Part shown: positions 1 through 64,000 of the stretch, piece after piece
How positions within the stretch are numbered: position 1 is the first letter of the stretch
Layout of the letters: the number at the start of each line of letters is the position of its first letter
Assembly (NCBI GenBank): GCA_963668625.2
Contig: CAXXKA010000004.1
Span: forward strand, 64,001 to 128,000
Origin: an uncultured candidate division Zixibacteria bacterium
GTDB taxonomy: Bacteria > Zixibacteria > MSB-5A5 > UBA10806 > 4484-95
Length of the DNA stretch: 64,000 nucleotides
Reading direction: 5' to 3'
The notes under the pieces: model-generated
What the model saw: the letters and a program-made list of their open reading frames with translations, nothing else
Told to the model about the DNA's origin: nothing
Databases searched by the model: none
Made by a program: the position numbers and the translations under genes

Positions 1-672
1 GCTGCTTTGGCGCACTTTTTTTAATATTCCCGCTTTTTGAAGCGTATTTAGAATCGAGGTCAACATTTGGCGGCTTGGCATTGACGGGATTTCATGATTT
101 CACTTATTAAAATTATCGGCATATGGAAATATCTATCCAGCAAAGGCACGGCATACTGCGAACGAGTTATTTCCAGAATATCGCTTTTTAGTTCCTGATA
201 CAATTTCAACATATCTTTAACTTTTTGAGTGTTAATTCTTGCTTGCTTATCTATTGCTCTCAGGAAGAACTCTATCCTCTTTAGCCAGGTATCGCCGCCG
301 TTAAGCTGACGAAGTGAACCAACGTATTCATCACGGTTATTCTCCAGATACTCAGATAAATAAAATAACGGACGTGAGAGTAGTTGTTTCTCATACAGGA
401 ACAATGGAAATATAACGCGCCCTATTCGCCCGTTACCATCAAGAAAAGGATGATTGATCTCGGACTGCGCATGTATAATCGCCAATTGAACTAATAAATC
501 TTTATCATCCGAATGATAGTATTTCTCCCAATTATCCATATATACTTTTATTAAACCGGGATCCGGCGGAACATATTCAGCCTCTTCATCGGTTGGCTTT
601 ACCTATTAATGGCAATATGGCTTCCCAATCAATACCTTCCAATGGAAGTTCATGTGGAACAGTAGTTTTCAT
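1..672 (-). pseudogene. Fic-family protein pseudogene (internal deletion plus 3' frameshift; runs off the left edge)
   Basis: Fic motif HPFLDGNGRIGR in ORF 60..539. A Fic-like N-terminus MKTTVPHELPLEGIDWEAILPLIGKANR starts at ATG 672, stops, and abuts EEAEYVPPDP in another frame. The C-terminus continues in a different frame (MPSRQMLTSILNTLQKAGILKKVRQ). Confidence 0.8.
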
Positions 673-751
673 AATTTCACACTTACCGAATCGGTTTATA
701 CCATCTTTTGTTATATAAAGCAATTCCTATTTTTTACTTTATACTATATTT

Positions 752-1006
752 CACTACTGTCCGGCTTTTCCATCTCGTTGCGAAGCGCTGCTTCGCAACG
801 TGGCTTGTTTACCTGCAGAATGCGTATTCTACATGACTCAAGAAGGTTCCCAGGCAGCGCTTGGAAACCAGGAAACTAAGCCTAACATCGACAGAATATA
901 TCAGGATGCATGATACGCTGAATATAATAATTATATCGGAAAATATCTTTCACTAACAATTCCAAGGAGAAATTTAAAATTTACCGAAAAACACCGGGCA
1001 GTAGTG
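752..1006. mobile_element. MITE copy 1 with IS4-type ends
   Basis: TIRs CACTACTGTCCGG / CCGGGCAGTAGTG; perfect 9-bp TSD ACTATATTT at 743-751 and 1007-1015; homologous copies at 21329, 24532, 34382. Confidence 0.9.
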
Positions 1007-1155
1007 ACTATATTTTATGACTCGCAGACTTTATACAAAATCGTTTGCATAAAACATCCCCCGTTTTTGCATTATACAAAATAATTCGTGATATATACAT
1101 TTTATACAAACAATTTTGTCTTTATATGACTAGCAAAAGCCATTTTACGACAACT

Positions 1156-2313
1156 TTACACCATATATACGAAATCCTCAGCCAGCTCTTCCGCCCATAA
1201 CTGGGCACGGTATACTGTCTGAAGATCGGGAGCGTCGCCCGCCTCGGTATCCTCCATGGTGCGTTCGATGATCTCGAATATCTGGGTGAATTTGATCCGG
1301 CCCTCAAGGAAAGCCTTGACTGCGACCTCGTTCGCGGAATTCATTACAGCCGGCATGATACCACCGCTTTTCAACGCCTGATACCCCAGCCGCAAGCTGG
1401 TGAACTTGTCCAGATCGGGCGGGATAAATTCGAGATTGATAGCCTCAGACCAATCGATATTGCAAACATCGAGTGGCACTCTATCGGGATATAAAAGAGC
1501 GTACTGGATGGGAAGACGCATATCCGGGCGTGACATCTGGGCTATGACCGAACCATCGACAAACTCCACCATCGAATGGACGAGAGATTGCGGGTGAATC
1601 ATCACCTTAATCCTCTCAGCCGAGAGATCGAACAGGTACGAGGCCTCGATAATCTCCAGCGCCTTGTTCATCATGGTGGCCGAATCGATCGTGATCTTCT
1701 TGCCCATCTCCCAGTTTGGATGCTTTAACGCCTCATCGATCGTTACATCATCGAGGTTAGCCCGGTTCAAAAACGGCCCGCCTGAGGCTGTCAGGATAAC
1801 CTGTTTGGCTTCCTCATGTTTGCCTGAAAGATAGCACTGGTAGATAGCCGAGTGCTCGGAGTCCACCGGTATTATCCCGCCTTTATGCTCCTCGGCAAAT
1901 TTATTGAGTAACGGCCCGGCGGCCACCATCGACTCTTTGTTTGCCAGCGCCACCACTTTTCCGCTCAGAAGCGCGGCGGCCGTGGCTCTCAACCCGGCGA
2001 TACCGACTATCGCATTCAATACGATATCGATACCCTCCAGCGAGCTGATTTCTTCGAGCGAGTTCGAAAAAGCAGAGTCCTCGACTACCGTGACCGAGGA
2101 ATCATTAATAAGTGATTTGAGCTTGGCCAACGATTTCCTGTCGGAGAGCGTTACATGGGTGGGTTTATATTTTTGCACCTGCGCCGCAAGCTGCTCATAA
2201 TCGGAATGAGCAGTCAGGGCGATGACATTCAGTTTATCGGGATTTTTATCGACAATATCAAGAGCACTTTTACCGATTGAACCCGTACTGCCGAGAATTA
2301 CAATATTGCGCAC
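1156..2313 (-). CDS. dxr: 1-deoxy-D-xylulose-5-phosphate reductoisomerase
   Basis: ILGSTGSIG, LANKES, PVDSEHSAI, HPNWEMGKKITIDSATMMNK motifs; GTG start overlaps the upstream stop. Confidence 0.97.
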   Translation of the reverse strand: MRNIVILGSTGSIGKSALDIVDKNPDKLNVIALTAHSDYEQLAAQVQKYKPTHVTLSDRKSLAKLKSLINDSSVTVVEDSAFSNSLEEISSLEGIDIVLNAIVGIAGLRATAAALLSGKVVALANKESMVAAGPLLNKFAEEHKGGIIPVDSEHSAIYQCYLSGKHEEAKQVILTASGGPFLNRANLDDVTIDEALKHPNWEMGKKITIDSATMMNKALEIIEASYLFDLSAERIKVMIHPQSLVHSMVEFVDGSVIAQMSRPDMRLPIQYALLYPDRVPLDVCNIDWSEAINLEFIPPDLDKFTSLRLGYQALKSGGIMPAVMNSANEVAVKAFLEGRIKFTQIFEIIERTMEDTEAGDAPDLQTVYRAQLWAEELAEDFVYMV

Positions 2314-2951
2314 TATTTTTTATTTTCCTTTGCCGGCTTATCCGACATCGGTTTCCTTTCCACTTTTGTCATGATAACATCCACGACAGGCTTGGGGGCT
2401 TGACGGTTGCCGGCACATTCAAACTTGGCGATTTTCTCGAAAATATCCATGCCTTTTATGACTTTGGCGAATACTAAAAAGCCCTGGGAGTCGAGGCTAT
2501 AGTTATTACGCATGTTTACGTAGAACTGGCTCTTGCTCGCGCCTGCCGGGCTCCTGGCCATAGATATCGTGGCGTAATCATGCTTATAGGGGCAGTTCTC
2601 GTCATCCTGTAAACGTCCGGGAGGACCGCCGGTGCCGGTGCCGGTAGGATCGCCACCCTGGATAACGAATCCATCAACCACGCGATGGAAGGTGAGAGAA
2701 TCATAATAGCCCTCATCCACCAACTGAAGGAAATTGCCGCCATGATATGGCATGTCATGCTCGTATACCTCGATCTCGACCGTGCCCAGTGCGGAATCAC
2801 CATGCGAGATGTGCATAAGAACGATTGGATTTTCAACTTTTTCTTCTTGTTCCATTATATCTTTCATTTTTGTTGTGTCGCCCTCGGTTTCATCGGCAAC
2901 AGCAAACGCCAGCATACCGAGGATTAAAAACGCGCTTATTATTGTTTTCAT
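2313..2951 (-). CDS. Cyclophilin-type peptidyl-prolyl isomerase, secreted
   Basis: FHRVVDGFVIQGGDPTGTGTGGP, SQFYVN; N-terminal signal peptide (AFA). Confidence 0.93.
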   Translation of the reverse strand: MKTIISAFLILGMLAFAVADETEGDTTKMKDIMEQEEKVENPIVLMHISHGDSALGTVEIEVYEHDMPYHGGNFLQLVDEGYYDSLTFHRVVDGFVIQGGDPTGTGTGGPPGRLQDDENCPYKHDYATISMARSPAGASKSQFYVNMRNNYSLDSQGFLVFAKVIKGMDIFEKIAKFECAGNRQAPKPVVDVIMTKVERKPMSDKPAKENKK

Positions 2952-2989
2952 TAAATGCCTTTCGTTTCGTTAATCTTTCATGCTCAAAT

Positions 2990-3026
2990 AAAAAAACGCC
3001 CAGAATATGATACTTTCTGGACGTTT
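2990..3026 (-). terminator. Hairpin plus T-run between the two cyclophilin genes
   Basis: AAACG(C)CCAGAA...TTCTGG(A)CGTTT stem; A-run at 2990-2996 gives a U-tract on the minus strand. Confidence 0.5.
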
Positions 3027-3043
3027 AAAAAGTTCTAATTTAG

Positions 3044-3685
3044 CTAGTGCCCCTCGCCCTCATGCGAATGAGCCATGGCATCCCCGGCCGGTTTCGGAGC
3101 GGCTGTCACTATTTTAACATCCTCGACCGGTTTATCGTTAGCGCCGGTTTTCACCTTTGAAATACTATCGGCGACATCCATACCGCTTATTACCCTGGCA
3201 AAACACGGGAATTGGTTATCAAGATGCGGTGAGTCTTTGACAACAATATAGAACTGCGAGCCATTAACTCCCTGTGGCGATTGCGCCATTGCGATATTGC
3301 CACGGATATTCTTATGCACGATAGGCTCCATCTCAAGACGGTAACCCGGACCACCACCACCGGTGCCTGTAGGATCGCCTGTTTGGATCATGAAATTGGG
3401 GATGACCCTGTGGAAGATAACATCATCGTAGTATTCGGCCTCAACAAGTTTCAGGAAATTGGCGGCGTGAATCGGGCAGTCTTTCTCGAAAACCTCGATC
3501 TCCATATCGCCCATCGTTGTCTTCATCAATACGATAGGATTGCCGGCCTCGGTACGCGCGTATTCTACTTTCTCGGTCATCTTGAGTTTCTTTGTCGGCT
3601 CCTGCGTATCCGCTTCGTCCTCTTTCTTCTGCTGGCCCGAACACGCTACGAACAGCGCCAGCAGGATTACTGCTAATTTTCTCAT
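3044..3685 (-). CDS. Cyclophilin-type PPIase, lipoprotein with His-rich tail
   Basis: FHRVIPNFMIQTGDPTGTGGGGPGY, NGSQFYI; lipobox LFVAC; AAGGAG 5 nt before ATG 3685; ends AHSHEGEGH. Confidence 0.92.
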   Translation of the reverse strand: MRKLAVILLALFVACSGQQKKEDEADTQEPTKKLKMTEKVEYARTEAGNPIVLMKTTMGDMEIEVFEKDCPIHAANFLKLVEAEYYDDVIFHRVIPNFMIQTGDPTGTGGGGPGYRLEMEPIVHKNIRGNIAMAQSPQGVNGSQFYIVVKDSPHLDNQFPCFARVISGMDVADSISKVKTGANDKPVEDVKIVTAAPKPAGDAMAHSHEGEGH

Positions 3686-3725
3686 CATCTCTCCTTGCAC
3701 TTACAGTTAAAAATAATTATCGTTA

Positions 3726-3754
3726 ATTTTATATAGCCGGATGGTTTATGTCAA
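3726..3754 (-). promoter_or_regulatory. sigma70-like promoter of the ppi-ppi-dxr unit
   Basis: TTGACA-17-TAAAAT on the minus strand. Confidence 0.7.
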
Positions 3755-3794
3755 GTAAAACGATATTATTATCATCGGATAAATTAATCTAACG

Positions 3795-3897
3795 AAAAAG
3801 TCCGGCCTAAGCCGGACTTGGGTACTTCTTGCACAATCAGGAAATTCCCATCCCTTTAAAAGTACCGAAAACCACCTCGTTTCAGCCCATCCTCTGA
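3795..3897 (-). ncRNA. Candidate ~100-nt small RNA
   Basis: Own promoter (TTGACA-16-TACATT, 3930-3903); strong terminator AAGTCCGGC-TTAG-GCCGGACTT followed by Ts; no ORF beyond a few codons; the downstream gene has a separate promoter. Confidence 0.5.
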
Positions 3898-4069
3898 GGG
3901 TAAATGTACTATATATGTGACGTTTGTCAAGAAAATATGTACTATTTTGTAACTTTAGCATGTAATGACTACTCGGGACTTGCCTGCCCGGATTGGGGCT
4001 TATCCGCTCAGGATATTTCAGACGCGAATTGCATAAATTTTTGAGCTTTTGCTATCAAGCAGTGTATCA

Positions 4070-4765
4070 GGTTAATCCCTTCGCTGTCGCTCTGGATGAA
4101 CCTGACCTACGATAATTCGATATAGCTCTATGCAATCTACTCCCCCTGGTTCCAAAGCGCCGCTTTGGAACCCCGCCTGCGTTGGCAACGATGGCATTAC
4201 TGCGCAATGAGGCATCGTTTCGAAGCGGCGCTTCGTAACGAGGAGAAATTGATATCTTGCGTAGGTCAAGACCCCTGTGGTCTTGACGTGTGATGGGATG
4301 ATTGAGAAGATAGTTTTACTCGGTCGAAACCACAGGGGTTTCAACCTACTCGCGCTGCCAATTGCCGCAGCGACGACTGAAATGTTTTCAAGAAGCAGAA
4401 AACTTGCATGTCATCCCTTCGGAGGAGATTGTTGAAAAGTTATTTGCCGCGAGTCGCTGGGAATCCCTTCCCGGCGACATACTGCATGAAAACAGCAGGA
4501 AGGAAAGGATTCCTTCCTGCTCAGTGATGGGGCTAATTAGACGGTGACTGAAATGTTTTCTTAAAGTAGAAAACATATCTGTCATCCCTTCGGAGGAAGG
4601 GAACCAGTACGGCCTTTTTCCCTTAAATGATTCATCCTATAGGAATACTACAACACTCGAAACTGGAGTTTCTCGGGCAATTGTGTTCCCAAACGGAGTT
4701 TAGGAACAAGGAAATGCCCCTTTCCCCTCCTTCTGGATCCCGGCTCCCCCTGCCGGGATGACATG
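4070..4765. repeat. Mosaic of REP-like palindromic elements
   Basis: GTTCCAAAGCGCCGCTTTGGAAC...GTTTCGAAGCGGCGCTTCGTAAC doublet (4142-4245); GTAGGTCAAGACCCCTGTGGTCTTGAC / GGTCGAAACCACAGGGGTTTCAACCTAC pair; GTCATCCCTTCGGAGGA twice; AAACTGGAGTTT...GTTCCCAAACGGAGTTTAGGAAC. Each recurs elsewhere in the window. Confidence 0.8.
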
Positions 4766-4826
4766 AGACTTTATTTTACTTATCAAGATTATCAGTCGGC
4801 AATAGGCCATTCAAATATCATAAAGA

Positions 4827-4854
4827 TTGACAGAATCTGTTAATTTAGTATCTT
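4827..4854 (+). promoter_or_regulatory. sigma70-like promoter of the secreted-protein array, with an imperfect palindrome over -35
   Basis: TTGACA-16-TATCTT; TTGACAGAATCTGTTAA is a near-palindrome. Confidence 0.5.
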
Positions 4855-4879
4855 AAGAAAGAGTAGTAACGATATTTTA

Positions 4880-6046
4880 ATGGGGAATATTATGCAGATA
4901 ATAAAAGCGCTATTAATTCTACTTCTGCTCTGCCCTTCTATATATGCACAGGGATTCAACTGGAGTGAACCGGAATTGGTTGACAGTATAAACGGTATTA
5001 TTGATGATTTCAATCCATCAATCTCTGCTGATGGTCAAACCATGCATTTTACCACCGGTAATAGAATTATGGTATCACATCGCATTGGCGATACATGGGG
5101 AGCGCCAACAATGCTTGGTGATAATATTAATTCCGGCCAAAGACAGGTTAAAGCTACTGTCACGCCCGATAATCGGACTTTATATTTCACTTCTTGGCGA
5201 GCGGGTGGCTATGGTACGTATGATATCTGGAAATCCGAATGGGATGATAGCTGTGAATGCTGGGGAGAACCTGATGTATTACCCGAGCCAATAAATACGC
5301 CGTACATGGAATGGGATGTGCAACTATCTTTGGATGGTATGAGTATGTATTTTACATCTGATAGAAGTTTTGGTTGGGGTTATAATGATATCTGGTGCAG
5401 CGAATGGGACACGCTGGCACAATCCTGGGGCGAACCTTATAATCTTGGCAATGTTGTTAACTCATCAAGTGCAGATGAGTGTCCATATCCTACATCAGAT
5501 CCAAACATTCTATATTTCACAAGTATACATCATCATGGTTTTGATGAATGGCAAGGAGGGGCAGATATTTTTGTTGCCTTTAAGCGGAATGGTGTATGGG
5601 ATAGCCTGGCAATACTTCCACCGCCAATTAATACTATTCATCACGAAAAAAGCGCTGCTATTCTATTCGATAATTCTGAACTTTATATTTCTTCTACTAG
5701 ACTAGGAGGACCTTCAGATGATGAAATCTATATTTCTTATTTAATAACAGGAATTGACGAAAATAATGTTATAAATAATATAGGCAATTTCAAATTTAGT
5801 ATTTACCCCAACCCTTTCAACTCCACCACCAGCATAACCTATGAGAACATCATATCAAGCAGTCTCAGCATATACGATATCACCGGGCGATTGATTAACC
5901 GTCTGGATATTCATGATGACCACACCGGCAGTATCACCTGGGATGCCACGGATTTATCGGGCAAGCCGATCAGCGCCGGGGTGTATTTCATCAGGGGCGA
6001 TGGCGCGGATGGAGTTGTAAGCTCGAAGATGATATATTTGAAATGA
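4880..6046 (+). CDS. Secreted PD40/TolB-like beta-propeller protein with T9SS/FlgD-like C-terminal sorting domain
   Basis: Signal peptide; repeated P-x-I/V-S/T-x-DG...YFTS-x-R...DIW...WGEP blades; CTD IYPNPFNSTTSI...IYDITGRLI...WDA...GVYF...KMIYLK. Start may be 4892. Confidence 0.85.
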   Translation: MGNIMQIIKALLILLLLCPSIYAQGFNWSEPELVDSINGIIDDFNPSISADGQTMHFTTGNRIMVSHRIGDTWGAPTMLGDNINSGQRQVKATVTPDNRTLYFTSWRAGGYGTYDIWKSEWDDSCECWGEPDVLPEPINTPYMEWDVQLSLDGMSMYFTSDRSFGWGYNDIWCSEWDTLAQSWGEPYNLGNVVNSSSADECPYPTSDPNILYFTSIHHHGFDEWQGGADIFVAFKRNGVWDSLAILPPPINTIHHEKSAAILFDNSELYISSTRLGGPSDDEIYISYLITGIDENNVINNIGNFKFSIYPNPFNSTTSITYENIISSSLSIYDITGRLINRLDIHDDHTGSITWDATDLSGKPISAGVYFIRGDGADGVVSSKMIYLK

Positions 6047-6165
6047 TTCACCCCCTGGTTCCAAAGCGCTGCTTTGGGGCCTTGCCTGCGGTGACAACGA
6101 TTACAATACTGCGCAATCGGGCAGCGTTACGAAGCAGCGCTTCGTAACGAGGAGAGAAATTCAAA

Positions 6166-7692
6166 TTGCACGAATCGATGAAAAAACAAACAATAATTCG
6201 GTGGCTGGCAGACGTCCTCGTCTGCTGCATTACTCGCCTCGCATTGACTACTAAGGGGCACACGGGGACGTGTGCCGCCCACAGCATCACACTAACCATC
6301 CTCCTGCTAACCTGCAGCATACAGGCAACGGTTATAAATATACCCGATGATTACGAGACTATAAACGAGGGAATCGCCGCCAGTATTGATGGTGATACCG
6401 TGCTGGTCGCGCCGGGTGAATACGAAGAGATTATCTCATTACAGGGAAAGAATATCCTTTTGACAAGCTCAAATGGTCCAAATGCTTCAATTATAGCAGG
6501 GGCTGTTTTGTTTGAGAACGGTGAGGACTCGACATGCGTTTTAAGAGGATTTAAAATAGTCGGCAATAGCGGCTACAGCGGTGTCCAATGTAATAACACT
6601 TCGCCAATTATAGAGGGTAATATAATTACTGAACATGACGGTTATTCATGCTCAGGTATATCGATACGAAACAGTAATTGTATTATTAGAGAGAATATCA
6701 TTAGTAACAATAGTAATATGGCTACCGGAGCTGGAATAAATATAACTGGTGATGGCTCAACTATCACTAGAAACCTGATATTGAATAATGAGGTCTACCA
6801 GTATGAAGGAAAAGGAGGTGCAATAAATCTAGCTGGAACAGCAATTATTTATTATAACCTGTTTATTAATAATGTTGCAGTTGGTGGACCTGCAGGTGCT
6901 TACGGAGCAGGGGGAGGAATTTATAGAAGAAGCATAAATGATACACTTGGCGGAATGACCTATATTGGCAACAACACCTTTGTGGGTAACGAAGCATGGG
7001 CATATGGACAGCAAAATGGAAGTGGGGGTGCTATATTTGTTCACGGCCATCTTGATCAAGAAAATGATACACTAATCCTTATCAATAATATATTTGCTTA
7101 TAACTACACAGATGGCACAGGAAGCGCTATAAGAGCAAACAGTGTTGAATCGTTATATTTTTGCTGGAATTATAATTGCATTTATGAGAATGACATTTAT
7201 GGATTCGAATCTGGAATAAATGACATCTTCCTTAATCCCTTGTTTGCCGATACCAGCCAGCATGATTACAGTCTGCAAGAGGGTTCCCCCTGCATTGATG
7301 CCGGTGATCCTGACTCCCCGCTCGATCCGGACTCGACACGGGTCGATATCGGCGCGCTGTTTTACGATCAATCTGTCGGTATAGATGATGACGCTCAACC
7401 CTCGGGACCGTACGCTTACGCGCTTCAACAGAACTACCCCAATCCATTCAACGCCCAAACTACTATCAGCTACGAGTTACCGCATCAGGCCAACATCAGC
7501 CTGATAGTGTTCGATATCACCGGCAGGCTGGTTAAAACCATTATCGCCGAGGAGACACAATCATCCGGGCCGCACTCGGTAGTCTGGGATGGCACCGGCA
7601 ATGATGGCAATCCCGTAGCCACCGCCATATATTTCTACAGGCTCTCTGTTGATGATTACTCAATCGTGAAGAGCATGATTGTGATAAAGTAG
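6166..7692 (+). CDS. Secreted right-handed beta-helix protein (GGAI/FxxN repeats, choice-of-anchor-Q-like motif) with CTD, copy 1
   Basis: IPDDYETINEGI...GDTVLVAPGEY cap; Asn/Gly-rich coils; PLFAD...SPCIDAGDP...DIGA; CTD LQQNYPNPFNAQT. Start TTG 6166 or ATG 6178. Confidence 0.88.
   Translation: MHESMKKQTIIRWLADVLVCCITRLALTTKGHTGTCAAHSITLTILLLTCSIQATVINIPDDYETINEGIAASIDGDTVLVAPGEYEEIISLQGKNILLTSSNGPNASIIAGAVLFENGEDSTCVLRGFKIVGNSGYSGVQCNNTSPIIEGNIITEHDGYSCSGISIRNSNCIIRENIISNNSNMATGAGINITGDGSTITRNLILNNEVYQYEGKGGAINLAGTAIIYYNLFINNVAVGGPAGAYGAGGGIYRRSINDTLGGMTYIGNNTFVGNEAWAYGQQNGSGGAIFVHGHLDQENDTLILINNIFAYNYTDGTGSAIRANSVESLYFCWNYNCIYENDIYGFESGINDIFLNPLFADTSQHDYSLQEGSPCIDAGDPDSPLDPDSTRVDIGALFYDQSVGIDDDAQPSGPYAYALQQNYPNPFNAQTTISYELPHQANISLIVFDITGRLVKTIIAEETQSSGPHSVVWDGTGNDGNPVATAIYFYRLSVDDYSIVKSMIVIK
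6201..6282. repeat. Inverted REP-like pair inside the signal-peptide coding region (also 7916-7997, 10968-11049)
   Basis: GTGGCTGGCAGACGTCCTCGTCTGCTGC ... GGGGCACACGGGGACGTGTGCCGCCCAC; homologous to the intergenic element at 34940-35020 and single arms at 21250 and 28055. Confidence 0.75.
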
Positions 7693-8886
7693 GTCAAGTG
7701 CACTTGGGACTTGACTAACCCGCATATAAAATAACAAACGTGAATTGCATGAATTGGCTACTCTACCCCCTGGTTCCAAAGCGCCGCTTTGGAATCCCGA
7801 AGGCGCTGGCAACAAAAACAATACTGGGCAATCGGGCAGCGTTACGAAGCAGCGCTTCGTAACGAGGAGAGAAATTCAAATTGCACGAATCGATGAAAAA
7901 ACAAACAATAATTCGGTGGCTGGCAGACGTCCTCGTCTGCTGCATTACTCGCCTCGCATTGACTACTAAGGGGCACACGGGGACGTGTGCCGCCCACAGC
8001 ATCACACTAACCATCCTCCTGCTAACCTGCAGCATACAGGCAACGGTTATAAATATACCCGATGATTACGAGACTATAAACGAGGGAATCGCCGCCAGTA
8101 TTGATGGTGATACCGTGCTGGTCGCGCCGGGTGAATACGAAGAGATTATCTCATTACAGGGAAAGAATATCCTTTTGACAAGCTCAAATGGTCCAAATGC
8201 TTCAATTATAGCAGGGGCTGTTTTGTTTGAGAACGGTGAGGACTCGACATGCGTTTTAAGAGGATTTAAAATAGTCGGCAATAGCGGCTACAGCGGTGTC
8301 CAATGTAATAACACTTCACCAATTATAGAGGGTAATATAATTACTGAACATGACGGTTATTCATGCTCAGGTATATCGATACGAAACAGTAATTGTATTA
8401 TTAGAGAGAATATCATTAGTAACAATAGTAATATGGCTACCGGAGCTGGAATAAATATAACTGGTGATGGCTCAACTATCACTAGAAACCTGATATTGAA
8501 TAATGAGGTCTACCAGTATGAAGGAAAAGGAGGTGCAATAAATCTAGCTGGAACAGCAATTATTTATTATAACCTGTTTATTAATAATGTTGCAGTTGGT
8601 GGACCTGCAGGTGCTTACGGAGCAGGGGGAGGAATTTATAGAAGAAGCATAAATGATACACTTGGCGGAATGACCTATATTGGCAACAACACCTTTGTGG
8701 GTAACGAAGCATGGGCATATGGACAGCAAAATGGAAGTGGGGGTGCTATATTTGTTCACGGCCATCTTGATCAAGAAAATGATACACTAATCCTTATCAA
8801 TAATATATTTGCTTATAACTACACAGATGGCACAGGAAGCGCTATAAGAGCAAACAGTGTTGAATCGTTATATTTTTGCTGGAATT

Positions 8887-10214
8887 CACTACTGTCCCAA
8901 CGTTAGTTGAATAGTTTCAATTGGTTAGGGATTTCGGTTATAATTTCTTCCGTATCAATATCGCTAAGTCCTTGTTCTATAGGGATTTTCTCAAACAGGG
9001 TAACGCTTAAAATCTGTAGAATTTGATATAAGCTCGCTCTAAGATTTAAACGTTTCTTCACTATCGCTACCAGCACATAGATGCTGATTGCTATCCATAT
9101 CTGAGTCTTGACTGCATTGTCTGATAGCCCGAAAAACTTCTTTATCCTGAGATGGCTTTTAATCCATTTGAAGAACAGTTCCACCTGCCAACGACAGCGA
9201 TATAGTTCAGCAATTGTTATTGCCGGTAAATCAAAGTTATTGGTCAGAAAGATAAAGCGTTTGTCCAATATCTGATCAATATAACTTATGCGTCTGAGCT
9301 TCTCAGGATAATCTAATCCGGCATAATAACCTTTAAGCATAACCGTCTGGTCACTTCTTATTCCGGCTTTTACATTCTTGGGATGAGAGTAAAGGCGTCT
9401 GTAGTTGAAGTTCTTCTTGGCACGAGTTACAAAAAATGCCAGAGATTTGTGAATGCCGTATAGACGAGCATAATCTATATAAGCCTTGTCCAGAATATAA
9501 ATCGCGCCGGCTTCCACCATCAGATTATCCAGGATATTTACATCATGAACCTTTCCGGGAGTAACAATTACCATGCTGGGTATATTGCCGCGCAAATCCA
9601 GAAGAGTGTGCATCTTTATAGCTCCCTTCCTTCGCCTGAATTCAGCCCAGGGGAAAAGAGACAAACACAAATCGATGGTAGTCGAATCGAGAGCATAAAC
9701 AGTCTGCTCCAATTCCACTCCGAAAGGCTCGTTAACATACAACCCTCTGGCCGTGCTGATAAGTGTCCTGGTAAAATCCTCATAAATGCGATAATCCCTC
9801 ACCTCATTGGCATGAGCTAGAGTATTGCGTGATACTTTGCCTCTGATACCCATATGATAAAGCTTAACATGAGCCGCCCTCAGGCAAGCCTCGATATCCC
9901 GCAGACTCTCTCGGTAAGTAAGCTGAGCAAAAGCCATGCAAAGATATTGGTCCCAGCAGGAAAAGCTTTTGATCTTGTAATTGCCCCGGTAACGTCCCAC
10001 ACATTTGAGAAATTCGTATCTCGGGACAAAGTCCATAAGCTGCGATAAAAGAATCTTGCCTGAATGCATCAGCCATCTCCTTCCGAGTTCCCCCCTCGGA
10101 AGTATGGCTAAATCGGCTTTCCAAGTTCAAATCGAAAAATTCTATTTTTTGCTAAAATCCCTTGCCAGTTATCTACTTACAGCAACTCAAAAACAAAACG
10201 TTGGGACAGTAATG
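8887..10214 (-). mobile_element. IS4-family element, copy A (1328 bp)
   Basis: TIRs CACTACTGTCCCAACGTT / AACGTTGGGACAGTAATG; 9-bp TSD GCTGGAATT at 8878-8886 and 10215-10223. Confidence 0.95.
8903..10069 (-). CDS. IS4-family DDE transposase (DUF4372-type N-terminus)
   Basis: ALDSTTI, ILDKAY, YRCRWQVELFFKWIK (YREK motif). Confidence 0.95.
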   Translation of the reverse strand: MHSGKILLSQLMDFVPRYEFLKCVGRYRGNYKIKSFSCWDQYLCMAFAQLTYRESLRDIEACLRAAHVKLYHMGIRGKVSRNTLAHANEVRDYRIYEDFTRTLISTARGLYVNEPFGVELEQTVYALDSTTIDLCLSLFPWAEFRRRKGAIKMHTLLDLRGNIPSMVIVTPGKVHDVNILDNLMVEAGAIYILDKAYIDYARLYGIHKSLAFFVTRAKKNFNYRRLYSHPKNVKAGIRSDQTVMLKGYYAGLDYPEKLRRISYIDQILDKRFIFLTNNFDLPAITIAELYRCRWQVELFFKWIKSHLRIKKFFGLSDNAVKTQIWIAISIYVLVAIVKKRLNLRASLYQILQILSVTLFEKIPIEQGLSDIDTEEIITEIPNQLKLFN

Positions 10215-10932
10215 GCTGGAATTATAATTGCATTTATGAGAATGACATTTATGGATTCGAATCTGGAATAAATGACATCTTCCTTAATCCCTTGTTTGCC
10301 GATACCAGCCAGCATGATTACAGTCTGCAAGAGGGTTCCCCCTGCATTGATGCCGGTGATCCTGACTCCCCGCTCGATCCGGACTCGACACGGGTCGATA
10401 TCGGCGCGCTGTTTTACGATCAATCTGTCGGTATAGATGATGACGCTCAACCCTCGGGACCGTACGCTTACGCGCTTCAACAGAACTACCCCAATCCATT
10501 CAACGCCCAAACTACTATCAGCTACGAGTTACCGCATCAGGCCAACATCAGCCTGATAGTGTTCGATATCACCGGCAGGCTGGTTAAAACCATTATCGCC
10601 GAGGAGACACAATCATCCGGGCCGCACTCGGTAGTCTGGGATGGCACCGGCAATGATGGCAATCCCGTAGCCACCGCCATATATTTCTACAGGCTCTCTG
10701 TTGATGATTACTCAATCGTGAAGAGCATGATTGTGATAAAGTAGGTCAAGTGCACTTGGGACTTGACTAACCCGCATATAAAATAACAAACGTGAATTGC
10801 ATGAATTGGCTACTCTACCCCCTGGTTCCAAAGCGCCGCTTTGGAATCCCGAAGGCGCTGGCAACAAAAACAATACTGCGCAATCGGGCAGCGTTACGAA
10901 GCAGCGCTTCGTAACGAGGAGAGAAATTCAAA

Positions 10933-12459
10933 TTGCACGAATCGATGAAAAAGCTAACAATAATTCCGTGGCTGGCAGACGTCCTCGTCTGCTGCATTCA
11001 TCGCCTCGTATTGACTGCTAAGGGGCACACGGGGACGTATGCCGCCCTCAGCATTGCACTAACAATCCTCCTGCTAACCTGCAGCATACAGGCAACGGTT
11101 ATAAATATACCCGATGATTACGAGACTATAAACGAGGGAATCGCCGCCAGTATTGATGGTGATACCGTGCTGGTCGCGCCGGGTGAATACGAAGAGATTA
11201 TCTCATTACAGGGAAAGAATATCCTTTTGACAAGCTCAAATGGTCCAAATGCTTCAATTATAGCAGGGGCTGTTTTGTTTGAGAACGGTGAGGACTCGAC
11301 ATGCGTTTTAAGAGGATTTAAAATAGTCGGTAATAGCGGCTACAGTGGTGTCCAATGTAATAACACTTCACCAATTATAGAGGGTAATATAATTACCAGA
11401 CATATCGGATTAGCATGTTCTGGAGTTTCGATACGAAATAGCAATTGTATTATAAGAGATAACATTATAAGTGATAACCATAACACGCAATATGGTGGTG
11501 GAATATATATAGATGGCAACGGTTCGATAATAACCAGAAATTTAATACAGGATAATGAGGTGTACCAGTATCTTGGTTATGGTGGAGGGATATTCCTTCA
11601 AGGTACAGCAAGTATTAGTTACAATCTGTTAATAAATAATGTTGCGGTTGGAGGACCTGCAGGAGCTGAGGGCATAGGAGGAGGTATTTATAGGGCAAGT
11701 ATAAATGATACCCTTGGTGGAACGACCTATATAGGCAACAATACCTTTGTAGGCAATGAAGCATGGGCTTATGGTAGTGATTGCGGCAACGGTGGAGGTA
11801 TATATTTTTTTACACATCTTGACCAATATAATGACTCGCTTATCATCATAAATAATTTATATGCTTTTAACTATTCTGATGGGGCGGGTAGTGCTGCACG
11901 TGGATTCAGTAATGATTCCATGTATCTTAATTGGAATTATAATTGTATTTTTCAGAACAATATTAGTGGCTTTGAATCTGGGTTAAATGACATCTTCCTT
12001 GATCCCCTATTTGCCGATACCAGCCAGCATGATTACAGTCTGCAAGAGGGTTCCCCCTGCATTGATGCCGGTGATCCTGACTCCCCGCTCGATCCTGACT
12101 CGACACGGGTCGATATCGGCGCGCTGTTTTACGATCAATCTGTCGGTATAGATGATGACGCTCAACCCTCGGGACCGTACGCTTACGCCTTGAAGCAGAA
12201 CTACCCCAATCCATTCAACGCCCAAACTACTATCAGCTACGAGTTACCGCATCAGGCCAACATCAGCCTGATAGTGTTCGATATCACCGGCAGGCTGGTT
12301 AAAACCATTATCGCCGATGAGACGCAATCATCCGGGCCGCACTGGGTAGTCTGGGATGGCACCGGCAATGATGGCAACCCCGTAGCCACCGCCATATATT
12401 TCTACAGGCTCTCTGTTGATGATCACTCAATCGTGAAGAGCATGATTGTGATAAAGTAA
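10933..12459 (+). CDS. Secreted beta-helix protein with CTD, copy 3 (divergent core)
   Basis: Same 508-aa length and near-identical cap and C-terminal region as copy 1; core ~11397-11985 diverged. Confidence 0.88.
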   Translation: MHESMKKLTIIPWLADVLVCCIHRLVLTAKGHTGTYAALSIALTILLLTCSIQATVINIPDDYETINEGIAASIDGDTVLVAPGEYEEIISLQGKNILLTSSNGPNASIIAGAVLFENGEDSTCVLRGFKIVGNSGYSGVQCNNTSPIIEGNIITRHIGLACSGVSIRNSNCIIRDNIISDNHNTQYGGGIYIDGNGSIITRNLIQDNEVYQYLGYGGGIFLQGTASISYNLLINNVAVGGPAGAEGIGGGIYRASINDTLGGTTYIGNNTFVGNEAWAYGSDCGNGGGIYFFTHLDQYNDSLIIINNLYAFNYSDGAGSAARGFSNDSMYLNWNYNCIFQNNISGFESGLNDIFLDPLFADTSQHDYSLQEGSPCIDAGDPDSPLDPDSTRVDIGALFYDQSVGIDDDAQPSGPYAYALKQNYPNPFNAQTTISYELPHQANISLIVFDITGRLVKTIIADETQSSGPHWVVWDGTGNDGNPVATAIYFYRLSVDDHSIVKSMIVIK

Positions 12460-12497
12460 CGCTTGCATTTTAAAGATACGCCTTATTCCATAACTTC

Positions 12498-12700
12498 AAC
12501 GACGACTAAAATGTTTTAAGATGAATACAATACATCTGTCTCTCCTTCGGAGGCAGGGATCCAGTACGGCCTATTTTCTTTAAATGCCCCAGCCTATACT
12601 CGTACTATAATACTCGAAACTGGAGTTTCTCTGGCAATCGTGTTTCCAAACGGAGTTTTGGAACAAGGAAAGAACCCGGGACAGGAATGTCCCGGCTCTT
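12498..12700. repeat. REP-like composite, direct repeat of ~4541-4712
   Basis: GACTAAAATGTTTT...CCTTCGGAGG...CCAGTACGGCCT...CTCGAAACTGGAGTTTCTC...CCAAACGGAGTTT..GGAACAAGG in the same order at both sites. Confidence 0.75.
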
Positions 12701-12750
12701 AAATGGTTGATGTGGATATAAATTGATGAAACGTCTTATTCATCCCCCAC

Positions 12751-12778
12751 AAAAAAACCCGGCTTTGCAACCGGGTTT
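12751..12778 (-). terminator. Intrinsic terminator of the atp operon
   Basis: AAACCCGG-CTTTGCAA-CCGGGTTT stem with A7 run on the plus strand. Confidence 0.8.
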
Positions 12779-12812
12779 GAATTGTCATTATCTAAATAAG
12801 AATCGAGCGTGA

Positions 12813-13210
12813 CTAGCCTCTGGCCATCTTCTGACGCCATAAAGCTCGTTTCAAAGCGAACTCCGCCCGGGCATCATCGATCTCGGCTTTGGCCCGCTGC
12901 TCCAAACGCTCGCGTGCGCGCTGTTCGGCAGCTTTCGCCCTATCGATATCGATATTCTCGGGCTTTTCGATAGCATCCGCCAGAATAGTAGCGACATTGT
13001 TCGATACCTCGAGAAATCCACCAGAGATAAAGTACTCGGTTTCGTTACCGTCGGCATCCTTGATTTCAAGCTTACCCGAGTCGAGGGGAGTAATTAACGG
13101 CGCGTGATTGGTAAGCACGCCGAGATAGCCCTCGATTCCGGGGGCAACTATGGAGGTGACATCCTGCTCGAATGCGACTTTCTCGGGTGTAACGGCCGAT
13201 AACTTATACA

Positions 13211-13211
<1 letters not shown>
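12813..13211 (-). CDS. atpC: ATP synthase F1 epsilon subunit
   Basis: VTPE...GYLGVLTNHAPLIT...SGGFLEV...ILAD; operon position. Confidence 0.96.
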
Positions 13212-14665
<1,454 letters not shown>

Positions 14666-14712
14666 TTATTATCAAATTACCCAAGTTAGTTCAAGTATCA
14701 ATTCAAACCAGC

Positions 14713-15579
14713 TTAGCCTTTTAATGCCTCGGCGCCGCCCACAATGTCCAGAAGTTCCGTGGTAATTGCGGACTGACGCAGCTTATTACGCACGAGTGTC
14801 AGGCTGTCTATCATATCCCTGGCGTTGGTGGTCGCATTGTTCATAGCGATCATACGCGAACCGAATTCGGAGGCAAACGCCTCTAACAACGCTTGAAGGA
14901 TTTTAGTCAAACAGTAACGTGGTACTAAGCTCGAGAATATCGCCTCTGCTGATGGCTCGAAGATATACTGCGAGGGTTCACCCTCTGTAACACTTTCAGT
15001 ATTAATCTTCTCGATAGGCAAGAATTTCTCCAGGGTGAGATTATATTTCGTAGTCGAGACAAACTGAGTATAAAGCAATTTGACCTCATCATACTGCCCT
15101 GATACGAACCCATTAGTTATATCGTTTGCCAGATTTCTAACCATCTGCATATCGGCAACACCGCCGGTCTGGGGAATCTTGAACGCAATTGGATAGGGTT
15201 GTTTCTTAAAGAAATCGACTGCTTTTTTACCGACCAGCCCCAGTTTCACCTGATCCTGCGGAGTCTCCCTGAGATACCTTGCGGCAGCCCTGAGAACATT
15301 CGAGTTATAGGATCCGCAGAAACCGCGGTCGGCGGCAACAACCACCAATAGTTGGGAGTCAACCTTCCTCTCCTCGAAGAGGGGATGATTCAAGCTGGCC
15401 GCGGCTCCCGCCAACGACTCCAGCATTTGTTGCATCTTAAGGCCATATGGCCTGGCCGATTCTACACGTTGCTGGGCTCGACGTAACTTGGCCGCCGCCA
15501 CCATCTCCATGGCTTTGGTGATCTGCTGAGTCGACTCAACCGATTTGATTCTTCTTTTTAACTCTCGAAGTGATGCCAA
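14713..15579 (-). CDS. atpG: ATP synthase F1 gamma subunit
   Basis: QITKAMEMVAAAKL, DRGFCG, NKLRQSAITTEL. Confidence 0.98.
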   Translation of the reverse strand: MASLRELKRRIKSVESTQQITKAMEMVAAAKLRRAQQRVESARPYGLKMQQMLESLAGAAASLNHPLFEERKVDSQLLVVVAADRGFCGSYNSNVLRAAARYLRETPQDQVKLGLVGKKAVDFFKKQPYPIAFKIPQTGGVADMQMVRNLANDITNGFVSGQYDEVKLLYTQFVSTTKYNLTLEKFLPIEKINTESVTEGEPSQYIFEPSAEAIFSSLVPRYCLTKILQALLEAFASEFGSRMIAMNNATTNARDMIDSLTLVRNKLRQSAITTELLDIVGGAEALKG

Positions 15580-15625
15580 AGCTATCCAATCCTTTTCTCA
15601 GCCATTTAGCTATTGAAAACTTATT

Positions 15626-17140
15626 CTAAAGCTTGGCTTTAAATTCCGCTTTAAATTTTTCAGCGGCTTCTTTCAATTTGTTTTCGAGCGTATCATCGAT
15701 GATTTTCTTGGTCTTGATATCGTGACCGACATCCGGGAATTCCTTCTCCATTAACTGGAGGTAATCCTTCTCGGCTTCTCTGACCATATCGATCGGGACA
15801 TGATCAAAATGACCTTTACTGGCCATCCACAATACCATTACCTGTTTCTCCATCGCCATGGGCTCGTACTGACCTTGCTTCAATATCTCCTCGGATACTT
15901 TACCACGAGTAAGCTGTCTCTGTGTGGAGGCATCCAGATCGGAGCCGAACTGGGCGAACGCTTTTAATTCGCGATACTGCGCCAAATCCAAACGAAGAGA
16001 TCCCGCAACCTGGCGGAAAGCTTTTGTCTGGGCGTTACCGCCTACACGAGACACCGAGATACCGGCGTTAACCGCGGGACGGAAACCGGCGTAGAACAGA
16101 TCGGATTCCAAAAATATCTGACCATCAGTAATTGAAATAACGTTGGTCGGGATATATGCCGAAACGTCACCAGCCTGAGTTTCGATGACCGGCAAAGCGG
16201 TTAGCGAACCACCACCCAACTGGTCGTTCATCTTGGCGGCTCTCTCCAGCAAGCGCGAGTGCAGATAGAACACGTCACCCGGATAAGCCTCACGGCCCGG
16301 AGGACGGCGCACTAACAGGGAAAGCTGACGATAAGCAACGGCGTGCTTGGATAAATCGTCATATATGCAAAGCGCATGTTTGCCGTTATCTCTGAGATAT
16401 TCTCCCATTGCGCAGCCTGAGTAGGGAGCTATAAACTGCATCGGCGCCGGATCTGTGGCCGAGGCCACGATAACCGTGGTATATTCCATAGCGCCGTGAT
16501 CTTCTAAAATTTTTACTACCTGCGCCACGGTCGATGCTTTCTGACCGATCGCGACGTAGAAACAATAGATATCCGAGTCACGCTGGTTAATAATCGTGTC
16601 AATTGCCAGGGCGGTTTTACCGGTCTGACGGTCACCAATGATGAGCTCGCGCTGTCCGCGGCCAATCGGAATCATCGAGTCGATCGATTTCAAACCTGTC
16701 TGTACTGGTTCTTTCACCGGTTGACGGGCGACGACGCCGGGAGCAATCTGCTCGATAGGCATGTACTCATCCGTGGCGATCGGACCTTTACCGTCCAAGG
16801 GCTGACCAAGAGGATTAACGACTCTCCCGACCAGAGCATCACCAACCGGTACGCGGGCAACCGCGCCGGTTCTGCGAACAGTATCACCTTCCTTGATATC
16901 CGAATCGGGGCCGAAAAGCGCGGCAGATACCGAATCTTCCTCGAGGTTTAAGACAATACCGATAATATCGCCGGGAAATTGTAGAAGCTCGGACATCATG
17001 GCATCCTCAAGACCCCAGATACGAGCAATACCATCACCAACCTGCAGAATCGTCCCAACGGATTCCATCTCCAATTTAGTTTGGTATTTTTCGATCTCTT
17101 TCTGTAGAATTGAGCTTACTTCTTCAGGGCGGAAAGCCAT
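15626..17140 (-). CDS. atpA: ATP synthase F1 alpha subunit
   Basis: [32 protein letters not shown]. Confidence 0.99.
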
Positions 17141-17152
17141 AACGCACCTCTA

Positions 17153-17701
17153 TTAATGAACCTTAACTTTCGCTAAGTTCTGTCTCAATACTGTTAATTG
17201 TTGTCTCACCGAACGGTCGATTACCCGGTTGTGCAGATAGACTATTATCCCACCGAGAATAGACTTATCGATTTTATGTATTATCTCGATTTTCTTGCCT
17301 GTCATCGTCTCTAGCTTGGCTTGAAGACGCTTTTTGTAGTCCTCGCTCAAATCTACGGCGGTGACCACGCGAGTTTTGATAATCCCCTGGTAATCCTCCA
17401 GGAGCTTCTCGAACTCATCAGCGATCGTAGGCAGCAGGCCGACTCTGTGTTTGTCCAGAAGCAGTCTCAGGAACAACAGCAGACGAGGCGCGAGCCTGGT
17501 CGTGAACAGTTCCTCGAGGAGTTTCAGCTTCTGATCGTCCGGCACCTGCGGCGCTTCCAGAAAATTGAGGAAACGCTTGTCCTTGGCGGCAAAGTTCTTG
17601 AGCTGACTGACATCCGTGGCAATAATCTCGAGATTGCCGCTGTCTAAGGCGGTTTTAAATAGCGCCAGAGCGTATCTTCGAGCTACCTTGGTCTCAATCA
17701 T
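17153..17701 (-). CDS. atpH: ATP synthase F1 delta subunit
   Basis: VARRYALALF, DKSILGGII...VIDRSV. Confidence 0.96.
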   Translation of the reverse strand: MIETKVARRYALALFKTALDSGNLEIIATDVSQLKNFAAKDKRFLNFLEAPQVPDDQKLKLLEELFTTRLAPRLLLFLRLLLDKHRVGLLPTIADEFEKLLEDYQGIIKTRVVTAVDLSEDYKKRLQAKLETMTGKKIEIIHKIDKSILGGIIVYLHNRVIDRSVRQQLTVLRQNLAKVKVH

Positions 17702-18201
17702 TTGACATCTTCCACTTCATCGAGGAAATTACTGATCAGGCTGCGATGTTTGTCGTCATCTAGCTTCTCATTAATAATCTTTTCAGTAGCGAACAATGCC
17801 ATGTTGACCATATCATCGCGAAGCTCCATCTTGGCTTTGGCAACATCACGCGCCAACTCCTCACGGGCTTTCGAGATAATATCTTTGGCCTCTGCTCTGG
17901 CCTGTTCCCTGATCTCGGTAGCGACTTTGTTACCATCGGCAACGGCGTCCTGTATTTTGACCCGAGCTTCAGCCTCGATATCTTTCAACTTGGCCTGGTA
18001 CTCGCCCAGCAAGTTCTCGGCATCGATTTTAGTCTGCTCGGCATCATCGAGATCGGTTTTGATTTTCACCCGCCGCTGTTCAAGCATGCCCAAAAGCGGT
18101 TTCCAGGCAAATTTCTTGAGTATCCAGACGGCAATTAAAAATCCAAGAATTTGAGTTAGCAACTCGGGGAATTTAATCCCGAGCGCGTCCAGGATTCCCA
18201 T
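17698..18201 (-). CDS. atpF: ATP synthase Fo subunit b
   Basis: Single N-terminal TM, KKFAWKPLLGMLEQR, coiled coil. Confidence 0.96.
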   Translation of the reverse strand: MGILDALGIKFPELLTQILGFLIAVWILKKFAWKPLLGMLEQRRVKIKTDLDDAEQTKIDAENLLGEYQAKLKDIEAEARVKIQDAVADGNKVATEIREQARAEAKDIISKAREELARDVAKAKMELRDDMVNMALFATEKIINEKLDDDKHRSLISNFLDEVEDVK

Positions 18202-18241
18202 AGATCCTCCTCCGGGTTAAAATGTTTTTCCCGGTTATCTA

Positions 18242-18466
18242 TTAACCCTTGAGGAGAATAACCGCAACTAACGCATAGATTGTTAACGCTTCAATGAACG
18301 CAGCACCAATAATCATACCGGTCTGAATCTTACCGGCGGCTTCCGGCTGACGGCCCATAGCTTCCATAGCCATGCCAACAGCCTTACCAAGACCTAAACC
18401 CGAGCCAATAGCCGCGATGGCCACTGTTAACGGAAGTAAAAATCCTAGTGCAGTTGCTTGATCCAC
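18242..18466 (-). CDS. atpE: ATP synthase Fo subunit c (H+-type signature)
   Basis: GSGLGLG, RQPE loop, FIEALTIY (no Q...ES/T Na+ motif). Confidence 0.97.
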
Positions 18467-18501
18467 TTGTTCCTCCTAACAAATTAATTATTTAAAGTAA
18501 T

Positions 18502-19452
18502 TTAATGATGTTCAGCTTCCTCATGATGTGATGTCATGAGCGAAAAGTAAATTGTCGATAGTAACGTAAACACCAGGGCCTGTACGAAACTCGTCAGTAA
18601 TGCCAGGAAAATAAACGGTAGCTGCAATGGCACGCCCGGCAGCCACGAGGGCAAAAAGCCTGATGTTATAAGTATACCTAAGCCGGCGAAAATCGCTAGA
18701 AGCATATCCTCACCGGAGATATTTCCGAATAAACGAAGTGACAGCGAAATCGGCTTGGCCAATTCGCCAATTATGTGAAGCGGCAGGTTCAGCGGCACCA
18801 GCGCCCACTCGACACCCGATTTCGGTGAACCGGCCAGGTGATGCAGATAACCACCTACCCCCTGTACCCTGATACCCTCGAACTGCACATACAAGAAAAC
18901 GCAGATGGCAAGAGCAAGCGTGGTATTAAGCTTCGAGGTCGAGGAGAACATTCCGGGGAATAATCCTAAAATATTCATGGCAAAAATATAAACGAATAGG
19001 GTGCCTAAAAATGGCACGTAACGTTTACCTCCCTCGCCGATAATTCCGCAGACCAGGTTGTTCAACGCCTCAACGCAGAACTCCATGAAATTCTGCAACG
19101 GGCCCGGGATTAATGTGCGTTTGGAGTAGACTCTTATAGCGAAATACGATAAGAGCAACCAGACCACAGCCGAGAAAATCGGCACATGCCAGGCCATCAG
19201 GAAATCGGTAACGTTGCCGGGGAATAGCTTATGCGCCAGCTCAATCCAGTTAGGCAGCTCGGGATGTCCGCCACCATGTTCGGCGGCATGTCCGGCTGCG
19301 GCGTGAAGAGTATCGGCGGCGTGATGTCCGACCTCCGCGGCGTGTTCACCGACTGTCTGCAACGTGTCTTTGGCGTGCTCGGTCGCCTCGTGTGCATGCT
19401 CCTGCGTTGCGACTATCGCATTATTTAGAAGAATCGCTACTTTTTCGATCAT
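18502..19452 (-). CDS. atpB: ATP synthase Fo subunit a with His-rich N-terminal extension
   Basis: KPISLSLRLFGNI, FVQALVFTLL. Confidence 0.97.
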   Translation of the reverse strand: MIEKVAILLNNAIVATQEHAHEATEHAKDTLQTVGEHAAEVGHHAADTLHAAAGHAAEHGGGHPELPNWIELAHKLFPGNVTDFLMAWHVPIFSAVVWLLLSYFAIRVYSKRTLIPGPLQNFMEFCVEALNNLVCGIIGEGGKRYVPFLGTLFVYIFAMNILGLFPGMFSSTSKLNTTLALAICVFLYVQFEGIRVQGVGGYLHHLAGSPKSGVEWALVPLNLPLHIIGELAKPISLSLRLFGNISGEDMLLAIFAGLGILITSGFLPSWLPGVPLQLPFIFLALLTSFVQALVFTLLSTIYFSLMTSHHEEAEHH

Positions 19453-19841
19453 AATGCTTTCACCTGTGTTTTATTGGTGTCAAGTTTCAGTAAGTGACGG
19501 CTTAACACCTTGAGAACCGTTACTATCATTATTGATGAAAAACCCCAGACCAGACCATAGATCGGGGGGTATGACCACTTAACAAGTAAATATCCTAAGA
19601 CATAAATTATCGGAAATTTAACGAAAATAAACGAGAGTATCAGCAAAACGCTCTTATCCCCCGGCTTGATGGCCTGCGTAACCAGCATCTTGATGGCAAA
19701 CAAATTCAGACATCCCCACGAAGCGCCCAGCGCGAAAGCCACGCCGAAAGGTATACCGATATATACCGCTAAAAACGGGAAAGCGATCCCAGCTAGTATC
19801 AATGATGTTTTGATTATTCGATTAACGAAATCCAGACTCAT
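19449..19841 (-). CDS. atpI: ATP synthase protein I (4 TM)
   Basis: Hydrophobic 130 aa directly upstream of atpB. Confidence 0.75.
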   Translation of the reverse strand: MSLDFVNRIIKTSLILAGIAFPFLAVYIGIPFGVAFALGASWGCLNLFAIKMLVTQAIKPGDKSVLLILSFIFVKFPIIYVLGYLLVKWSYPPIYGLVWGFSSIMIVTVLKVLSRHLLKLDTNKTQVKAL

Positions 19842-20062
19842 TTAGGTTTCCCGGAGGTTTGCTTTATTAAGTTGTAAACTTCCTTGCCGGCCGCGGCAAA
19901 TCCCAGCGCCAGACCGACTATTTTCAAGATGTTGCCCGTACCGAATTTTCCATCCAGCCAACCGCCGCCATAATAGCCAAGCAGCGGCGCCACGACAAGC
20001 ATTACGGGAATCACTGTGGCGATAGCCAACTGGCGATAGCCGGAATATTTATCGTTATCCAT
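19838..20062 (-). CDS. AtpZ/AtpI-family ATP synthase gene-1 protein
   Basis: GYYGGGWLDGKFGT motif between two TM helices; first gene of the operon. Confidence 0.85.
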   Translation of the reverse strand: MDNDKYSGYRQLAIATVIPVMLVVAPLLGYYGGGWLDGKFGTGNILKIVGLALGFAAAGKEVYNLIKQTSGKPK

Positions 20063-20349
20063 TTATCCGCCATTCGAAACTTTGCTTAATTAACCAATTC
20101 TAATCATTCAGTCAAGTTTTTTTTGCGATTTTTTTCACATGTTGCTAATAATATAAGAATATCTAATTGGAAATCCGCCTGCTCCAATTGACCTTTTATT
20201 AATCAGTTAGAGCTATAGTAATCATAGACATGATGGCTTAACATTGAATAATATATAGACAGTCATTAGTTTCTCGAAACTTTATACAATTAGAAATAAT
20301 TGTTTATACAACATCCATTATTTAAACATCGATTTGAAAGGAGTAAAAA

Positions 20350-21204
20350 ATGCCTGATACGATTTTAGTCACTGGAGCTACCGGTAATGTGGGTAGCGAA
20401 GTGATCAATCAACTTCAAAACACCGGCCACAAAATTAAAGCCGGTGTACGCGATTTGCAGAAGGCTAAAAATTTCGGCTGGCAAGATGTCGAGTTGGTCC
20501 AGTTCGATTACACTAATCCCGAGTCAATCGAGAAAGCTATGAGCGGTGTGACCAAAATGTTCCTGGTCTCCCCGCCTGTTCATGCGGGCAACGATGAGCT
20601 TCTTTTTCGCGCTATCGATACGGCCAAAAATAATGGGGTGAAACATATAGTCGATCTATCGGCGATGAACGCTGAGAAATCTGAAAACACCCTGCGCAAT
20701 ATCGAACTGCGCTTGATCAACTCAGGCGTCACCTATACGATCCTGCGGCCTAACTGGTTCATGCAGAATTTCGCTACTATGCTGCACGAGAGCATTATGC
20801 AGCAAAACGGAGTATATTTGCCTGCCGGAGAAGCTAAAACCAGTTTCATCGATATTCGCGATATCGCGGCTATCGCCGGTAAGGCGCTTACCGAACCCGG
20901 CCATGAGAACAAAGAGTATACCTTAACCGGCGCCGATTCGCTGACTCATCATGAGGTAGTCGATATCATCGGCAAGGTCTCCGGCAAGAGCTTGAGTTAT
21001 ACGGCTCTCGAAGAGAACACGGCTCGCGAGATGATGCTAGGCGCAGGCTGGCCGGAATCCAGCGTTGAGGGCATGCTTGCGCTTTACAGTGATGTTCGCG
21101 ACGGCAAGACAGAGCAAGTCTCGTCTGAGATTGAAAGCATTCTCGGCAGAAAGCCGATCACATTCAAAAGATTCGCCGAGGATTATTCGGACAAGTGGAA
21201 ATAA
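20350..21204 (+). CDS. NmrA-like atypical SDR oxidoreductase
   Basis: ILVTGATGNVG, YTILRPNWFMQN, SFIDIRDIA. Confidence 0.92.
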   Translation: MPDTILVTGATGNVGSEVINQLQNTGHKIKAGVRDLQKAKNFGWQDVELVQFDYTNPESIEKAMSGVTKMFLVSPPVHAGNDELLFRAIDTAKNNGVKHIVDLSAMNAEKSENTLRNIELRLINSGVTYTILRPNWFMQNFATMLHESIMQQNGVYLPAGEAKTSFIDIRDIAAIAGKALTEPGHENKEYTLTGADSLTHHEVVDIIGKVSGKSLSYTALEENTAREMMLGAGWPESSVEGMLALYSDVRDGKTEQVSSEIESILGRKPITFKRFAEDYSDKWK

Positions 21205-21328
21205 CCGGGCAGCAAATCGTTAATATCGAAAGCATTCAGAATATTCCTCGTGGTTGGGGTACGTCCTCGTACTCCAACCAGCATGCTTGTAGATGAAAGC
21301 CGAAAGCCTAGAAGAGATTGTCCGCCTG

Positions 21329-21618
21329 CCACAATGTCCGGTGTTTTTTCGGTAACTTTTATATTTCTCTTTGGAATTGTTAGTGAAAGGCATTTACTGA
21401 TTTAATTATTTTATTCAGCGTATCATGCATCCTGATATGTCCTGCTAATGTTAGGCTTAGTTCCCTGGTTTTCAAGCGCTGCCTGGAGACTTTCTTGAGT
21501 CATGTAAAATAGCATCTATGACGATACATTACTTCGCTCCGCTCGTAATGACTGCCCTCTGTTATATTTTCAACACGCCCAACGTTTCGCAACTAGAAGA
21601 AAAAGCCGGGCAGTAGAG
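21329..21618. mobile_element. Degenerate MITE copy with partly replaced interior
   Basis: TGTCCGGTGTTTTTTCGGTAA...GTATCATGCATCCTGATATG...CCGGGCAGTAG; interior contains ATTACTTCGCTCCGCTCGTAATGAC not present in other copies; ends approximate, no clear TSD. Confidence 0.75.
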
Positions 21619-21703
21619 ACTTCGATCAATTTATACATGTGACAACATTTGCTTCAATTAGTGTTTTTTCTATGGCAATCCTTATCATATTGATATACCC
21701 TGC

Positions 21704-21731
21704 TCAAGAATCAAAATCCAACACCCGATAT
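21704..21731 (+). promoter_or_regulatory. sigma28 (FliA)-like promoter of hemerythrin 1
   Basis: TCAAG-15-CCCGATAT. Confidence 0.5.
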
Positions 21732-21932
21732 CCAATAGGAAGCAATATTGTTTTCATAGCAAGGGGGATATATTGCCACTAGTTTATTGGAATGACAATC
21801 TTAGTGTGAAAATCGATTCGATGGACGAGCAGCACAAGAAACTGGTCGCTATCCTAAACGAATTGTATGATTTTCATGAACAACGCAAAAGCAAACAGGT
21901 GATAGAAAAGACATTGAAGAAACTAGTATCAT

Positions 21933-23260
21933 CATTACTGTCCCAACGTTTTGTTTTTGAGTTGCTGTAAGTAGATAACTGGCAAGGGATTTTAGCAAAA
22001 AATAGAATTTTTCGATTTGAACTTGGAAAGCCGATTTAGCCATACTTCCGAGGGGGGAACTCGGAAGGAGATGGCTGATGCATTCAGGCAAGATTCTTTT
22101 ATCGCAGCTTATGGACTTTGTCCCGAGATACGAATTTCTCAAATGTGTGGGACGTTACCGGGGCAATTACAAGATCAAAAGCTTTTCCTGCTGGGACCAA
22201 TATCTTTGCATGGCTTTTGCTCAGCTTACTTACCGAGAGAGTCTGCGGGATATCGAGGCTTGCCTGAGGGCGGCTCATGTTAAGCTTTATCATATGGGTA
22301 TCAGAGGCAAAGTATCACGCAATACTCTAGCTCATGCCAATGAGGTGAGGGATTATCGCATTTATGAGGATTTTACCAGGACACTTATCAGCACGGCCAG
22401 AGGGTTGTATGTTAACGAGCCTTTCGGAGTGGAATTGGAGCAGACTGTTTATGCTCTCGATTCGACTACCATCGATTTGTGTTTGTCTCTTTTCCCCTGG
22501 GCTGAATTCAGGCGAAGGAAGGGAGCTATAAAGATGCACACTCTTCTGGATTTGCGCGGCAATATACCCAGCATGGTAATTGTTACTCCCGGAAAGGTTC
22601 ATGATGTAAATATCCTGGATAATCTGATGGTGGAAGCCGGCGCGATTTATATTCTGGACAAGGCTTATATAGATTATGCTCGTCTATACGGCATTCACAA
22701 ATCTCTGGCATTTTTTGTAACTCGTGCCAAGAAGAACTTCAACTACAGACGCCTTTACTCTCATCCCAAGAATGTAAAAGCCGGAATAAGAAGTGACCAG
22801 ACGGTTATGCTTAAAGGTTATTATGCCGGATTAGATTATCCTGAGAAGCTCAGACGCATAAGTTATATTGATCAGATATTGGACAAACGCTTTATCTTTC
22901 TGACCAATAACTTTGATTTACCGGCAATAACAATTGCTGAACTATATCGCTGTCGTTGGCAGGTGGAACTGTTCTTCAAATGGATTAAAAGCCATCTCAG
23001 GATAAAGAAGTTTTTCGGGCTATCAGACAATGCAGTCAAGACTCAGATATGGATAGCAATCAGCATCTATGTGCTGGTAGCGATAGTGAAGAAACGTTTA
23101 AATCTTAGAGCGAGCTTATATCAAATTCTACAGATTTTAAGCGTTACCCTGTTTGAGAAAATCCCTATAGAACAAGCACTTAGCGATATTGATACGGAAG
23201 AAATTATAACCGAAATCCCTAACCAATTGAAACTATTCAACTAACGTTGGGACAGTAGTG
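21933..23260 (+). mobile_element. IS4-family element, copy B (1328 bp)
   Basis: TIRs CATTACTGTCCCAACGTT / AACGTTGGGACAGTAGTG; TSD TAGTATCAT (21924-21932) / TGGTATCAT (23261-23269). Confidence 0.95.
22078..23244 (+). CDS. IS4-family DDE transposase
   Basis: Identical to 8903..10069 except IEQGL vs IEQAL. Confidence 0.95.
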   Translation: MHSGKILLSQLMDFVPRYEFLKCVGRYRGNYKIKSFSCWDQYLCMAFAQLTYRESLRDIEACLRAAHVKLYHMGIRGKVSRNTLAHANEVRDYRIYEDFTRTLISTARGLYVNEPFGVELEQTVYALDSTTIDLCLSLFPWAEFRRRKGAIKMHTLLDLRGNIPSMVIVTPGKVHDVNILDNLMVEAGAIYILDKAYIDYARLYGIHKSLAFFVTRAKKNFNYRRLYSHPKNVKAGIRSDQTVMLKGYYAGLDYPEKLRRISYIDQILDKRFIFLTNNFDLPAITIAELYRCRWQVELFFKWIKSHLRIKKFFGLSDNAVKTQIWIAISIYVLVAIVKKRLNLRASLYQILQILSVTLFEKIPIEQALSDIDTEEIITEIPNQLKLFN

Positions 23261-23559
23261 TGGTATCATATATTCAAACTCACTTTTCCTCCGAGGAAAA
23301 ATTAATGGGAGAGGCGAAATATCCCCAACTCGCGGAACATATAACCAAACACAAGAAATTGACTATCAAGGTAGTCGAGTTCATTGAAAGGTTCAATAAA
23401 TTCGAAACTGTTAATACCGCTGATTTGTTGAAATTCCTGCAGGAGTGGCTGTTAAAACATATTGCCATGGAGGACAAACAATACGGAATGTATATCAACC
23501 AGCAACAGAAAGCAAAACCTAGCATGCACTGAGTATTCAACGAATAATACCACCATTAA

Positions 23560-23660
23560 TGTCGGGATTCTCCATTCACTCCCCCAGGAATTATTGAAAA
23601 AGTCAGCTCCAGGAGTCGCCGGGCGGACGAAGTCCTTTGTTCATCCTTTCCTTTCTGCCC
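23560..23660. repeat. REP-like dispersed repeat (also ~58990-59050 inverted, ~60740-60790)
   Basis: TTGAAAAAGTCA...GAGTCGCCGGGCGGACGAAGTCCTTTGTTCATCCTTTCC shared. Confidence 0.65.
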
Positions 23661-23709
23661 AATGAATTTTTCAATAACCCAGAATCCGTGCTCCAATATG
23701 GTTATATGA

Positions 23710-23823
23710 ATGGGTAAAACACTAAAAAGCCTTATCGACTATACCAGAACTCATTTCTCGAACGAGGATATGAAATACGCGAAGTATATTTCCCAGAAAC
23801 AGAAAGAGAAAGTCACGGCCTGA
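23710..23823 (+). pseudogene. Hemerythrin remnant with internal deletion
   Basis: Translates MGKTLKSLIDYTRTHFSNE-DMKYAKYISQKQKEKVTA; matches MDKTLKSLVAYTRTHFLAE and EDMYYGKFI...EKVKA of 24034..24453 with the middle missing. Confidence 0.75.
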
Positions 23824-23962
23824 TCGTATAAAAACATTCTGTCGAAAAACCGCCGAATCGCCAAATTCTGTAGTTGATCCCAATGGTAATGGTATAAAAG
23901 TTATTATCTCCAGTCTTATTCATATCCAACGGGTAAGATAACGGCAAACTCAATCGGATAAT

Positions 23963-23989
23963 TCAAGAGTCATTTCTATCTCCCGATAT
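23963..23989 (+). promoter_or_regulatory. sigma28-like promoter of the intact hemerythrin
   Basis: TCAAG-14-CCCGATAT. Confidence 0.55.
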
Positions 23990-24033
23990 TCTGCATTATA
24001 AAATCAAACTAACTATTTATCAGGGAGGCATAG

Positions 24034-24453
24034 ATGGCATTTATCGATTGGAATGAAAGTTACAGCGTTCAAATCGTATCTATGGATGATCAGCATAAAA
24101 AGCTAGTGGCAATAATCAACGAGCTTCACGAACATCAAAAACAGGGCAAAAGTAAAGAGGTCATGGATAAAACACTAAAAAGTCTAGTCGCCTATACCCG
24201 AACTCACTTTTTGGCCGAGGAAAAAGTCATGGAGCAAGCTAATTACCCTAAATTGGCCGATCATAAACAAAACCATCAGAAATTGATCAGCAATGTTTCG
24301 GATTATCTGAAAAAGTACCAGGCCGGTGAATCTATCACCGCTATCGGCTTGCTCAAGTTCCTTCATGACTGGCTATTAAAGCATATAGTACAGGAGGATA
24401 TGTATTATGGTAAGTTCATAACCAATAACGAGAAAGTTAAAGCAAACGTGTAA
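24034..24453 (+). CDS. Bacteriohemerythrin (intact)
   Basis: All di-iron ligands present: H, HxxxE, HxxxH, HxxxxD; GGAGG RBS. Confidence 0.95.
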   Translation: MAFIDWNESYSVQIVSMDDQHKKLVAIINELHEHQKQGKSKEVMDKTLKSLVAYTRTHFLAEEKVMEQANYPKLADHKQNHQKLISNVSDYLKKYQAGESITAIGLLKFLHDWLLKHIVQEDMYYGKFITNNEKVKANV

Positions 24454-24473
24454 GCATGAGAAGACATATTTTT

Positions 24474-24508
24474 AAAACGCCGGGTCGAATGATTCGGCGT
24501 TTATTTTT
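24474..24508 (+). terminator. Intrinsic terminator
   Basis: AAACGCCGGGTC-GAAT-GATTCGGCGTTT followed by a T-run. Confidence 0.7.
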
Positions 24509-24531
24509 GCTTTCAGCTTATTGCAATATAT

Positions 24532-24785
24532 CACGAGTGTCCGGTGTTTTTCGGTAAATTTTAAATTTCTCCTTGGAATTGTTAGTGAAAAATATTTTCC
24601 GATATAATTATATATTCAGCGTATCATGCATCCTGATATGTCCTGCTAATGTTAGGCTTAGTTCCCTGGTTTCCAAGCGCTGCCTGGAAACCTTCTTTAA
24701 TCATGTAGAATAGGCATTCTGGCAGCAGACAAGCCATGTTGCGAAGCAGCGCTTCGCAATGAGATGGAAAGACCGGACAGTAGTG
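24532..24785. mobile_element. MITE copy (inverted relative to 752..1006)
   Basis: CACGAGTGTCCGG / CCGGACAGTAGTG; TSD GCAATATAT / ACAATATAT (8 of 9). Confidence 0.88.
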
Positions 24786-25135
24786 ACAATATATAAAAAC
24801 TCAATCCCGAGATTTGATTGATAAAATCCCGGATATATCCTCGAAACATAAAAGGTCTGAAAATGGCGTGTATAAAACCATTCGCATACCCCTTAATACT
24901 TTATCATCACAATGTTACGGTTTCCGGGGAATCGGCTAGATACGATAAAATCATATAAGTTATTGCCTTTTAGAAACATCAGGGCATTAAAATGTGTTAA
25001 TATCCTCCAGAAACTTAATAAACCACTTGACGTATAACAGTTATTGCGTTTTTATCAGGGTAATCGCCAATTCGGGCTTTTTGCCCGATTTTTTAATTTG
25101 ACGGGGGCTTGAGGATTATATTGGAGGATCAATAA

Positions 25136-25792
25136 ATGAAGATAACCATCTTGGGTACAGGCAACGTGGGCAGCTCTCTGGGCAAGAGATGGTCTGATAA
25201 AGGACATGAAATAACTTATGGCGCGCGGAATCCCGAAAGTGACAGGGTAAAAGACCTGCTCAACGATTCGCAAAACGGCACGAGAGCTCTAACCATGAGC
25301 AAAGCCGCAGATGGAGCCGACGTGGTCGTGTTGGCCACGCCCTGGTCATCGGCGGAGGTTACGCTCGATCAAGTAGGCAGCCTCGAGGGCAAGATTCTTG
25401 TAGATGCCACCAATCCCCTGGCCGAGGGTTTGAGCGGCTTATCGATAGACCCTGAAACCTCCGCCGGCGAGATGATCTCCCAGTGGTGCCCCGGCGCGAA
25501 AGTGGTCAAGGCTTTTAATGTTGCCGGTACGGGTGGTATGATTAATCGGATTAGCAATGACCAGAGATTGACCATGCCTATCTGCGGAAACAACGACGAG
25601 GCGAAAAAACTGGTGTCCTCGCTGGCCGAGGAGATAGATATTGATATTTACGATGCCGGTGATATCACGATGGCTCGTTACATCGAACCGATGATAATGT
25701 TGTGGATCACCCTGGCCTATAAGCAAGGTATCGCACCTAACCAGGCATTCGAGATGATAAAACAAAAAGTCGAGGAAGGCGAGGCCGCTTAA
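25136..25792 (+). CDS. NADPH-dependent F420-reductase-family (dinucleotide-binding) oxidoreductase
   Basis: ILGTGNVG, DVVVLATPW, GKILVDATNP, VVKAFN. Confidence 0.88.
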   Translation: MKITILGTGNVGSSLGKRWSDKGHEITYGARNPESDRVKDLLNDSQNGTRALTMSKAADGADVVVLATPWSSAEVTLDQVGSLEGKILVDATNPLAEGLSGLSIDPETSAGEMISQWCPGAKVVKAFNVAGTGGMINRISNDQRLTMPICGNNDEAKKLVSSLAEEIDIDIYDAGDITMARYIEPMIMLWITLAYKQGIAPNQAFEMIKQKVEEGEAA

Positions 25793-25905
25793 GCTTTCGA
25801 ATAGTTTGCCCGGTAAATTAATACGGTAAGAGATTTTCACGGGGACATCCGATTGAATGTCCCTGTTTTTTTAAGCTACAAATAAGAGTATTGAGGATTA
25901 GAGTA

Positions 25906-26742
25906 ATGACTCAACATGATAACCTGCAATCTCTGATGGACTACGCCCCGGATATAAATTCACCCTGGGATGGTAGTTATAAAATACCCTGGAATGACCC
26001 CGAATTCAGCGCCCGCATGCTCAAGGAGCATCTCTCACAAAGCCACGATCTGGCAAGCCGTCGATCCAGCTATATAGATGAGCAGGTGAAATGGATATAT
26101 GAGACGTTCTGTAAATCGCAGCCATGCAAAATACTCGATCTGGGTTGCGGTCCCGGGCTTTATCTCAAGAATTTCATAATACGCGATTGTTCGGGTAAGG
26201 GAATCGATTTCTCCCCCGCCTCGATCGAGTATGCTAATAAGCTGGTAAAAGACGGCGCTTTGTTCGTTTGCAATGATATCCGTAAGGCTGAATTTGGCGA
26301 GGGTTATGATCTCGTTTACATGATATACGGCGAATTCAACGTTTTTTCGCCGGATGAGATCGCGCTCATACTGGATAAAGCCCACGCTGCTTTAAATGAT
26401 GGCGGAACATTACTGATCGAGCCACATACGTTCGAGGCCGTAAGGCGAATCGGTGAGGCACAGGACACATGGTATAAGATGCCCTCAGGTTTGTTCTCCG
26501 CCAGGCCCCATGTCTGCCTCATCGATAATCACTGGAATGATGAGTTGAAAGTGGCTCTGCAGTATTTTCATATAATAGATATCGAATCGGGCACTGTAAA
26601 TCATCACAGAAGCACCACTAAAGCCTGGGATGAGGACGAATATCGTCAGTTGTTGAAAAACGCCGGATTCAAGAATATCGTTAAAGAGGATGATTGGGAA
26701 TCCAATAACAGCGATTTGTTCATGTTAAGCGCCTTGAAATAG
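25906..26742 (+). CDS. Class I SAM-dependent methyltransferase
   Basis: ILDLGCGPGLY, GIDFSPASI; ATG 25906 preferred over TTG 25891. Confidence 0.92.
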   Translation: MTQHDNLQSLMDYAPDINSPWDGSYKIPWNDPEFSARMLKEHLSQSHDLASRRSSYIDEQVKWIYETFCKSQPCKILDLGCGPGLYLKNFIIRDCSGKGIDFSPASIEYANKLVKDGALFVCNDIRKAEFGEGYDLVYMIYGEFNVFSPDEIALILDKAHAALNDGGTLLIEPHTFEAVRRIGEAQDTWYKMPSGLFSARPHVCLIDNHWNDELKVALQYFHIIDIESGTVNHHRSTTKAWDEDEYRQLLKNAGFKNIVKEDDWESNNSDLFMLSALK

Positions 26743-26929
26743 AATCAATCAGATCGCAAGATCATTCGGCAGTAAGTACGTTCTATTTGCTTGATTGCAA
26801 CGATATAGTATCCCTATAAAGGGATTGTTAAAAACCTCAATGAGGCGATAATAATCCTACCTGCTACGGGCTATCATACATTATTACAACTATAACAATT
26901 AGGTGAATTCAACCTGAACTATCAGTTAT

Positions 26930-27811
26930 CTATTTGAATTCCCTTTCATAGCCGCTTATCCTATCACTTATTTTGAATCCCACCCGTTCGTATAGCCGTC
27001 TGGCCGGGTTATCCTCATAAACGGTCAGGTTGATCTCGTTTATTTTATCGAATGAAAACACGTACTCGATACCTTTCGATAACAACGCCTGCCCCAGTCC
27101 GCTGCCTCGGCTATCGGGATGCACGCCGATAAATTCGAGATTGGCCACACCGAATTCCGGCTGCGGCTCGACATATATATAACCGGAGACAGGATTATTA
27201 ACAAACACCTTCCGTATATCGTTGCATCTCCCGATTATGTCCTCCCCGCTGTAATAGGTGCCGGGGAACGTCCGGTCATGAAGATCGCGAAAATCATCCT
27301 CATATTCCCCGGTCAGTTCGACAATATGCGAGTGTTCACAGGGAATGAATTCCGATTGCTTAAGCTGAAGTATCAGTCCGGCCGTACCCAGGGGCTTAAA
27401 ACCATGTTTACCGGCAAACTCGATACCGTTGGTGTTCAGGGCGTTCATGCTCATCATCATGCATGTTATACTAGATGGCAGTGTCTTTTCGACTTCCCCC
27501 CAGAGCATCTCGGCTATCTCATGCCAATTATCATGCTTGATAAACGGCCCGAGCGAATACATGTAACCTTTCTCGTTATCATAGTCGAGCCCCCAAACAG
27601 CGATTAGATTGTCATTTTCGTACGCCAGATGGAATCCCTCGGTGGCCGGCATATCAAGTAAATCATCTTTAATGAAATACTCTATCTCATCGGGGTTAAT
27701 ACCCAGGTCGGTAAAGTTATGTTCCTTGCGCGAGTTCATCATGGCAATGAATCGTGCCACCGGTCGGAAATCGTCCGCAGTGAGTTTCTTTATTGTAACA
27801 GGCATAAGCAT
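26930..27811 (-). CDS. Tandem GNAT acetyltransferase
   Basis: GVHPDSRGSGLG, NPARRLYERVGF; degenerate N-terminal GNAT half. Confidence 0.88.
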   Translation of the reverse strand: MLMPVTIKKLTADDFRPVARFIAMMNSRKEHNFTDLGINPDEIEYFIKDDLLDMPATEGFHLAYENDNLIAVWGLDYDNEKGYMYSLGPFIKHDNWHEIAEMLWGEVEKTLPSSITCMMMSMNALNTNGIEFAGKHGFKPLGTAGLILQLKQSEFIPCEHSHIVELTGEYEDDFRDLHDRTFPGTYYSGEDIIGRCNDIRKVFVNNPVSGYIYVEPQPEFGVANLEFIGVHPDSRGSGLGQALLSKGIEYVFSFDKINEINLTVYEDNPARRLYERVGFKISDRISGYEREFK

Positions 27812-28200
27812 CTACTCTTCTTTTGTTTAACATGCATGTCTAGTTTCTTGGCTTACTCCTCTTCGCTATGGCGCACCAACCTATATCTGATACATGCAAA
27901 CGCATTTGTTATTTTATACTCGGGTTAGTTCGCGATTGGACAGACACGCCCAGAGGAGGTTAGACCTGTTTGCTTACAGGTATTAGCAGAGAATCACATC
28001 AGCAAACAGATTGCTTCGTATGCTCCGCTTCCTCGCAATGACTGCCATGATTATTGGTCGGGGTACGTCCTCGCTTGCCCAGGCGGTGCCCCATGCAAAT
28101 AAACCCGGCAGAGGAAGGCGGCCGCCGGCCACGAATCTTTACGCTTACAAAAAGGCTCAACAGGTTGAGCTACTCTGATGAAATAAATCATGCCATCGGC

Positions 28201-28704
28201 TTAAATTTCCGGGGGTTTGCTGCCGTACTTATCCCACTCATCATAAGAGGGCCCATACATTCCCGGCAATTTCAAACCGGCCTGGCGCATCAATACCGTC
28301 ATCTGGGCGCGGTGATGGATTTCGTGCACTACTGCCATCCACAGGCCGAAACCGTTGGTGAATTTCTGGCCGTAGAGTTCGACCTCCTCGGCGAGTTTGG
28401 CGTCGTCCCAATCGGCTGAGACAGCTTTATCGAGCGTGGTGGCGGCTTTATCGTACGTATCGAGAATCTCTTTTGCTGTAGATGGTACGGGCGTGTTCTC
28501 CGGCGGGCATTCTACTTTCAGGCCCAGGCCATTGCCCAGTTCGCCCAGAGTTAGCACTATATGCCAGGCTATACGGCCAAGCGTACGATGATCATCCGTT
28601 ATCTGCTGAGATAAGCTTTCATCGGTTAACGCAGCCATCATCTTATAGGTACCGCCTGATTCCTGTTTCCAGGCGCCGGTAAACTGATTGATTGTTAAAA
28701 ACAT
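28201..28704 (-). CDS. DinB-family protein
   Basis: RTLGRIAWHI, HEIHHRAQMTVLMRQAGL. Confidence 0.92.
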   Translation of the reverse strand: MFLTINQFTGAWKQESGGTYKMMAALTDESLSQQITDDHRTLGRIAWHIVLTLGELGNGLGLKVECPPENTPVPSTAKEILDTYDKAATTLDKAVSADWDDAKLAEEVELYGQKFTNGFGLWMAVVHEIHHRAQMTVLMRQAGLKLPGMYGPSYDEWDKYGSKPPEI

Positions 28705-28948
28705 TAATTCTCCCTTTCCGTGACATGTCGCAACTGCCGGACAGGTATGGATTGCTAGCCCTTATGAATCCGGCTTCGCTATTATTTCAGTGATTTTCAG
28801 ATCATTTTATATTTGACTGATACGGTTTGATAATATATTTGTTGCTGAATAGCAAATATAAAAACAGCCGAACGAATACGTTTGTTAATGCAATCGATAA
28901 TACATCCGGTCTTTTCTGTTTGCTAATCGGATGATCGTGTGAATTATA

Positions 28949-29500
28949 TCATCCGCAATCCCGCGATTTAGTTACCCACAGTTTTGCCAGAATCGGTAGC
29001 GCGATGATCTGTATAATGGCCGCCGGGATACCGGGAATCAGCGCGGCTTTAAAATAGGTAGTGAACCCACCTGCCGCCGTTACTGTTGCCAATACAGTCG
29101 CAGCAAAAAACAGCCGCCCGGCCAGCACTGCAATTATCACACTGAGAAAGCCGTTAAACGCGAATTTCTCACGGAGCAAACCGGCGACAAAGCCATAAAC
29201 AGCCAGCTCGACTGTCATCGCCGGAATTATACCGGGAAACGGCATACCTGAGATCATATTGCTGGCGATAGGCGCCAACAGACCTACTATTGCGCCGCCT
29301 CTCCAGCCAAACACGAGTCCGGCGAGGATAACAGGCCAATGCATCGGTAACAGAATACGTACAGGCGCGCCGGAAATATGAGCTATGGCCGGTAGCAACG
29401 CCGCTGCAGCCACCAGTAGTATTTGCATTATTATCGAGCGAGCTCCCCAGAAAGTTAGAGTTGGCGCCGGGACAGCTATGGCAGTTTCTTTATTTTGCAT
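28949..29500 (-). CDS. ECF transporter S component
   Basis: LLPMHWPVILAGLVFG, MTVELAVYG; ~6 TM. Confidence 0.85.
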   Translation of the reverse strand: MQNKETAIAVPAPTLTFWGARSIIMQILLVAAAALLPAIAHISGAPVRILLPMHWPVILAGLVFGWRGGAIVGLLAPIASNMISGMPFPGIIPAMTVELAVYGFVAGLLREKFAFNGFLSVIIAVLAGRLFFAATVLATVTAAGGFTTYFKAALIPGIPAAIIQIIALPILAKLWVTKSRDCG

Positions 29501-29624
29501 ATTTTTCCTCCGCTAAATTTTAATGATTATTCGATCCAACATATTTTTACATACGTTAATACGATATGTTGGTTTCAGGATGCAAGGATATTTGAGTCTT
29601 CGGTTATGAAATTGCAATAATTGT

Positions 29625-29925
29625 AGTAGGTCAAGCCCACTCGGGGCTTGACTAAACCGCGCTGATATTACGAACGTGATTAGCATGTATTGGTAGAATG
29701 TTGGACTACACATACCTCAGGATGGAAGGAACGACATACTGAGGTTGGTATTAATATCATTTCCAGTAAAAAGCTTCTGTCATTCACACGGAAGTGGGAA
29801 TCTGTTCATTTTATCTCGAAGGTATATAAACGAGATCCCCGTTTTCACGGGGATGACAACTTTCCACTGAGCAGGAAGGAATCCTTTCCTTCCTGCTGTT
29901 TTCATGCAGAATGTCGCCGGGTAAG
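29625..29925. repeat. REP-like mosaic
   Basis: GTAGGTCAAGCCCACTCGGGGCTTGAC (cf. 4261, 7689); GTCATTCACACGGAAGTGGGAATC...GATCCCCGTTTTCACGGGGATGAC; AGCAGGAAGGAATCCTTTCCTTCCTGCT (cf. ~4492-4520). Confidence 0.7.
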
Positions 29926-29966
29926 GATAAAAATATTCGTCCGCCCTGCACTTTTGAATACGGATC

Positions 29967-30731
29967 CTACCCTATCTCCCTGTCAGCCGGGCCGTCATAT
30001 TCGTAATCGGAGAGGCCGAGCTTGCGCATCGGTTTATAACGGGTCAGCTCCTCATAGGCGTGGGCCACTAGCCCGGCGCATCTAGAGATGATGAAAAAGC
30101 CCTTGCCGACACGATAGTCGAATCCCATGTCGGACATCACCGCGCCGATTGCGCCATCGACATTAATAGGTAATTTCTTGCCGGAACTGGTGACCATCTT
30201 CTCCTGCAGCGCTTTGGCCAATTCGATATGCTTACCGCTGTAGTTGTTCTTCTGGGCGATCTCGAACAGCTTAACCGTACGCGGATCGACATTGTGCAGG
30301 CGATGGCCGAAGCCGGGCATGCGCATCCTGGTTTGCTTAATATGCGCGATGAGTTGGTCGGCGACCTCGTTCATATTATCACCTTTGGCGGCCCACTCCT
30401 GCAGGATTCTGGCGCATTGCTCCATCGCGCCGCCATGCGATTCGCCTATTGTAAGTATGCCGCCGGCGATACAGGCATTAAGCGGATTACCACCCGAGGC
30501 AACGACTCGGGTCGCCAGCGAGGAGGGCGGCGTTGTGCCGTGGTCTACCGAGGAGACGAGAATAGCCTCCATCATCTTGGCCTCGGCAGGAGTGGGCAAC
30601 TCGCCTTTCAGAAGCAAGAATAGCGTTTCGGCGAAAGTCTTCTTCTCCATTAACTCTACTACATCGTAGCCTTTTACCCTGATATTGCCCGGTTCAATTT
30701 TCGTAATTGATGTTTTCGGCGTTTCTGACAT
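29967..30731 (-). CDS. Citryl-CoA lyase (citrate-synthase fold)
   Basis: SVDHGTTPPS, HGGA, PGFGHRLH..DPR, LPINVDGAIG; RBS GAAGGAG before ATG 30731. Confidence 0.82.
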   Translation of the reverse strand: MSETPKTSITKIEPGNIRVKGYDVVELMEKKTFAETLFLLLKGELPTPAEAKMMEAILVSSVDHGTTPPSSLATRVVASGGNPLNACIAGGILTIGESHGGAMEQCARILQEWAAKGDNMNEVADQLIAHIKQTRMRMPGFGHRLHNVDPRTVKLFEIAQKNNYSGKHIELAKALQEKMVTSSGKKLPINVDGAIGAVMSDMGFDYRVGKGFFIISRCAGLVAHAYEELTRYKPMRKLGLSDYEYDGPADREIG

Positions 30732-30861
30732 AGGTCTCTCCTTCGGTAATATTGAATTTCGTATAAATTTGAACATCAAAATCCACAAGTCAATGGAAAT
30801 ATTAGCAAAAATGACGATTAAATAAATAAATACGGGTTAGAATCTCGACAACGGAGGAATC

Positions 30862-31071
30862 TTGGATCGCACTAAACCTAAACCGAAAAAGAAATGTAGT
30901 TACTATGAATACTGCTATATTGCCGAGGGCTCGGAATGTTTCGGCTACAAAAGAGATTGTCCTTTATACATGTCCACTAATGATCATCTGGTAACAGAGG
31001 ATGCTTTCCACAAGGCAATGGATACGCTGATTAATAAAACGAAGATCAAATATCAGGGCACAAAAAAATAA
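30862..31071 (+). CDS. Small Cys-rich hypothetical protein
   Basis: GGAGG RBS before TTG; C-x5-C-x7-C-x6-C; shared terminator downstream. Confidence 0.65.
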   Translation: MDRTKPKPKKKCSYYEYCYIAEGSECFGYKRDCPLYMSTNDHLVTEDAFHKAMDTLINKTKIKYQGTKK

Positions 31072-31100
31072 CCGGCTACCCCCCTTTAGAATAGCCGGTT
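31070..31100. terminator. Hairpin between convergent genes
   Basis: AACCGGCTA...TAGCCGGTT. Confidence 0.6.
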
Positions 31101-31125
31101 CACTCATCACGGATGTAATAGCCTT

Positions 31126-31419
31126 TTACTGTGCTATGACTGTTGCCTCTTCTTCCATACGCTCCATTGTAGTCATAGATGGAGATTCGGTCAGCGGAAA
31201 CAGATCATCAATAGTACAGTCTAAAGCTCTGGCAAGCTTGCTGGCTGTACTGATTCTAACATCCCGCTTCTCGTTAATAATCCTGTTAATATAAACAGGA
31301 TCAAGACCACTTGCTGTAGCAAGTTTTCTCTGGCTCCACTTTTTCTCGGCTAAGATTTTGATGATGTTTGAACCCACTTTTGCCCCCTTTTGCTTCGGTT
31401 GGTTCAACTTAAAAGACAT
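31126..31419 (-). CDS. XRE/Cro-C1 HTH transcriptional regulator
   Basis: WSQRKLATASGL...YINRI...KLARALDCTIDDLF. Confidence 0.9.
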   Translation of the reverse strand: MSFKLNQPKQKGAKVGSNIIKILAEKKWSQRKLATASGLDPVYINRIINEKRDVRISTASKLARALDCTIDDLFPLTESPSMTTMERMEEEATVIAQ

Positions 31420-31671
31420 TTAATTTATCGACAACATGTTGCGGTACCTTAATACCGCATCCATTAATACCCAGGATGAAATTACCACGTTGATTATTAC
31501 CACAATCGTTAACTAACTATTGAGTAATTTAGTTCATTCTTTTTGACAAATGCAACCTTTTTTTTACTTTTTTCTCATTTTTTTTTATTTTTTGCCAATA
31601 TAGCTTGACCTAATATGAATGGAATTATAAAACATACCGACAACCAATTTAGATCAATACAAGGAGGAGTT

Positions 31672-32865
31672 TTGAATAAACTTACTATTGATGATATAGC
31701 GTTGTCCGGTAAACGGGTTTTGATGCGAGTAGATTTCAATGTGCCTGTAAAAAATGGTGTCGTAGGTGATGATTCTCGCATAAATGCAGCTATACCAACA
31801 ATTAAGAAAGTATTAAGCGATGGCGGAAAACTTATACTAATGTCCCATTTAGGCCGCCCCAAAGGTCAGGTTAAGCCGGAATTTTCGCTCGAACCGGTCG
31901 CGGTCAGGCTTTCGGAACTACTGGGTCAGAATGTCGAATTCGTTGATGATTGCGTGGGAGATAAAGTAAATCAAGCTGTCAACAAACTGGATACCGGCAG
32001 CGCCATTTTGTTGGAAAATTTGCGATTCTACAAACAGGAAACCGATAACAACGCCGAATTCGCCGAGAAATTGGCCTCACTCGGCGATATATATGTTAAC
32101 GATGCGTTCGGTACCGCACACCGTGCGCACGCCTCAACCGAGGGAGTGACTCATCATATTAAGCCTGCCGTAGCCGGCTACCTGATGCGAAAAGAGATCG
32201 ATTACCTGGGTAACGCCCTGGCCGATCCCAAACGTCCGTTCGTTGCAATTATTGGTGGAGCTAAAATATCGGGCAAAATAGATGTCATAAAAAACTTGCT
32301 GGGCAAGGTCGATACGCTTCTTATCGGAGGTGGAATGATCTTTACGTTCTATAAAGCTATGGGACTAAATATCGGCAATTCCCTTCTGGAGGAGGATAAG
32401 ATTGATGAGGCTGAGAGTATAAACAATATGCCTCTGCCCTCCAATGTACGGATGGTTTTACCCGAAGATGTGCTGCTTGCCGATAAGCTGGAGAAACCTT
32501 TCAAGGTAAAAGAGGAGTTGATCTCAGCAATCCCGGATAACTGGATTGGCGTTGATATCGGCTCGAAGACCCAAAAGAATTTCGTTGAAATTATCAAGAC
32601 AGCGAAAACCATAGTCTGGAACGGCCCGATGGGCATATTCGAGACCGACGAATTCGCTAAAGGTACCCTGACCATGGCTAAGGCGATCACTGAGGCAACC
32701 ACCGGGGGGGCTGTCAGTATAGTAGGCGGCGGTGATTCCGTGGCGGCCCTGGCAAAAATGGGAATGAAAGATAAAGTCAGTCATGCCTCGACCGGAGGCG
32801 GCGCCTCATTGGAATTTTTAGAGGGTAAAACATTGCCGGGGCTGGCAGCGTTGACTGATAAATAA
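31672..32865 (+). CDS. pgk: Phosphoglycerate kinase
   Basis: [37 protein letters not shown]; AGGAGG before TTG 31672. Confidence 0.98.
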
Positions 32866-32882
32866 ACTGGAGAATATTGATT

Positions 32883-33626
32883 ATGAGAAAAACATTGGTT
32901 GCCGGTAACTGGAAATTGAACACCTTACACGATGACGCCGTGGAACTTGCCTCGGGAGTAGCCGCCGCACGAAGCGATTTTGGCAATACGGAGGTTCTTA
33001 TCTGCCCGCCGTTTATCTGGATCGGAGCGGTCGCGGAGGCGATCAAGAATTCACCTGTCAAACTGGGCGCGCAAAACCTGTATTGGGAGGACAAAGGCGC
33101 TTTTACGGCGGAAATATCCGGCCCGATGCTGAAATCGGCGGGTTGTCAGTATGTAATAATTGGTCATTCCGAAAGAAGACAATTTTTTAATGAAACGAAT
33201 GAAACGGTCAATAATCGACTCAAAAAGGCGTTGGAACATAACCTGACACCAATTGTCTGTGTGGGCGAGAATCTTGCCGAACGCGAAAGCGGCATAACCG
33301 AGGTTGTAATCAAAAAGCAGTTTGACGAGGGATTCGCATCTTTCGCCGATTTCGATAAAGTAGTGATCGCTTACGAGCCGGTCTGGGCAATAGGAACCGG
33401 CAAAACCGCAACCCCGGATCAGGCACAGGAGATACACAAGCTTCTACGGGGGCTGCTTGCCGGAGTGACTAATGCCGCTGAGGATATCAGGATTTTATAC
33501 GGCGGTTCGGTCAAACCGGGCAATGCCGCCGAGTTAATATCCAAACCTGATATCGATGGTTTCTTAGTCGGCGGAGCAAGCTTGAAAGCGGTTGATTTCA
33601 ATGGAATTATAAAAGCGACCGCTTAA
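32883..33626 (+). CDS. tpiA: Triosephosphate isomerase
   Basis: [29 protein letters not shown]. Confidence 0.98.
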
Positions 33627-33726
33627 TATTTCATCGATTTCAAAAAAACACTAATTTTGACTTGACTGAGGCTGTTTTTCAAGTATCTTTACAATCTGTC
33701 GAAATTATGGAAAAAAGGAGATTTAG

Positions 33727-34134
33727 GTGTACCCTTTATTGATTGTAATACATGTTCTGATTTGTCTGGCCCTGATCATCGTGATCCTCATGCAATCCTC
33801 GAAAGGTGAGGGTTTGGCCGGGGCTTTCGGCGGTACCGCTTTAACAGGCGCGGTTTTCGGTGGACGAGGCGCAGCCACGTTTTTATCGAAAGCTACATCT
33901 TTCGCGGCGATTGCGTTCATGGTTTCGTGCCTGGTGCTGGCATTCGTTTCGCCATCCCGCCAGGTGACAAAGCAGGAATCAGCTTTGAAGCAACAGCTTC
34001 AAAACGCGCAGCCGATGTTACCTGCCGATCAGGAATCGGGTTTACCGGGCGAGGCTATCGAGCTTCCCGCCGGCGACCAGCAGACTCCTGCGGGTGAAGG
34101 CACGACAGAACAAGCTCCCGCCGAGGGCGAATAA
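33727..34134 (+). CDS. secG: Preprotein translocase subunit SecG
   Basis: ILMQSSKGEGLAGAFGG...FLSKAT; tpiA-secG-tRNA-Leu synteny. Confidence 0.95.
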   Translation: MYPLLIVIHVLICLALIIVILMQSSKGEGLAGAFGGTALTGAVFGGRGAATFLSKATSFAAIAFMVSCLVLAFVSPSRQVTKQESALKQQLQNAQPMLPADQESGLPGEAIELPAGDQQTPAGEGTTEQAPAEGE

Positions 34135-34163
34135 AGCGAATAGCTTACAATAGAAGATTTTTT

Positions 34164-34245
34164 GCGGAAGTGGTGGAACCGGTAGACACGCCATCTTGAG
34201 GGGGTGGTGCCGCAAGGTGTGAGGGTTCAAATCCCTCCTTCCGCA
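34164..34245 (+). tRNA. tRNA-Leu (GAG), CCA not encoded
   Basis: GCGGAAG/CTTCCGC acceptor stem, CCATC-TTGAGGG-GGTGG anticodon arm, long variable arm, GGTTCAAATCC T-loop. Confidence 0.96.
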
Positions 34246-34381
34246 TTTTTTTGTTTATCATGTTATTCAACTTGTATAAGAAACTATTACATGTATTTAT
34301 TTATTGATATTAAAAAACATCGGTTTTCCCGATGCGTGCGTTAGTGGCGAAGCATTTGCAGAAAGTTTTATTATCAACAGT

Positions 34382-34635
34382 CACTAGTGTCCGGTGTTTT
34401 TCGGTATATTTTAAATCTCTCCTTGGAATTGTCAGTGAAAGATATTTTCCGATATAATTGTATATTCAGTGTATCATACATCCTGATATGTCCTGCCGAT
34501 GTTAGGCTTAGTTTCCTGGTTTCCAAGAGATGCCTGGAAACCTGCTTGAGTCATGTAAAATGCTCATTCTGCAGGCAAACAAGCCACGTTGCGAAGCAGC
34601 GCTTCGCAACGAGATGGAAAGGCCGGACAGTGGTG
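34382..34635. mobile_element. MITE copy
   Basis: CACTAGTGTCCGG / CCGGACAGTGGTG; perfect 9-bp TSD ATCAACAGT at 34373-34381 and 34636-34644. Confidence 0.92.
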
Positions 34636-34679
34636 ATCAACAGTAACGACAGAGTCTCTCAATAGCAGCACTTTTTTAT

Positions 34680-35115
34680 ATCTGTTCTTACCCCGGAGGA
34701 TGTAATCCGGTACGGCCTTTTCTTTTTATAACACTAGACTCTATTTCTATTAAGTTAGCTTATATGAAAGGGAGACAAAACGAAATATTTAGAATACGGT
34801 TGGTTACAAAATCGGAGTTTTGTAACCAGCACACCTCTTCCCCAACCCCTATATCCTGAATCAAGTTCAAGATGACATAGCCGGCTTAAGCCTGCAGGAT
34901 AAAAGCCGCCGGACCTGTAGCCGGTGTTAGTTTACTGATATGGGCGGTTGATGTCCTCATCTGCCCCATCTATTTCATGCGCTACTACAAAGCGGCAGAC
35001 GGGGAAGGTTGCCCAGCCACTTAACACCAAACCTACCTCATAATGTCACTCCTTCCATCATGAGGTAGATGATATAATTCTATTTAGGCGACAGATGTCC
35101 TCATCTGCTGCATGT
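34680..35115. repeat. REP-like composite; ~34700-34925 is an inverted homolog of ~58680-58905
   Basis: Shared GTACGGCCTTTTCTTTTTATAAC, GGGAGACAAAACGAAA, GGTTACAAAATCGG, ATCCTGAATCAAGTTCA, GCCTGCAGGATAAAAGCC; followed by a GTGG-type REP pair at 34940-35020. Confidence 0.75.
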
Positions 35116-35733
35116 GATTAGTAAATGTCCTTCAACCAACAGAAACTCAGTCCGCCGACGATAGGAACTCGCCACCTCGCATGCTCTGCAAAAAAGTGCT
35201 TGACAAACTTTATTATATTCATTAGGTTAATTTTAGGTTTGGCAACAAAGTAATTGCTCCACAATGAAATAACTTTTAAAATTTGCATCTTTGGTTTTTC
35301 ACTCATTGGGCTTTGTGTCTATTGACACGATGTGTTTAAAACTTATTCGGTTCAAGCGTATAGCTGGGGTAGCTATATGTGTGAGTTTATTTGATTAGCT
35401 TAATAATTTAAGTAAGTGTAGAAGTCCCTTTAATAACTGGAAGTCAGGTCAAAGTAACAGGAAGGTAAAACAGTTTTTCAACAGGGAGGTTTGTAAGCAC
35501 TCAGATATCACTAAGCCTTTTATATTTCTTCTTTCATAGTAATGTTTAACGTGTTCCCGAATGCAGGGGCATCGGGGATAGCGAAAAAGTGTATATACGA
35601 TCGGTTTTACAATCGGTCTATTGAAGCGAATATGCTCATTGTGCGAACATTGTAACGTTAACTGCAAATTGCGGAAATCAGGGTAAGTTTTTAAAGGGTG
35701 TAATTCATTAACAAATGATTTTGGAGTAAAGAT

Positions 35734-38700
35734 ATGAAGAAAACCATTTTTCTAACAATTATCTGTTTAATAACCATCAGTGCCTTAACCGCCTGGGCGG
35801 GCATTTCGACCTCCAATTATGCCGAAAGAAGCGTAGCAAATCTTCCGGCTGCAACTGATGTCGAAAACAAAATAGCCTTATACGGTAATGATTCTTATCA
35901 GCCCTTAAGGTTAGATACCGAGGTCACCGGTGACGATTGTTCCGATCCATTCGTGATAGGGGGGTTCCCCTACCAGGATACACAGGATAATACCACTTTC
36001 CTGGATGACTACAACTATAACGGCGGCTTGACCGGTCCGGATCTGGTTTATGAATTTACAATTACCGAGTGTAAGGATGTAACCATATCCCTGTGTAATT
36101 CGCCGGATAATACAATGGATTTGGCCGTTTCACTCTATGGCCCCGGCGACTGCGGCGGCACGGCAATCGGTTTCGATGATGATGCCTGTGTTGCTCCAGA
36201 TTTTGGTACACCTGAATTAGTCGCCAGGCTCGCGGCCGGCACCTACTACTTCATTATCGATGCTTATGATGGATTCCTGGGCACTTACGTTGTCGATGTT
36301 ACTGTCGAGGACTGCCCGATTCCCCCGCCATACGATGATTGTACTGATGTCGATCCGGCCGATTCGGTTCTGGCTATTGGCGATAGTTTGTTCTATGTCG
36401 GTGATAACGCAGGCGCCACTCTCGATTCCAACTGCGACTCATTGACAACCGAAATGTCCTGGATTGGTTTCACTACCACTGAGCTATCCGATGTCACGAT
36501 CGAATTCTGCGGTACGGTTCCGGTTCGTCAGGGCTACTATCGCGTGCTTTCCGCGTATTGTCCTTGCGACGGCGATAATTTCTATTTTGCCTCCGAAGAG
36601 AACTATACCGACTGTGCCGATGAAAACCCGACTCTCTATTTCAACCGTCTCCCTGCCGGAGAATGGTGGTATCCGGTTATTGCCGGCCCTACTCTCGAGG
36701 GCCCGTATAACATTACAGTAATGGCCGGCCCGCCGACAGGCTATTGCGATTACACCTGTGACGGCGGCGCAACGCCTGAAGGCGAAGTCTGCGGCGATGA
36801 CGATAACGGCGGCTGCAACTCCGAGCCTCCGGAGTTCGGTTCGATTAGCTGTGGCGAACACATTTGTGGTGAACTCTGGGCCGATGGCGGAACACGTGAT
36901 ACCGATTGGTTCTCGTTCACACCGGCTACCGACACGTTCATTACCTGGAGCGCGGCGGGAGCTATGCCGATTTCGCTTATTCTTATCGACTACACTGTCG
37001 GTTGCGATACTTCAGAAACTGTTTATCTCGGCGGTGGCGGTACTACCGAATGCGATACTATCAGCTTAACCGCTTTCGTGGAAGCCGGTCACTCGATCGC
37101 TTGCTTTATCTCCGCTAACGATATTTACAGCGGTTATCCCTGCGAGGATGGTCCGTTCTACTATGAGGCATGGTTGACCTGCGAGGTCTTCGAAGCCCCG
37201 GAAAACGACAACTGCGTAGACGCCATCGAAATTGGCGAGGTTACCGAATATGCCTGGACTAACCTGGGCGCGACTACCGATAACAACGGTACCTGCGGTA
37301 CCGATCTCCAGGCGGATGTCTGGTATCGTTACACGCCATCCTGCACCGGCGCGGCGACTCTTGATCTGTGCTTGCCTGAAAACGCCGGTTTTGACACGTA
37401 TATTGGTGTATTCACCGATGATTGTGTCGATCCCGAATGTATCGTGTTCGGCGATGATGACTGCGGCGAAGGCGGCGGCCCGTCAAGGGTTAGCTGGGCT
37501 GTAGTGGCCGGTGAGCCGGTACTTCTCTGTCTCGGCGGCTGGGCAGGCACTATGGGCGAAGGCCTGTTTACGGTATCCTGCTCGCCTCCGGCTACTATCG
37601 ACGTACAACCTACCTCTGTTTCCGGCGCTGCCGCCCCCGGCGGTGTTGATATGGAAGCTCTGACAGTTTCCAATACCGGTGACGGTACCCTGTACTGGGA
37701 AATCATCACATACCAGGATTTCCCGACAATGACCTCCAACTCGAATGGCGCCCCGATTGGCGAACGCTACTCGATCAACAACGATCTTCTCTCGGCCGAG
37801 AAAAATTTCTCATTGGTCGAAAAGGAAGCTTCGGCAGAGAAAAAAGAGGTTAACGAGAATAACCTGGTTAAGGGTTTACGCGCTGACCAGACCGGTGATT
37901 TCCCTGAACCACCTTCGATAACCGATTATTGCGAGATTCTGACAACCGGCGACGCCTACTATACGGGCGGCGGCTGGTTTACCGGCGGTGAAATGTACGC
38001 TGTCTATCAGGATCCCGAAGTTTGCGGCTACTCCCCGACTTATCCGTTCACAGTTACAAGCCTGAGTTGGGCCCTGGCCAAGGATGATACCTCCGCCGCT
38101 ACTGCCGAATATGTCTACTATCAACCTGTCATATTTGGCGCCGACTTGACTAATCCATCCTGCCCGGTTCCCGACACGAGCGTATTACTCTATGCCGGTG
38201 CGCTTGACTCGGTATTTTTCGAGCCTGGTGATTACTTATGGATTGGCAATAATATTTCTGCAGTCGTAAACGGGCCATATTTCATGGCAGTGATCTTCCC
38301 GTATACGCATAACTTCATAAGATTACCTCTCGAGCAAACCAATACCGGAACCTGTTTATCTTATAACGAGTATGGCAGCGGTTGGATTGACTTAGGAGAG
38401 AATGTCTGGAACCTGAACCTGGCCAACTACTGGAGAACCGACGGCTTAACCCCGACGGTATGCGATGTTGAATGTCCTGCAGGTGGTATAGCCGAGGCTG
38501 AGGTTTGCGGCGATGAAAACAACAACGGTTGTAACATGGATCCTGTTACATTCGAAACCATCAACTGCAATACTACGATTTGCGGTACTGGTTGGGCAAC
38601 CGGTGGATTCAGAGATACCGACTGGTATGAATTTACTCTAACCGCACCTACATTCATCCATATTTCCGTAGAAACAGAATTCCCCACTGATGTATATTTA

Positions 38701-39402
38701 CTTGATGTACCAAGCTGTGATAGTATCGGAGCATATGCTATTATAAGTCTTACTCCCTGTGATCCTGGCACCATAACCGGTACACTTCCTGCAGGAACGT
38801 ATGTCATATTCGTAGGAGCATCGGTAGGTGAGAACGTACTCTGTGATGGAACCGGCCTGTATGGTTATGAGTATTATGTGACCTTACAGTGCATGGATCC
38901 GTGGTTGTCAGTAGATACCTACAGCGGTGAATGCCCGCCGAATGCTACTGTCAATGTCATCATGGATGCCACATATCTGTCTGAGGGCACCTACTATGGC
39001 GATGTCGTATTCTACTCCAGCGATACTGCGACTCCTGAACTGGATATCCCGGTTGAGTTCGTGGTTGCCGCTGGTGGTTACGAATATCTGCCTGGTGATG
39101 CCAATATGGCTGCCGGTGCCTGGCCGCCGAACGTAATCGGCGCTGACGTGACCTACCTGGTCAACTACTTCCGCGCTATCGCCTCGCCGTGTCTGCTCGG
39201 TGGTTACTATGCCTCCGGTGACGCTAACGGTGATTGCTTGGTAATCGGTGCCGACGTTACTTATCTCGTCCAGTATTTCCGCGGCGCTAATACGATCAAG
39301 TATTGCGGCGATGATGTTGGCGAGGATGACTACACACCTGCATGGCTCAATACTGGGGAACTACCTCCGAGTGCGCCTGCAGGTTGGCCGAACTGCGAAT
39401 AG
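35734..39402 (+). CDS. Large secreted acidic Cys-rich multidomain protein (PPC-like modules, split Ig-like domain, C-terminal dockerin-like domain)
   Basis: Signal peptide; GDDC/NDNC-initiated beta modules; two CxxGGxxExEVCGDxxNxGC...RDTDW modules; C-terminal YLPGDANM...GADVTYLVNYFR...GDANGDCLVIGADVTYL. Confidence 0.85.
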   Translation: MKKTIFLTIICLITISALTAWAGISTSNYAERSVANLPAATDVENKIALYGNDSYQPLRLDTEVTGDDCSDPFVIGGFPYQDTQDNTTFLDDYNYNGGLTGPDLVYEFTITECKDVTISLCNSPDNTMDLAVSLYGPGDCGGTAIGFDDDACVAPDFGTPELVARLAAGTYYFIIDAYDGFLGTYVVDVTVEDCPIPPPYDDCTDVDPADSVLAIGDSLFYVGDNAGATLDSNCDSLTTEMSWIGFTTTELSDVTIEFCGTVPVRQGYYRVLSAYCPCDGDNFYFASEENYTDCADENPTLYFNRLPAGEWWYPVIAGPTLEGPYNITVMAGPPTGYCDYTCDGGATPEGEVCGDDDNGGCNSEPPEFGSISCGEHICGELWADGGTRDTDWFSFTPATDTFITWSAAGAMPISLILIDYTVGCDTSETVYLGGGGTTECDTISLTAFVEAGHSIACFISANDIYSGYPCEDGPFYYEAWLTCEVFEAPENDNCVDAIEIGEVTEYAWTNLGATTDNNGTCGTDLQADVWYRYTPSCTGAATLDLCLPENAGFDTYIGVFTDDCVDPECIVFGDDDCGEGGGPSRVSWAVVAGEPVLLCLGGWAGTMGEGLFTVSCSPPATIDVQPTSVSGAAAPGGVDMEALTVSNTGDGTLYWEIITYQDFPTMTSNSNGAPIGERYSINNDLLSAEKNFSLVEKEASAEKKEVNENNLVKGLRADQTGDFPEPPSITDYCEILTTGDAYYTGGGWFTGGEMYAVYQDPEVCGYSPTYPFTVTSLSWALAKDDTSAATAEYVYYQPVIFGADLTNPSCPVPDTSVLLYAGALDSVFFEPGDYLWIGNNISAVVNGPYFMAVIFPYTHNFIRLPLEQTNTGTCLSYNEYGSGWIDLGENVWNLNLANYWRTDGLTPTVCDVECPAGGIAEAEVCGDENNNGCNMDPVTFETINCNTTICGTGWATGGFRDTDWYEFTLTAPTFIHISVETEFPTDVYLLDVPSCDSIGAYAIISLTPCDPGTITGTLPAGTYVIFVGASVGENVLCDGTGLYGYEYYVTLQCMDPWLSVDTYSGECPPNATVNVIMDATYLSEGTYYGDVVFYSSDTATPELDIPVEFVVAAGGYEYLPGDANMAAGAWPPNVIGADVTYLVNYFRAIASPCLLGGYYASGDANGDCLVIGADVTYLVQYFRGANTIKYCGDDVGEDDYTPAWLNTGELPPSAPAGWPNCE

Positions 39403-39426
39403 TAGTTATAAGGAAAGGATTTAAAC

Positions 39427-39458
39427 ACGGTTGTTCCGCATTTTGCGGAGCAACCGTC
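39427..39458 (+). terminator. Hairpin downstream of 35734..39402
   Basis: ACGGTTGTTCCGCA-TTT-TGCGGAGCAACCGT; no U-tract. Confidence 0.45.
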
Positions 39459-39747
39459 ACTAAACCGAAAAACATCGAAAGACTGAAATGAAAATAGAAT
39501 TCCGATTACCTTTCCTGATTACCTTTTCCTGATTAACGATTCTGCTAACCGAATTCGTTTCCAAATGATAGCGGGAGTGTGGCAGAACGCTCCCGCTTAA
39601 TAATAACAGCTACATCCTGGGAATAAAAAAATATTGACAATATACTTGATTTAAATTATTTTTAACATGCAAGTAGAAGCTTCTGTTTTAGCTGTATTAT
39701 TAGAAGGTATCATCTTTCAATCAAAATAAGTCCGGACGGAGCAGCGA

Positions 39748-41208
39748 ATGTTAAAATTAAAATTAGCTGTACATGTAGTTCTGGTGCTTTTTTCGTTTTC
39801 ATTTTCGTATGCCGATACAATCGATCAATATGTTCCAATAACCTACGGTGAACTTATCACTATGGAGTATAATTCTAAACATGGGGTTAGCTCTTATTAC
39901 GCCCGCAATAGAACTCAATTAACTACCGATTTTCAAGATATCCCTGCAAATGATTCCTGCGAAAATGCCGAGTTGATACCATACCCATATCCATATAGCG
40001 GAACCGGAACGAGTATTGATGCTACTCTCGATTGCCCCTCTCTATTATATTGGTATGGAGTATGGTACATGATTGAACTTCCCTATGAATATAACGACCT
40101 GACAATTACCATCTGTGGTTTATCCGAGGATTTGATTGATGCCGGTATTATTATTATGGATGATTGCAATTGTGATGATTTAATCGGCGCATCCACCATA
40201 ACATTCCTTGATCAAAGCGAATGTTCCACCGGTTTTTCAGGGCTTAAACTAGAATTCAACTCGATTCCCATAAGTTTTAACTCCGATAGCCTGGTTTATT
40301 GGCCAGTTTTTACATCCAATAGCGAAGGTCAGCCCATTGATTTCGAGTATGAGGTTAATATTACGGAAGGCGAGCCGCCTCCGATTGGTGATACCTGTGA
40401 AGATCCTATAATTATTCCGGGATTGCCATATGCTGATACACTCAATAGCTGTGATTTTAATAATGAATATAATTTTAGCGGAAATGATGTCGTTTATGAA
40501 TTCGAACTCGATAGCTGCCGCATTGTGGATATCTCATTATGCGATACCGATCCGATATTCGATAGTTATTTGCTTCTTTATAACATCTCCGATTGCGGCA
40601 ATATCCCTATCGCTACCGATGATGATGCCTGTATGGGCCCCGGAGAATACGGTACTTCGAGGATTATCGACACGCTTGAGGCAGGCGTTTATAACGTCGT
40701 TATCGATGCTTATTCCGGCGAGTGCGGCGAATATGTCCTTGAGATAACAACTACTACCTGCCCGATCTACGGCGCTTGCTGCATTGAGACCGAATGCGTG
40801 GCGACAATACTGGAGCAAAGCTGTGATTCGCTGGGAGGCGAATGGATAGCTAATGAGGACTGTGGTTTAGGCTATATGTGCCCCGGAAGCTGCCAGGAGT
40901 TTTTGCTCGGGGATATCAATATGGCGGGAGGCGCCTGGCCACCGGTGGTTATCGGAGCTGATGTAACCTACCTGGTGTATTATTTTCGAGGTTCGGAGTT
41001 GCATTCCAGTTGCCTGTTAAATGATTTCTGGTGCTCGGCGGATGTTAATGGGGATTGTCTCATAATCGGCAGCGATGTTACTCTTCTGGTGAATTATTTC
41101 AGGGGATTGGCAACACTAGTCCATTGTGAGGACTGCTCCTCATGCTGGTTAGCCCCAGAGGATATTCCAGATGACGAGCCCGAAGGCTGGCCTAACTGTG
41201 ATGAATAG
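39748..41208 (+). CDS. Secreted Cys-rich protein with PPC-like modules and dockerin-like domain
   Basis: NDSCENA, GDTCEDP, GACC motif, GDINM...GADVTYL...ADVNGDCLIIGSDVT...GWPNCDE. Confidence 0.85.
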   Translation: MLKLKLAVHVVLVLFSFSFSYADTIDQYVPITYGELITMEYNSKHGVSSYYARNRTQLTTDFQDIPANDSCENAELIPYPYPYSGTGTSIDATLDCPSLLYWYGVWYMIELPYEYNDLTITICGLSEDLIDAGIIIMDDCNCDDLIGASTITFLDQSECSTGFSGLKLEFNSIPISFNSDSLVYWPVFTSNSEGQPIDFEYEVNITEGEPPPIGDTCEDPIIIPGLPYADTLNSCDFNNEYNFSGNDVVYEFELDSCRIVDISLCDTDPIFDSYLLLYNISDCGNIPIATDDDACMGPGEYGTSRIIDTLEAGVYNVVIDAYSGECGEYVLEITTTTCPIYGACCIETECVATILEQSCDSLGGEWIANEDCGLGYMCPGSCQEFLLGDINMAGGAWPPVVIGADVTYLVYYFRGSELHSSCLLNDFWCSADVNGDCLIIGSDVTLLVNYFRGLATLVHCEDCSSCWLAPEDIPDDEPEGWPNCDE

Positions 41209-41529
41209 GCTATTAGAGTACCTGTTTTAATGCAGATTAATTAAATAAATGATTGACAATAATAATGAGCTCCGTATATATTAAATAAGCCTCTGGTATT
41301 TCTTCATTTAAACTTTTTAGGAGGCCAGAAATAGCATTCCGAAAACTATTGAAAATTACAAAATCAGATAATTTTTTAGTGTGTTTGGACTAACGGTTGA
41401 GGTAAATAATAATTAACGAGAAAATAACATATGGTTAAGCTTATCTTAACACTGATGTTGCTGATATGTTGAACTTACTTAATCCATGGGAAAAAAGTAA
41501 TTTTTAAATTCACATTGGAGGTGGACAAT

Positions 41530-44139
41530 ATGAGAAACAAAAATTTCCTGTTAATGATTATGTTAGCAGGCATTCTACTATTAAGCTCGGTAGTCCAAGC
41601 CCAGGAGGATGTTGGGGTGTCGGCTATTTTAAGCCCTCCCGATACGGTGGCATTAAATGCCTCCTATCCTCTCAAGGCAGTTATTTTTAATCTGGGCAGT
41701 CAACCGAGTTCATTTGAAGTAGTATTCACCGTCGAGCTTTCAGGCGCCGGTACTTTTGATGTTGCCGATACGGTCAGTATCACGGATATGCCAAACGGCA
41801 TGATCGATACTGTCGAGTTTGCCGCATCGTTTACACCAGCTACCGAGGGCACTTACGATGTGGTATCTTACACGGTACTGCTCGGGGATGAAAACCCAGG
41901 CAACGATCTGTACGAAAAACAAACAATGACGCACTGGGGCCTGGTATTATGGTTCGGCAATGTTTCGGGAGATCCGATTTCTACGGATATTAACAGTCGG
42001 ATTGATATCGATGTATATGCCCAAACCAACGATGACGTTGAGGTGGCCGATTGCCATGTGTGTCTGGGCGTGAATTTAACTTATATTGACAGCATGTTTT
42101 CATTAAATGAGGGAGTCTGGTACAGTCCGTTCACCAGTTGGGATGTCAACCAGTTCTATGATCCTGAATATGAACCTATTAGGATGCCCGAGGGATTCGG
42201 CAGTCAATCGTTCCAGGGATTCGCCAACATCATACCGCCATATGACGCACCCTTATTGCACTCGCTGGTTCCGATTAAGATATTGACTTTTGTCTGTAAA
42301 ACCGCAAACGACTCCTCTATTATAGGTGCAACCGCCGAGGCTCTGGTTAAGGGCGATAACAGCATCCAGGGACCATCGAATGCGGGTGATCCATCAGGAT
42401 CGATTATATATCCGATTCTCGAACACTACACGCCATTGTATTTTCGTGGCGCAGGTATTCTTCGCGGCACGGTCACCGATCAGATAGGTGATCCGCTGGG
42501 CGGCGTGCTGGTTACGGATATTAACTCATCCCGTACGACTTATACCGAACCAAACGGCTCTTACCGACTCGAAAACCTCTTCCCCGGCAGTCACGATATC
42601 AGCTTTTCGCATTCAAGCCAACGTGACACCATAGTGACCGATGTAAATATTCCGGCTAACGGTACCAGGGTGTTGAATGTCCAGATGGAAGAACTGCCGT
42701 TTGATGATGTCGGTGTCACCGCGATTTTGAGCCCGCCGGCTTTCGTGCAGCAAAACATCAACTATCCGTTAAAATCTCAGGTAGCTAATATGGGAACGGC
42801 CACGAGTTCATTCGAGGTCATATTCGAGGCTTATATCCTGGGAGAGGCTACTCCACTGGTTGCAGACACGTTCGATGTAGTTGACATGGCAGGCGGAACG
42901 ATCGATACGATTACTTTCAGTCAGACTCTTTTTACCGCTTTAGATACTACTTATGAATTCGTTTCGTACTCACTCCTGGGCGCGGATGTCGACATTTCCA
43001 ACGACACTTCTTATGCCTCCAGTTCGATATTTTTCGGAGTAAATGCCTGGTACGGGTCGATCGAATCCGATCCGCTGGCGGCCAATATTGGAGACAGGCT
43101 GCCGATTGATGTTTATATCGAAACGGTCGAAGATATTTATCTGTCGTTTATCCATCTAAGCTTAGGAGCGAAAAAGCAGTTCATTGACAGCCTGTTGAGC
43201 AAAGATGAAGGCGTACTTCACTACCCGTTCACTGAATGGGATATTGCCCAATTCTCATCCACTCAGGGAACTCCCCCGAATCCCGATGGTTGGGCAAGCC
43301 AGTCATTTATCGGATTCAGCAGTATCGGTTCCGCTCGAAATCCCTGGCTTCATTTCGAAACCCCGACGAAGATTTTGACATTCATGGCGAAGGTGGTGGA
43401 CGACCCACTGCTTGTCGGAGATACAATCCAATGTTTCGGCCCGGGTGAAAACACAACATTCGGACCATCGAACGCCAGTGATACTCTTGTTCTCAACAAT
43501 TATCCGATAGTCGAGATTTTCTCGCCGATCTATTTCAAAGCGGTTGGTTTTGTTACCGGTACGGTAAGAGACGCCGCCGATGATCCGATCGAGGGAGTAA
43601 CCGTAACGGCTATAGGCTCCGGTATATCCGATAGCACCAACGGCCTCGGCGTTTACGCACTGGATAGCGTAACGGTTGGAATCTACGATATTTTATTTAC
43701 GCATCCGGTTTATCGTGAAACGACCGTCACCGACGTTGAAGTGCTTTTACGCGAAACAACCATACTCGACATGGTGCTGGCCTTCCCCTGCGAATATCTG
43801 CCGGGCGATGTTAACGCCGACGGCCACATATACGGCGCGGATGTCAGCTATCTCGTGAATTACCTTCGCGGAGCCGGACCTCAACCTCCTGATAGCTGTT
43901 TCAATACCAACGAAGACGAATGGCTTTATTCAGCGGCGGATGTCAACGCAGATTGCAGAATTACCGGCGCTGATGTTTCCGTACTGGTTAACTATTTCAG
44001 GGGTCTGCTGGCCTTGAGTTATTGCCCGTTTACTCCTCCGCCAAGTGGCGTTTTAGAATCAATAGCTAAGCAAAATCTTGAATATCCTATAAAGAAACCC
44101 GAATCATCAATCTCACTGGATATGGAGGATGAGCGATGA
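41530..44139 (+). CDS. Secreted protein: 2x (CARDB-like + cohesin-like + carboxypeptidase-regulatory-like) + dockerin-like
   Basis: Internal duplication beginning DVGVSAILSPP / DVGVTAILSPP; GTVTD/GTVRD transthyretin-like repeats; GDVNADGHIYGADVSYL and ADVNADCRITGADVS; GGAGGT RBS before ATG 41530. The cohesin call is inference. Confidence 0.8.
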   Translation: MRNKNFLLMIMLAGILLLSSVVQAQEDVGVSAILSPPDTVALNASYPLKAVIFNLGSQPSSFEVVFTVELSGAGTFDVADTVSITDMPNGMIDTVEFAASFTPATEGTYDVVSYTVLLGDENPGNDLYEKQTMTHWGLVLWFGNVSGDPISTDINSRIDIDVYAQTNDDVEVADCHVCLGVNLTYIDSMFSLNEGVWYSPFTSWDVNQFYDPEYEPIRMPEGFGSQSFQGFANIIPPYDAPLLHSLVPIKILTFVCKTANDSSIIGATAEALVKGDNSIQGPSNAGDPSGSIIYPILEHYTPLYFRGAGILRGTVTDQIGDPLGGVLVTDINSSRTTYTEPNGSYRLENLFPGSHDISFSHSSQRDTIVTDVNIPANGTRVLNVQMEELPFDDVGVTAILSPPAFVQQNINYPLKSQVANMGTATSSFEVIFEAYILGEATPLVADTFDVVDMAGGTIDTITFSQTLFTALDTTYEFVSYSLLGADVDISNDTSYASSSIFFGVNAWYGSIESDPLAANIGDRLPIDVYIETVEDIYLSFIHLSLGAKKQFIDSLLSKDEGVLHYPFTEWDIAQFSSTQGTPPNPDGWASQSFIGFSSIGSARNPWLHFETPTKILTFMAKVVDDPLLVGDTIQCFGPGENTTFGPSNASDTLVLNNYPIVEIFSPIYFKAVGFVTGTVRDAADDPIEGVTVTAIGSGISDSTNGLGVYALDSVTVGIYDILFTHPVYRETTVTDVEVLLRETTILDMVLAFPCEYLPGDVNADGHIYGADVSYLVNYLRGAGPQPPDSCFNTNEDEWLYSAADVNADCRITGADVSVLVNYFRGLLALSYCPFTPPPSGVLESIAKQNLEYPIKKPESSISLDMEDER

Positions 44140-46010
44140 AAAAGCTTTTGATTATATTACTGATTATAGCAGGCGTCGTTTCGGCATATGCTATAACACC
44201 TTTTAGCACCGATGATCCCACGGCATTAGTAGCGAAAAAAACAGCCATCTCTCCTGCTAATAAGGCGCAATCCGATGAATCCGTAAAACTGGCGACCGAC
44301 AACAATCGTCCGGGCACTCCCCTGCTGTCATCCGTGGACTGCCCCGCCGGAGCGAACTCCGAGGCCGAAGTATGCGGTGATGATACCAACGGCGGTTGCT
44401 TGATGGCTCCCGGAACCGAGCAGTTCGAAGCTATTAGCTGCGGTGATGCCGTATGCGGTACTTACTGGTCGGATGATGTCGATAGGGATCTCGACTGGTA
44501 TGAGCTCAATCTCACCGAGCGCGGTTTCATAAAATGGACAGCCGTCGGCGAAGCACCTACTCGTATCTGGATGTATGACGGCAGCGCCGGCTGTGCCGAC
44601 CCGGTGTATTTAGCATCGACCGCAGCCGATCCCGAGGATACGGCGATGGTTGAAATCGAGCTAACGGCCGGTACTTACTGGCTTGTAGTCGGGCCGGATG
44701 ACTGGTACGATATGCCCTGTGACGGCAGTGGTGACTACCCCAACGACTATGTCGTGATGGTCGAGTGCGAACTGGGGACTCCGGTTATTGATGTCACCCC
44801 GGATAGCATTTACGGTGAGGCTCTCGAGGGTTATTCGACTACGGAAAACCTGACTATAGCCAACACTGGAGCCGGTAGATTAAAATTCACGGTTGCGGCG
44901 ACTCAGGATTTCATAATGACCTTGTCCAACTCTGAAAATGAAAGGGACATAGACTTTGATCAACTCGATATCGAGACATTAATTTCCAGAGAATATTCCG
45001 ATGCCTATCGGGAATTCATCGAAAGCAATAATCTGAGTATGGAAAACCGGCAATCGGAGAATCCGCTTATCAGCGCTGTCGATTGCCCGCCCGATGGCGT
45101 GGCCGAAGCGGAAGCTTGCGGCGATAACACAAACGGCGGCTGTGCCATGTCGCCCGGTACCGAGGCATGGGAAACGATCTCCTGCAACTCCAGCGTATGT
45201 GGTACTGTCTGGTCGGATGGTACGAACCGTGACACTGACTGGTATCTCATGAGCCTGACCGAGTCAACTCTTTTGAACTGGTCGGTTACGGCTGATTTTC
45301 CGCTCATGACTATACTTCTGTTACCCGGCGAATTGGGTAATGGTTGCGGAGATTACGAAGCGTTGTTTATCGATTTAGCAGATCCCGGCGATACTGCTAA
45401 AGTAATCGCCAACTTGCCTGCCGGTGATTACTGGCTCTGGGTCGGGCCGACAGCCTGGTATGATATGCCCTGTGATGGCAGTGGTGATTATCCCAATGAC
45501 TATGTCGGTAGCCTCACTTGCGATCCGCCATGGCTGAATATCGATATTGCCGGGGGTACCATTCATCAGGGTGATGCTCCGGTTGAGATATCGATTCTTC
45601 TTGACGCCGCTGATCTGGTACCCGGAACGTATACAGGAGCTTTGCAGGTCAATTCGAATGATGATAGTAACAATCCGGTAGATATACCGATCGTTTTCGT
45701 TGTCAATAAAGTATTCGGATATATGCCCGGTGACGCTAACATGGCGGCAGGTATATGGCCAGCAACCGTTGATAATACCGATATCACCTACATGGTGGAG
45801 TATTTCAGAAAACACAATGATGGTTGTGAATTCGAGGGGTTTTTCGCCTCGGCGGATGCCAACGGTGACTGCCGGGTGAACGTAACTGATGTTACTTACC
45901 TGGTGCGCTACCTGGCGGGATTAGGCGGAACGCCACTTCATTGCCCGGCTTTCCCGGCTATGCCTCCGGTTCAGGAAACATATCCCGAATGCCAGATTAT
46001 AGAGTACTAG
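44136..46010 (+). CDS. Secreted Cys-rich protein with two CPxxxxxEAExCGD modules, split Ig-like domain and dockerin-like domain
   Basis: Internal repeat ...WYDMPCDGSGDYPNDYV twice; YMPGDANMAAGIWP...ADANGDCRVNVTDVTYL; ATGA overlap with the upstream gene. Confidence 0.85.
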   Translation: MKKLLIILLIIAGVVSAYAITPFSTDDPTALVAKKTAISPANKAQSDESVKLATDNNRPGTPLLSSVDCPAGANSEAEVCGDDTNGGCLMAPGTEQFEAISCGDAVCGTYWSDDVDRDLDWYELNLTERGFIKWTAVGEAPTRIWMYDGSAGCADPVYLASTAADPEDTAMVEIELTAGTYWLVVGPDDWYDMPCDGSGDYPNDYVVMVECELGTPVIDVTPDSIYGEALEGYSTTENLTIANTGAGRLKFTVAATQDFIMTLSNSENERDIDFDQLDIETLISREYSDAYREFIESNNLSMENRQSENPLISAVDCPPDGVAEAEACGDNTNGGCAMSPGTEAWETISCNSSVCGTVWSDGTNRDTDWYLMSLTESTLLNWSVTADFPLMTILLLPGELGNGCGDYEALFIDLADPGDTAKVIANLPAGDYWLWVGPTAWYDMPCDGSGDYPNDYVGSLTCDPPWLNIDIAGGTIHQGDAPVEISILLDAADLVPGTYTGALQVNSNDDSNNPVDIPIVFVVNKVFGYMPGDANMAAGIWPATVDNTDITYMVEYFRKHNDGCEFEGFFASADANGDCRVNVTDVTYLVRYLAGLGGTPLHCPAFPAMPPVQETYPECQIIEY

Positions 46011-46038
46011 TAATCGCATAAATCGTTAAGGCAAATTT

Positions 46039-46066
46039 AAAGCCGCTCGAATCCGGGCGGCTTTTT
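46039..46066. terminator. Bidirectional intrinsic terminator
   Basis: AAAGCCGCTCG-AATC-CGGGCGGCTTT between convergent genes. Confidence 0.75.
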
Positions 46067-47681
46067 AATTAATGGGCTGCAGGGAAAAATCAATCTCATC
46101 CGAGGGTGGAACCGATATCGAATACGTTTCGGGATAATACCCGCTCTTGCTAATCTCCACCTGATATTCAGCCGAATTCAAATTAGGCAGAAGGAAATAT
46201 CCTGAGCTATCGGAGCTTATCGATAATTCCTCGTCGGTTTCGTTTTTCAAAGCGATATCAGCAACAATACCTCTATTGGTGATACTATCAACGATATACC
46301 CGGAAAGCGAGGGATAGTTAATAGCATCCCTGACATTGATAATACCCCAACCGAAACGGATATCAGGACGATTAGCCCGGCTGCCGGTTTCCAAAATCGC
46401 TTCTTTCACCTGCATGGGGGCCCAGTCCGGATGCGCCTGGATGATAAGCGCCGCCGCCCCGGCAACCAGAGGGCAAGAAAGCGAAGTACCGTTCCACTTG
46501 CCGAAACTATCGGTGGTATAAGGCGAGGCGGCAATAGTTGCCACCGCCCGGGCGCATATATCCGGCTTTATTCTACCATCGGTAGTCGGCCCCCAGGAGG
46601 AGCGACGGTATAGCAAACCGTTCCACTGCACACCGCCTATGCCTAATGACTTCGGCGAATCGGCAGGCGCTCCCAGAGTAAAACGACCCGGCCCGGAGTT
46701 ACCCATAGAGGAACAGAGTATCATCCCCTTATCGAACGCTATATTAGCTGCAATGGTGGTAACGCAGGTCACGCCATCGAAATCATCATCACTGTACCAA
46801 TTAGAGTAAGACAGTGAGGATGAGGCCAGATCAGCTCCCATCAACTCGCCCCATTCCAGCCCGGCTACGTAGTAGTCCTCCTCGACTGCCGTTTCCGAAC
46901 CTGTCTCCTCGGTTTTGCATAATATGTATGAGGCGGCAAACGCCGGTCCTATAAGCTCTCCCGGATAATAACCGCCGATAGTACCGAGACATCCCGTACC
47001 ATGCCTGGCTTGCCCCGGCCTGTCCTGACTATCATCCTGTCCCACGAAATCATCATCGTTGATAAAATCATGGCTGGCAATGATATTCATATGGTTGAAA
47101 GCATGATGGTATAACTCGAAGCCCGTATCGAGGAAACAGATAATGATATCCTCACCGTGAAATCCCCGCTCATGTGCCCAGATAGCGTTCATCTGCTCCA
47201 ACTGACGAAACGAAGCGCCATAATCCATTCCGGTTGGATGCTCCTGGTAGTTCCTCTCGCCCGCTTGCCAGCTTTCGGTTATCTCGTAGTTTAGAGATTG
47301 CGGATCGGAACTTGCGACCGGCTGTATTCGATCTATGATTTCCAGTTTTTCGATCTCTGCCAAATTCGGGATTAATACTACGACACTGACGGCGTTCAAC
47401 CATCTGCTTTGCTGCCTGATATCGACTACATGTTCGGTAATTATATCGAGGTATTTTTCATAAATCGGCAAATCATCATAATCGGCAACTATACCCGAAC
47501 CAAGCGCTTTAGCTCGTCTCTGAATAGTCCTTTCCGGTAGACTTTTTTGGAATTCGACTATACGCGATTCGATATCGGGGCCTTTATCTTTGAAAAATAA
47601 CCAGTACACCCCGGTGCTATCATCGGCATTTGCAACTGCCAGCACAAACAGCAATATTATCGTAATTATATATCTCATCAA
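46065..47681 (-). CDS. Secreted S8 (subtilisin-like) serine peptidase with C-terminal carboxypeptidase-regulatory-like domain
   Basis: FLDTG, HGTGC, SMGNSG, KPDICA, NGTSLSCPLVAGAAAL. Confidence 0.93.
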   Translation of the reverse strand: MMRYIITIILLFVLAVANADDSTGVYWLFFKDKGPDIESRIVEFQKSLPERTIQRRAKALGSGIVADYDDLPIYEKYLDIITEHVVDIRQQSRWLNAVSVVVLIPNLAEIEKLEIIDRIQPVASSDPQSLNYEITESWQAGERNYQEHPTGMDYGASFRQLEQMNAIWAHERGFHGEDIIICFLDTGFELYHHAFNHMNIIASHDFINDDDFVGQDDSQDRPGQARHGTGCLGTIGGYYPGELIGPAFAASYILCKTEETGSETAVEEDYYVAGLEWGELMGADLASSSLSYSNWYSDDDFDGVTCVTTIAANIAFDKGMILCSSMGNSGPGRFTLGAPADSPKSLGIGGVQWNGLLYRRSSWGPTTDGRIKPDICARAVATIAASPYTTDSFGKWNGTSLSCPLVAGAAALIIQAHPDWAPMQVKEAILETGSRANRPDIRFGWGIINVRDAINYPSLSGYIVDSITNRGIVADIALKNETDEELSISSDSSGYFLLPNLNSAEYQVEISKSGYYPETYSISVPPSDEIDFSLQPIN

Positions 47682-49003
47682 TAACTATACTCCACTGAGT
47701 AAGTGAGCGTTTTCTCCTGCCCGGGTTTGACAATCAGGTTGAATTCGATATTTTGAAAATCCTTCTTGATGAAATCATCACTTTCTGAAACGATATCCCA
47801 GTAACCGTACAGTTCCTCGGCTACTATCACCATCACGCTCTCGCTTTTATGATTGCGAATTTTGATCTCGAACGTATCCGAGTTACGATTGCGGCCGATT
47901 TTTTTGTGCTCGATACGCTTGCGCTCGGCGGTAATATCGAACGCCGTGCCCAGGTATATCTCGGCTTTTTCGCCGGAGGGAGTGCCCTCGAACATACCTG
48001 AGCCCAAAAACGAACCGGTTTTCTTATCGAAAATATTCATCCTGCCCGCCGGTAACGGCAGACCGAGTCCGGAGGTTTTATCATTTTTAAAAGATATCAT
48101 AGCTTTAACATCGGATTTAGTCTCCGACCATTCGTACTTATAATAATGCTCGACCTCTATCTCGGGCTGTTCGAACATATACGCCTGCTTATTCTCTCTC
48201 TCGCCGATAGTCACCCTGAAAGGCAGTCTATAACGATGGTAATCCACCAGCGGTTCGAGCTTTGCCTCGCGGGCTTTCACGGCCGTGCCGGAAACCGCCT
48301 GCTCGGCGGAGCCTGAGGTGGCCTCCTCACGCTCGACCTGTCCGGCAACGAGAATGATATCGGCATTGGGGAAAGCCACGCCGCACTCGTTTACGAAATT
48401 CACCCGGGCCGAAAGATCAGCGCTTTTGCCGCCATCGTATATCAGATGGTATTCGGTATGCCAGCTTAAGCCCCCGGTGAGATACGACAGGGTAATCTCA
48501 CCGCTCCCGGTCGCTTTGGAGTCGATGGTGACCTGGATTTGCGGTTGGGTAATCAATTCGGCCGGGATATCGGGCAGCTTGATATATTCGAAATCTTTAC
48601 GTTCGTAAATAAATACGCCTCCCTTGTAAATATTGGAGGCGATATACAGATAATCATCATCGTAGGAAAGTAGTTTGCCGGTATACAGTGAATCATCCTT
48701 TTTATATTCGATATTCTCGCCGAGGTATTTCTGGTATATACGTTCACCGCAAATTAAATCGTACTGGTAATCGATAGTCCTGATATCGAATTTATTGCTC
48801 CTGACATCAATGGATGCCGGATCGAGTTTCACCGCTATATCATCCAGTGAGATAACGTCCTCGCCTTTGGTGATATTGACCCGGCGTCCCTCGGTAACCT
48901 GCGAGAAACCATCATTATAGATATTAATAGTTATGTCTCTGTCATCCGCCACGGACACGGCGCATATAACGATTGCCAGGATAAGCGTTAACACGAATCT
49001 CAT
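47678..49003 (-). CDS. DUF4139-domain secreted protein
   Basis: NIYNDGFSQV, LSYLTGGLSW, GLPLPAGRM, LGTAFDI; GGAGG before ATG 49003/49006. Confidence 0.82.
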   Translation of the reverse strand: MRFVLTLILAIVICAVSVADDRDITINIYNDGFSQVTEGRRVNITKGEDVISLDDIAVKLDPASIDVRSNKFDIRTIDYQYDLICGERIYQKYLGENIEYKKDDSLYTGKLLSYDDDYLYIASNIYKGGVFIYERKDFEYIKLPDIPAELITQPQIQVTIDSKATGSGEITLSYLTGGLSWHTEYHLIYDGGKSADLSARVNFVNECGVAFPNADIILVAGQVEREEATSGSAEQAVSGTAVKAREAKLEPLVDYHRYRLPFRVTIGERENKQAYMFEQPEIEVEHYYKYEWSETKSDVKAMISFKNDKTSGLGLPLPAGRMNIFDKKTGSFLGSGMFEGTPSGEKAEIYLGTAFDITAERKRIEHKKIGRNRNSDTFEIKIRNHKSESVMVIVAEELYGYWDIVSESDDFIKKDFQNIEFNLIVKPGQEKTLTYSVEYSY

Positions 49004-49179
49004 CATTCCTCCGATTATGCTAAATAGGTATTCTATTTTCAAAAGCCATATTTTAAATTGATATTACATTTTACTTTATCGGGTCAAGATCATTTTGTAT
49101 TATATGCATAACTGTACTATTCGGGCGGGAACAAAGGCGCTTGATGGTAGTTTAGCATCATAAGAGACAAGGAGCAATA

Positions 49180-50451
49180 ATGAAAAAGATAATTTTCAGC
49201 GTGGTTTTCATTGCTATTATCGCATTATTAATAATATTCAACCCGTTCGGATCATCCGGCAAATCCGATGCCTCCATCGTACGCTCCTCTACCGCCGTCA
49301 TCGACAAAGGCAATATAGTAATATCGATAATTTCCACGGGTATAATAGAACCGATTCACACCGTCGAGCTAAAATCGAAAGCCTCCGGCGAGATCATCGA
49401 TTTCTCGTTCGAGGAGGGTGATCGGGTCAAAAAAGGCGAGCTGATACTCAGGCTCGACCCGATTACCGCCAGAAACGAGTACGATCAGGCAAAAGCCGAT
49501 CTGGACGTTGCCGAGGCCTCCCTGAGCAAAGCCGAAAAACAGGCCGCCCGCGCGGAGAAAATGTTCTCGCAGGAAATGATATCCGAGGAAGAGTTCGAGA
49601 ACATCGTTCTGGAAAAAGAGCAGGCAAACTCGAGCCTGGTGCGAGCCAGGACATCTTTATCGGACGCTGAGGAGCAATTATCTGATACCGAGATCGAGTC
49701 GCCGATCAATGGCCTTATCCTAACCAAGCTGGTCGAGGAGGGGCAAATTATAGCCTCTGGTATCTCGGCGGTTTCAGGCGGCACCACGATCGCCACTATC
49801 GCCGATCTATCCAGGGTATATGTCCGCGCCTCGGTTGATGAGGTCGATATCGGCCAGATACAGGCAGGCCAGAAAGCCACGGTAATCGCCGAATCATATC
49901 CTGATCGGGAATTCGAGGGCATAATAAAGCGCATACATCCACAGGCAATAGTCGAAAGCAACGTTACTACTTTCGATGTCACTATCGAGATCGATAACAG
50001 CGATGAACTCCTGATGGCCGGCATGAACGCCAGTGTCGAGATCACCGCCGGTTTTAAAGAGAACGTTCTATTAGTACCCCGCGAGGCGCTTAGCGATGCC
50101 CGGTCTATGTTCAGGATGGCCGGTATGAATCCCTCCGGCAATCGTAATGGCGGCGGTGGTGGACGGCCTCAGCAGGCGATCAATCACCAATCAGGACAGG
50201 GCGATAATCCAGGCGGCGGAAATGACGGTAAATCAGGGAAAAGCACTAAGATGGTTATAGTCACCAACAACGGCGAACAGGATCCCCGACCGGTAGAGAT
50301 CGGCCTGGCTAATTTCGAGGTGGCCGAGGTTGTCTCGGGGCTGGCCGAGGGCGATACCGTCTTGACAACCGTATCCTCGAAGGCTTTGCAGGATAGAGAA
50401 CAATTACTGGAACGTATGAAACGCTGGAATCAGCTTCCGGGAAGGAAATAG
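49180..50451 (+). CDS. MacA-like periplasmic adaptor (efflux RND MFP)
   Basis: N-terminal TM, lipoyl halves VELKSKASGEI / IESPINGLI, VDEVDIGQI. Confidence 0.92.
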   Translation: MKKIIFSVVFIAIIALLIIFNPFGSSGKSDASIVRSSTAVIDKGNIVISIISTGIIEPIHTVELKSKASGEIIDFSFEEGDRVKKGELILRLDPITARNEYDQAKADLDVAEASLSKAEKQAARAEKMFSQEMISEEEFENIVLEKEQANSSLVRARTSLSDAEEQLSDTEIESPINGLILTKLVEEGQIIASGISAVSGGTTIATIADLSRVYVRASVDEVDIGQIQAGQKATVIAESYPDREFEGIIKRIHPQAIVESNVTTFDVTIEIDNSDELLMAGMNASVEITAGFKENVLLVPREALSDARSMFRMAGMNPSGNRNGGGGGRPQQAINHQSGQGDNPGGGNDGKSGKSTKMVIVTNNGEQDPRPVEIGLANFEVAEVVSGLAEGDTVLTTVSSKALQDREQLLERMKRWNQLPGRK

Positions 50452-50456
50452 CCGGT

Positions 50457-51677
50457 ATGAACTGGTTTCAATTCATTGGCGTGAGTTTCAGCTCACTTCT
50501 GGCAAATAAAGTCCGTTCGTTTCTCACCATGCTGGGTATCATTATAGGAGTTGGAGCGGTTATCACCATGATATCTCTGGGGCAAGGCGCGCAAAAAGCA
50601 GTCTCGGACCGCCTGGAGGCGTTAGGCACTAACTTGCTATATGTCCGCTCGGGGGCGATGCATGGTCCGGGTAGAGTACGGTCAGCGGCCGGCTCGGTGG
50701 AACGGCTGAATGAGAAAGATATGAAACGCCTTCAAGCGGAATGCGAGGCTATCGATTATGTAGTACCTGAAATTCGAGGTAACTCGCAGGTCATATACGG
50801 CAACAAAAACTGGAACACGACTGTCATTGGCACCAGCCCGGAATATTCCTTGCTGCGTAATTTCACGATCGGCGAGGGTGAGATGTTCTCTCATCACGAT
50901 GTAAACGCTATTGCCAGAACCGCTGTGATAGGCCCGACCGTGGCCGAAAATCTGTTCGGCGATTCGTTTCCTCTGGGCAAGACAATCCGTGTCGGTCGGC
51001 TGCGTTTTACGGTGGTCGGCGTAACCGAATCCAAAGGCGTATCGGGCGGCTGGATGGATTATGATGATATAATCTTGATACCGTATACTACCGCCCAGAA
51101 ACGCGTTTTCGGCATAGATAATTTGAACAGGTTTATCGCGCGTTTGAAAGATGAAAATATGCTGCGCGCCGCTTACGTGGAAATCGAGAGCGTCCTGCGT
51201 AAATCACATCGCCTGCGACCTGATCAGGACAACGATTTCTTCATTCAATCGATGACTGATTATGCCTCGGCCCGCGAGGAAACTACCAACACACTAACCT
51301 ACCTTCTGGCGGGTGTGGCGCTGGTATCGCTCATTGTAGGCGGTATCGGAATCATGAATATCATGCTGGTTTCGGTCACCGAGCGTACCCGCGAGATCGG
51401 AGTGCGTATGGCGGTCGGCGCTAAACGTCGCGATATACTGATCCAGTTCATACTGGAGTCGATTACGCTATCATTGCTCGGCGGCTTGCTGGGTATAGTT
51501 GCGGGTATCGGCGCGTCTTATTCGATGTCGGAATTTTTCGGCTGGACTACGCTTATCGCTCCGGCGGCGGTGGTTGTCTCGTTTTTATTCGCGTTCGCGG
51601 TTGGCGTATTTTTCGGTATCTACCCCGCTCGTAAAGCCTCGCTGATGGACCCGATAGAGGCATTGAGGTGGGAGTAG
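50457..51677 (+). CDS. MacB/FtsX-like ABC permease
   Basis: RSFLTMLGIIIGV, GGIGIMNIMLVSVTERTREIG, YPARKASLMDPIEAL. Confidence 0.95.
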   Translation: MNWFQFIGVSFSSLLANKVRSFLTMLGIIIGVGAVITMISLGQGAQKAVSDRLEALGTNLLYVRSGAMHGPGRVRSAAGSVERLNEKDMKRLQAECEAIDYVVPEIRGNSQVIYGNKNWNTTVIGTSPEYSLLRNFTIGEGEMFSHHDVNAIARTAVIGPTVAENLFGDSFPLGKTIRVGRLRFTVVGVTESKGVSGGWMDYDDIILIPYTTAQKRVFGIDNLNRFIARLKDENMLRAAYVEIESVLRKSHRLRPDQDNDFFIQSMTDYASAREETTNTLTYLLAGVALVSLIVGGIGIMNIMLVSVTERTREIGVRMAVGAKRRDILIQFILESITLSLLGGLLGIVAGIGASYSMSEFFGWTTLIAPAAVVVSFLFAFAVGVFFGIYPARKASLMDPIEALRWE

Positions 51678-51690
51678 TTTTATTTAAAAC

Positions 51691-51714
51691 AAAAGGCGGC
51701 ACTAAGGCCGCCTT
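51691..51714. terminator. Hairpin between convergent genes
   Basis: AAGGCGGC-ACTAAG-GCCGCCTT. Confidence 0.7.
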
Positions 51715-51740
51715 CCGGAATTTGCAATTTTCGTTAACTT

Positions 51741-54700
51741 TTATTTCCGTTTTTGCGGAATTATCATTTTTATTTTATTTTTTTCACTAAGATCATCTTT
51801 TAGGTCATCTTTTATTATTGGATAGGAGTTCAGCAGTACAGAATTTTCGCAGTTTGGCCAACTATATGGAGCTGATGCAGGCAAATCACCAGAAGTTGGC
51901 CATGAGGGATAGTAATTAGGGCAATAAGTAGGCGGATTTCCTCCTCTAAAGTAAGTAGTTAAATATGTTACATCAGATCCAATTACAGCACAATCACCGT
52001 TTATATCTCCTGATGCGTAAAATCCACCTAATAAACAAGCTTCAGTTGTTCCGCGAAAATAATTCACCAAATAAGTTACGTCAGCACCCAGTATGTTTGG
52101 CGGCCACGCGCCAGCGTACATACTAGCATCACCTGGAAGATAATCATATAGGATTGTGGTTGTATCCACTGTTACATTATCCAGATAAAACTTGTTAGTT
52201 GAATTAGTAGTCAAGTTTTTAGCTAATGATGTATAATCGTAAGTCTGCTTAAAACAGATAACAAAACTAGAATTTAAAGATATACCAAGGTCATCAGCTA
52301 ACCCCACGACATCAAGCTGAACATGTTGCCAGGAATTGCTAGGTTCGATCGTGTAAGCAAGATATAAACTATCCGCGGAGTTATCGGAGAAATAAATCTC
52401 TTCTTCATAAGGATAATTTGCTGGGGTATATTCGCATTTGTAATTAAAGCCCAGCGTTACTTTCGCCTGTTCGTTCAGGTTAATAAATAACCAGGATTGA
52501 TTCGTACTATTTTCAGTATGTTCTTCAGTATCTACAGAAAGACATCGATTTCCAGAGGGACTTTCATATTCTCGTTGAAAACGACCATGTGCCGAACTGC
52601 TTTTAAACATCCAGCAATCACCTATATCATCAGCTGTACTTGTTATTGCTTCGAAATCAACTGAATATGGAAATGCTGTGGGCTTAGGCAATGATGAACT
52701 ATTTGGTTCATCAACTATTTTAAACAAACCAGCAGCTAATGCTCTAACCGATTGGGAGCCACCATATACTTCTATGGATGTCCCGCCATACAAACTCGTT
52801 CCATCCTCGCTCAAGTAGCATTTCTCATCATCGAAAGCGGTTAGTACTTCATCATCACCATCACCATCAAAATCACCTACAACCATTTTCACAACATAGC
52901 GTTGACCTATATAAACGACTTGTGTGTTACCTTCACCAATACCTCCACCAAGATTCATTCCATCCTCACTCAGATAACATGTATTATCAAAAGCAGTTAT
53001 AACTTCATCATCACCATCACCATCAAAATCACCTACGGCAAATGCGCGGACTTCTTGTAGTGAACTGCTATTATAAGCAATTGGACTGCTGCCCAGATTA
53101 AAACCATCCTCACTCTTATAAATAATTTTTTCAGAAAATGCGGTCAAGACTTCATCATCGCCATCACCGTCAAAGTCACCTACGGCAAATTTATGAACAT
53201 ATTGTTGTCCATTGTATGCAATTGGGCTACTTCCAAGATTTAAACCATTGTCACTTAAATAACACAAATTATCAAAAGCTGTAATAACATCATCGTCGCC
53301 ATCGCCGTCAAAATCACCTATAGCGAATCCTTTTGTCATCTGTAAATTATTAAGGTCTTCAGTGATGTATGCAATCTGAGTATTTCCGCCTCCTCCAAGT
53401 TTGTATCCATCAGGGCTTTTATAGATTACGCCAACACTGAAAGCTGTTAAGACCTCATCAATACCATCACCATCGAAATCACCTGAAGCCATATTGACAA
53501 CGGACTGGTTACCGCTATAAACTCGCTTTGTAGATCCTCCACCATCAAGATAGAAGCCGTTATCGCTTAAATATATAAATTCATTATTAAAAACTGCAAT
53601 AACATCATCATCGTTATCGCCATCAAAATCTCCAGACACCATATGAGTAATATACTGCTTTTCCTCCGGCCAATCAGAACCGTATACTATATTGGTAGCT
53701 ATTCCACCACCAAGGAAATGGCCATTATCAGATATATAAGCCAAACTATTGAAAGCAGCAATTACATCTTCATTAACAAAAGGTTCGAATTGATCAGCAA
53801 AATATACAAACATATGTCCTCTATTGGCGCCGATATAAACGTTTGTATTAGTAGTATCTGTACTAACAGTAAGACTGAGCGCTTTATCCTGATATTCTGA
53901 AGTAGCGGTGCTGGGAACGGGAAGTTTTCCACAATCAACATAATTATGTGCATTGTTCATTACTCCAAGCCTGTCTCCGCTTGCAATATAAATATATCCA
54001 TCATTACCCTTTATTATATCGTTGATACTCCTTCCAAGATTTATAGCCATTATAGGAGTTGCTGTTAAAAAGCCAGAACTAATTATATCATCAACATTGT
54101 ATATACTCAAAGTATCGTGTTTTGACGTATAAAGTAAATTAGTTGAATGATCTAAAAAAAGCGAATTTAAAACATACTCCTCATTAAAAATAAGTGTGCC
54201 ACTATTCAAGTTATAAACAAATGAACGTGAGGGCCATCGACTGATCATAACTAAATATTTAACTTCACTAGCATCTTTATAAAATTCAAGATCATAGATT
54301 TCATCAACCCCTGGAACCTGCTTGATGTGGTCAATTTGGCCAGGGTTTAAAGCGCCAGCAGTATAAAATTTAATGATATAAGGATTATCTCCACTCGTTC
54401 CATCAGTTGATGAACCCGTCCCTATGTATATTGCGTGTTCTTCATCATCTACAGAAAAACATCGCACACGAACAAGAAATTCATCGGTAATGTCGGCTCC
54501 ATTTGTTTGAATCTTCAGATTCCTCTGTAATGGATTAGAATAGTCACTCGGCTCATATAAAGAATCAGTATTATCTATATGTACTCCGTATTCATAATCA
54601 GGCGAATAAATCCCTAAGGACAATTGAGGATAACACCCAAGATATGTATAATTGCCATAAGTGATCATCTCATCCGCGTTAGCGCATGCGCATGGGGCTA

Positions 54701-55904
54701 ACATTTCTACCGTGTCATCTGCTCCCGAACTATCATCGGCAATTGAGTGCTTTAAAAATGTAGCTCCGTATACGTTGACATCATCAGCTGCTATAGCGTT
54801 TATATCACAACCTATATCACTGGCAGCATTAAGATGGGGATACGGATTAATCGGATCAATGACTATTTCAACTGATCCGCTATCTGTATTATAACCTTTG
54901 AAACTCCAGACACTATCCCCGGAATTCTGGTAGAATACACCAATGTAATCAGTATCATTAGTATTAAAACTACAGTATCTACCATAAATCCCAGTTCCAC
55001 TTTCTACGAGTGTTGGAGGATTGGTAGACAAGTCAAACTTGCACCCCATCCTTGAAGTATACAAGTTATCTCCAAGTAGCGTCATGTAGGAGCCTGGCAG
55101 GATACTATTCCCAGGACCATAAAGATGCTGTATACTATGTGCAGGGAAATCAATTAAAATAGTGCCAATATTAGCTGTATCACCTGTGACTCCTCCACAG
55201 ACATATGTGTTATTTGCTTCAAGATAATATAAAAAGCCTGACCCAATATCCATAATTTGACTAGAGTCATTGGCAGGATTATACTCTAAGGCCTTTCCAC
55301 ATTCAGTTCCGCCATATATTTTGCCTCCTGGCCCGGTAGCCAAACACCTTAAATATTTGCAGGAGTCTCCTACGGCAAAACAACTAAATACATCGGAAAT
55401 CTCAAAATGAGATCCAGCTTTGTAACATTTAATTAGTAGTGCGTGTGGATATGTACCATAATATACATAATCGCCTGAAGCGGTAGCACTCCAAATATAT
55501 GTTTCATTTTTTAAATCCGGATGACTGGTCCATTCTATAACGTTTGTAATATCATTACTCGGATTATATTTAAAGACTCTTGTTTCTTCATTGCATGTAC
55601 CGCCATATATGATCCCAGCCTCATCCGAACAAAGATCCCAAATTACGGCCTTATTAAAATCATCTGCTATTTTATGGGAGTTCAACCTGTATAAACTTGA
55701 GTGATCGGCAGACAGTTTAAATTCAAATAAATAACCGTTTATAGTAGATCCTACTACAAACACGTCTTCAGATTCACTATAAGCAACTCCAGCTAATCCT
55801 GGAATTTCCTGCCCCAAACCTAAATCTTTCATAACAGTATCCCCAGAAACAAACTGCGATAATACAAACAAAAGTGAAATTGTCAAACAACATAAGCGTT
55901 TCAT
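51741..55904 (-). CDS. Large secreted protein: beta-propellers, FG-GAP/VCBS-like repeats, beta-sandwich, dockerin-like domain
   Basis: Signal peptide; six GDFDGDxxDxVxxxF repeats plus a circularly permuted seventh; YLPGDASMYAGAWPPNILGADVTYL...WPNCE; visibly AT-rich. Confidence 0.85.
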   Translation of the reverse strand: MKRLCCLTISLLFVLSQFVSGDTVMKDLGLGQEIPGLAGVAYSESEDVFVVGSTINGYLFEFKLSADHSSLYRLNSHKIADDFNKAVIWDLCSDEAGIIYGGTCNEETRVFKYNPSNDITNVIEWTSHPDLKNETYIWSATASGDYVYYGTYPHALLIKCYKAGSHFEISDVFSCFAVGDSCKYLRCLATGPGGKIYGGTECGKALEYNPANDSSQIMDIGSGFLYYLEANNTYVCGGVTGDTANIGTILIDFPAHSIQHLYGPGNSILPGSYMTLLGDNLYTSRMGCKFDLSTNPPTLVESGTGIYGRYCSFNTNDTDYIGVFYQNSGDSVWSFKGYNTDSGSVEIVIDPINPYPHLNAASDIGCDINAIAADDVNVYGATFLKHSIADDSSGADDTVEMLAPCACANADEMITYGNYTYLGCYPQLSLGIYSPDYEYGVHIDNTDSLYEPSDYSNPLQRNLKIQTNGADITDEFLVRVRCFSVDDEEHAIYIGTGSSTDGTSGDNPYIIKFYTAGALNPGQIDHIKQVPGVDEIYDLEFYKDASEVKYLVMISRWPSRSFVYNLNSGTLIFNEEYVLNSLFLDHSTNLLYTSKHDTLSIYNVDDIISSGFLTATPIMAINLGRSINDIIKGNDGYIYIASGDRLGVMNNAHNYVDCGKLPVPSTATSEYQDKALSLTVSTDTTNTNVYIGANRGHMFVYFADQFEPFVNEDVIAAFNSLAYISDNGHFLGGGIATNIVYGSDWPEEKQYITHMVSGDFDGDNDDDVIAVFNNEFIYLSDNGFYLDGGGSTKRVYSGNQSVVNMASGDFDGDGIDEVLTAFSVGVIYKSPDGYKLGGGGNTQIAYITEDLNNLQMTKGFAIGDFDGDGDDDVITAFDNLCYLSDNGLNLGSSPIAYNGQQYVHKFAVGDFDGDGDDEVLTAFSEKIIYKSEDGFNLGSSPIAYNSSSLQEVRAFAVGDFDGDGDDEVITAFDNTCYLSEDGMNLGGGIGEGNTQVVYIGQRYVVKMVVGDFDGDGDDEVLTAFDDEKCYLSEDGTSLYGGTSIEVYGGSQSVRALAAGLFKIVDEPNSSSLPKPTAFPYSVDFEAITSTADDIGDCWMFKSSSAHGRFQREYESPSGNRCLSVDTEEHTENSTNQSWLFINLNEQAKVTLGFNYKCEYTPANYPYEEEIYFSDNSADSLYLAYTIEPSNSWQHVQLDVVGLADDLGISLNSSFVICFKQTYDYTSLAKNLTTNSTNKFYLDNVTVDTTTILYDYLPGDASMYAGAWPPNILGADVTYLVNYFRGTTEACLLGGFYASGDINGDCAVIGSDVTYLTTYFRGGNPPTYCPNYYPSWPTSGDLPASAPYSWPNCENSVLLNSYPIIKDDLKDDLSEKNKIKMIIPQKRK

Positions 55905-56123
55905 AACATACCTTTCTTTTAAACACTTCCTGAATGAGCGTTGAATTCACTCATCCATTTACTCGTTGTCAAATTATATAAACCAGTTGAATGGCTATAT
56001 ATCACATTAACATATATGTCAACACTTAAAACATGAGAAAATTATAATAAGTTGGAATCATAATTTATGGTTTGGTTTAATACTTTAAAAATAGTTTTAG
56101 AAATGATCATCTTAACCAAACAT

Positions 56124-56156
56124 AAAACGCCCCCGGGGGGCTATTGGGGGCGTTTT
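56124..56156 (-). terminator. Intrinsic terminator
   Basis: AAAACGCCCCC...GGGGGCGTTTT. Confidence 0.7.
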
Positions 56157-56229
56157 GCGGTCGAAATCATCTTCACTGTGGGATAGGGCAAAAGTTCGTT
56201 TCTCTCGCCTGAGTGTAGATGAGTTCTAA

Positions 56230-57090
56230 TTATTTTAACATTATCATTTTCTTGGTATCACTGAATTTATCAGCTTTTATAGTATAAAAATAAATACCCG
56301 AGGGTACCTTCTCGCCATCGTTATTGGCGCCGTTCCAATGTGCTTTATGAATACCGGCTTGCTGGTTTTCAGCAACGAGAGTTTTCACGTTCTGGCCCAG
56401 GATATTGTACACGCTTATATCGACATAACCCGCAGTAGGCAATTGATATTCGATATTGGTTTCCGGGTTGAACGGGTTCGGGTAGTTCTGGTTTATAGCA
56501 TATTCCGTAGGCAGAAGACCACTGTTATCATCGATATCAACCGCGCCATAACGGATATAACCGTCCGAGACTATCGGGGTGATATCTTCGTCGGTAGTGG
56601 TGGTCATCAAACCGAAATTAAGCGGCAGGCCATTGGGGCCCTCACCGATCGTTATCCATACTAGCTGTTCCTCGGCCTCAGCAGAGATATGGAACTCGAG
56701 CACGAGTTCTTGAACACGCGCGCCATCGGTAAATAATAAAGGCTCGCCCCCTTCACCACCTAAATCGTGAAAACCGACGAACCAGGTTAAATCATCACTA
56801 TGATAAACATCTTCCCAGTTTTCGAGCGTTGCGCCCCATGTAGCCGATATGCATGTAATGTTGCCATCAGTGCTAGCCCATTCGATCGGAATCATCACCG
56901 AAGCAATCGAGTCATCTGTGACAAAATATACCGGCACATCTACGTAAATATCACTTCCGGGGCTGTAATTAACATCAACACCGCTAAAAATAAGGCTATC
57001 CGGCATACCCGGATCATCGGGATCCTGGGCATAAACCAGGGCGGATAACATCATGAAAATCCCCACAATAACTAATAACGACCGCTTCAT
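56230..57090 (-). CDS. Secreted cohesin-like domain + T9SS/FlgD-like CTD protein
   Basis: VDVPVYFVTDDSIASVMIPIEW...LVLEFHISAEA...ITPIVSDGYI strand pattern; CTD QNYPNPFNPET...KKMIMLK; AGGAGG RBS. Confidence 0.78.
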   Translation of the reverse strand: MKRSLLVIVGIFMMLSALVYAQDPDDPGMPDSLIFSGVDVNYSPGSDIYVDVPVYFVTDDSIASVMIPIEWASTDGNITCISATWGATLENWEDVYHSDDLTWFVGFHDLGGEGGEPLLFTDGARVQELVLEFHISAEAEEQLVWITIGEGPNGLPLNFGLMTTTTDEDITPIVSDGYIRYGAVDIDDNSGLLPTEYAINQNYPNPFNPETNIEYQLPTAGYVDISVYNILGQNVKTLVAENQQAGIHKAHWNGANNDGEKVPSGIYFYTIKADKFSDTKKMIMLK

Positions 57091-57240
57091 CAAACTACCT
57101 CCTGAATTTATTCCCTGCAGTGTGCCCCAACAATTCACGAGTTAATACAAGTTTAAGCTAATTTTTCAAAGAAAATCCTTAACCATAAAATATACTATTT
57201 ATAGAGATTGTCAAGTCTTTTTTAACTTATTGTATGATAA

Positions 57241-58535
57241 GATCTTATCAAGGGAATTGTGTAAATTTGTAATGATTTTCAGATTTTCGGTTATCCAGCA
57301 CATAAGCGACTATTCCATAAACGATTCGATCAACACTTTTGGCATTAACAAATTTCCTGAACGGTTTTATCCTCCTTTGCAATTCCTCCAGATATCGCTC
57401 CAGAGGATTATTGGTCTTTATTTGAGTTCTTTCAGGTTCAGCATATTCTCGATAAATCAGTGTTCGATCAAAGCCGCGAATAAATGATCGAACAGCTTTA
57501 GGTTCTTTCAATCGCCATTTGGCCTTGAAAGCTTTCAATCGTGCCTTCAACTCTTTCTCCGTCTCGGCCTGATAGACCGCAGCAGCATCCCTGGTGATTC
57601 GGCTGCGGTTTTTACGTTCATCCAGATTCTGGCTGATATTCGACAGCTTGTGGAAGACACATTGCTGTGATTTCACCCGCGGATATAACCCGGCCAGAGC
57701 TTTAATCAGCCCCTTACCACCATCGTGAACAACAACCTCCAACAAATGACCGCGCAGACCTCGCTGCTTGAGATCCGACAGAAAGCCCCACCAGTAGGCC
57801 TCGCTCTCAGAGCCAGCCAGCATGAAGTCGATAAGCTCACGGCTGCCATCGTGACGGACACCGTAGGCCACAAGCAACACCTTCTTCACCTTAACCGGAG
57901 AGGTTATCTTCACCCATAAACCATCCAGATGAATAAAACGATAATCATCGCCCAAAGCCCGACAGTGGAAGCTGCCAACCTCATCGTTTAATGCCTTAAC
58001 TACGTTCGAGACAGCCTGGGCGCTGATGCTTTCACCATAGGCCCGCTTGAACATCCGTGCTGTCTTGCGGGTAGAATGACCAAGCAGAAAGCCCTCTAAA
58101 ATCAGCCGATCCAATAGCTGCGAACGCCGTTTGTGCTTCCGCAAGACACTCGACTCAAAGCTGCCATAACGCAGCCGGGGAACCTTTACCTCCTCTAACC
58201 AGCCGTATAAACTCAGCAAACCCCGACGGTAATAACCATTCCGATAATCCGCCCGCTCCTCACTCCGCTCATACTTTCCGCAGCCAACCGCTATCCTAAA
58301 CTCAACATTCAACATCCGTTCCAAATGACGGCGAGCATGCTTCAACACCACACCCCGAACATCCTCCTCCCAATAACTCTTGACTCCGGCAAATACATAA
58401 CCTACATTTTCATCAGCAAACCTAAGTGGTTTCACGGGTATATCCTCCTTGAAGATTAGCGTTTTCTGCTGGATATACCCGTAATTCTTTAATACATCAA
58501 TAAATACAAATTTACACAATTGAATTTACACTAAT
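57241..58535 (-). mobile_element. IS256-family element
   Basis: Imperfect TIRs sharing AATTGTGTAAATTTGTA; TSD TATGATAA at 57233-57240 and 58536-58543. Confidence 0.85.
57248..58435 (-). CDS. IS256 (Mutator-like) transposase
   Basis: YRNGYYRR, VPRLR, IHLDG, DLKQRGL, QQCVFH, TNNPLER; AGGAGG before GTG 58435. Confidence 0.92.
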   Translation of the reverse strand: MKPLRFADENVGYVFAGVKSYWEEDVRGVVLKHARRHLERMLNVEFRIAVGCGKYERSEERADYRNGYYRRGLLSLYGWLEEVKVPRLRYGSFESSVLRKHKRRSQLLDRLILEGFLLGHSTRKTARMFKRAYGESISAQAVSNVVKALNDEVGSFHCRALGDDYRFIHLDGLWVKITSPVKVKKVLLVAYGVRHDGSRELIDFMLAGSESEAYWWGFLSDLKQRGLRGHLLEVVVHDGGKGLIKALAGLYPRVKSQQCVFHKLSNISQNLDERKNRSRITRDAAAVYQAETEKELKARLKAFKAKWRLKEPKAVRSFIRGFDRTLIYREYAEPERTQIKTNNPLERYLEELQRRIKPFRKFVNAKSVDRIVYGIVAYVLDNRKSENHYKFTQFP

Positions 58536-58674
58536 TATGATAAGGCTTTGCATCAATCAAATCGGCTATTTCATATAGGACAATACACTCCATTGAAATT
58601 GTATATTTTCGCTAAACAGCAGATGAAAAATATGCCGTTTCCACTGCTACCAATCGAGATACGATAGTAAACTA

Positions 58675-59060
58675 CCACCGCCCACATGACCGGTGGCTTT
58701 TATCCTGCAGGCTCATGCAGCCTATGCCATCCTGAACTTGATTCAGGATCGAGAGGTTGGGGAAGGTATATACTGGCTATAAAACCCCGATTTTGTAACC
58801 CTCCGTATTCTAAAAATTTCGTTTTGTCTCCCCTCCATATAAGCTACTTAATAATAATTGAGTTTAATGTTATAAAAAGAAAAGGCCGTACTGAATTACC
58901 TCCTCCTAGCTTGATGTAAAAGTCCTTGTCGGATGACGGTGGTGGCAGGAATCCATTCCTGACACCTGATTTCATGCGGCATGTCGCCGGGAAAGGATGA
59001 ACAAAGGACTTCGTCCGCCCAGCGACTCAAGTAAATGACTTTTTCAACAACCTCCTCCGA
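58675..59060. repeat. REP-like mosaic
   Basis: Inverted homology to 34700-34925 and 23560-23660; GGAATCC.TTCCTGA.ACCTGATTTCATGC also at ~60814-60845. Confidence 0.7.
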
Positions 59061-59190
59061 GATAATAACTGATAAAGGATAGTGCCGCTATTGAGAGAAT
59101 CAGTCGTAGCTGTTTATAATAATATTTTCTGCAAATGGTTCGCTTTAAACGCACACACCGTATAATCCAGTTGTTTTTAATATCAATCAC

Positions 59191-59219
59191 AAAAAAATCC
59201 CCACTATGGCGGGGATTTT
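59191..59219 (-). terminator. Intrinsic terminator of the NtrC-family gene
   Basis: AAAATCCCCAC-TATG-GCGGGGATTTT with A7 run. Confidence 0.75.
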
Positions 59220-59245
59220 CAATCACTAAAGATATGTAAATCAGA

Positions 59246-60625
59246 TCAATAAGAATCGCTGTTTTTCTTTTGCAAGCCGTACTTTTTCAATTTCTCGAAA
59301 AGCGTCGTATAATCGACTTTAAGTATCTCGGCGGCTTTGCGCTTATTACCGTTTGTCTGGGTAAGTACGCGCTTTATCATACCTGCCTCGGCTTTGGCCT
59401 GCGCCTGGGCGGCAACCTCTTTAAGGCCGGCGCCTTCCCGCAAACGGATATCATCGGCTGAGGGCAGCCTTATCGCCAGATGTTCAGGCGTAATGGTTTT
59501 GCCTGTACAAAGGATTATGGCGCGCTCGATCGTATTCTCGAGTTCCCTGACATTGCCCGGCCAATGGTATTTTTCCAACAAAGCTTGAGAATCTTTGGAT
59601 AGATTTTTTTGCGGCTTGTTCATTTCTCTACAGTATTTCTCCGTAAAATAACTCGCCAGTAACAGCACATCATCGCGACGGTCGCGCAGGGGCGGCAGGG
59701 TGATCGGAAACACCGATAGCCGATAGTACAAATCCTCCCTGAAAGTGCCTTTAGCCGAGGCCTCCTTGATATCGACATTCGAAGCTACCACGACCCGCAC
59801 GTCAACATCGATGACTTTGGTACCACCGAGGCGCTCGAAATTTTTCTCCTGTAGTACACGCAGAAGTTTTGCCTGAAGGGACATATCCATATCGCCTATC
59901 TCATCGAGGAATATAGTGCCGCCGTTGGCAATCTCGAATTTGCCGATCTTACGGGCTACTGCCCCGGTGAAAGCGCCTTTTTCCGAGCCGAACAGTTCGT
60001 TTTCCAGAAGCTCCCTGGGAATGGCCGCACAGTTAATCGCTACGAACGCGCCGTTCGAGCGGTTGGATACGTTATGTATCGCACGGGCAAACAGCTCCTT
60101 ACCCGTACCAGATTCACCCAGGAGTAAAACAGTGGTATCGGAGGGGGCGACCTTTTTCACCAGGTCCATCGACTCGTTTATTTGAGGCGAATTACCGATG
60201 ATTTTCTTTATGCCTAAACTGTTGGCCAGTTCCTCGCGCAGGATAGTATTCTCGGCCACCAACCTGCGATTCTCCAGAGCGCGCTTGATAATCACCGAGA
60301 GATGATCGGTATCGAACGGCTTGGTAAGGAAATCGTACGCGCCTAAACGCATAGCCTCGACTGCTGTCTCGATCGTACCATAAGCAGTCATCAAAATAAC
60401 AGAGGTGTCAGGGTCCGCCTCTTTGACCTCGGAGAGTACTCCCATGCCATCCACTTTGGGTAATTTCAGATCGGTTAACACCAGATCGTATTTCTTACTT
60501 TTAGCACGCTCTACTCCACTCTGGCCATCCGAGGCCGTGTCTACCTCGTACCCCTCAGACTCCAGAGTAGCTGAGAGCATTTTTTGCATGCTGTCTTTAT
60601 CCTCGATAACTAAAATTGATGGCAT
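59246..60625 (-). CDS. NtrC-family sigma54-dependent response regulator
   Basis: Receiver (EDK...DLKLP...KPF), GESGTGKE, GAFTGA, WPGNVREL, Fis HTH. Confidence 0.97.
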   Translation of the reverse strand: MPSILVIEDKDSMQKMLSATLESEGYEVDTASDGQSGVERAKSKKYDLVLTDLKLPKVDGMGVLSEVKEADPDTSVILMTAYGTIETAVEAMRLGAYDFLTKPFDTDHLSVIIKRALENRRLVAENTILREELANSLGIKKIIGNSPQINESMDLVKKVAPSDTTVLLLGESGTGKELFARAIHNVSNRSNGAFVAINCAAIPRELLENELFGSEKGAFTGAVARKIGKFEIANGGTIFLDEIGDMDMSLQAKLLRVLQEKNFERLGGTKVIDVDVRVVVASNVDIKEASAKGTFREDLYYRLSVFPITLPPLRDRRDDVLLLASYFTEKYCREMNKPQKNLSKDSQALLEKYHWPGNVRELENTIERAIILCTGKTITPEHLAIRLPSADDIRLREGAGLKEVAAQAQAKAEAGMIKRVLTQTNGNKRKAAEILKVDYTTLFEKLKKYGLQKKNSDSY

Positions 60626-60662
60626 ATCTCACCTCTTCTATATTGGATTTGTCCTATAGTGA

Positions 60663-60689
60663 GTATCGGCAATATATTGGGCCGCTTGA
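60663..60689 (-). promoter_or_regulatory. sigma28-like promoter of the NtrC-family gene
   Basis: TCAAG-14-GCCGATAC on the minus strand. Confidence 0.6.
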
Positions 60690-60848
60690 GATAGAGCCTA
60701 CGGTTTGCATGTTCTGCAAGGCAATTACTGCAGGTGGCAGGTGGACATCGTCCTTTTTTCATCCTTTCCTGCAGGATTGTTGAAAAAATTCTAATAGAAC
60801 GCCTGCGGTGTCGGGAATCCTTTCCTGATACCTGATTTCATGCATCGC

Positions 60849-61508
60849 CTACGGTTTGCACGTTCGGCAGGGCGAAAGTCCGGCTTTTAGCGCCTCCTCC
60901 CTGTTTTCATATCGTCTGAATCTCGAGGGATCGGAGTTTTTTATATGGCCGCATAATGGGCGATGAAACCGGTATGAGCCGCTTATACTAATATAGAACT
61001 CCTCAGCCACCGGCCCGGGTAGTGCCCACAATCCCACATCACGCGAAATAGCTGAGTTTTGGGCAGGCAAGTAGTTGTCTATCAGGTGCTTAGTGTTACT
61101 ATAAGGGTACATCACCGCGTAACCATCATAAAGCATGCGACAGCCGATATTGATCGTATCGAGCATGACCTCAGCCAGCACCCGGCCGTAGCGATCGTGG
61201 CCCTCCCCCGATCTTATCAACCTGACCGCTTTATGGCTAATCATGCTGTCGAGATGCGCCCCCGCCTCGTGATATAACGGCTCATGCTTTTCGGGCGTAT
61301 CGATCATAACAATGCGGACGGTCTCGTTATTGGAAAGCACGAATGTGTCGCCATCAATGATTTTCGTTACATAGATACTGTCAGATTGAGAGATTAGCTT
61401 TTGATCATCGGTGGAGGTATTTCTGCGATTCTCAGATGTATTAGAACATCCCACGTAAAATATTACTATTGAACAAAGAAAACACCTTATTATGACAGTT
61501 AGTTTCAT
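60849..61508 (-). CDS. Thermonuclease (SNase-like) lipoprotein with Ada-type metal-binding C-terminus
   Basis: IIDGDTF, VRIVMIDTPE, DRYGRVLA; FHRPLC...GLSPCRTCKP; lipobox YVGC. Confidence 0.9.
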   Translation of the reverse strand: MKLTVIIRCFLCSIVIFYVGCSNTSENRRNTSTDDQKLISQSDSIYVTKIIDGDTFVLSNNETVRIVMIDTPEKHEPLYHEAGAHLDSMISHKAVRLIRSGEGHDRYGRVLAEVMLDTINIGCRMLYDGYAVMYPYSNTKHLIDNYLPAQNSAISRDVGLWALPGPVAEEFYISISGSYRFHRPLCGHIKNSDPSRFRRYENREEALKAGLSPCRTCKP

Positions 61509-61515
61509 GTGATGA

Positions 61516-62274
61516 TTACGGATTAATAGATACACCAATATTAAGTAAGAAACCTGAAAAATCGAAACACTCGTTTTCTAAATCTCTAATAGTTGTGTTG
61601 CTAAGATAAAGCGAGCTTGTTTTATCTCCAGTGAAACTGAAATCATCACTAACAAGATATCTGTAGCCAAAAAATATTTTTGCCGGCAGAAAACTGAATA
61701 ATTTCCCTCTTGTGCTGAATCCAGCAACAACTCCGAATCCCTGAGCGGTATATGAGATATTATTCGATTGATTGGACAAACTGGCATATTCTTTGGAATC
61801 GAACTTCAATTTACCGAATCCATAACCCGCGCTTAATTCCATAAAGATAGATTTATCCGAGGTCAGGGCATGGCTGCCTTTTACATAAGGAAACCAGAAA
61901 TTATAGGATGTTTTAACTTTAAGATACTTGCTGCTGCTTCCATAATCATCCCAATAATCAGAATAGGTGTGCGATTCCTTGTTATTACCAAAAAGATACG
62001 ATAAACCCAGCCCCAGGAACATACCATTTTTCACTTCATATTCTGATTCAATAAATATAGAGAATCCCCTGGTAATATTAGACGATAAAGGAGAATGATA
62101 TGAAGTATATTCGAATGGATAAATGTTATAAGCGTTTTTGGTATAGTCATAGCTATAGATTGAATAACCCGTACCGACATTGAATATCAGCTTATCGAAT
62201 TCAAATGCGGTTGCAGTATTTGATAAAATCAATGAGTATATTATAACGCTGAGGATAACTATTGCCTTTTTCAT
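61516..62274 (-). CDS. Probable outer-membrane beta-barrel protein
   Basis: Signal peptide; alternating aromatic/Gly strands; GYRYL and DFSGFLLNIGVS C-terminal strands. Confidence 0.7.
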   Translation of the reverse strand: MKKAIVILSVIIYSLILSNTATAFEFDKLIFNVGTGYSIYSYDYTKNAYNIYPFEYTSYHSPLSSNITRGFSIFIESEYEVKNGMFLGLGLSYLFGNNKESHTYSDYWDDYGSSSKYLKVKTSYNFWFPYVKGSHALTSDKSIFMELSAGYGFGKLKFDSKEYASLSNQSNNISYTAQGFGVVAGFSTRGKLFSFLPAKIFFGYRYLVSDDFSFTGDKTSSLYLSNTTIRDLENECFDFSGFLLNIGVSINP

Positions 62275-62311
62275 TATAACTCCTATGATAAAAGTCTACT
62301 CCAAATTTCAG

Positions 62312-63325
62312 TTATCTGTTTGCTAACACAAAGTTAGGGAAATCTTCAAACACCCAATTATTTTTCAAGGTGTCATAGATTATTCCCAGTAATTTTCTGG
62401 CTGTGGCAATGATAGCCTTACCGCTGCCACGACGGTTTTTTATACGATTGTAATATTTACTCAAGTAATGGTTATATCGTATGGCAACAAGCGTACACTG
62501 CACCAGTGTAGTCCGACCAATCTTAGAACCACGCTTGGTAATCCGACCATGATGCTGAATCTCGTTTGAATTGGAAACTCGCGGCACTACGCCAAAATAT
62601 GAGGCCAATTTATCTTTGTCCGAAAAATCAGCAACATCACCAATTACCGAAAGCAACACTGTAGCTGATTTGCTGCCGATTCCTTTGATGCTGGTCAGGT
62701 TCTTATGCCCGTTCAACTTGCGACCCTGATCCTCTATCTGTTTGTCCAGCTTTTTTATCCCCTCATTCAAACTGCGAATCTGATCAACCAATACCTCAAG
62801 CTCAACAGAAACAACCTCATCAAAATTCATCTTTAGAACCCGCTCCAAACTCTTGTTGCTGGAGTAGGCCTCCTTTTTACTCTTGATACCATGATGATTG
62901 AGTATGTTGTGTATTTTATTCTTCAAAGCTGTACGTAACTTGACCAGCTTGTCCCGTGTCCCAACAAGTGAACTGATCTGCGCTTTATCTTTCGTCTTTA
63001 ATCGGGCTTTCGGCAACATGTCTTTGCTCATAAAATAGGCTAAGTTCCTGGCATCGTTTTCATCCGTCTTACTGACTGATGATTTGATTATCTCAAATTT
63101 GTTCGGATCGACGACAACAACTCGCTTGACCAAATGCGATATCTCATCAACGAAATAACGAGTGTTGCCAGTGGCCTCAACCGCTACACAATCCGTCTTT
63201 TTTAATCCTCGTTTAAATTCCTTTAGATCCTTTAGCCGATACTCCTTGATCCTCTCCCGACCACCGGCTGTCAGGTAACACACGGTCAAACTGTTTGTGT
63301 GAAGGTCTACTCCTAAGTACCTCAT
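62312..63325 (-). CDS. IS110-family DEDD recombinase/transposase
   Basis: YLGVDLH, VEATG, KTDENDA, SIKGIG, YFGVVP..SNS, ITKRG, AIIATARKL; GGAG before ATG 63325. Confidence 0.95.
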   Translation of the reverse strand: MRYLGVDLHTNSLTVCYLTAGGRERIKEYRLKDLKEFKRGLKKTDCVAVEATGNTRYFVDEISHLVKRVVVVDPNKFEIIKSSVSKTDENDARNLAYFMSKDMLPKARLKTKDKAQISSLVGTRDKLVKLRTALKNKIHNILNHHGIKSKKEAYSSNKSLERVLKMNFDEVVSVELEVLVDQIRSLNEGIKKLDKQIEDQGRKLNGHKNLTSIKGIGSKSATVLLSVIGDVADFSDKDKLASYFGVVPRVSNSNEIQHHGRITKRGSKIGRTTLVQCTLVAIRYNHYLSKYYNRIKNRRGSGKAIIATARKLLGIIYDTLKNNWVFEDFPNFVLANR

Positions 63326-63334
63326 CTTCTTGCT

Positions 63335-63540
63335 CCATTCTATGGTTATCACTGGAGCAGACTCTCTGTCGGCGCCTACCAAACTCCTATTCAAGGTCTT
63401 TGCCTTATGGTGGCAATTCGGTTACAGGTCTGATTAATCTCCTTTACGAGGTCTGGCCTCAAGCATTCAGTTCAGCCTATAACCTATCCGCTCCAGTTAG
63501 AAATTCATTACCGAAGCTCTAACACCAACAGAATAGATTA
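63335..63540 (-). ncRNA. Putative IS110 bridge/seek RNA
   Basis: Located in the 5' non-coding end; contains AAAGGAG and TGTAAC (target-matching) plus ATAGGAG and ACCAT (donor-matching); boundaries approximate. Confidence 0.6.
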
Positions 63541-63577
63541 GCAAGATGCTTTTATCGTACCATCTCCTTTTGATTAT

Positions 63578-64000
63578 TTATAGGCTAAATGATATACTCG
63601 TCCGGGCGTAAATACCGCTGAGATCGACAGTCAAACCGTTAAGATACTGCCAGTAGGCTGAACCATCATGATAATTAATGCTAATCGATTCGGTTTTAAG
63701 ATATCTGTAGCCTATCTCCCCCCCTATAGGTCGATCTTTAAGATTGATAACCGTGCCGCCTAAAGCCAACGTAAAGCTCGCGCCGGTTAATGAGAAGCTT
63801 TTGTCTTCATCATATATAGATGCGTTAAACCTGCACAGACCGATTCCCATGGTAGCCTTGAAATACGGCGAAAGGGATAGAAAAGTGAAATGATTTTTAA
63901 GAATGATATATGGGTTGACGAAAAACGCTTTAGAATTGAAAATCCCGCTTGCGGATCCCCTCGGATCGCCAGTCAGGCTATACCTCTCGGCATCAAAAAC
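63578..64000 (-). CDS. Probable outer-membrane beta-barrel protein, 5'-truncated; similar to 61516..62274
   Basis: Frame open from the window edge to TAA 63578; EIGYRYL and DLSGIYARTSISF strands resemble the neighbour. Confidence 0.65.
   Translation of the reverse strand, partial: VFDAERYSLTGDPRGSASGIFNSKAFFVNPYIILKNHFTFLSLSPYFKATMGIGLCRFNASIYDEDKSFSLTGASFTLALGGTVINLKDRPIGGEIGYRYLKTESISINYHDGSAYWQYLNGLTVDLSGIYARTSISFSL

What the first reader, a model, noticed from the sequence alone, without database searches (positions are those of the whole stretch)
62270..63580. IS110 non-coding region appears programmed to target a Shine-Dalgarno sequence and restores the RBS on insertion
Seen (minus strand): the reconstructed empty site is ATCAAA-AGGAG-TTATAATG, the RBS of gene 62274; the reconstructed circle junction is TTATCAT-AGGAG-ATGGTAC. 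The upstream non-coding region has AAAGGAG (63445-63439, target left arm + core) and TGTAAC (63426-63421, reverse complement of GTTATA with one G:T wobble). It also has ATAGGAG (63390-63384, donor left arm + core) and ACCAT (63346-63342 or 63411-63407, reverse complement of donor ATGGT). Three of these segments follow a repeated AGACCT motif. Known: IS110 bridge/seek RNAs carry target and donor guides, and IS900-like elements target translation-initiation regions. Inference: a natural guide for RBSs, giving many potential sites, with the element end supplying a new AGGAG so the downstream gene stays translatable.
Basis: partly seen in the sequence, partly recalled or inferred. Interest (0 to 1): 0.75.

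Follow-up and report, generated by a model that had tools for sequence, protein, structure and literature searches.

The report
Insertion sequence that targets ribosome-binding sites
This is a small mobile DNA element whose own guide RNA steers it into the ribosome-binding site just ahead of a gene's start codon, and whose end carries a replacement site, so the gene behind it can probably still be translated.

Summary
The finding is real, and its core reading holds. Window 62280-63563 (minus strand) is a 1284-bp IS110-family element, present in 11 near-identical copies in this genome. All 11 copies sit between an [A/T]AAGGAG Shine-Dalgarno sequence and an ATG 5-7 nt downstream. All are co-oriented with that gene, and all end in ATAGGAG.

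Of 80 related loci from many phyla, 62 gave a distinct, readable right flank. In 51 of those 62 an ATG lies 4-10 nt after the element end.

The upstream non-coding region folds into a covariation-supported bridge-RNA-like structure.

- **Two reader segments are genuine guides.** AAAGGAG (63445-63439) covaries with the left flank, and ATAGGAG (63390-63384) covaries with the element's right end.
- **One is not a guide.** TGTAAC is the 3' strand of a covarying stem, and its match to the flank is at chance level.
- **One is only roughly placed.** The first ACCAT overlaps the likely right donor guide but in a less supported register. The second ACCAT lies outside the conserved RNA.

A weak right-side target guide lies in the variable 5' strand of the target loop instead. 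Guide order is reversed relative to IS621.

Targeting of ribosome-binding sites is already known for IS900, so this is a new variant of a known kind. No RNA, circle junction or translation data were available.

The parts
63564..63571 (-). Host Shine-Dalgarno sequence left of the element (left target plus AG core)
   Evidence: All 11 copies have [N][A/T]AAGGAG at this place. Coordinates.
62280..63563 (-). IS110-family insertion sequence, 1284 bp, counted with its right-hand AGGAG
   Evidence: 11 full-length copies at 99.9-100% identity. It forms a single collapsed 1290-91 bp contig in three runs.
63554..63559 (-). -10-like hexamer of a putative circle-junction promoter
   Evidence: Paired with a -35-like hexamer in the right end at a 17-18 nt spacing. 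The match is at least 8 of 12 in 37 of 40 distinct element ends. Consensus match only.
63550..63556 (-). Left subterminal inverted repeat (7 bp), lying 7 nt inside the left end
   Evidence: Reverse complement of 62287-62293. The shorter equivalents in relatives were read by eye.
63496..63523 (-). 5' stem-loop preceding the guide loops
   Evidence: Single-sequence fold. A variable hairpin occupies this place in relatives.
63487..63496 (-). Helix P1, 5' strand (pairs with 63352-63361)
   Evidence: 91.5% of cells paired, and 6 of 10 pairs show compensatory change.
63472..63484 (-). Helix P2, 5' strand (pairs with 63420-63433); closes the target-binding loop
   Evidence: 87% paired, and 5 of 11 pairs compensatory.
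63462..63471 (-). Variable 5' strand (J) of the target loop: probable weak guide for the top strand of AG plus the SD-ATG spacer
   Evidence: Occupied sites pair with it at 3.82 of 6 positions, against 2.62 of 6 for unoccupied RBS-like sites (p 0.002; only this register of the 9 tried shows the excess). Family-wide the figure is 4.44 of 9 against 3.87 +/- 0.22 permuted (p 0.008).
63447..63461 (-). Hairpin SLa inside the target loop
   Evidence: 100% paired, and 2 of 5 pairs compensatory.
63439..63445 (-). Target guide AAAGGAG (same sense as the left flank plus core, so it pairs with the bottom strand)
   Evidence: Covaries with the left flank. Per-position agreement is 0.84-1.0 for -7 to -1 and 0.29 at -8.
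63420..63433 (-).
63408..63419 (-). 5' strand (J') of the donor loop: probable guide for the first bases of the left end
Evidence: The register centred on 63409-63415 covaries with the left-end sequence (4.03 against 3.80 +/- 0.05, 0 of 3000).
63392..63407 (-). Hairpin SLb inside the donor loop
   Evidence: 100% paired, and 3 of 5 pairs compensatory.
63384..63390 (-). Donor guide ATAGGAG (same sense as the right end)
   Evidence: Identical to the last 7 nt of the right end in 41 of 42 elements. The variants ATGGGAG (5 elements) and ATAGAAG (1 element) covary.
63352..63361 (-). Helix P1, 3' strand
62312..63325 (-). Transposase gene (337 aa), DEDD RuvC-like domain plus Transposase_20 domain
   Evidence: Pfam PF01548 (5.7e-13) and PF02371 (5.4e-22). 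D7, E50, D88 and D91 are invariant in 24 homologues.
62293..62298 (-). -35-like hexamer of the putative junction promoter
62287..62293 (-). Right subterminal inverted repeat
62280..62286 (-). Element terminus ATAGGAG: replacement Shine-Dalgarno sequence for the downstream gene
   Evidence: Present at all 11 copies, 5-7 nt before an ATG.
61516..62274 (-). Downstream host gene (252 aa, no Pfam match) whose RBS was the target

Best explanation
Window 62280-63563 (minus strand) is an active or recently active IS110-family insertion sequence. Its 238-nt left end encodes a bridge RNA.

The RNA has two pseudo-symmetric internal loops, each holding a small hairpin. [quoted passage not shown] In the donor loop, ATAGGAG pairs with the element's right terminus, and the strand before the hairpin pairs with the first bases of the left end.

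Recombination happens at a shared AG core. It places the element between the Shine-Dalgarno sequence and the spacer, in the same direction as the gene. Because target and donor both read AGGAG up to the crossover, the right end leaves an intact AGGAG at the original distance from the ATG.

Shown here: the copies, their flanks, the RNA structure, and the guide-flank covariation.

Inferred from knowledge of the family: that the RNA is made, that a circle forms with a junction promoter, and that the DEDD/Ser recombinase performs the exchange.

Inferred from geometry: that the downstream gene stays translated, and that the element is transcribed by read-through from host promoters.
For: - **Family assignment.** Both IS110 Pfam domains are present.
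- **Own copies.** All 11 copies have [A/T]AAGGAG to the left. Each ends in ATAGGAG followed by an ATG at 5-7 nt. Nine of the 11 downstream ORFs are 116-758 aa.
- **Non-random placement.** If sites were drawn at random from the 851 [A/T]AAGGAG sites, of which 35% are RBS-like, 11 of 11 RBS-like has p = 9e-6.
- **Family-wide pattern.** The 80 related loci share 56-68% protein identity and come from Planctomycetota, Acidobacteriota, Calditrichota, Pseudomonadota and others. They gave 62 distinct, readable right flanks, and 51 of those have an ATG at 4-10 nt.
- **RNA structure.** Across 33 pairs, 91.7% of cells are paired, against 28-50% when partners are slid. 17 pairs show compensatory change. 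The covariation score is 0.303 against 0.161 shuffled, and 0 of 500 shuffles reach it. The single-sequence fold has z = -4.8.
- **Target guide covariation.** 0 of 5000 permutations reach the observed agreement. Retargeted examples include TTCAGGAG, AGAGGAG, CAAGGAG, TGAGGAG, GTGGAG and the non-SD ATATCCAG. A Tardibacter plasmid copy pairs guide GAAGGAG with flank GAAGGAG.
- **Donor guide.** It equals the right end in 41 of 42 elements.
- **AG core.** L096 and the Acidobacteriaceae elements share only AG or GGAG between the left flank and the right end.
- **Empty orthologous sites.** Two same-genus genomes have AAAAAGGAG, then 6-7 nt, then ATG ahead of the same M32 peptidase gene, with no element.
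- **No terminator** was predicted between the transposase gene and the host gene.
- **Host anti-SD.** The 16S rRNA tail carries the canonical anti-SD sequence.
Against: - No RNA data exist for this organism.
- Only assembled contigs could be laid on the region, so no circle junction or empty allele was seen.
- The top-strand guides are weak. About half their positions pair with natural flanks. The two bases expected opposite the AG core pair with G in 84% and with A in only 35% of 31 distinct guides.
- The guides alone do not explain the RBS-only distribution. 31 non-RBS sites score at least 5 of 6 against the J strand and none is occupied, whereas 5 of 16 RBS-like sites with that score are occupied. 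Selection or another factor must contribute.
- Guide order is the reverse of IS621, so the mechanism cannot simply be copied from the solved structure.
- No Rfam family matched the region.
Confidence: 0.85

Rival explanations
1. The RBS-only distribution comes mainly from purifying selection, not from guide specificity. On this view the element inserts at any [A/T]AAGGAG, and copies that disrupt coding sequence are lost. This rivals only the 'programmed for RBSs' part of the best explanation.
For: The 7-nt guide also matches 554 non-RBS sites. Mean J-strand complementarity is about the same at RBS-like sites (2.62) and other sites (2.50). None of the 31 well-matching non-RBS sites is occupied.
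Against: The copies are 99.9-100% identical, so there has been little time for anything beyond removal of strongly harmful insertions. Occupied sites also differ from unoccupied RBS-like sites. T at +1 occurs in 9 of 11 occupied sites against 59 of 286 unoccupied ones (Fisher 4e-5), and pairing to J is better.
Confidence: 0.35
2. One reading: TGTAAC is the right target guide and ACCAT is the right donor guide, both lying after the left guides as in IS621.
For: The strings are present at the stated places. TGTAAC is complementary, with one wobble pair, to the flank of this one copy.
Against: TGTAAC lies in helix P2, which covaries. Only 1 of the 11 copies has the matching flank. 31% of shuffles give such a match. 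The ACCAT register shows no covariation (p 0.35), while a register 2-4 nt further 5' does (0 of 3000). The second ACCAT lies 3' of P1 in a region that is not conserved.
Confidence: 0.04
3. The protein, not an RNA, recognises AGGAG. On this view the AGGAG at both ends is a 5-bp target-site duplication.
For: AGGAG flanks both ends in this genome.
Against: In related elements the left flank changes together with the RNA segment, while the right end stays ATAGGAG. L096 shares only AG, and the Acidobacteriaceae elements have AAGGAG on the left and TGGGAG on the right. The family is reported not to make duplications (passages in PMC11187229, and PMC8141618).
Confidence: 0.04
4. The structured left end is only a leader that regulates transposase expression.
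For: It lies directly upstream of the transposase gene, and the single-sequence fold extends to the transposase RBS.
Against: Two unpaired segments covary with DNA outside the RNA: the flank and the far end of the element. A leader has no reason to do that.
Confidence: 0.03

Closest known systems
IS621 and ISEc21 bridge/seek RNA elements (IS110 group)
   Same: Both have the DEDD plus Transposase_20 recombinase and the non-coding RNA upstream in the left end. Both have two pseudo-symmetric loops, each with a hairpin. In both, one guide pairs with the bottom strand and one with the top strand, a shared 2-nt core is used, and short subterminal inverted repeats flank a 14-nt donor site. A junction promoter is likely here as well (passages in PMC11208160 and PMC11208158; PMC11187229 section 12).
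   Different: In IS621, the 8-9 nt bottom-strand guide lies 5' of the hairpin and the 4-7 nt top-strand guide lies 3' of it. Here the well-defined 7-nt bottom-strand guide lies 3' of the hairpin, and the loose top-strand guide lies 5'. Put another way, the site reads 7+2+5 with a CT core only on the strand antisense to the transposase. The core on the transposase strand is AG, not CT. The targets are RBSs, not REP elements.
IS900 of Mycobacterium avium subsp. paratuberculosis (IS110 family)
   Same: The published target motif CATGNNNNNNTCTCCTT (PMC8141618, passage) is the reverse complement of AAGGAGA-N6-CATG. That is the same kind of site, between the Shine-Dalgarno sequence and the start codon. 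The title of Doran et al. 1997 on IS900 targeting translation initiation signals was seen only in a reference list.
   Different: IS900 carries a host-expression-dependent ORF on the strand opposite its transposase. Its motif is presumably written in the element's orientation, which would put its transposase antisense to the target gene. Here the transposase runs in the same direction as the gene. This orientation contrast is my inference; no IS900 sequence was examined. The proteins also differ in size: the IS900 gene is about 1,200 bp, against 337 aa here.
IS1111-group seekRNA elements (ISEc11, IS4321, IS5075)
   Same: The guide order, with the top-strand match 5' of the bottom-strand match, is the order reported for IS1111-type seekRNAs (PMC11187229 abstract and section 12). 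There are also 7-bp subterminal inverted repeats, a 7-nt extension at the left end, and a transposase of about 340 aa.
   Different: The non-coding RNA region here is upstream, not downstream. The transposase is more distant from IS4321/IS5075 (25-26% identity, 66 bits) than from other unnamed IS110-family transposases (31-33%, up to 166 bits).

Membership tests
IS110 family insertion sequence | [quoted passage not shown] | tested here: met
   PF01548 at 5.7e-13 (residues 4-144) and PF02371 at 5.4e-22 (residues 208-292). D7, E50, D88 and D91 are invariant in 24 homologues.
IS110 family insertion sequence | Site- and orientation-specific insertion without a target-site duplication beyond a shared core | tested here: met
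   All 11 copies share the same site type and orientation. Relatives share only AG or GGAG between the left flank and the right end.
IS110 family insertion sequence | Circular intermediate with abutted ends that creates a promoter | not testable with these tools
   Only a consensus match was found: -35-like and -10-like hexamers at a 17-18 nt spacing, at least 8 of 12 in 37 of 40 distinct ends. Contigs showed no junction.
Bridge RNA (IS621 type) | Structured RNA in the left end with two internal loops | tested here: met
   Covariation-supported helices P1, P2, SLa and SLb. No Rfam family matched.
Bridge RNA (IS621 type) | Loop segments covary with the target and with the donor | tested here: met
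   Bottom-strand guides: (0 of 5000 permutations; 41 of 42 elements). Top-strand guides are weaker: (0 of 3000; p 0.008).
Bridge RNA (IS621 type) | [quoted passage not shown] | tested here: not met
   Here the bottom-strand guides follow the hairpins and the top-strand guides precede them. The IS621 order comes from passages.
Bridge RNA (IS621 type) | The core dinucleotide is paired by all four guides | tested here: inconclusive
   AG is present in both bottom-strand guides. In the J strand, the base opposite G pairs in 84% and the base opposite A pairs in 35% of 31 distinct guides.
Bridge RNA (IS621 type) | The RNA is expressed and bound by the recombinase | not testable with these tools
   No RNA run was listed.
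IS1111 group | Non-coding RNA region downstream of the transposase gene | tested here: not met
   The left end is 238 nt and the right end is 32 nt from the stop codon to the terminus.
IS1111 group | Subterminal inverted repeats of 7-17 bp | tested here: met
   There is a 7-bp perfect inverted repeat at 63550-63556 and 62287-62293. It looks shorter (4-5 bp) in several relatives, read by eye.
IS900-like RBS-targeting elements | Insertion between the Shine-Dalgarno sequence and the start codon | tested here: met
   11 of 11 own copies. 51 of 62 distinct flanks in relatives.
IS900-like RBS-targeting elements | Close relationship of the transposase to IS900 | not tested

The most novel reading that the evidence does not exclude
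A widespread, cross-phylum clade of bridge-RNA insertion sequences uses the universal Shine-Dalgarno sequence as a portable safe harbour. The well-defined guide is a 7-nt anti-'anti-SD' segment, and the second target guide is deliberately loose, so hundreds of sites per genome qualify. The recombination site is inverted relative to the element body when compared with IS621 and IS900. As a result the element enters co-directionally, is transcribed by the host promoter, and hands the host gene a replacement RBS. In some members this replacement overlaps the transposase stop codon, as in a translationally coupled operon.
Probability: 0.45. Interest if true: 0.65.

Novelty: new variant of a known kind. 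Interest (0 to 1): 0.55.

Why it matters
It gives a sequence-level explanation, testable with a plasmid assay, for a decades-old observation: some IS110-family elements land between the ribosome-binding site and the start codon.

It also shows a natural bridge RNA that relies mainly on one short guide, tolerates a loose second one, and has its guide order reversed while the RNA stays upstream of the transposase gene. That is useful for understanding which features of bridge recombination are fixed and which are free.

For genome biology, it is an example of a mobile element that limits harm to its host by rebuilding the signal it interrupts. It also suggests that insertions inside operons may go unnoticed in annotation.

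Tried and rejected
- **Rfam** scan of 62000-64000 at E up to 1 gave no match.
- **Close relatives.** A protein search of 60 related genomes found the element in none at E <= 1e-30. One distant homologue appeared, at 30% identity.
- **Empty site for this window's copy.** A DNA search for the downstream gene in 5 related genomes found nothing. The M32 peptidase locus was used instead.
- **Sequencing runs.** No RNA holder was listed. Laying 4 runs gave contigs only. These showed no circle junction and no empty-site joint.
- **RNAalifold** on 47 sequences missed helix P2 and proposed some doubtful pairs. I therefore counted pairs on a structure I named myself.
- **Recognition of the ATG by the J strand.** Positions +7 to +9 pair no better than permuted controls.
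- **Handshake guides.** I compared the base after each GGAG with the first flank base by eye. The result was mixed and was never computed, so no claim is made.
- **Literature.** Five searches found no paper that links a bridge or seek RNA guide to ribosome-binding sites. Supplements were not opened; those of PMC11208160, which tabulate natural targets, may already list such elements.
Full report
**What is there.** On the minus strand, a 337-aa ORF (62312-63325) carries both IS110-family domains: PF01548 at 5.7e-13 and PF02371 at 5.4e-22. It is preceded by 238 nt of non-coding sequence and followed by 32 nt. The whole-genome search found 11 copies. By blastn, 8 are identical and 3 differ at one base, all are full length at 1284 bp, and there are no partial copies. 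In contigs of three runs of the same organism, the element collapses into one 1290-91 bp piece. Its depth is about 13 times that of the flanks.

**The insertion sites.** All 11 copies have [N][A/T]AAGGAG directly to the left of the element. All end in ATAGGAG, followed by an ATG after 5 nt (5 copies), 6 nt (5 copies) or 7 nt (1 copy).
- Nine downstream ORFs are 116-758 aa. They include M14 and M32 peptidases and glyoxalase-, SnoaL-, BNR- and FG-GAP-domain proteins. The other two ORFs are 34 and 39 aa.
- The genome has 851 [A/T]AAGGAG sites in all: 11 occupied, 286 unoccupied and RBS-like, and 554 others.
- Drawing 11 RBS-like sites at random from these has p = 9e-6.
- The host 16S rRNA tail carries the canonical anti-SD sequence.
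- In two genomes of the same genus, the M32 peptidase orthologue (76% identity) is preceded by AAAAAGGAG, 6-7 nt and ATG, with no element. This is an orthologous empty site, not the same allele.

**The family.**
- The protein has 4786 homologues at E <= 1e-20, and the best 120 are all at least 65% identical.
- Eighty loci were fetched from species-representative genomes, at 56-68% identity, from many phyla.
- Most of these share the right terminus. They gave 62 distinct, readable right flanks, and 51 of those have an ATG at 4-10 nt (54 with any start codon). Twelve loci lacked the terminus motif within 110 nt, and 5 had too little flank to read.
- A copy on a complete Tardibacter plasmid shows the same arrangement. 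Its transposase stop codon lies inside the terminal ATAGGAG.

**The RNA.** The own sequence folds with z = -4.8. An alignment of 47 distinct left ends supports four elements:
- an outer helix, P1;
- a helix P2 that closes a first loop;
- two homologous hairpins, SLa and SLb, one inside each loop.

Across 33 pairs, 91.7% of cells are paired, against 28-50% when partners are slid by 1-3 columns. Seventeen pairs show compensatory change. The covariation score is 0.303 against 0.161 shuffled, and 0 of 500 shuffles reach it.

**The guides.**
- *Target guide.* The 7 nt after SLa (63445-63439) have the same sequence as the left flank plus AG. Over 73 sites and 15 distinct guides, agreement at the variable positions is 3.93 of 5 against 2.56 +/- 0.21 permuted, and 0 of 5000 permutations reach it. 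Per-position agreement is 0.84-1.0 from -7 to -1 and 0.29 at -8. Natural retargeting is visible, including one element aimed at a non-SD site. In that element only AG is shared between the flank and the right end, which fixes the core as AG.
- *Donor guide.* The 7 nt after SLb (63390-63384) equal the right terminus in 41 of 42 elements, and two variants covary.

- *TGTAAC.* It is the 3' strand of P2. Its match concerns this one copy only, and 31% of shuffles give an equivalent match.
- *J strand.* The variable strand before SLa (63471-63462) is a better candidate for the right-side target guide. Occupied sites pair with it better than unoccupied RBS-like sites do (3.82 against 2.62 of 6, p 0.002, and only in one of the nine registers tried). 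T at +1 is found in 9 of 11 occupied sites against 59 of 286 unoccupied ones. I chose the register after looking at the data, so these p-values are optimistic. Family-wide the signal is modest: 4.44 of 9 against 3.87 +/- 0.22, p 0.008.
- *Right donor guide.* The strand before SLb covaries with the first bases of the left end in a register centred on 63409-63415 (0 of 3000 permutations). The second ACCAT lies outside the conserved RNA.

**Comparison with known systems.**
- *IS621 and ISEc21.* In IS621 the order is stem, bottom-strand guide, hairpin, top-strand guide (passages). ISEc21 has the same order, and IS1111-type seekRNAs have the reverse (PMC11187229 section 12). Here the order is the IS1111 one, although the RNA lies upstream. 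The transposase is also no closer to IS4321/IS5075 than to other IS110-family proteins.
- *Site geometry.* A 7-bp subterminal inverted repeat flanks a 14-nt donor site. Read on the strand antisense to the transposase, that site has the IS621 geometry of 7 + CT + 5 (geometry).
- *IS900.* Its published target motif is the reverse complement of the site used here, so RBS targeting in this family is not new.
- *What I did not find in print.* I found neither the link between RBS targeting and a bridge-RNA guide, nor this co-directional, RBS-restoring arrangement (searches; supplements not opened). A 2026 preprint reports 86 bridge-RNA covariance models with diverse structures, and this clade may be among them.

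**Expression.** No promoter-like or terminator-like site was found on the transposase strand of the integrated copy. Joining the two ends would create conserved -35-like and -10-like hexamers at a 17-18 nt spacing, matching at least 8 of 12 in 37 of 40 distinct ends. Read-through from host promoters and continued translation of the host gene are plausible, but neither was tested.

**Limits.** Everything here is computational. The guides do not by themselves explain why non-RBS sites are empty: 0 of 31 well-matching non-RBS sites are occupied, against 5 of 16 RBS-like ones (Fisher 0.003). Selection against gene disruption probably contributes.

Noticed in passing
window 63321-63378: Contigs of runs X1 and X2 include a form that skips 56 nt, spanning the 3' strand of P1, the transposase RBS and the ATG. 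Its depth is 12.7 and 8.6, against about 50 for the element. Only 21 letters lie on the shorter side, so it may be an artefact. No such copy is in the assembly.
   Followed up: partly
window 62280-63569: The collapsed element contig has about 13-14 times the flank depth, but only 11 copies are assembled. The excess could be unassembled copies or free circles.
   Followed up: no
L096 (about 1291-1500 and the right junction): A relative in a Desulfuromonadaceae genome has a target guide ending in TCCAG, matched by its left flank, so it does not target a Shine-Dalgarno sequence. Its right end still ends in ATAGGAG. This looks like natural retargeting.
   Followed up: partly
L061 and L067 right junctions: Two elements, in a Chitinophagaceae genome and a Pyrinomonadaceae genome, end in ATAGAAG and share the same right flank. 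In L061 the J strand matches that flank over 8-9 nt contiguous with the core.
   Followed up: partly
L109 2242-2244 (Tardibacter plasmid); also L098: The transposase stop codon lies inside the terminal ATAGGAG. The replacement RBS for the next gene therefore overlaps the end of the transposase gene, as in translationally coupled operons.
   Followed up: no
window 63439-63446 and following bases: The DNA that encodes the target guide is itself a perfect 8-nt target. The bases that follow it, however, pair with the J strand at only about 1 of 6 positions (counted by eye). This might protect the element from inserting into itself.
   Followed up: no
window 62293-62303 versus 63487-63496: The right end contains a near copy of the 5' strand of helix P1. 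The 3' strand of P1 is therefore complementary to the right end. This region also holds the -35-like hexamer and is conserved in most relatives, but absent in those with very short right ends.
   Followed up: no
runs X4-X7 (wetland and rhizosphere metagenomes): These runs hold 28-64% of the sampled words of the element. X4 also has a contig with a variant of the guide region, carrying 4 substitutions and 2 indels.
   Followed up: no
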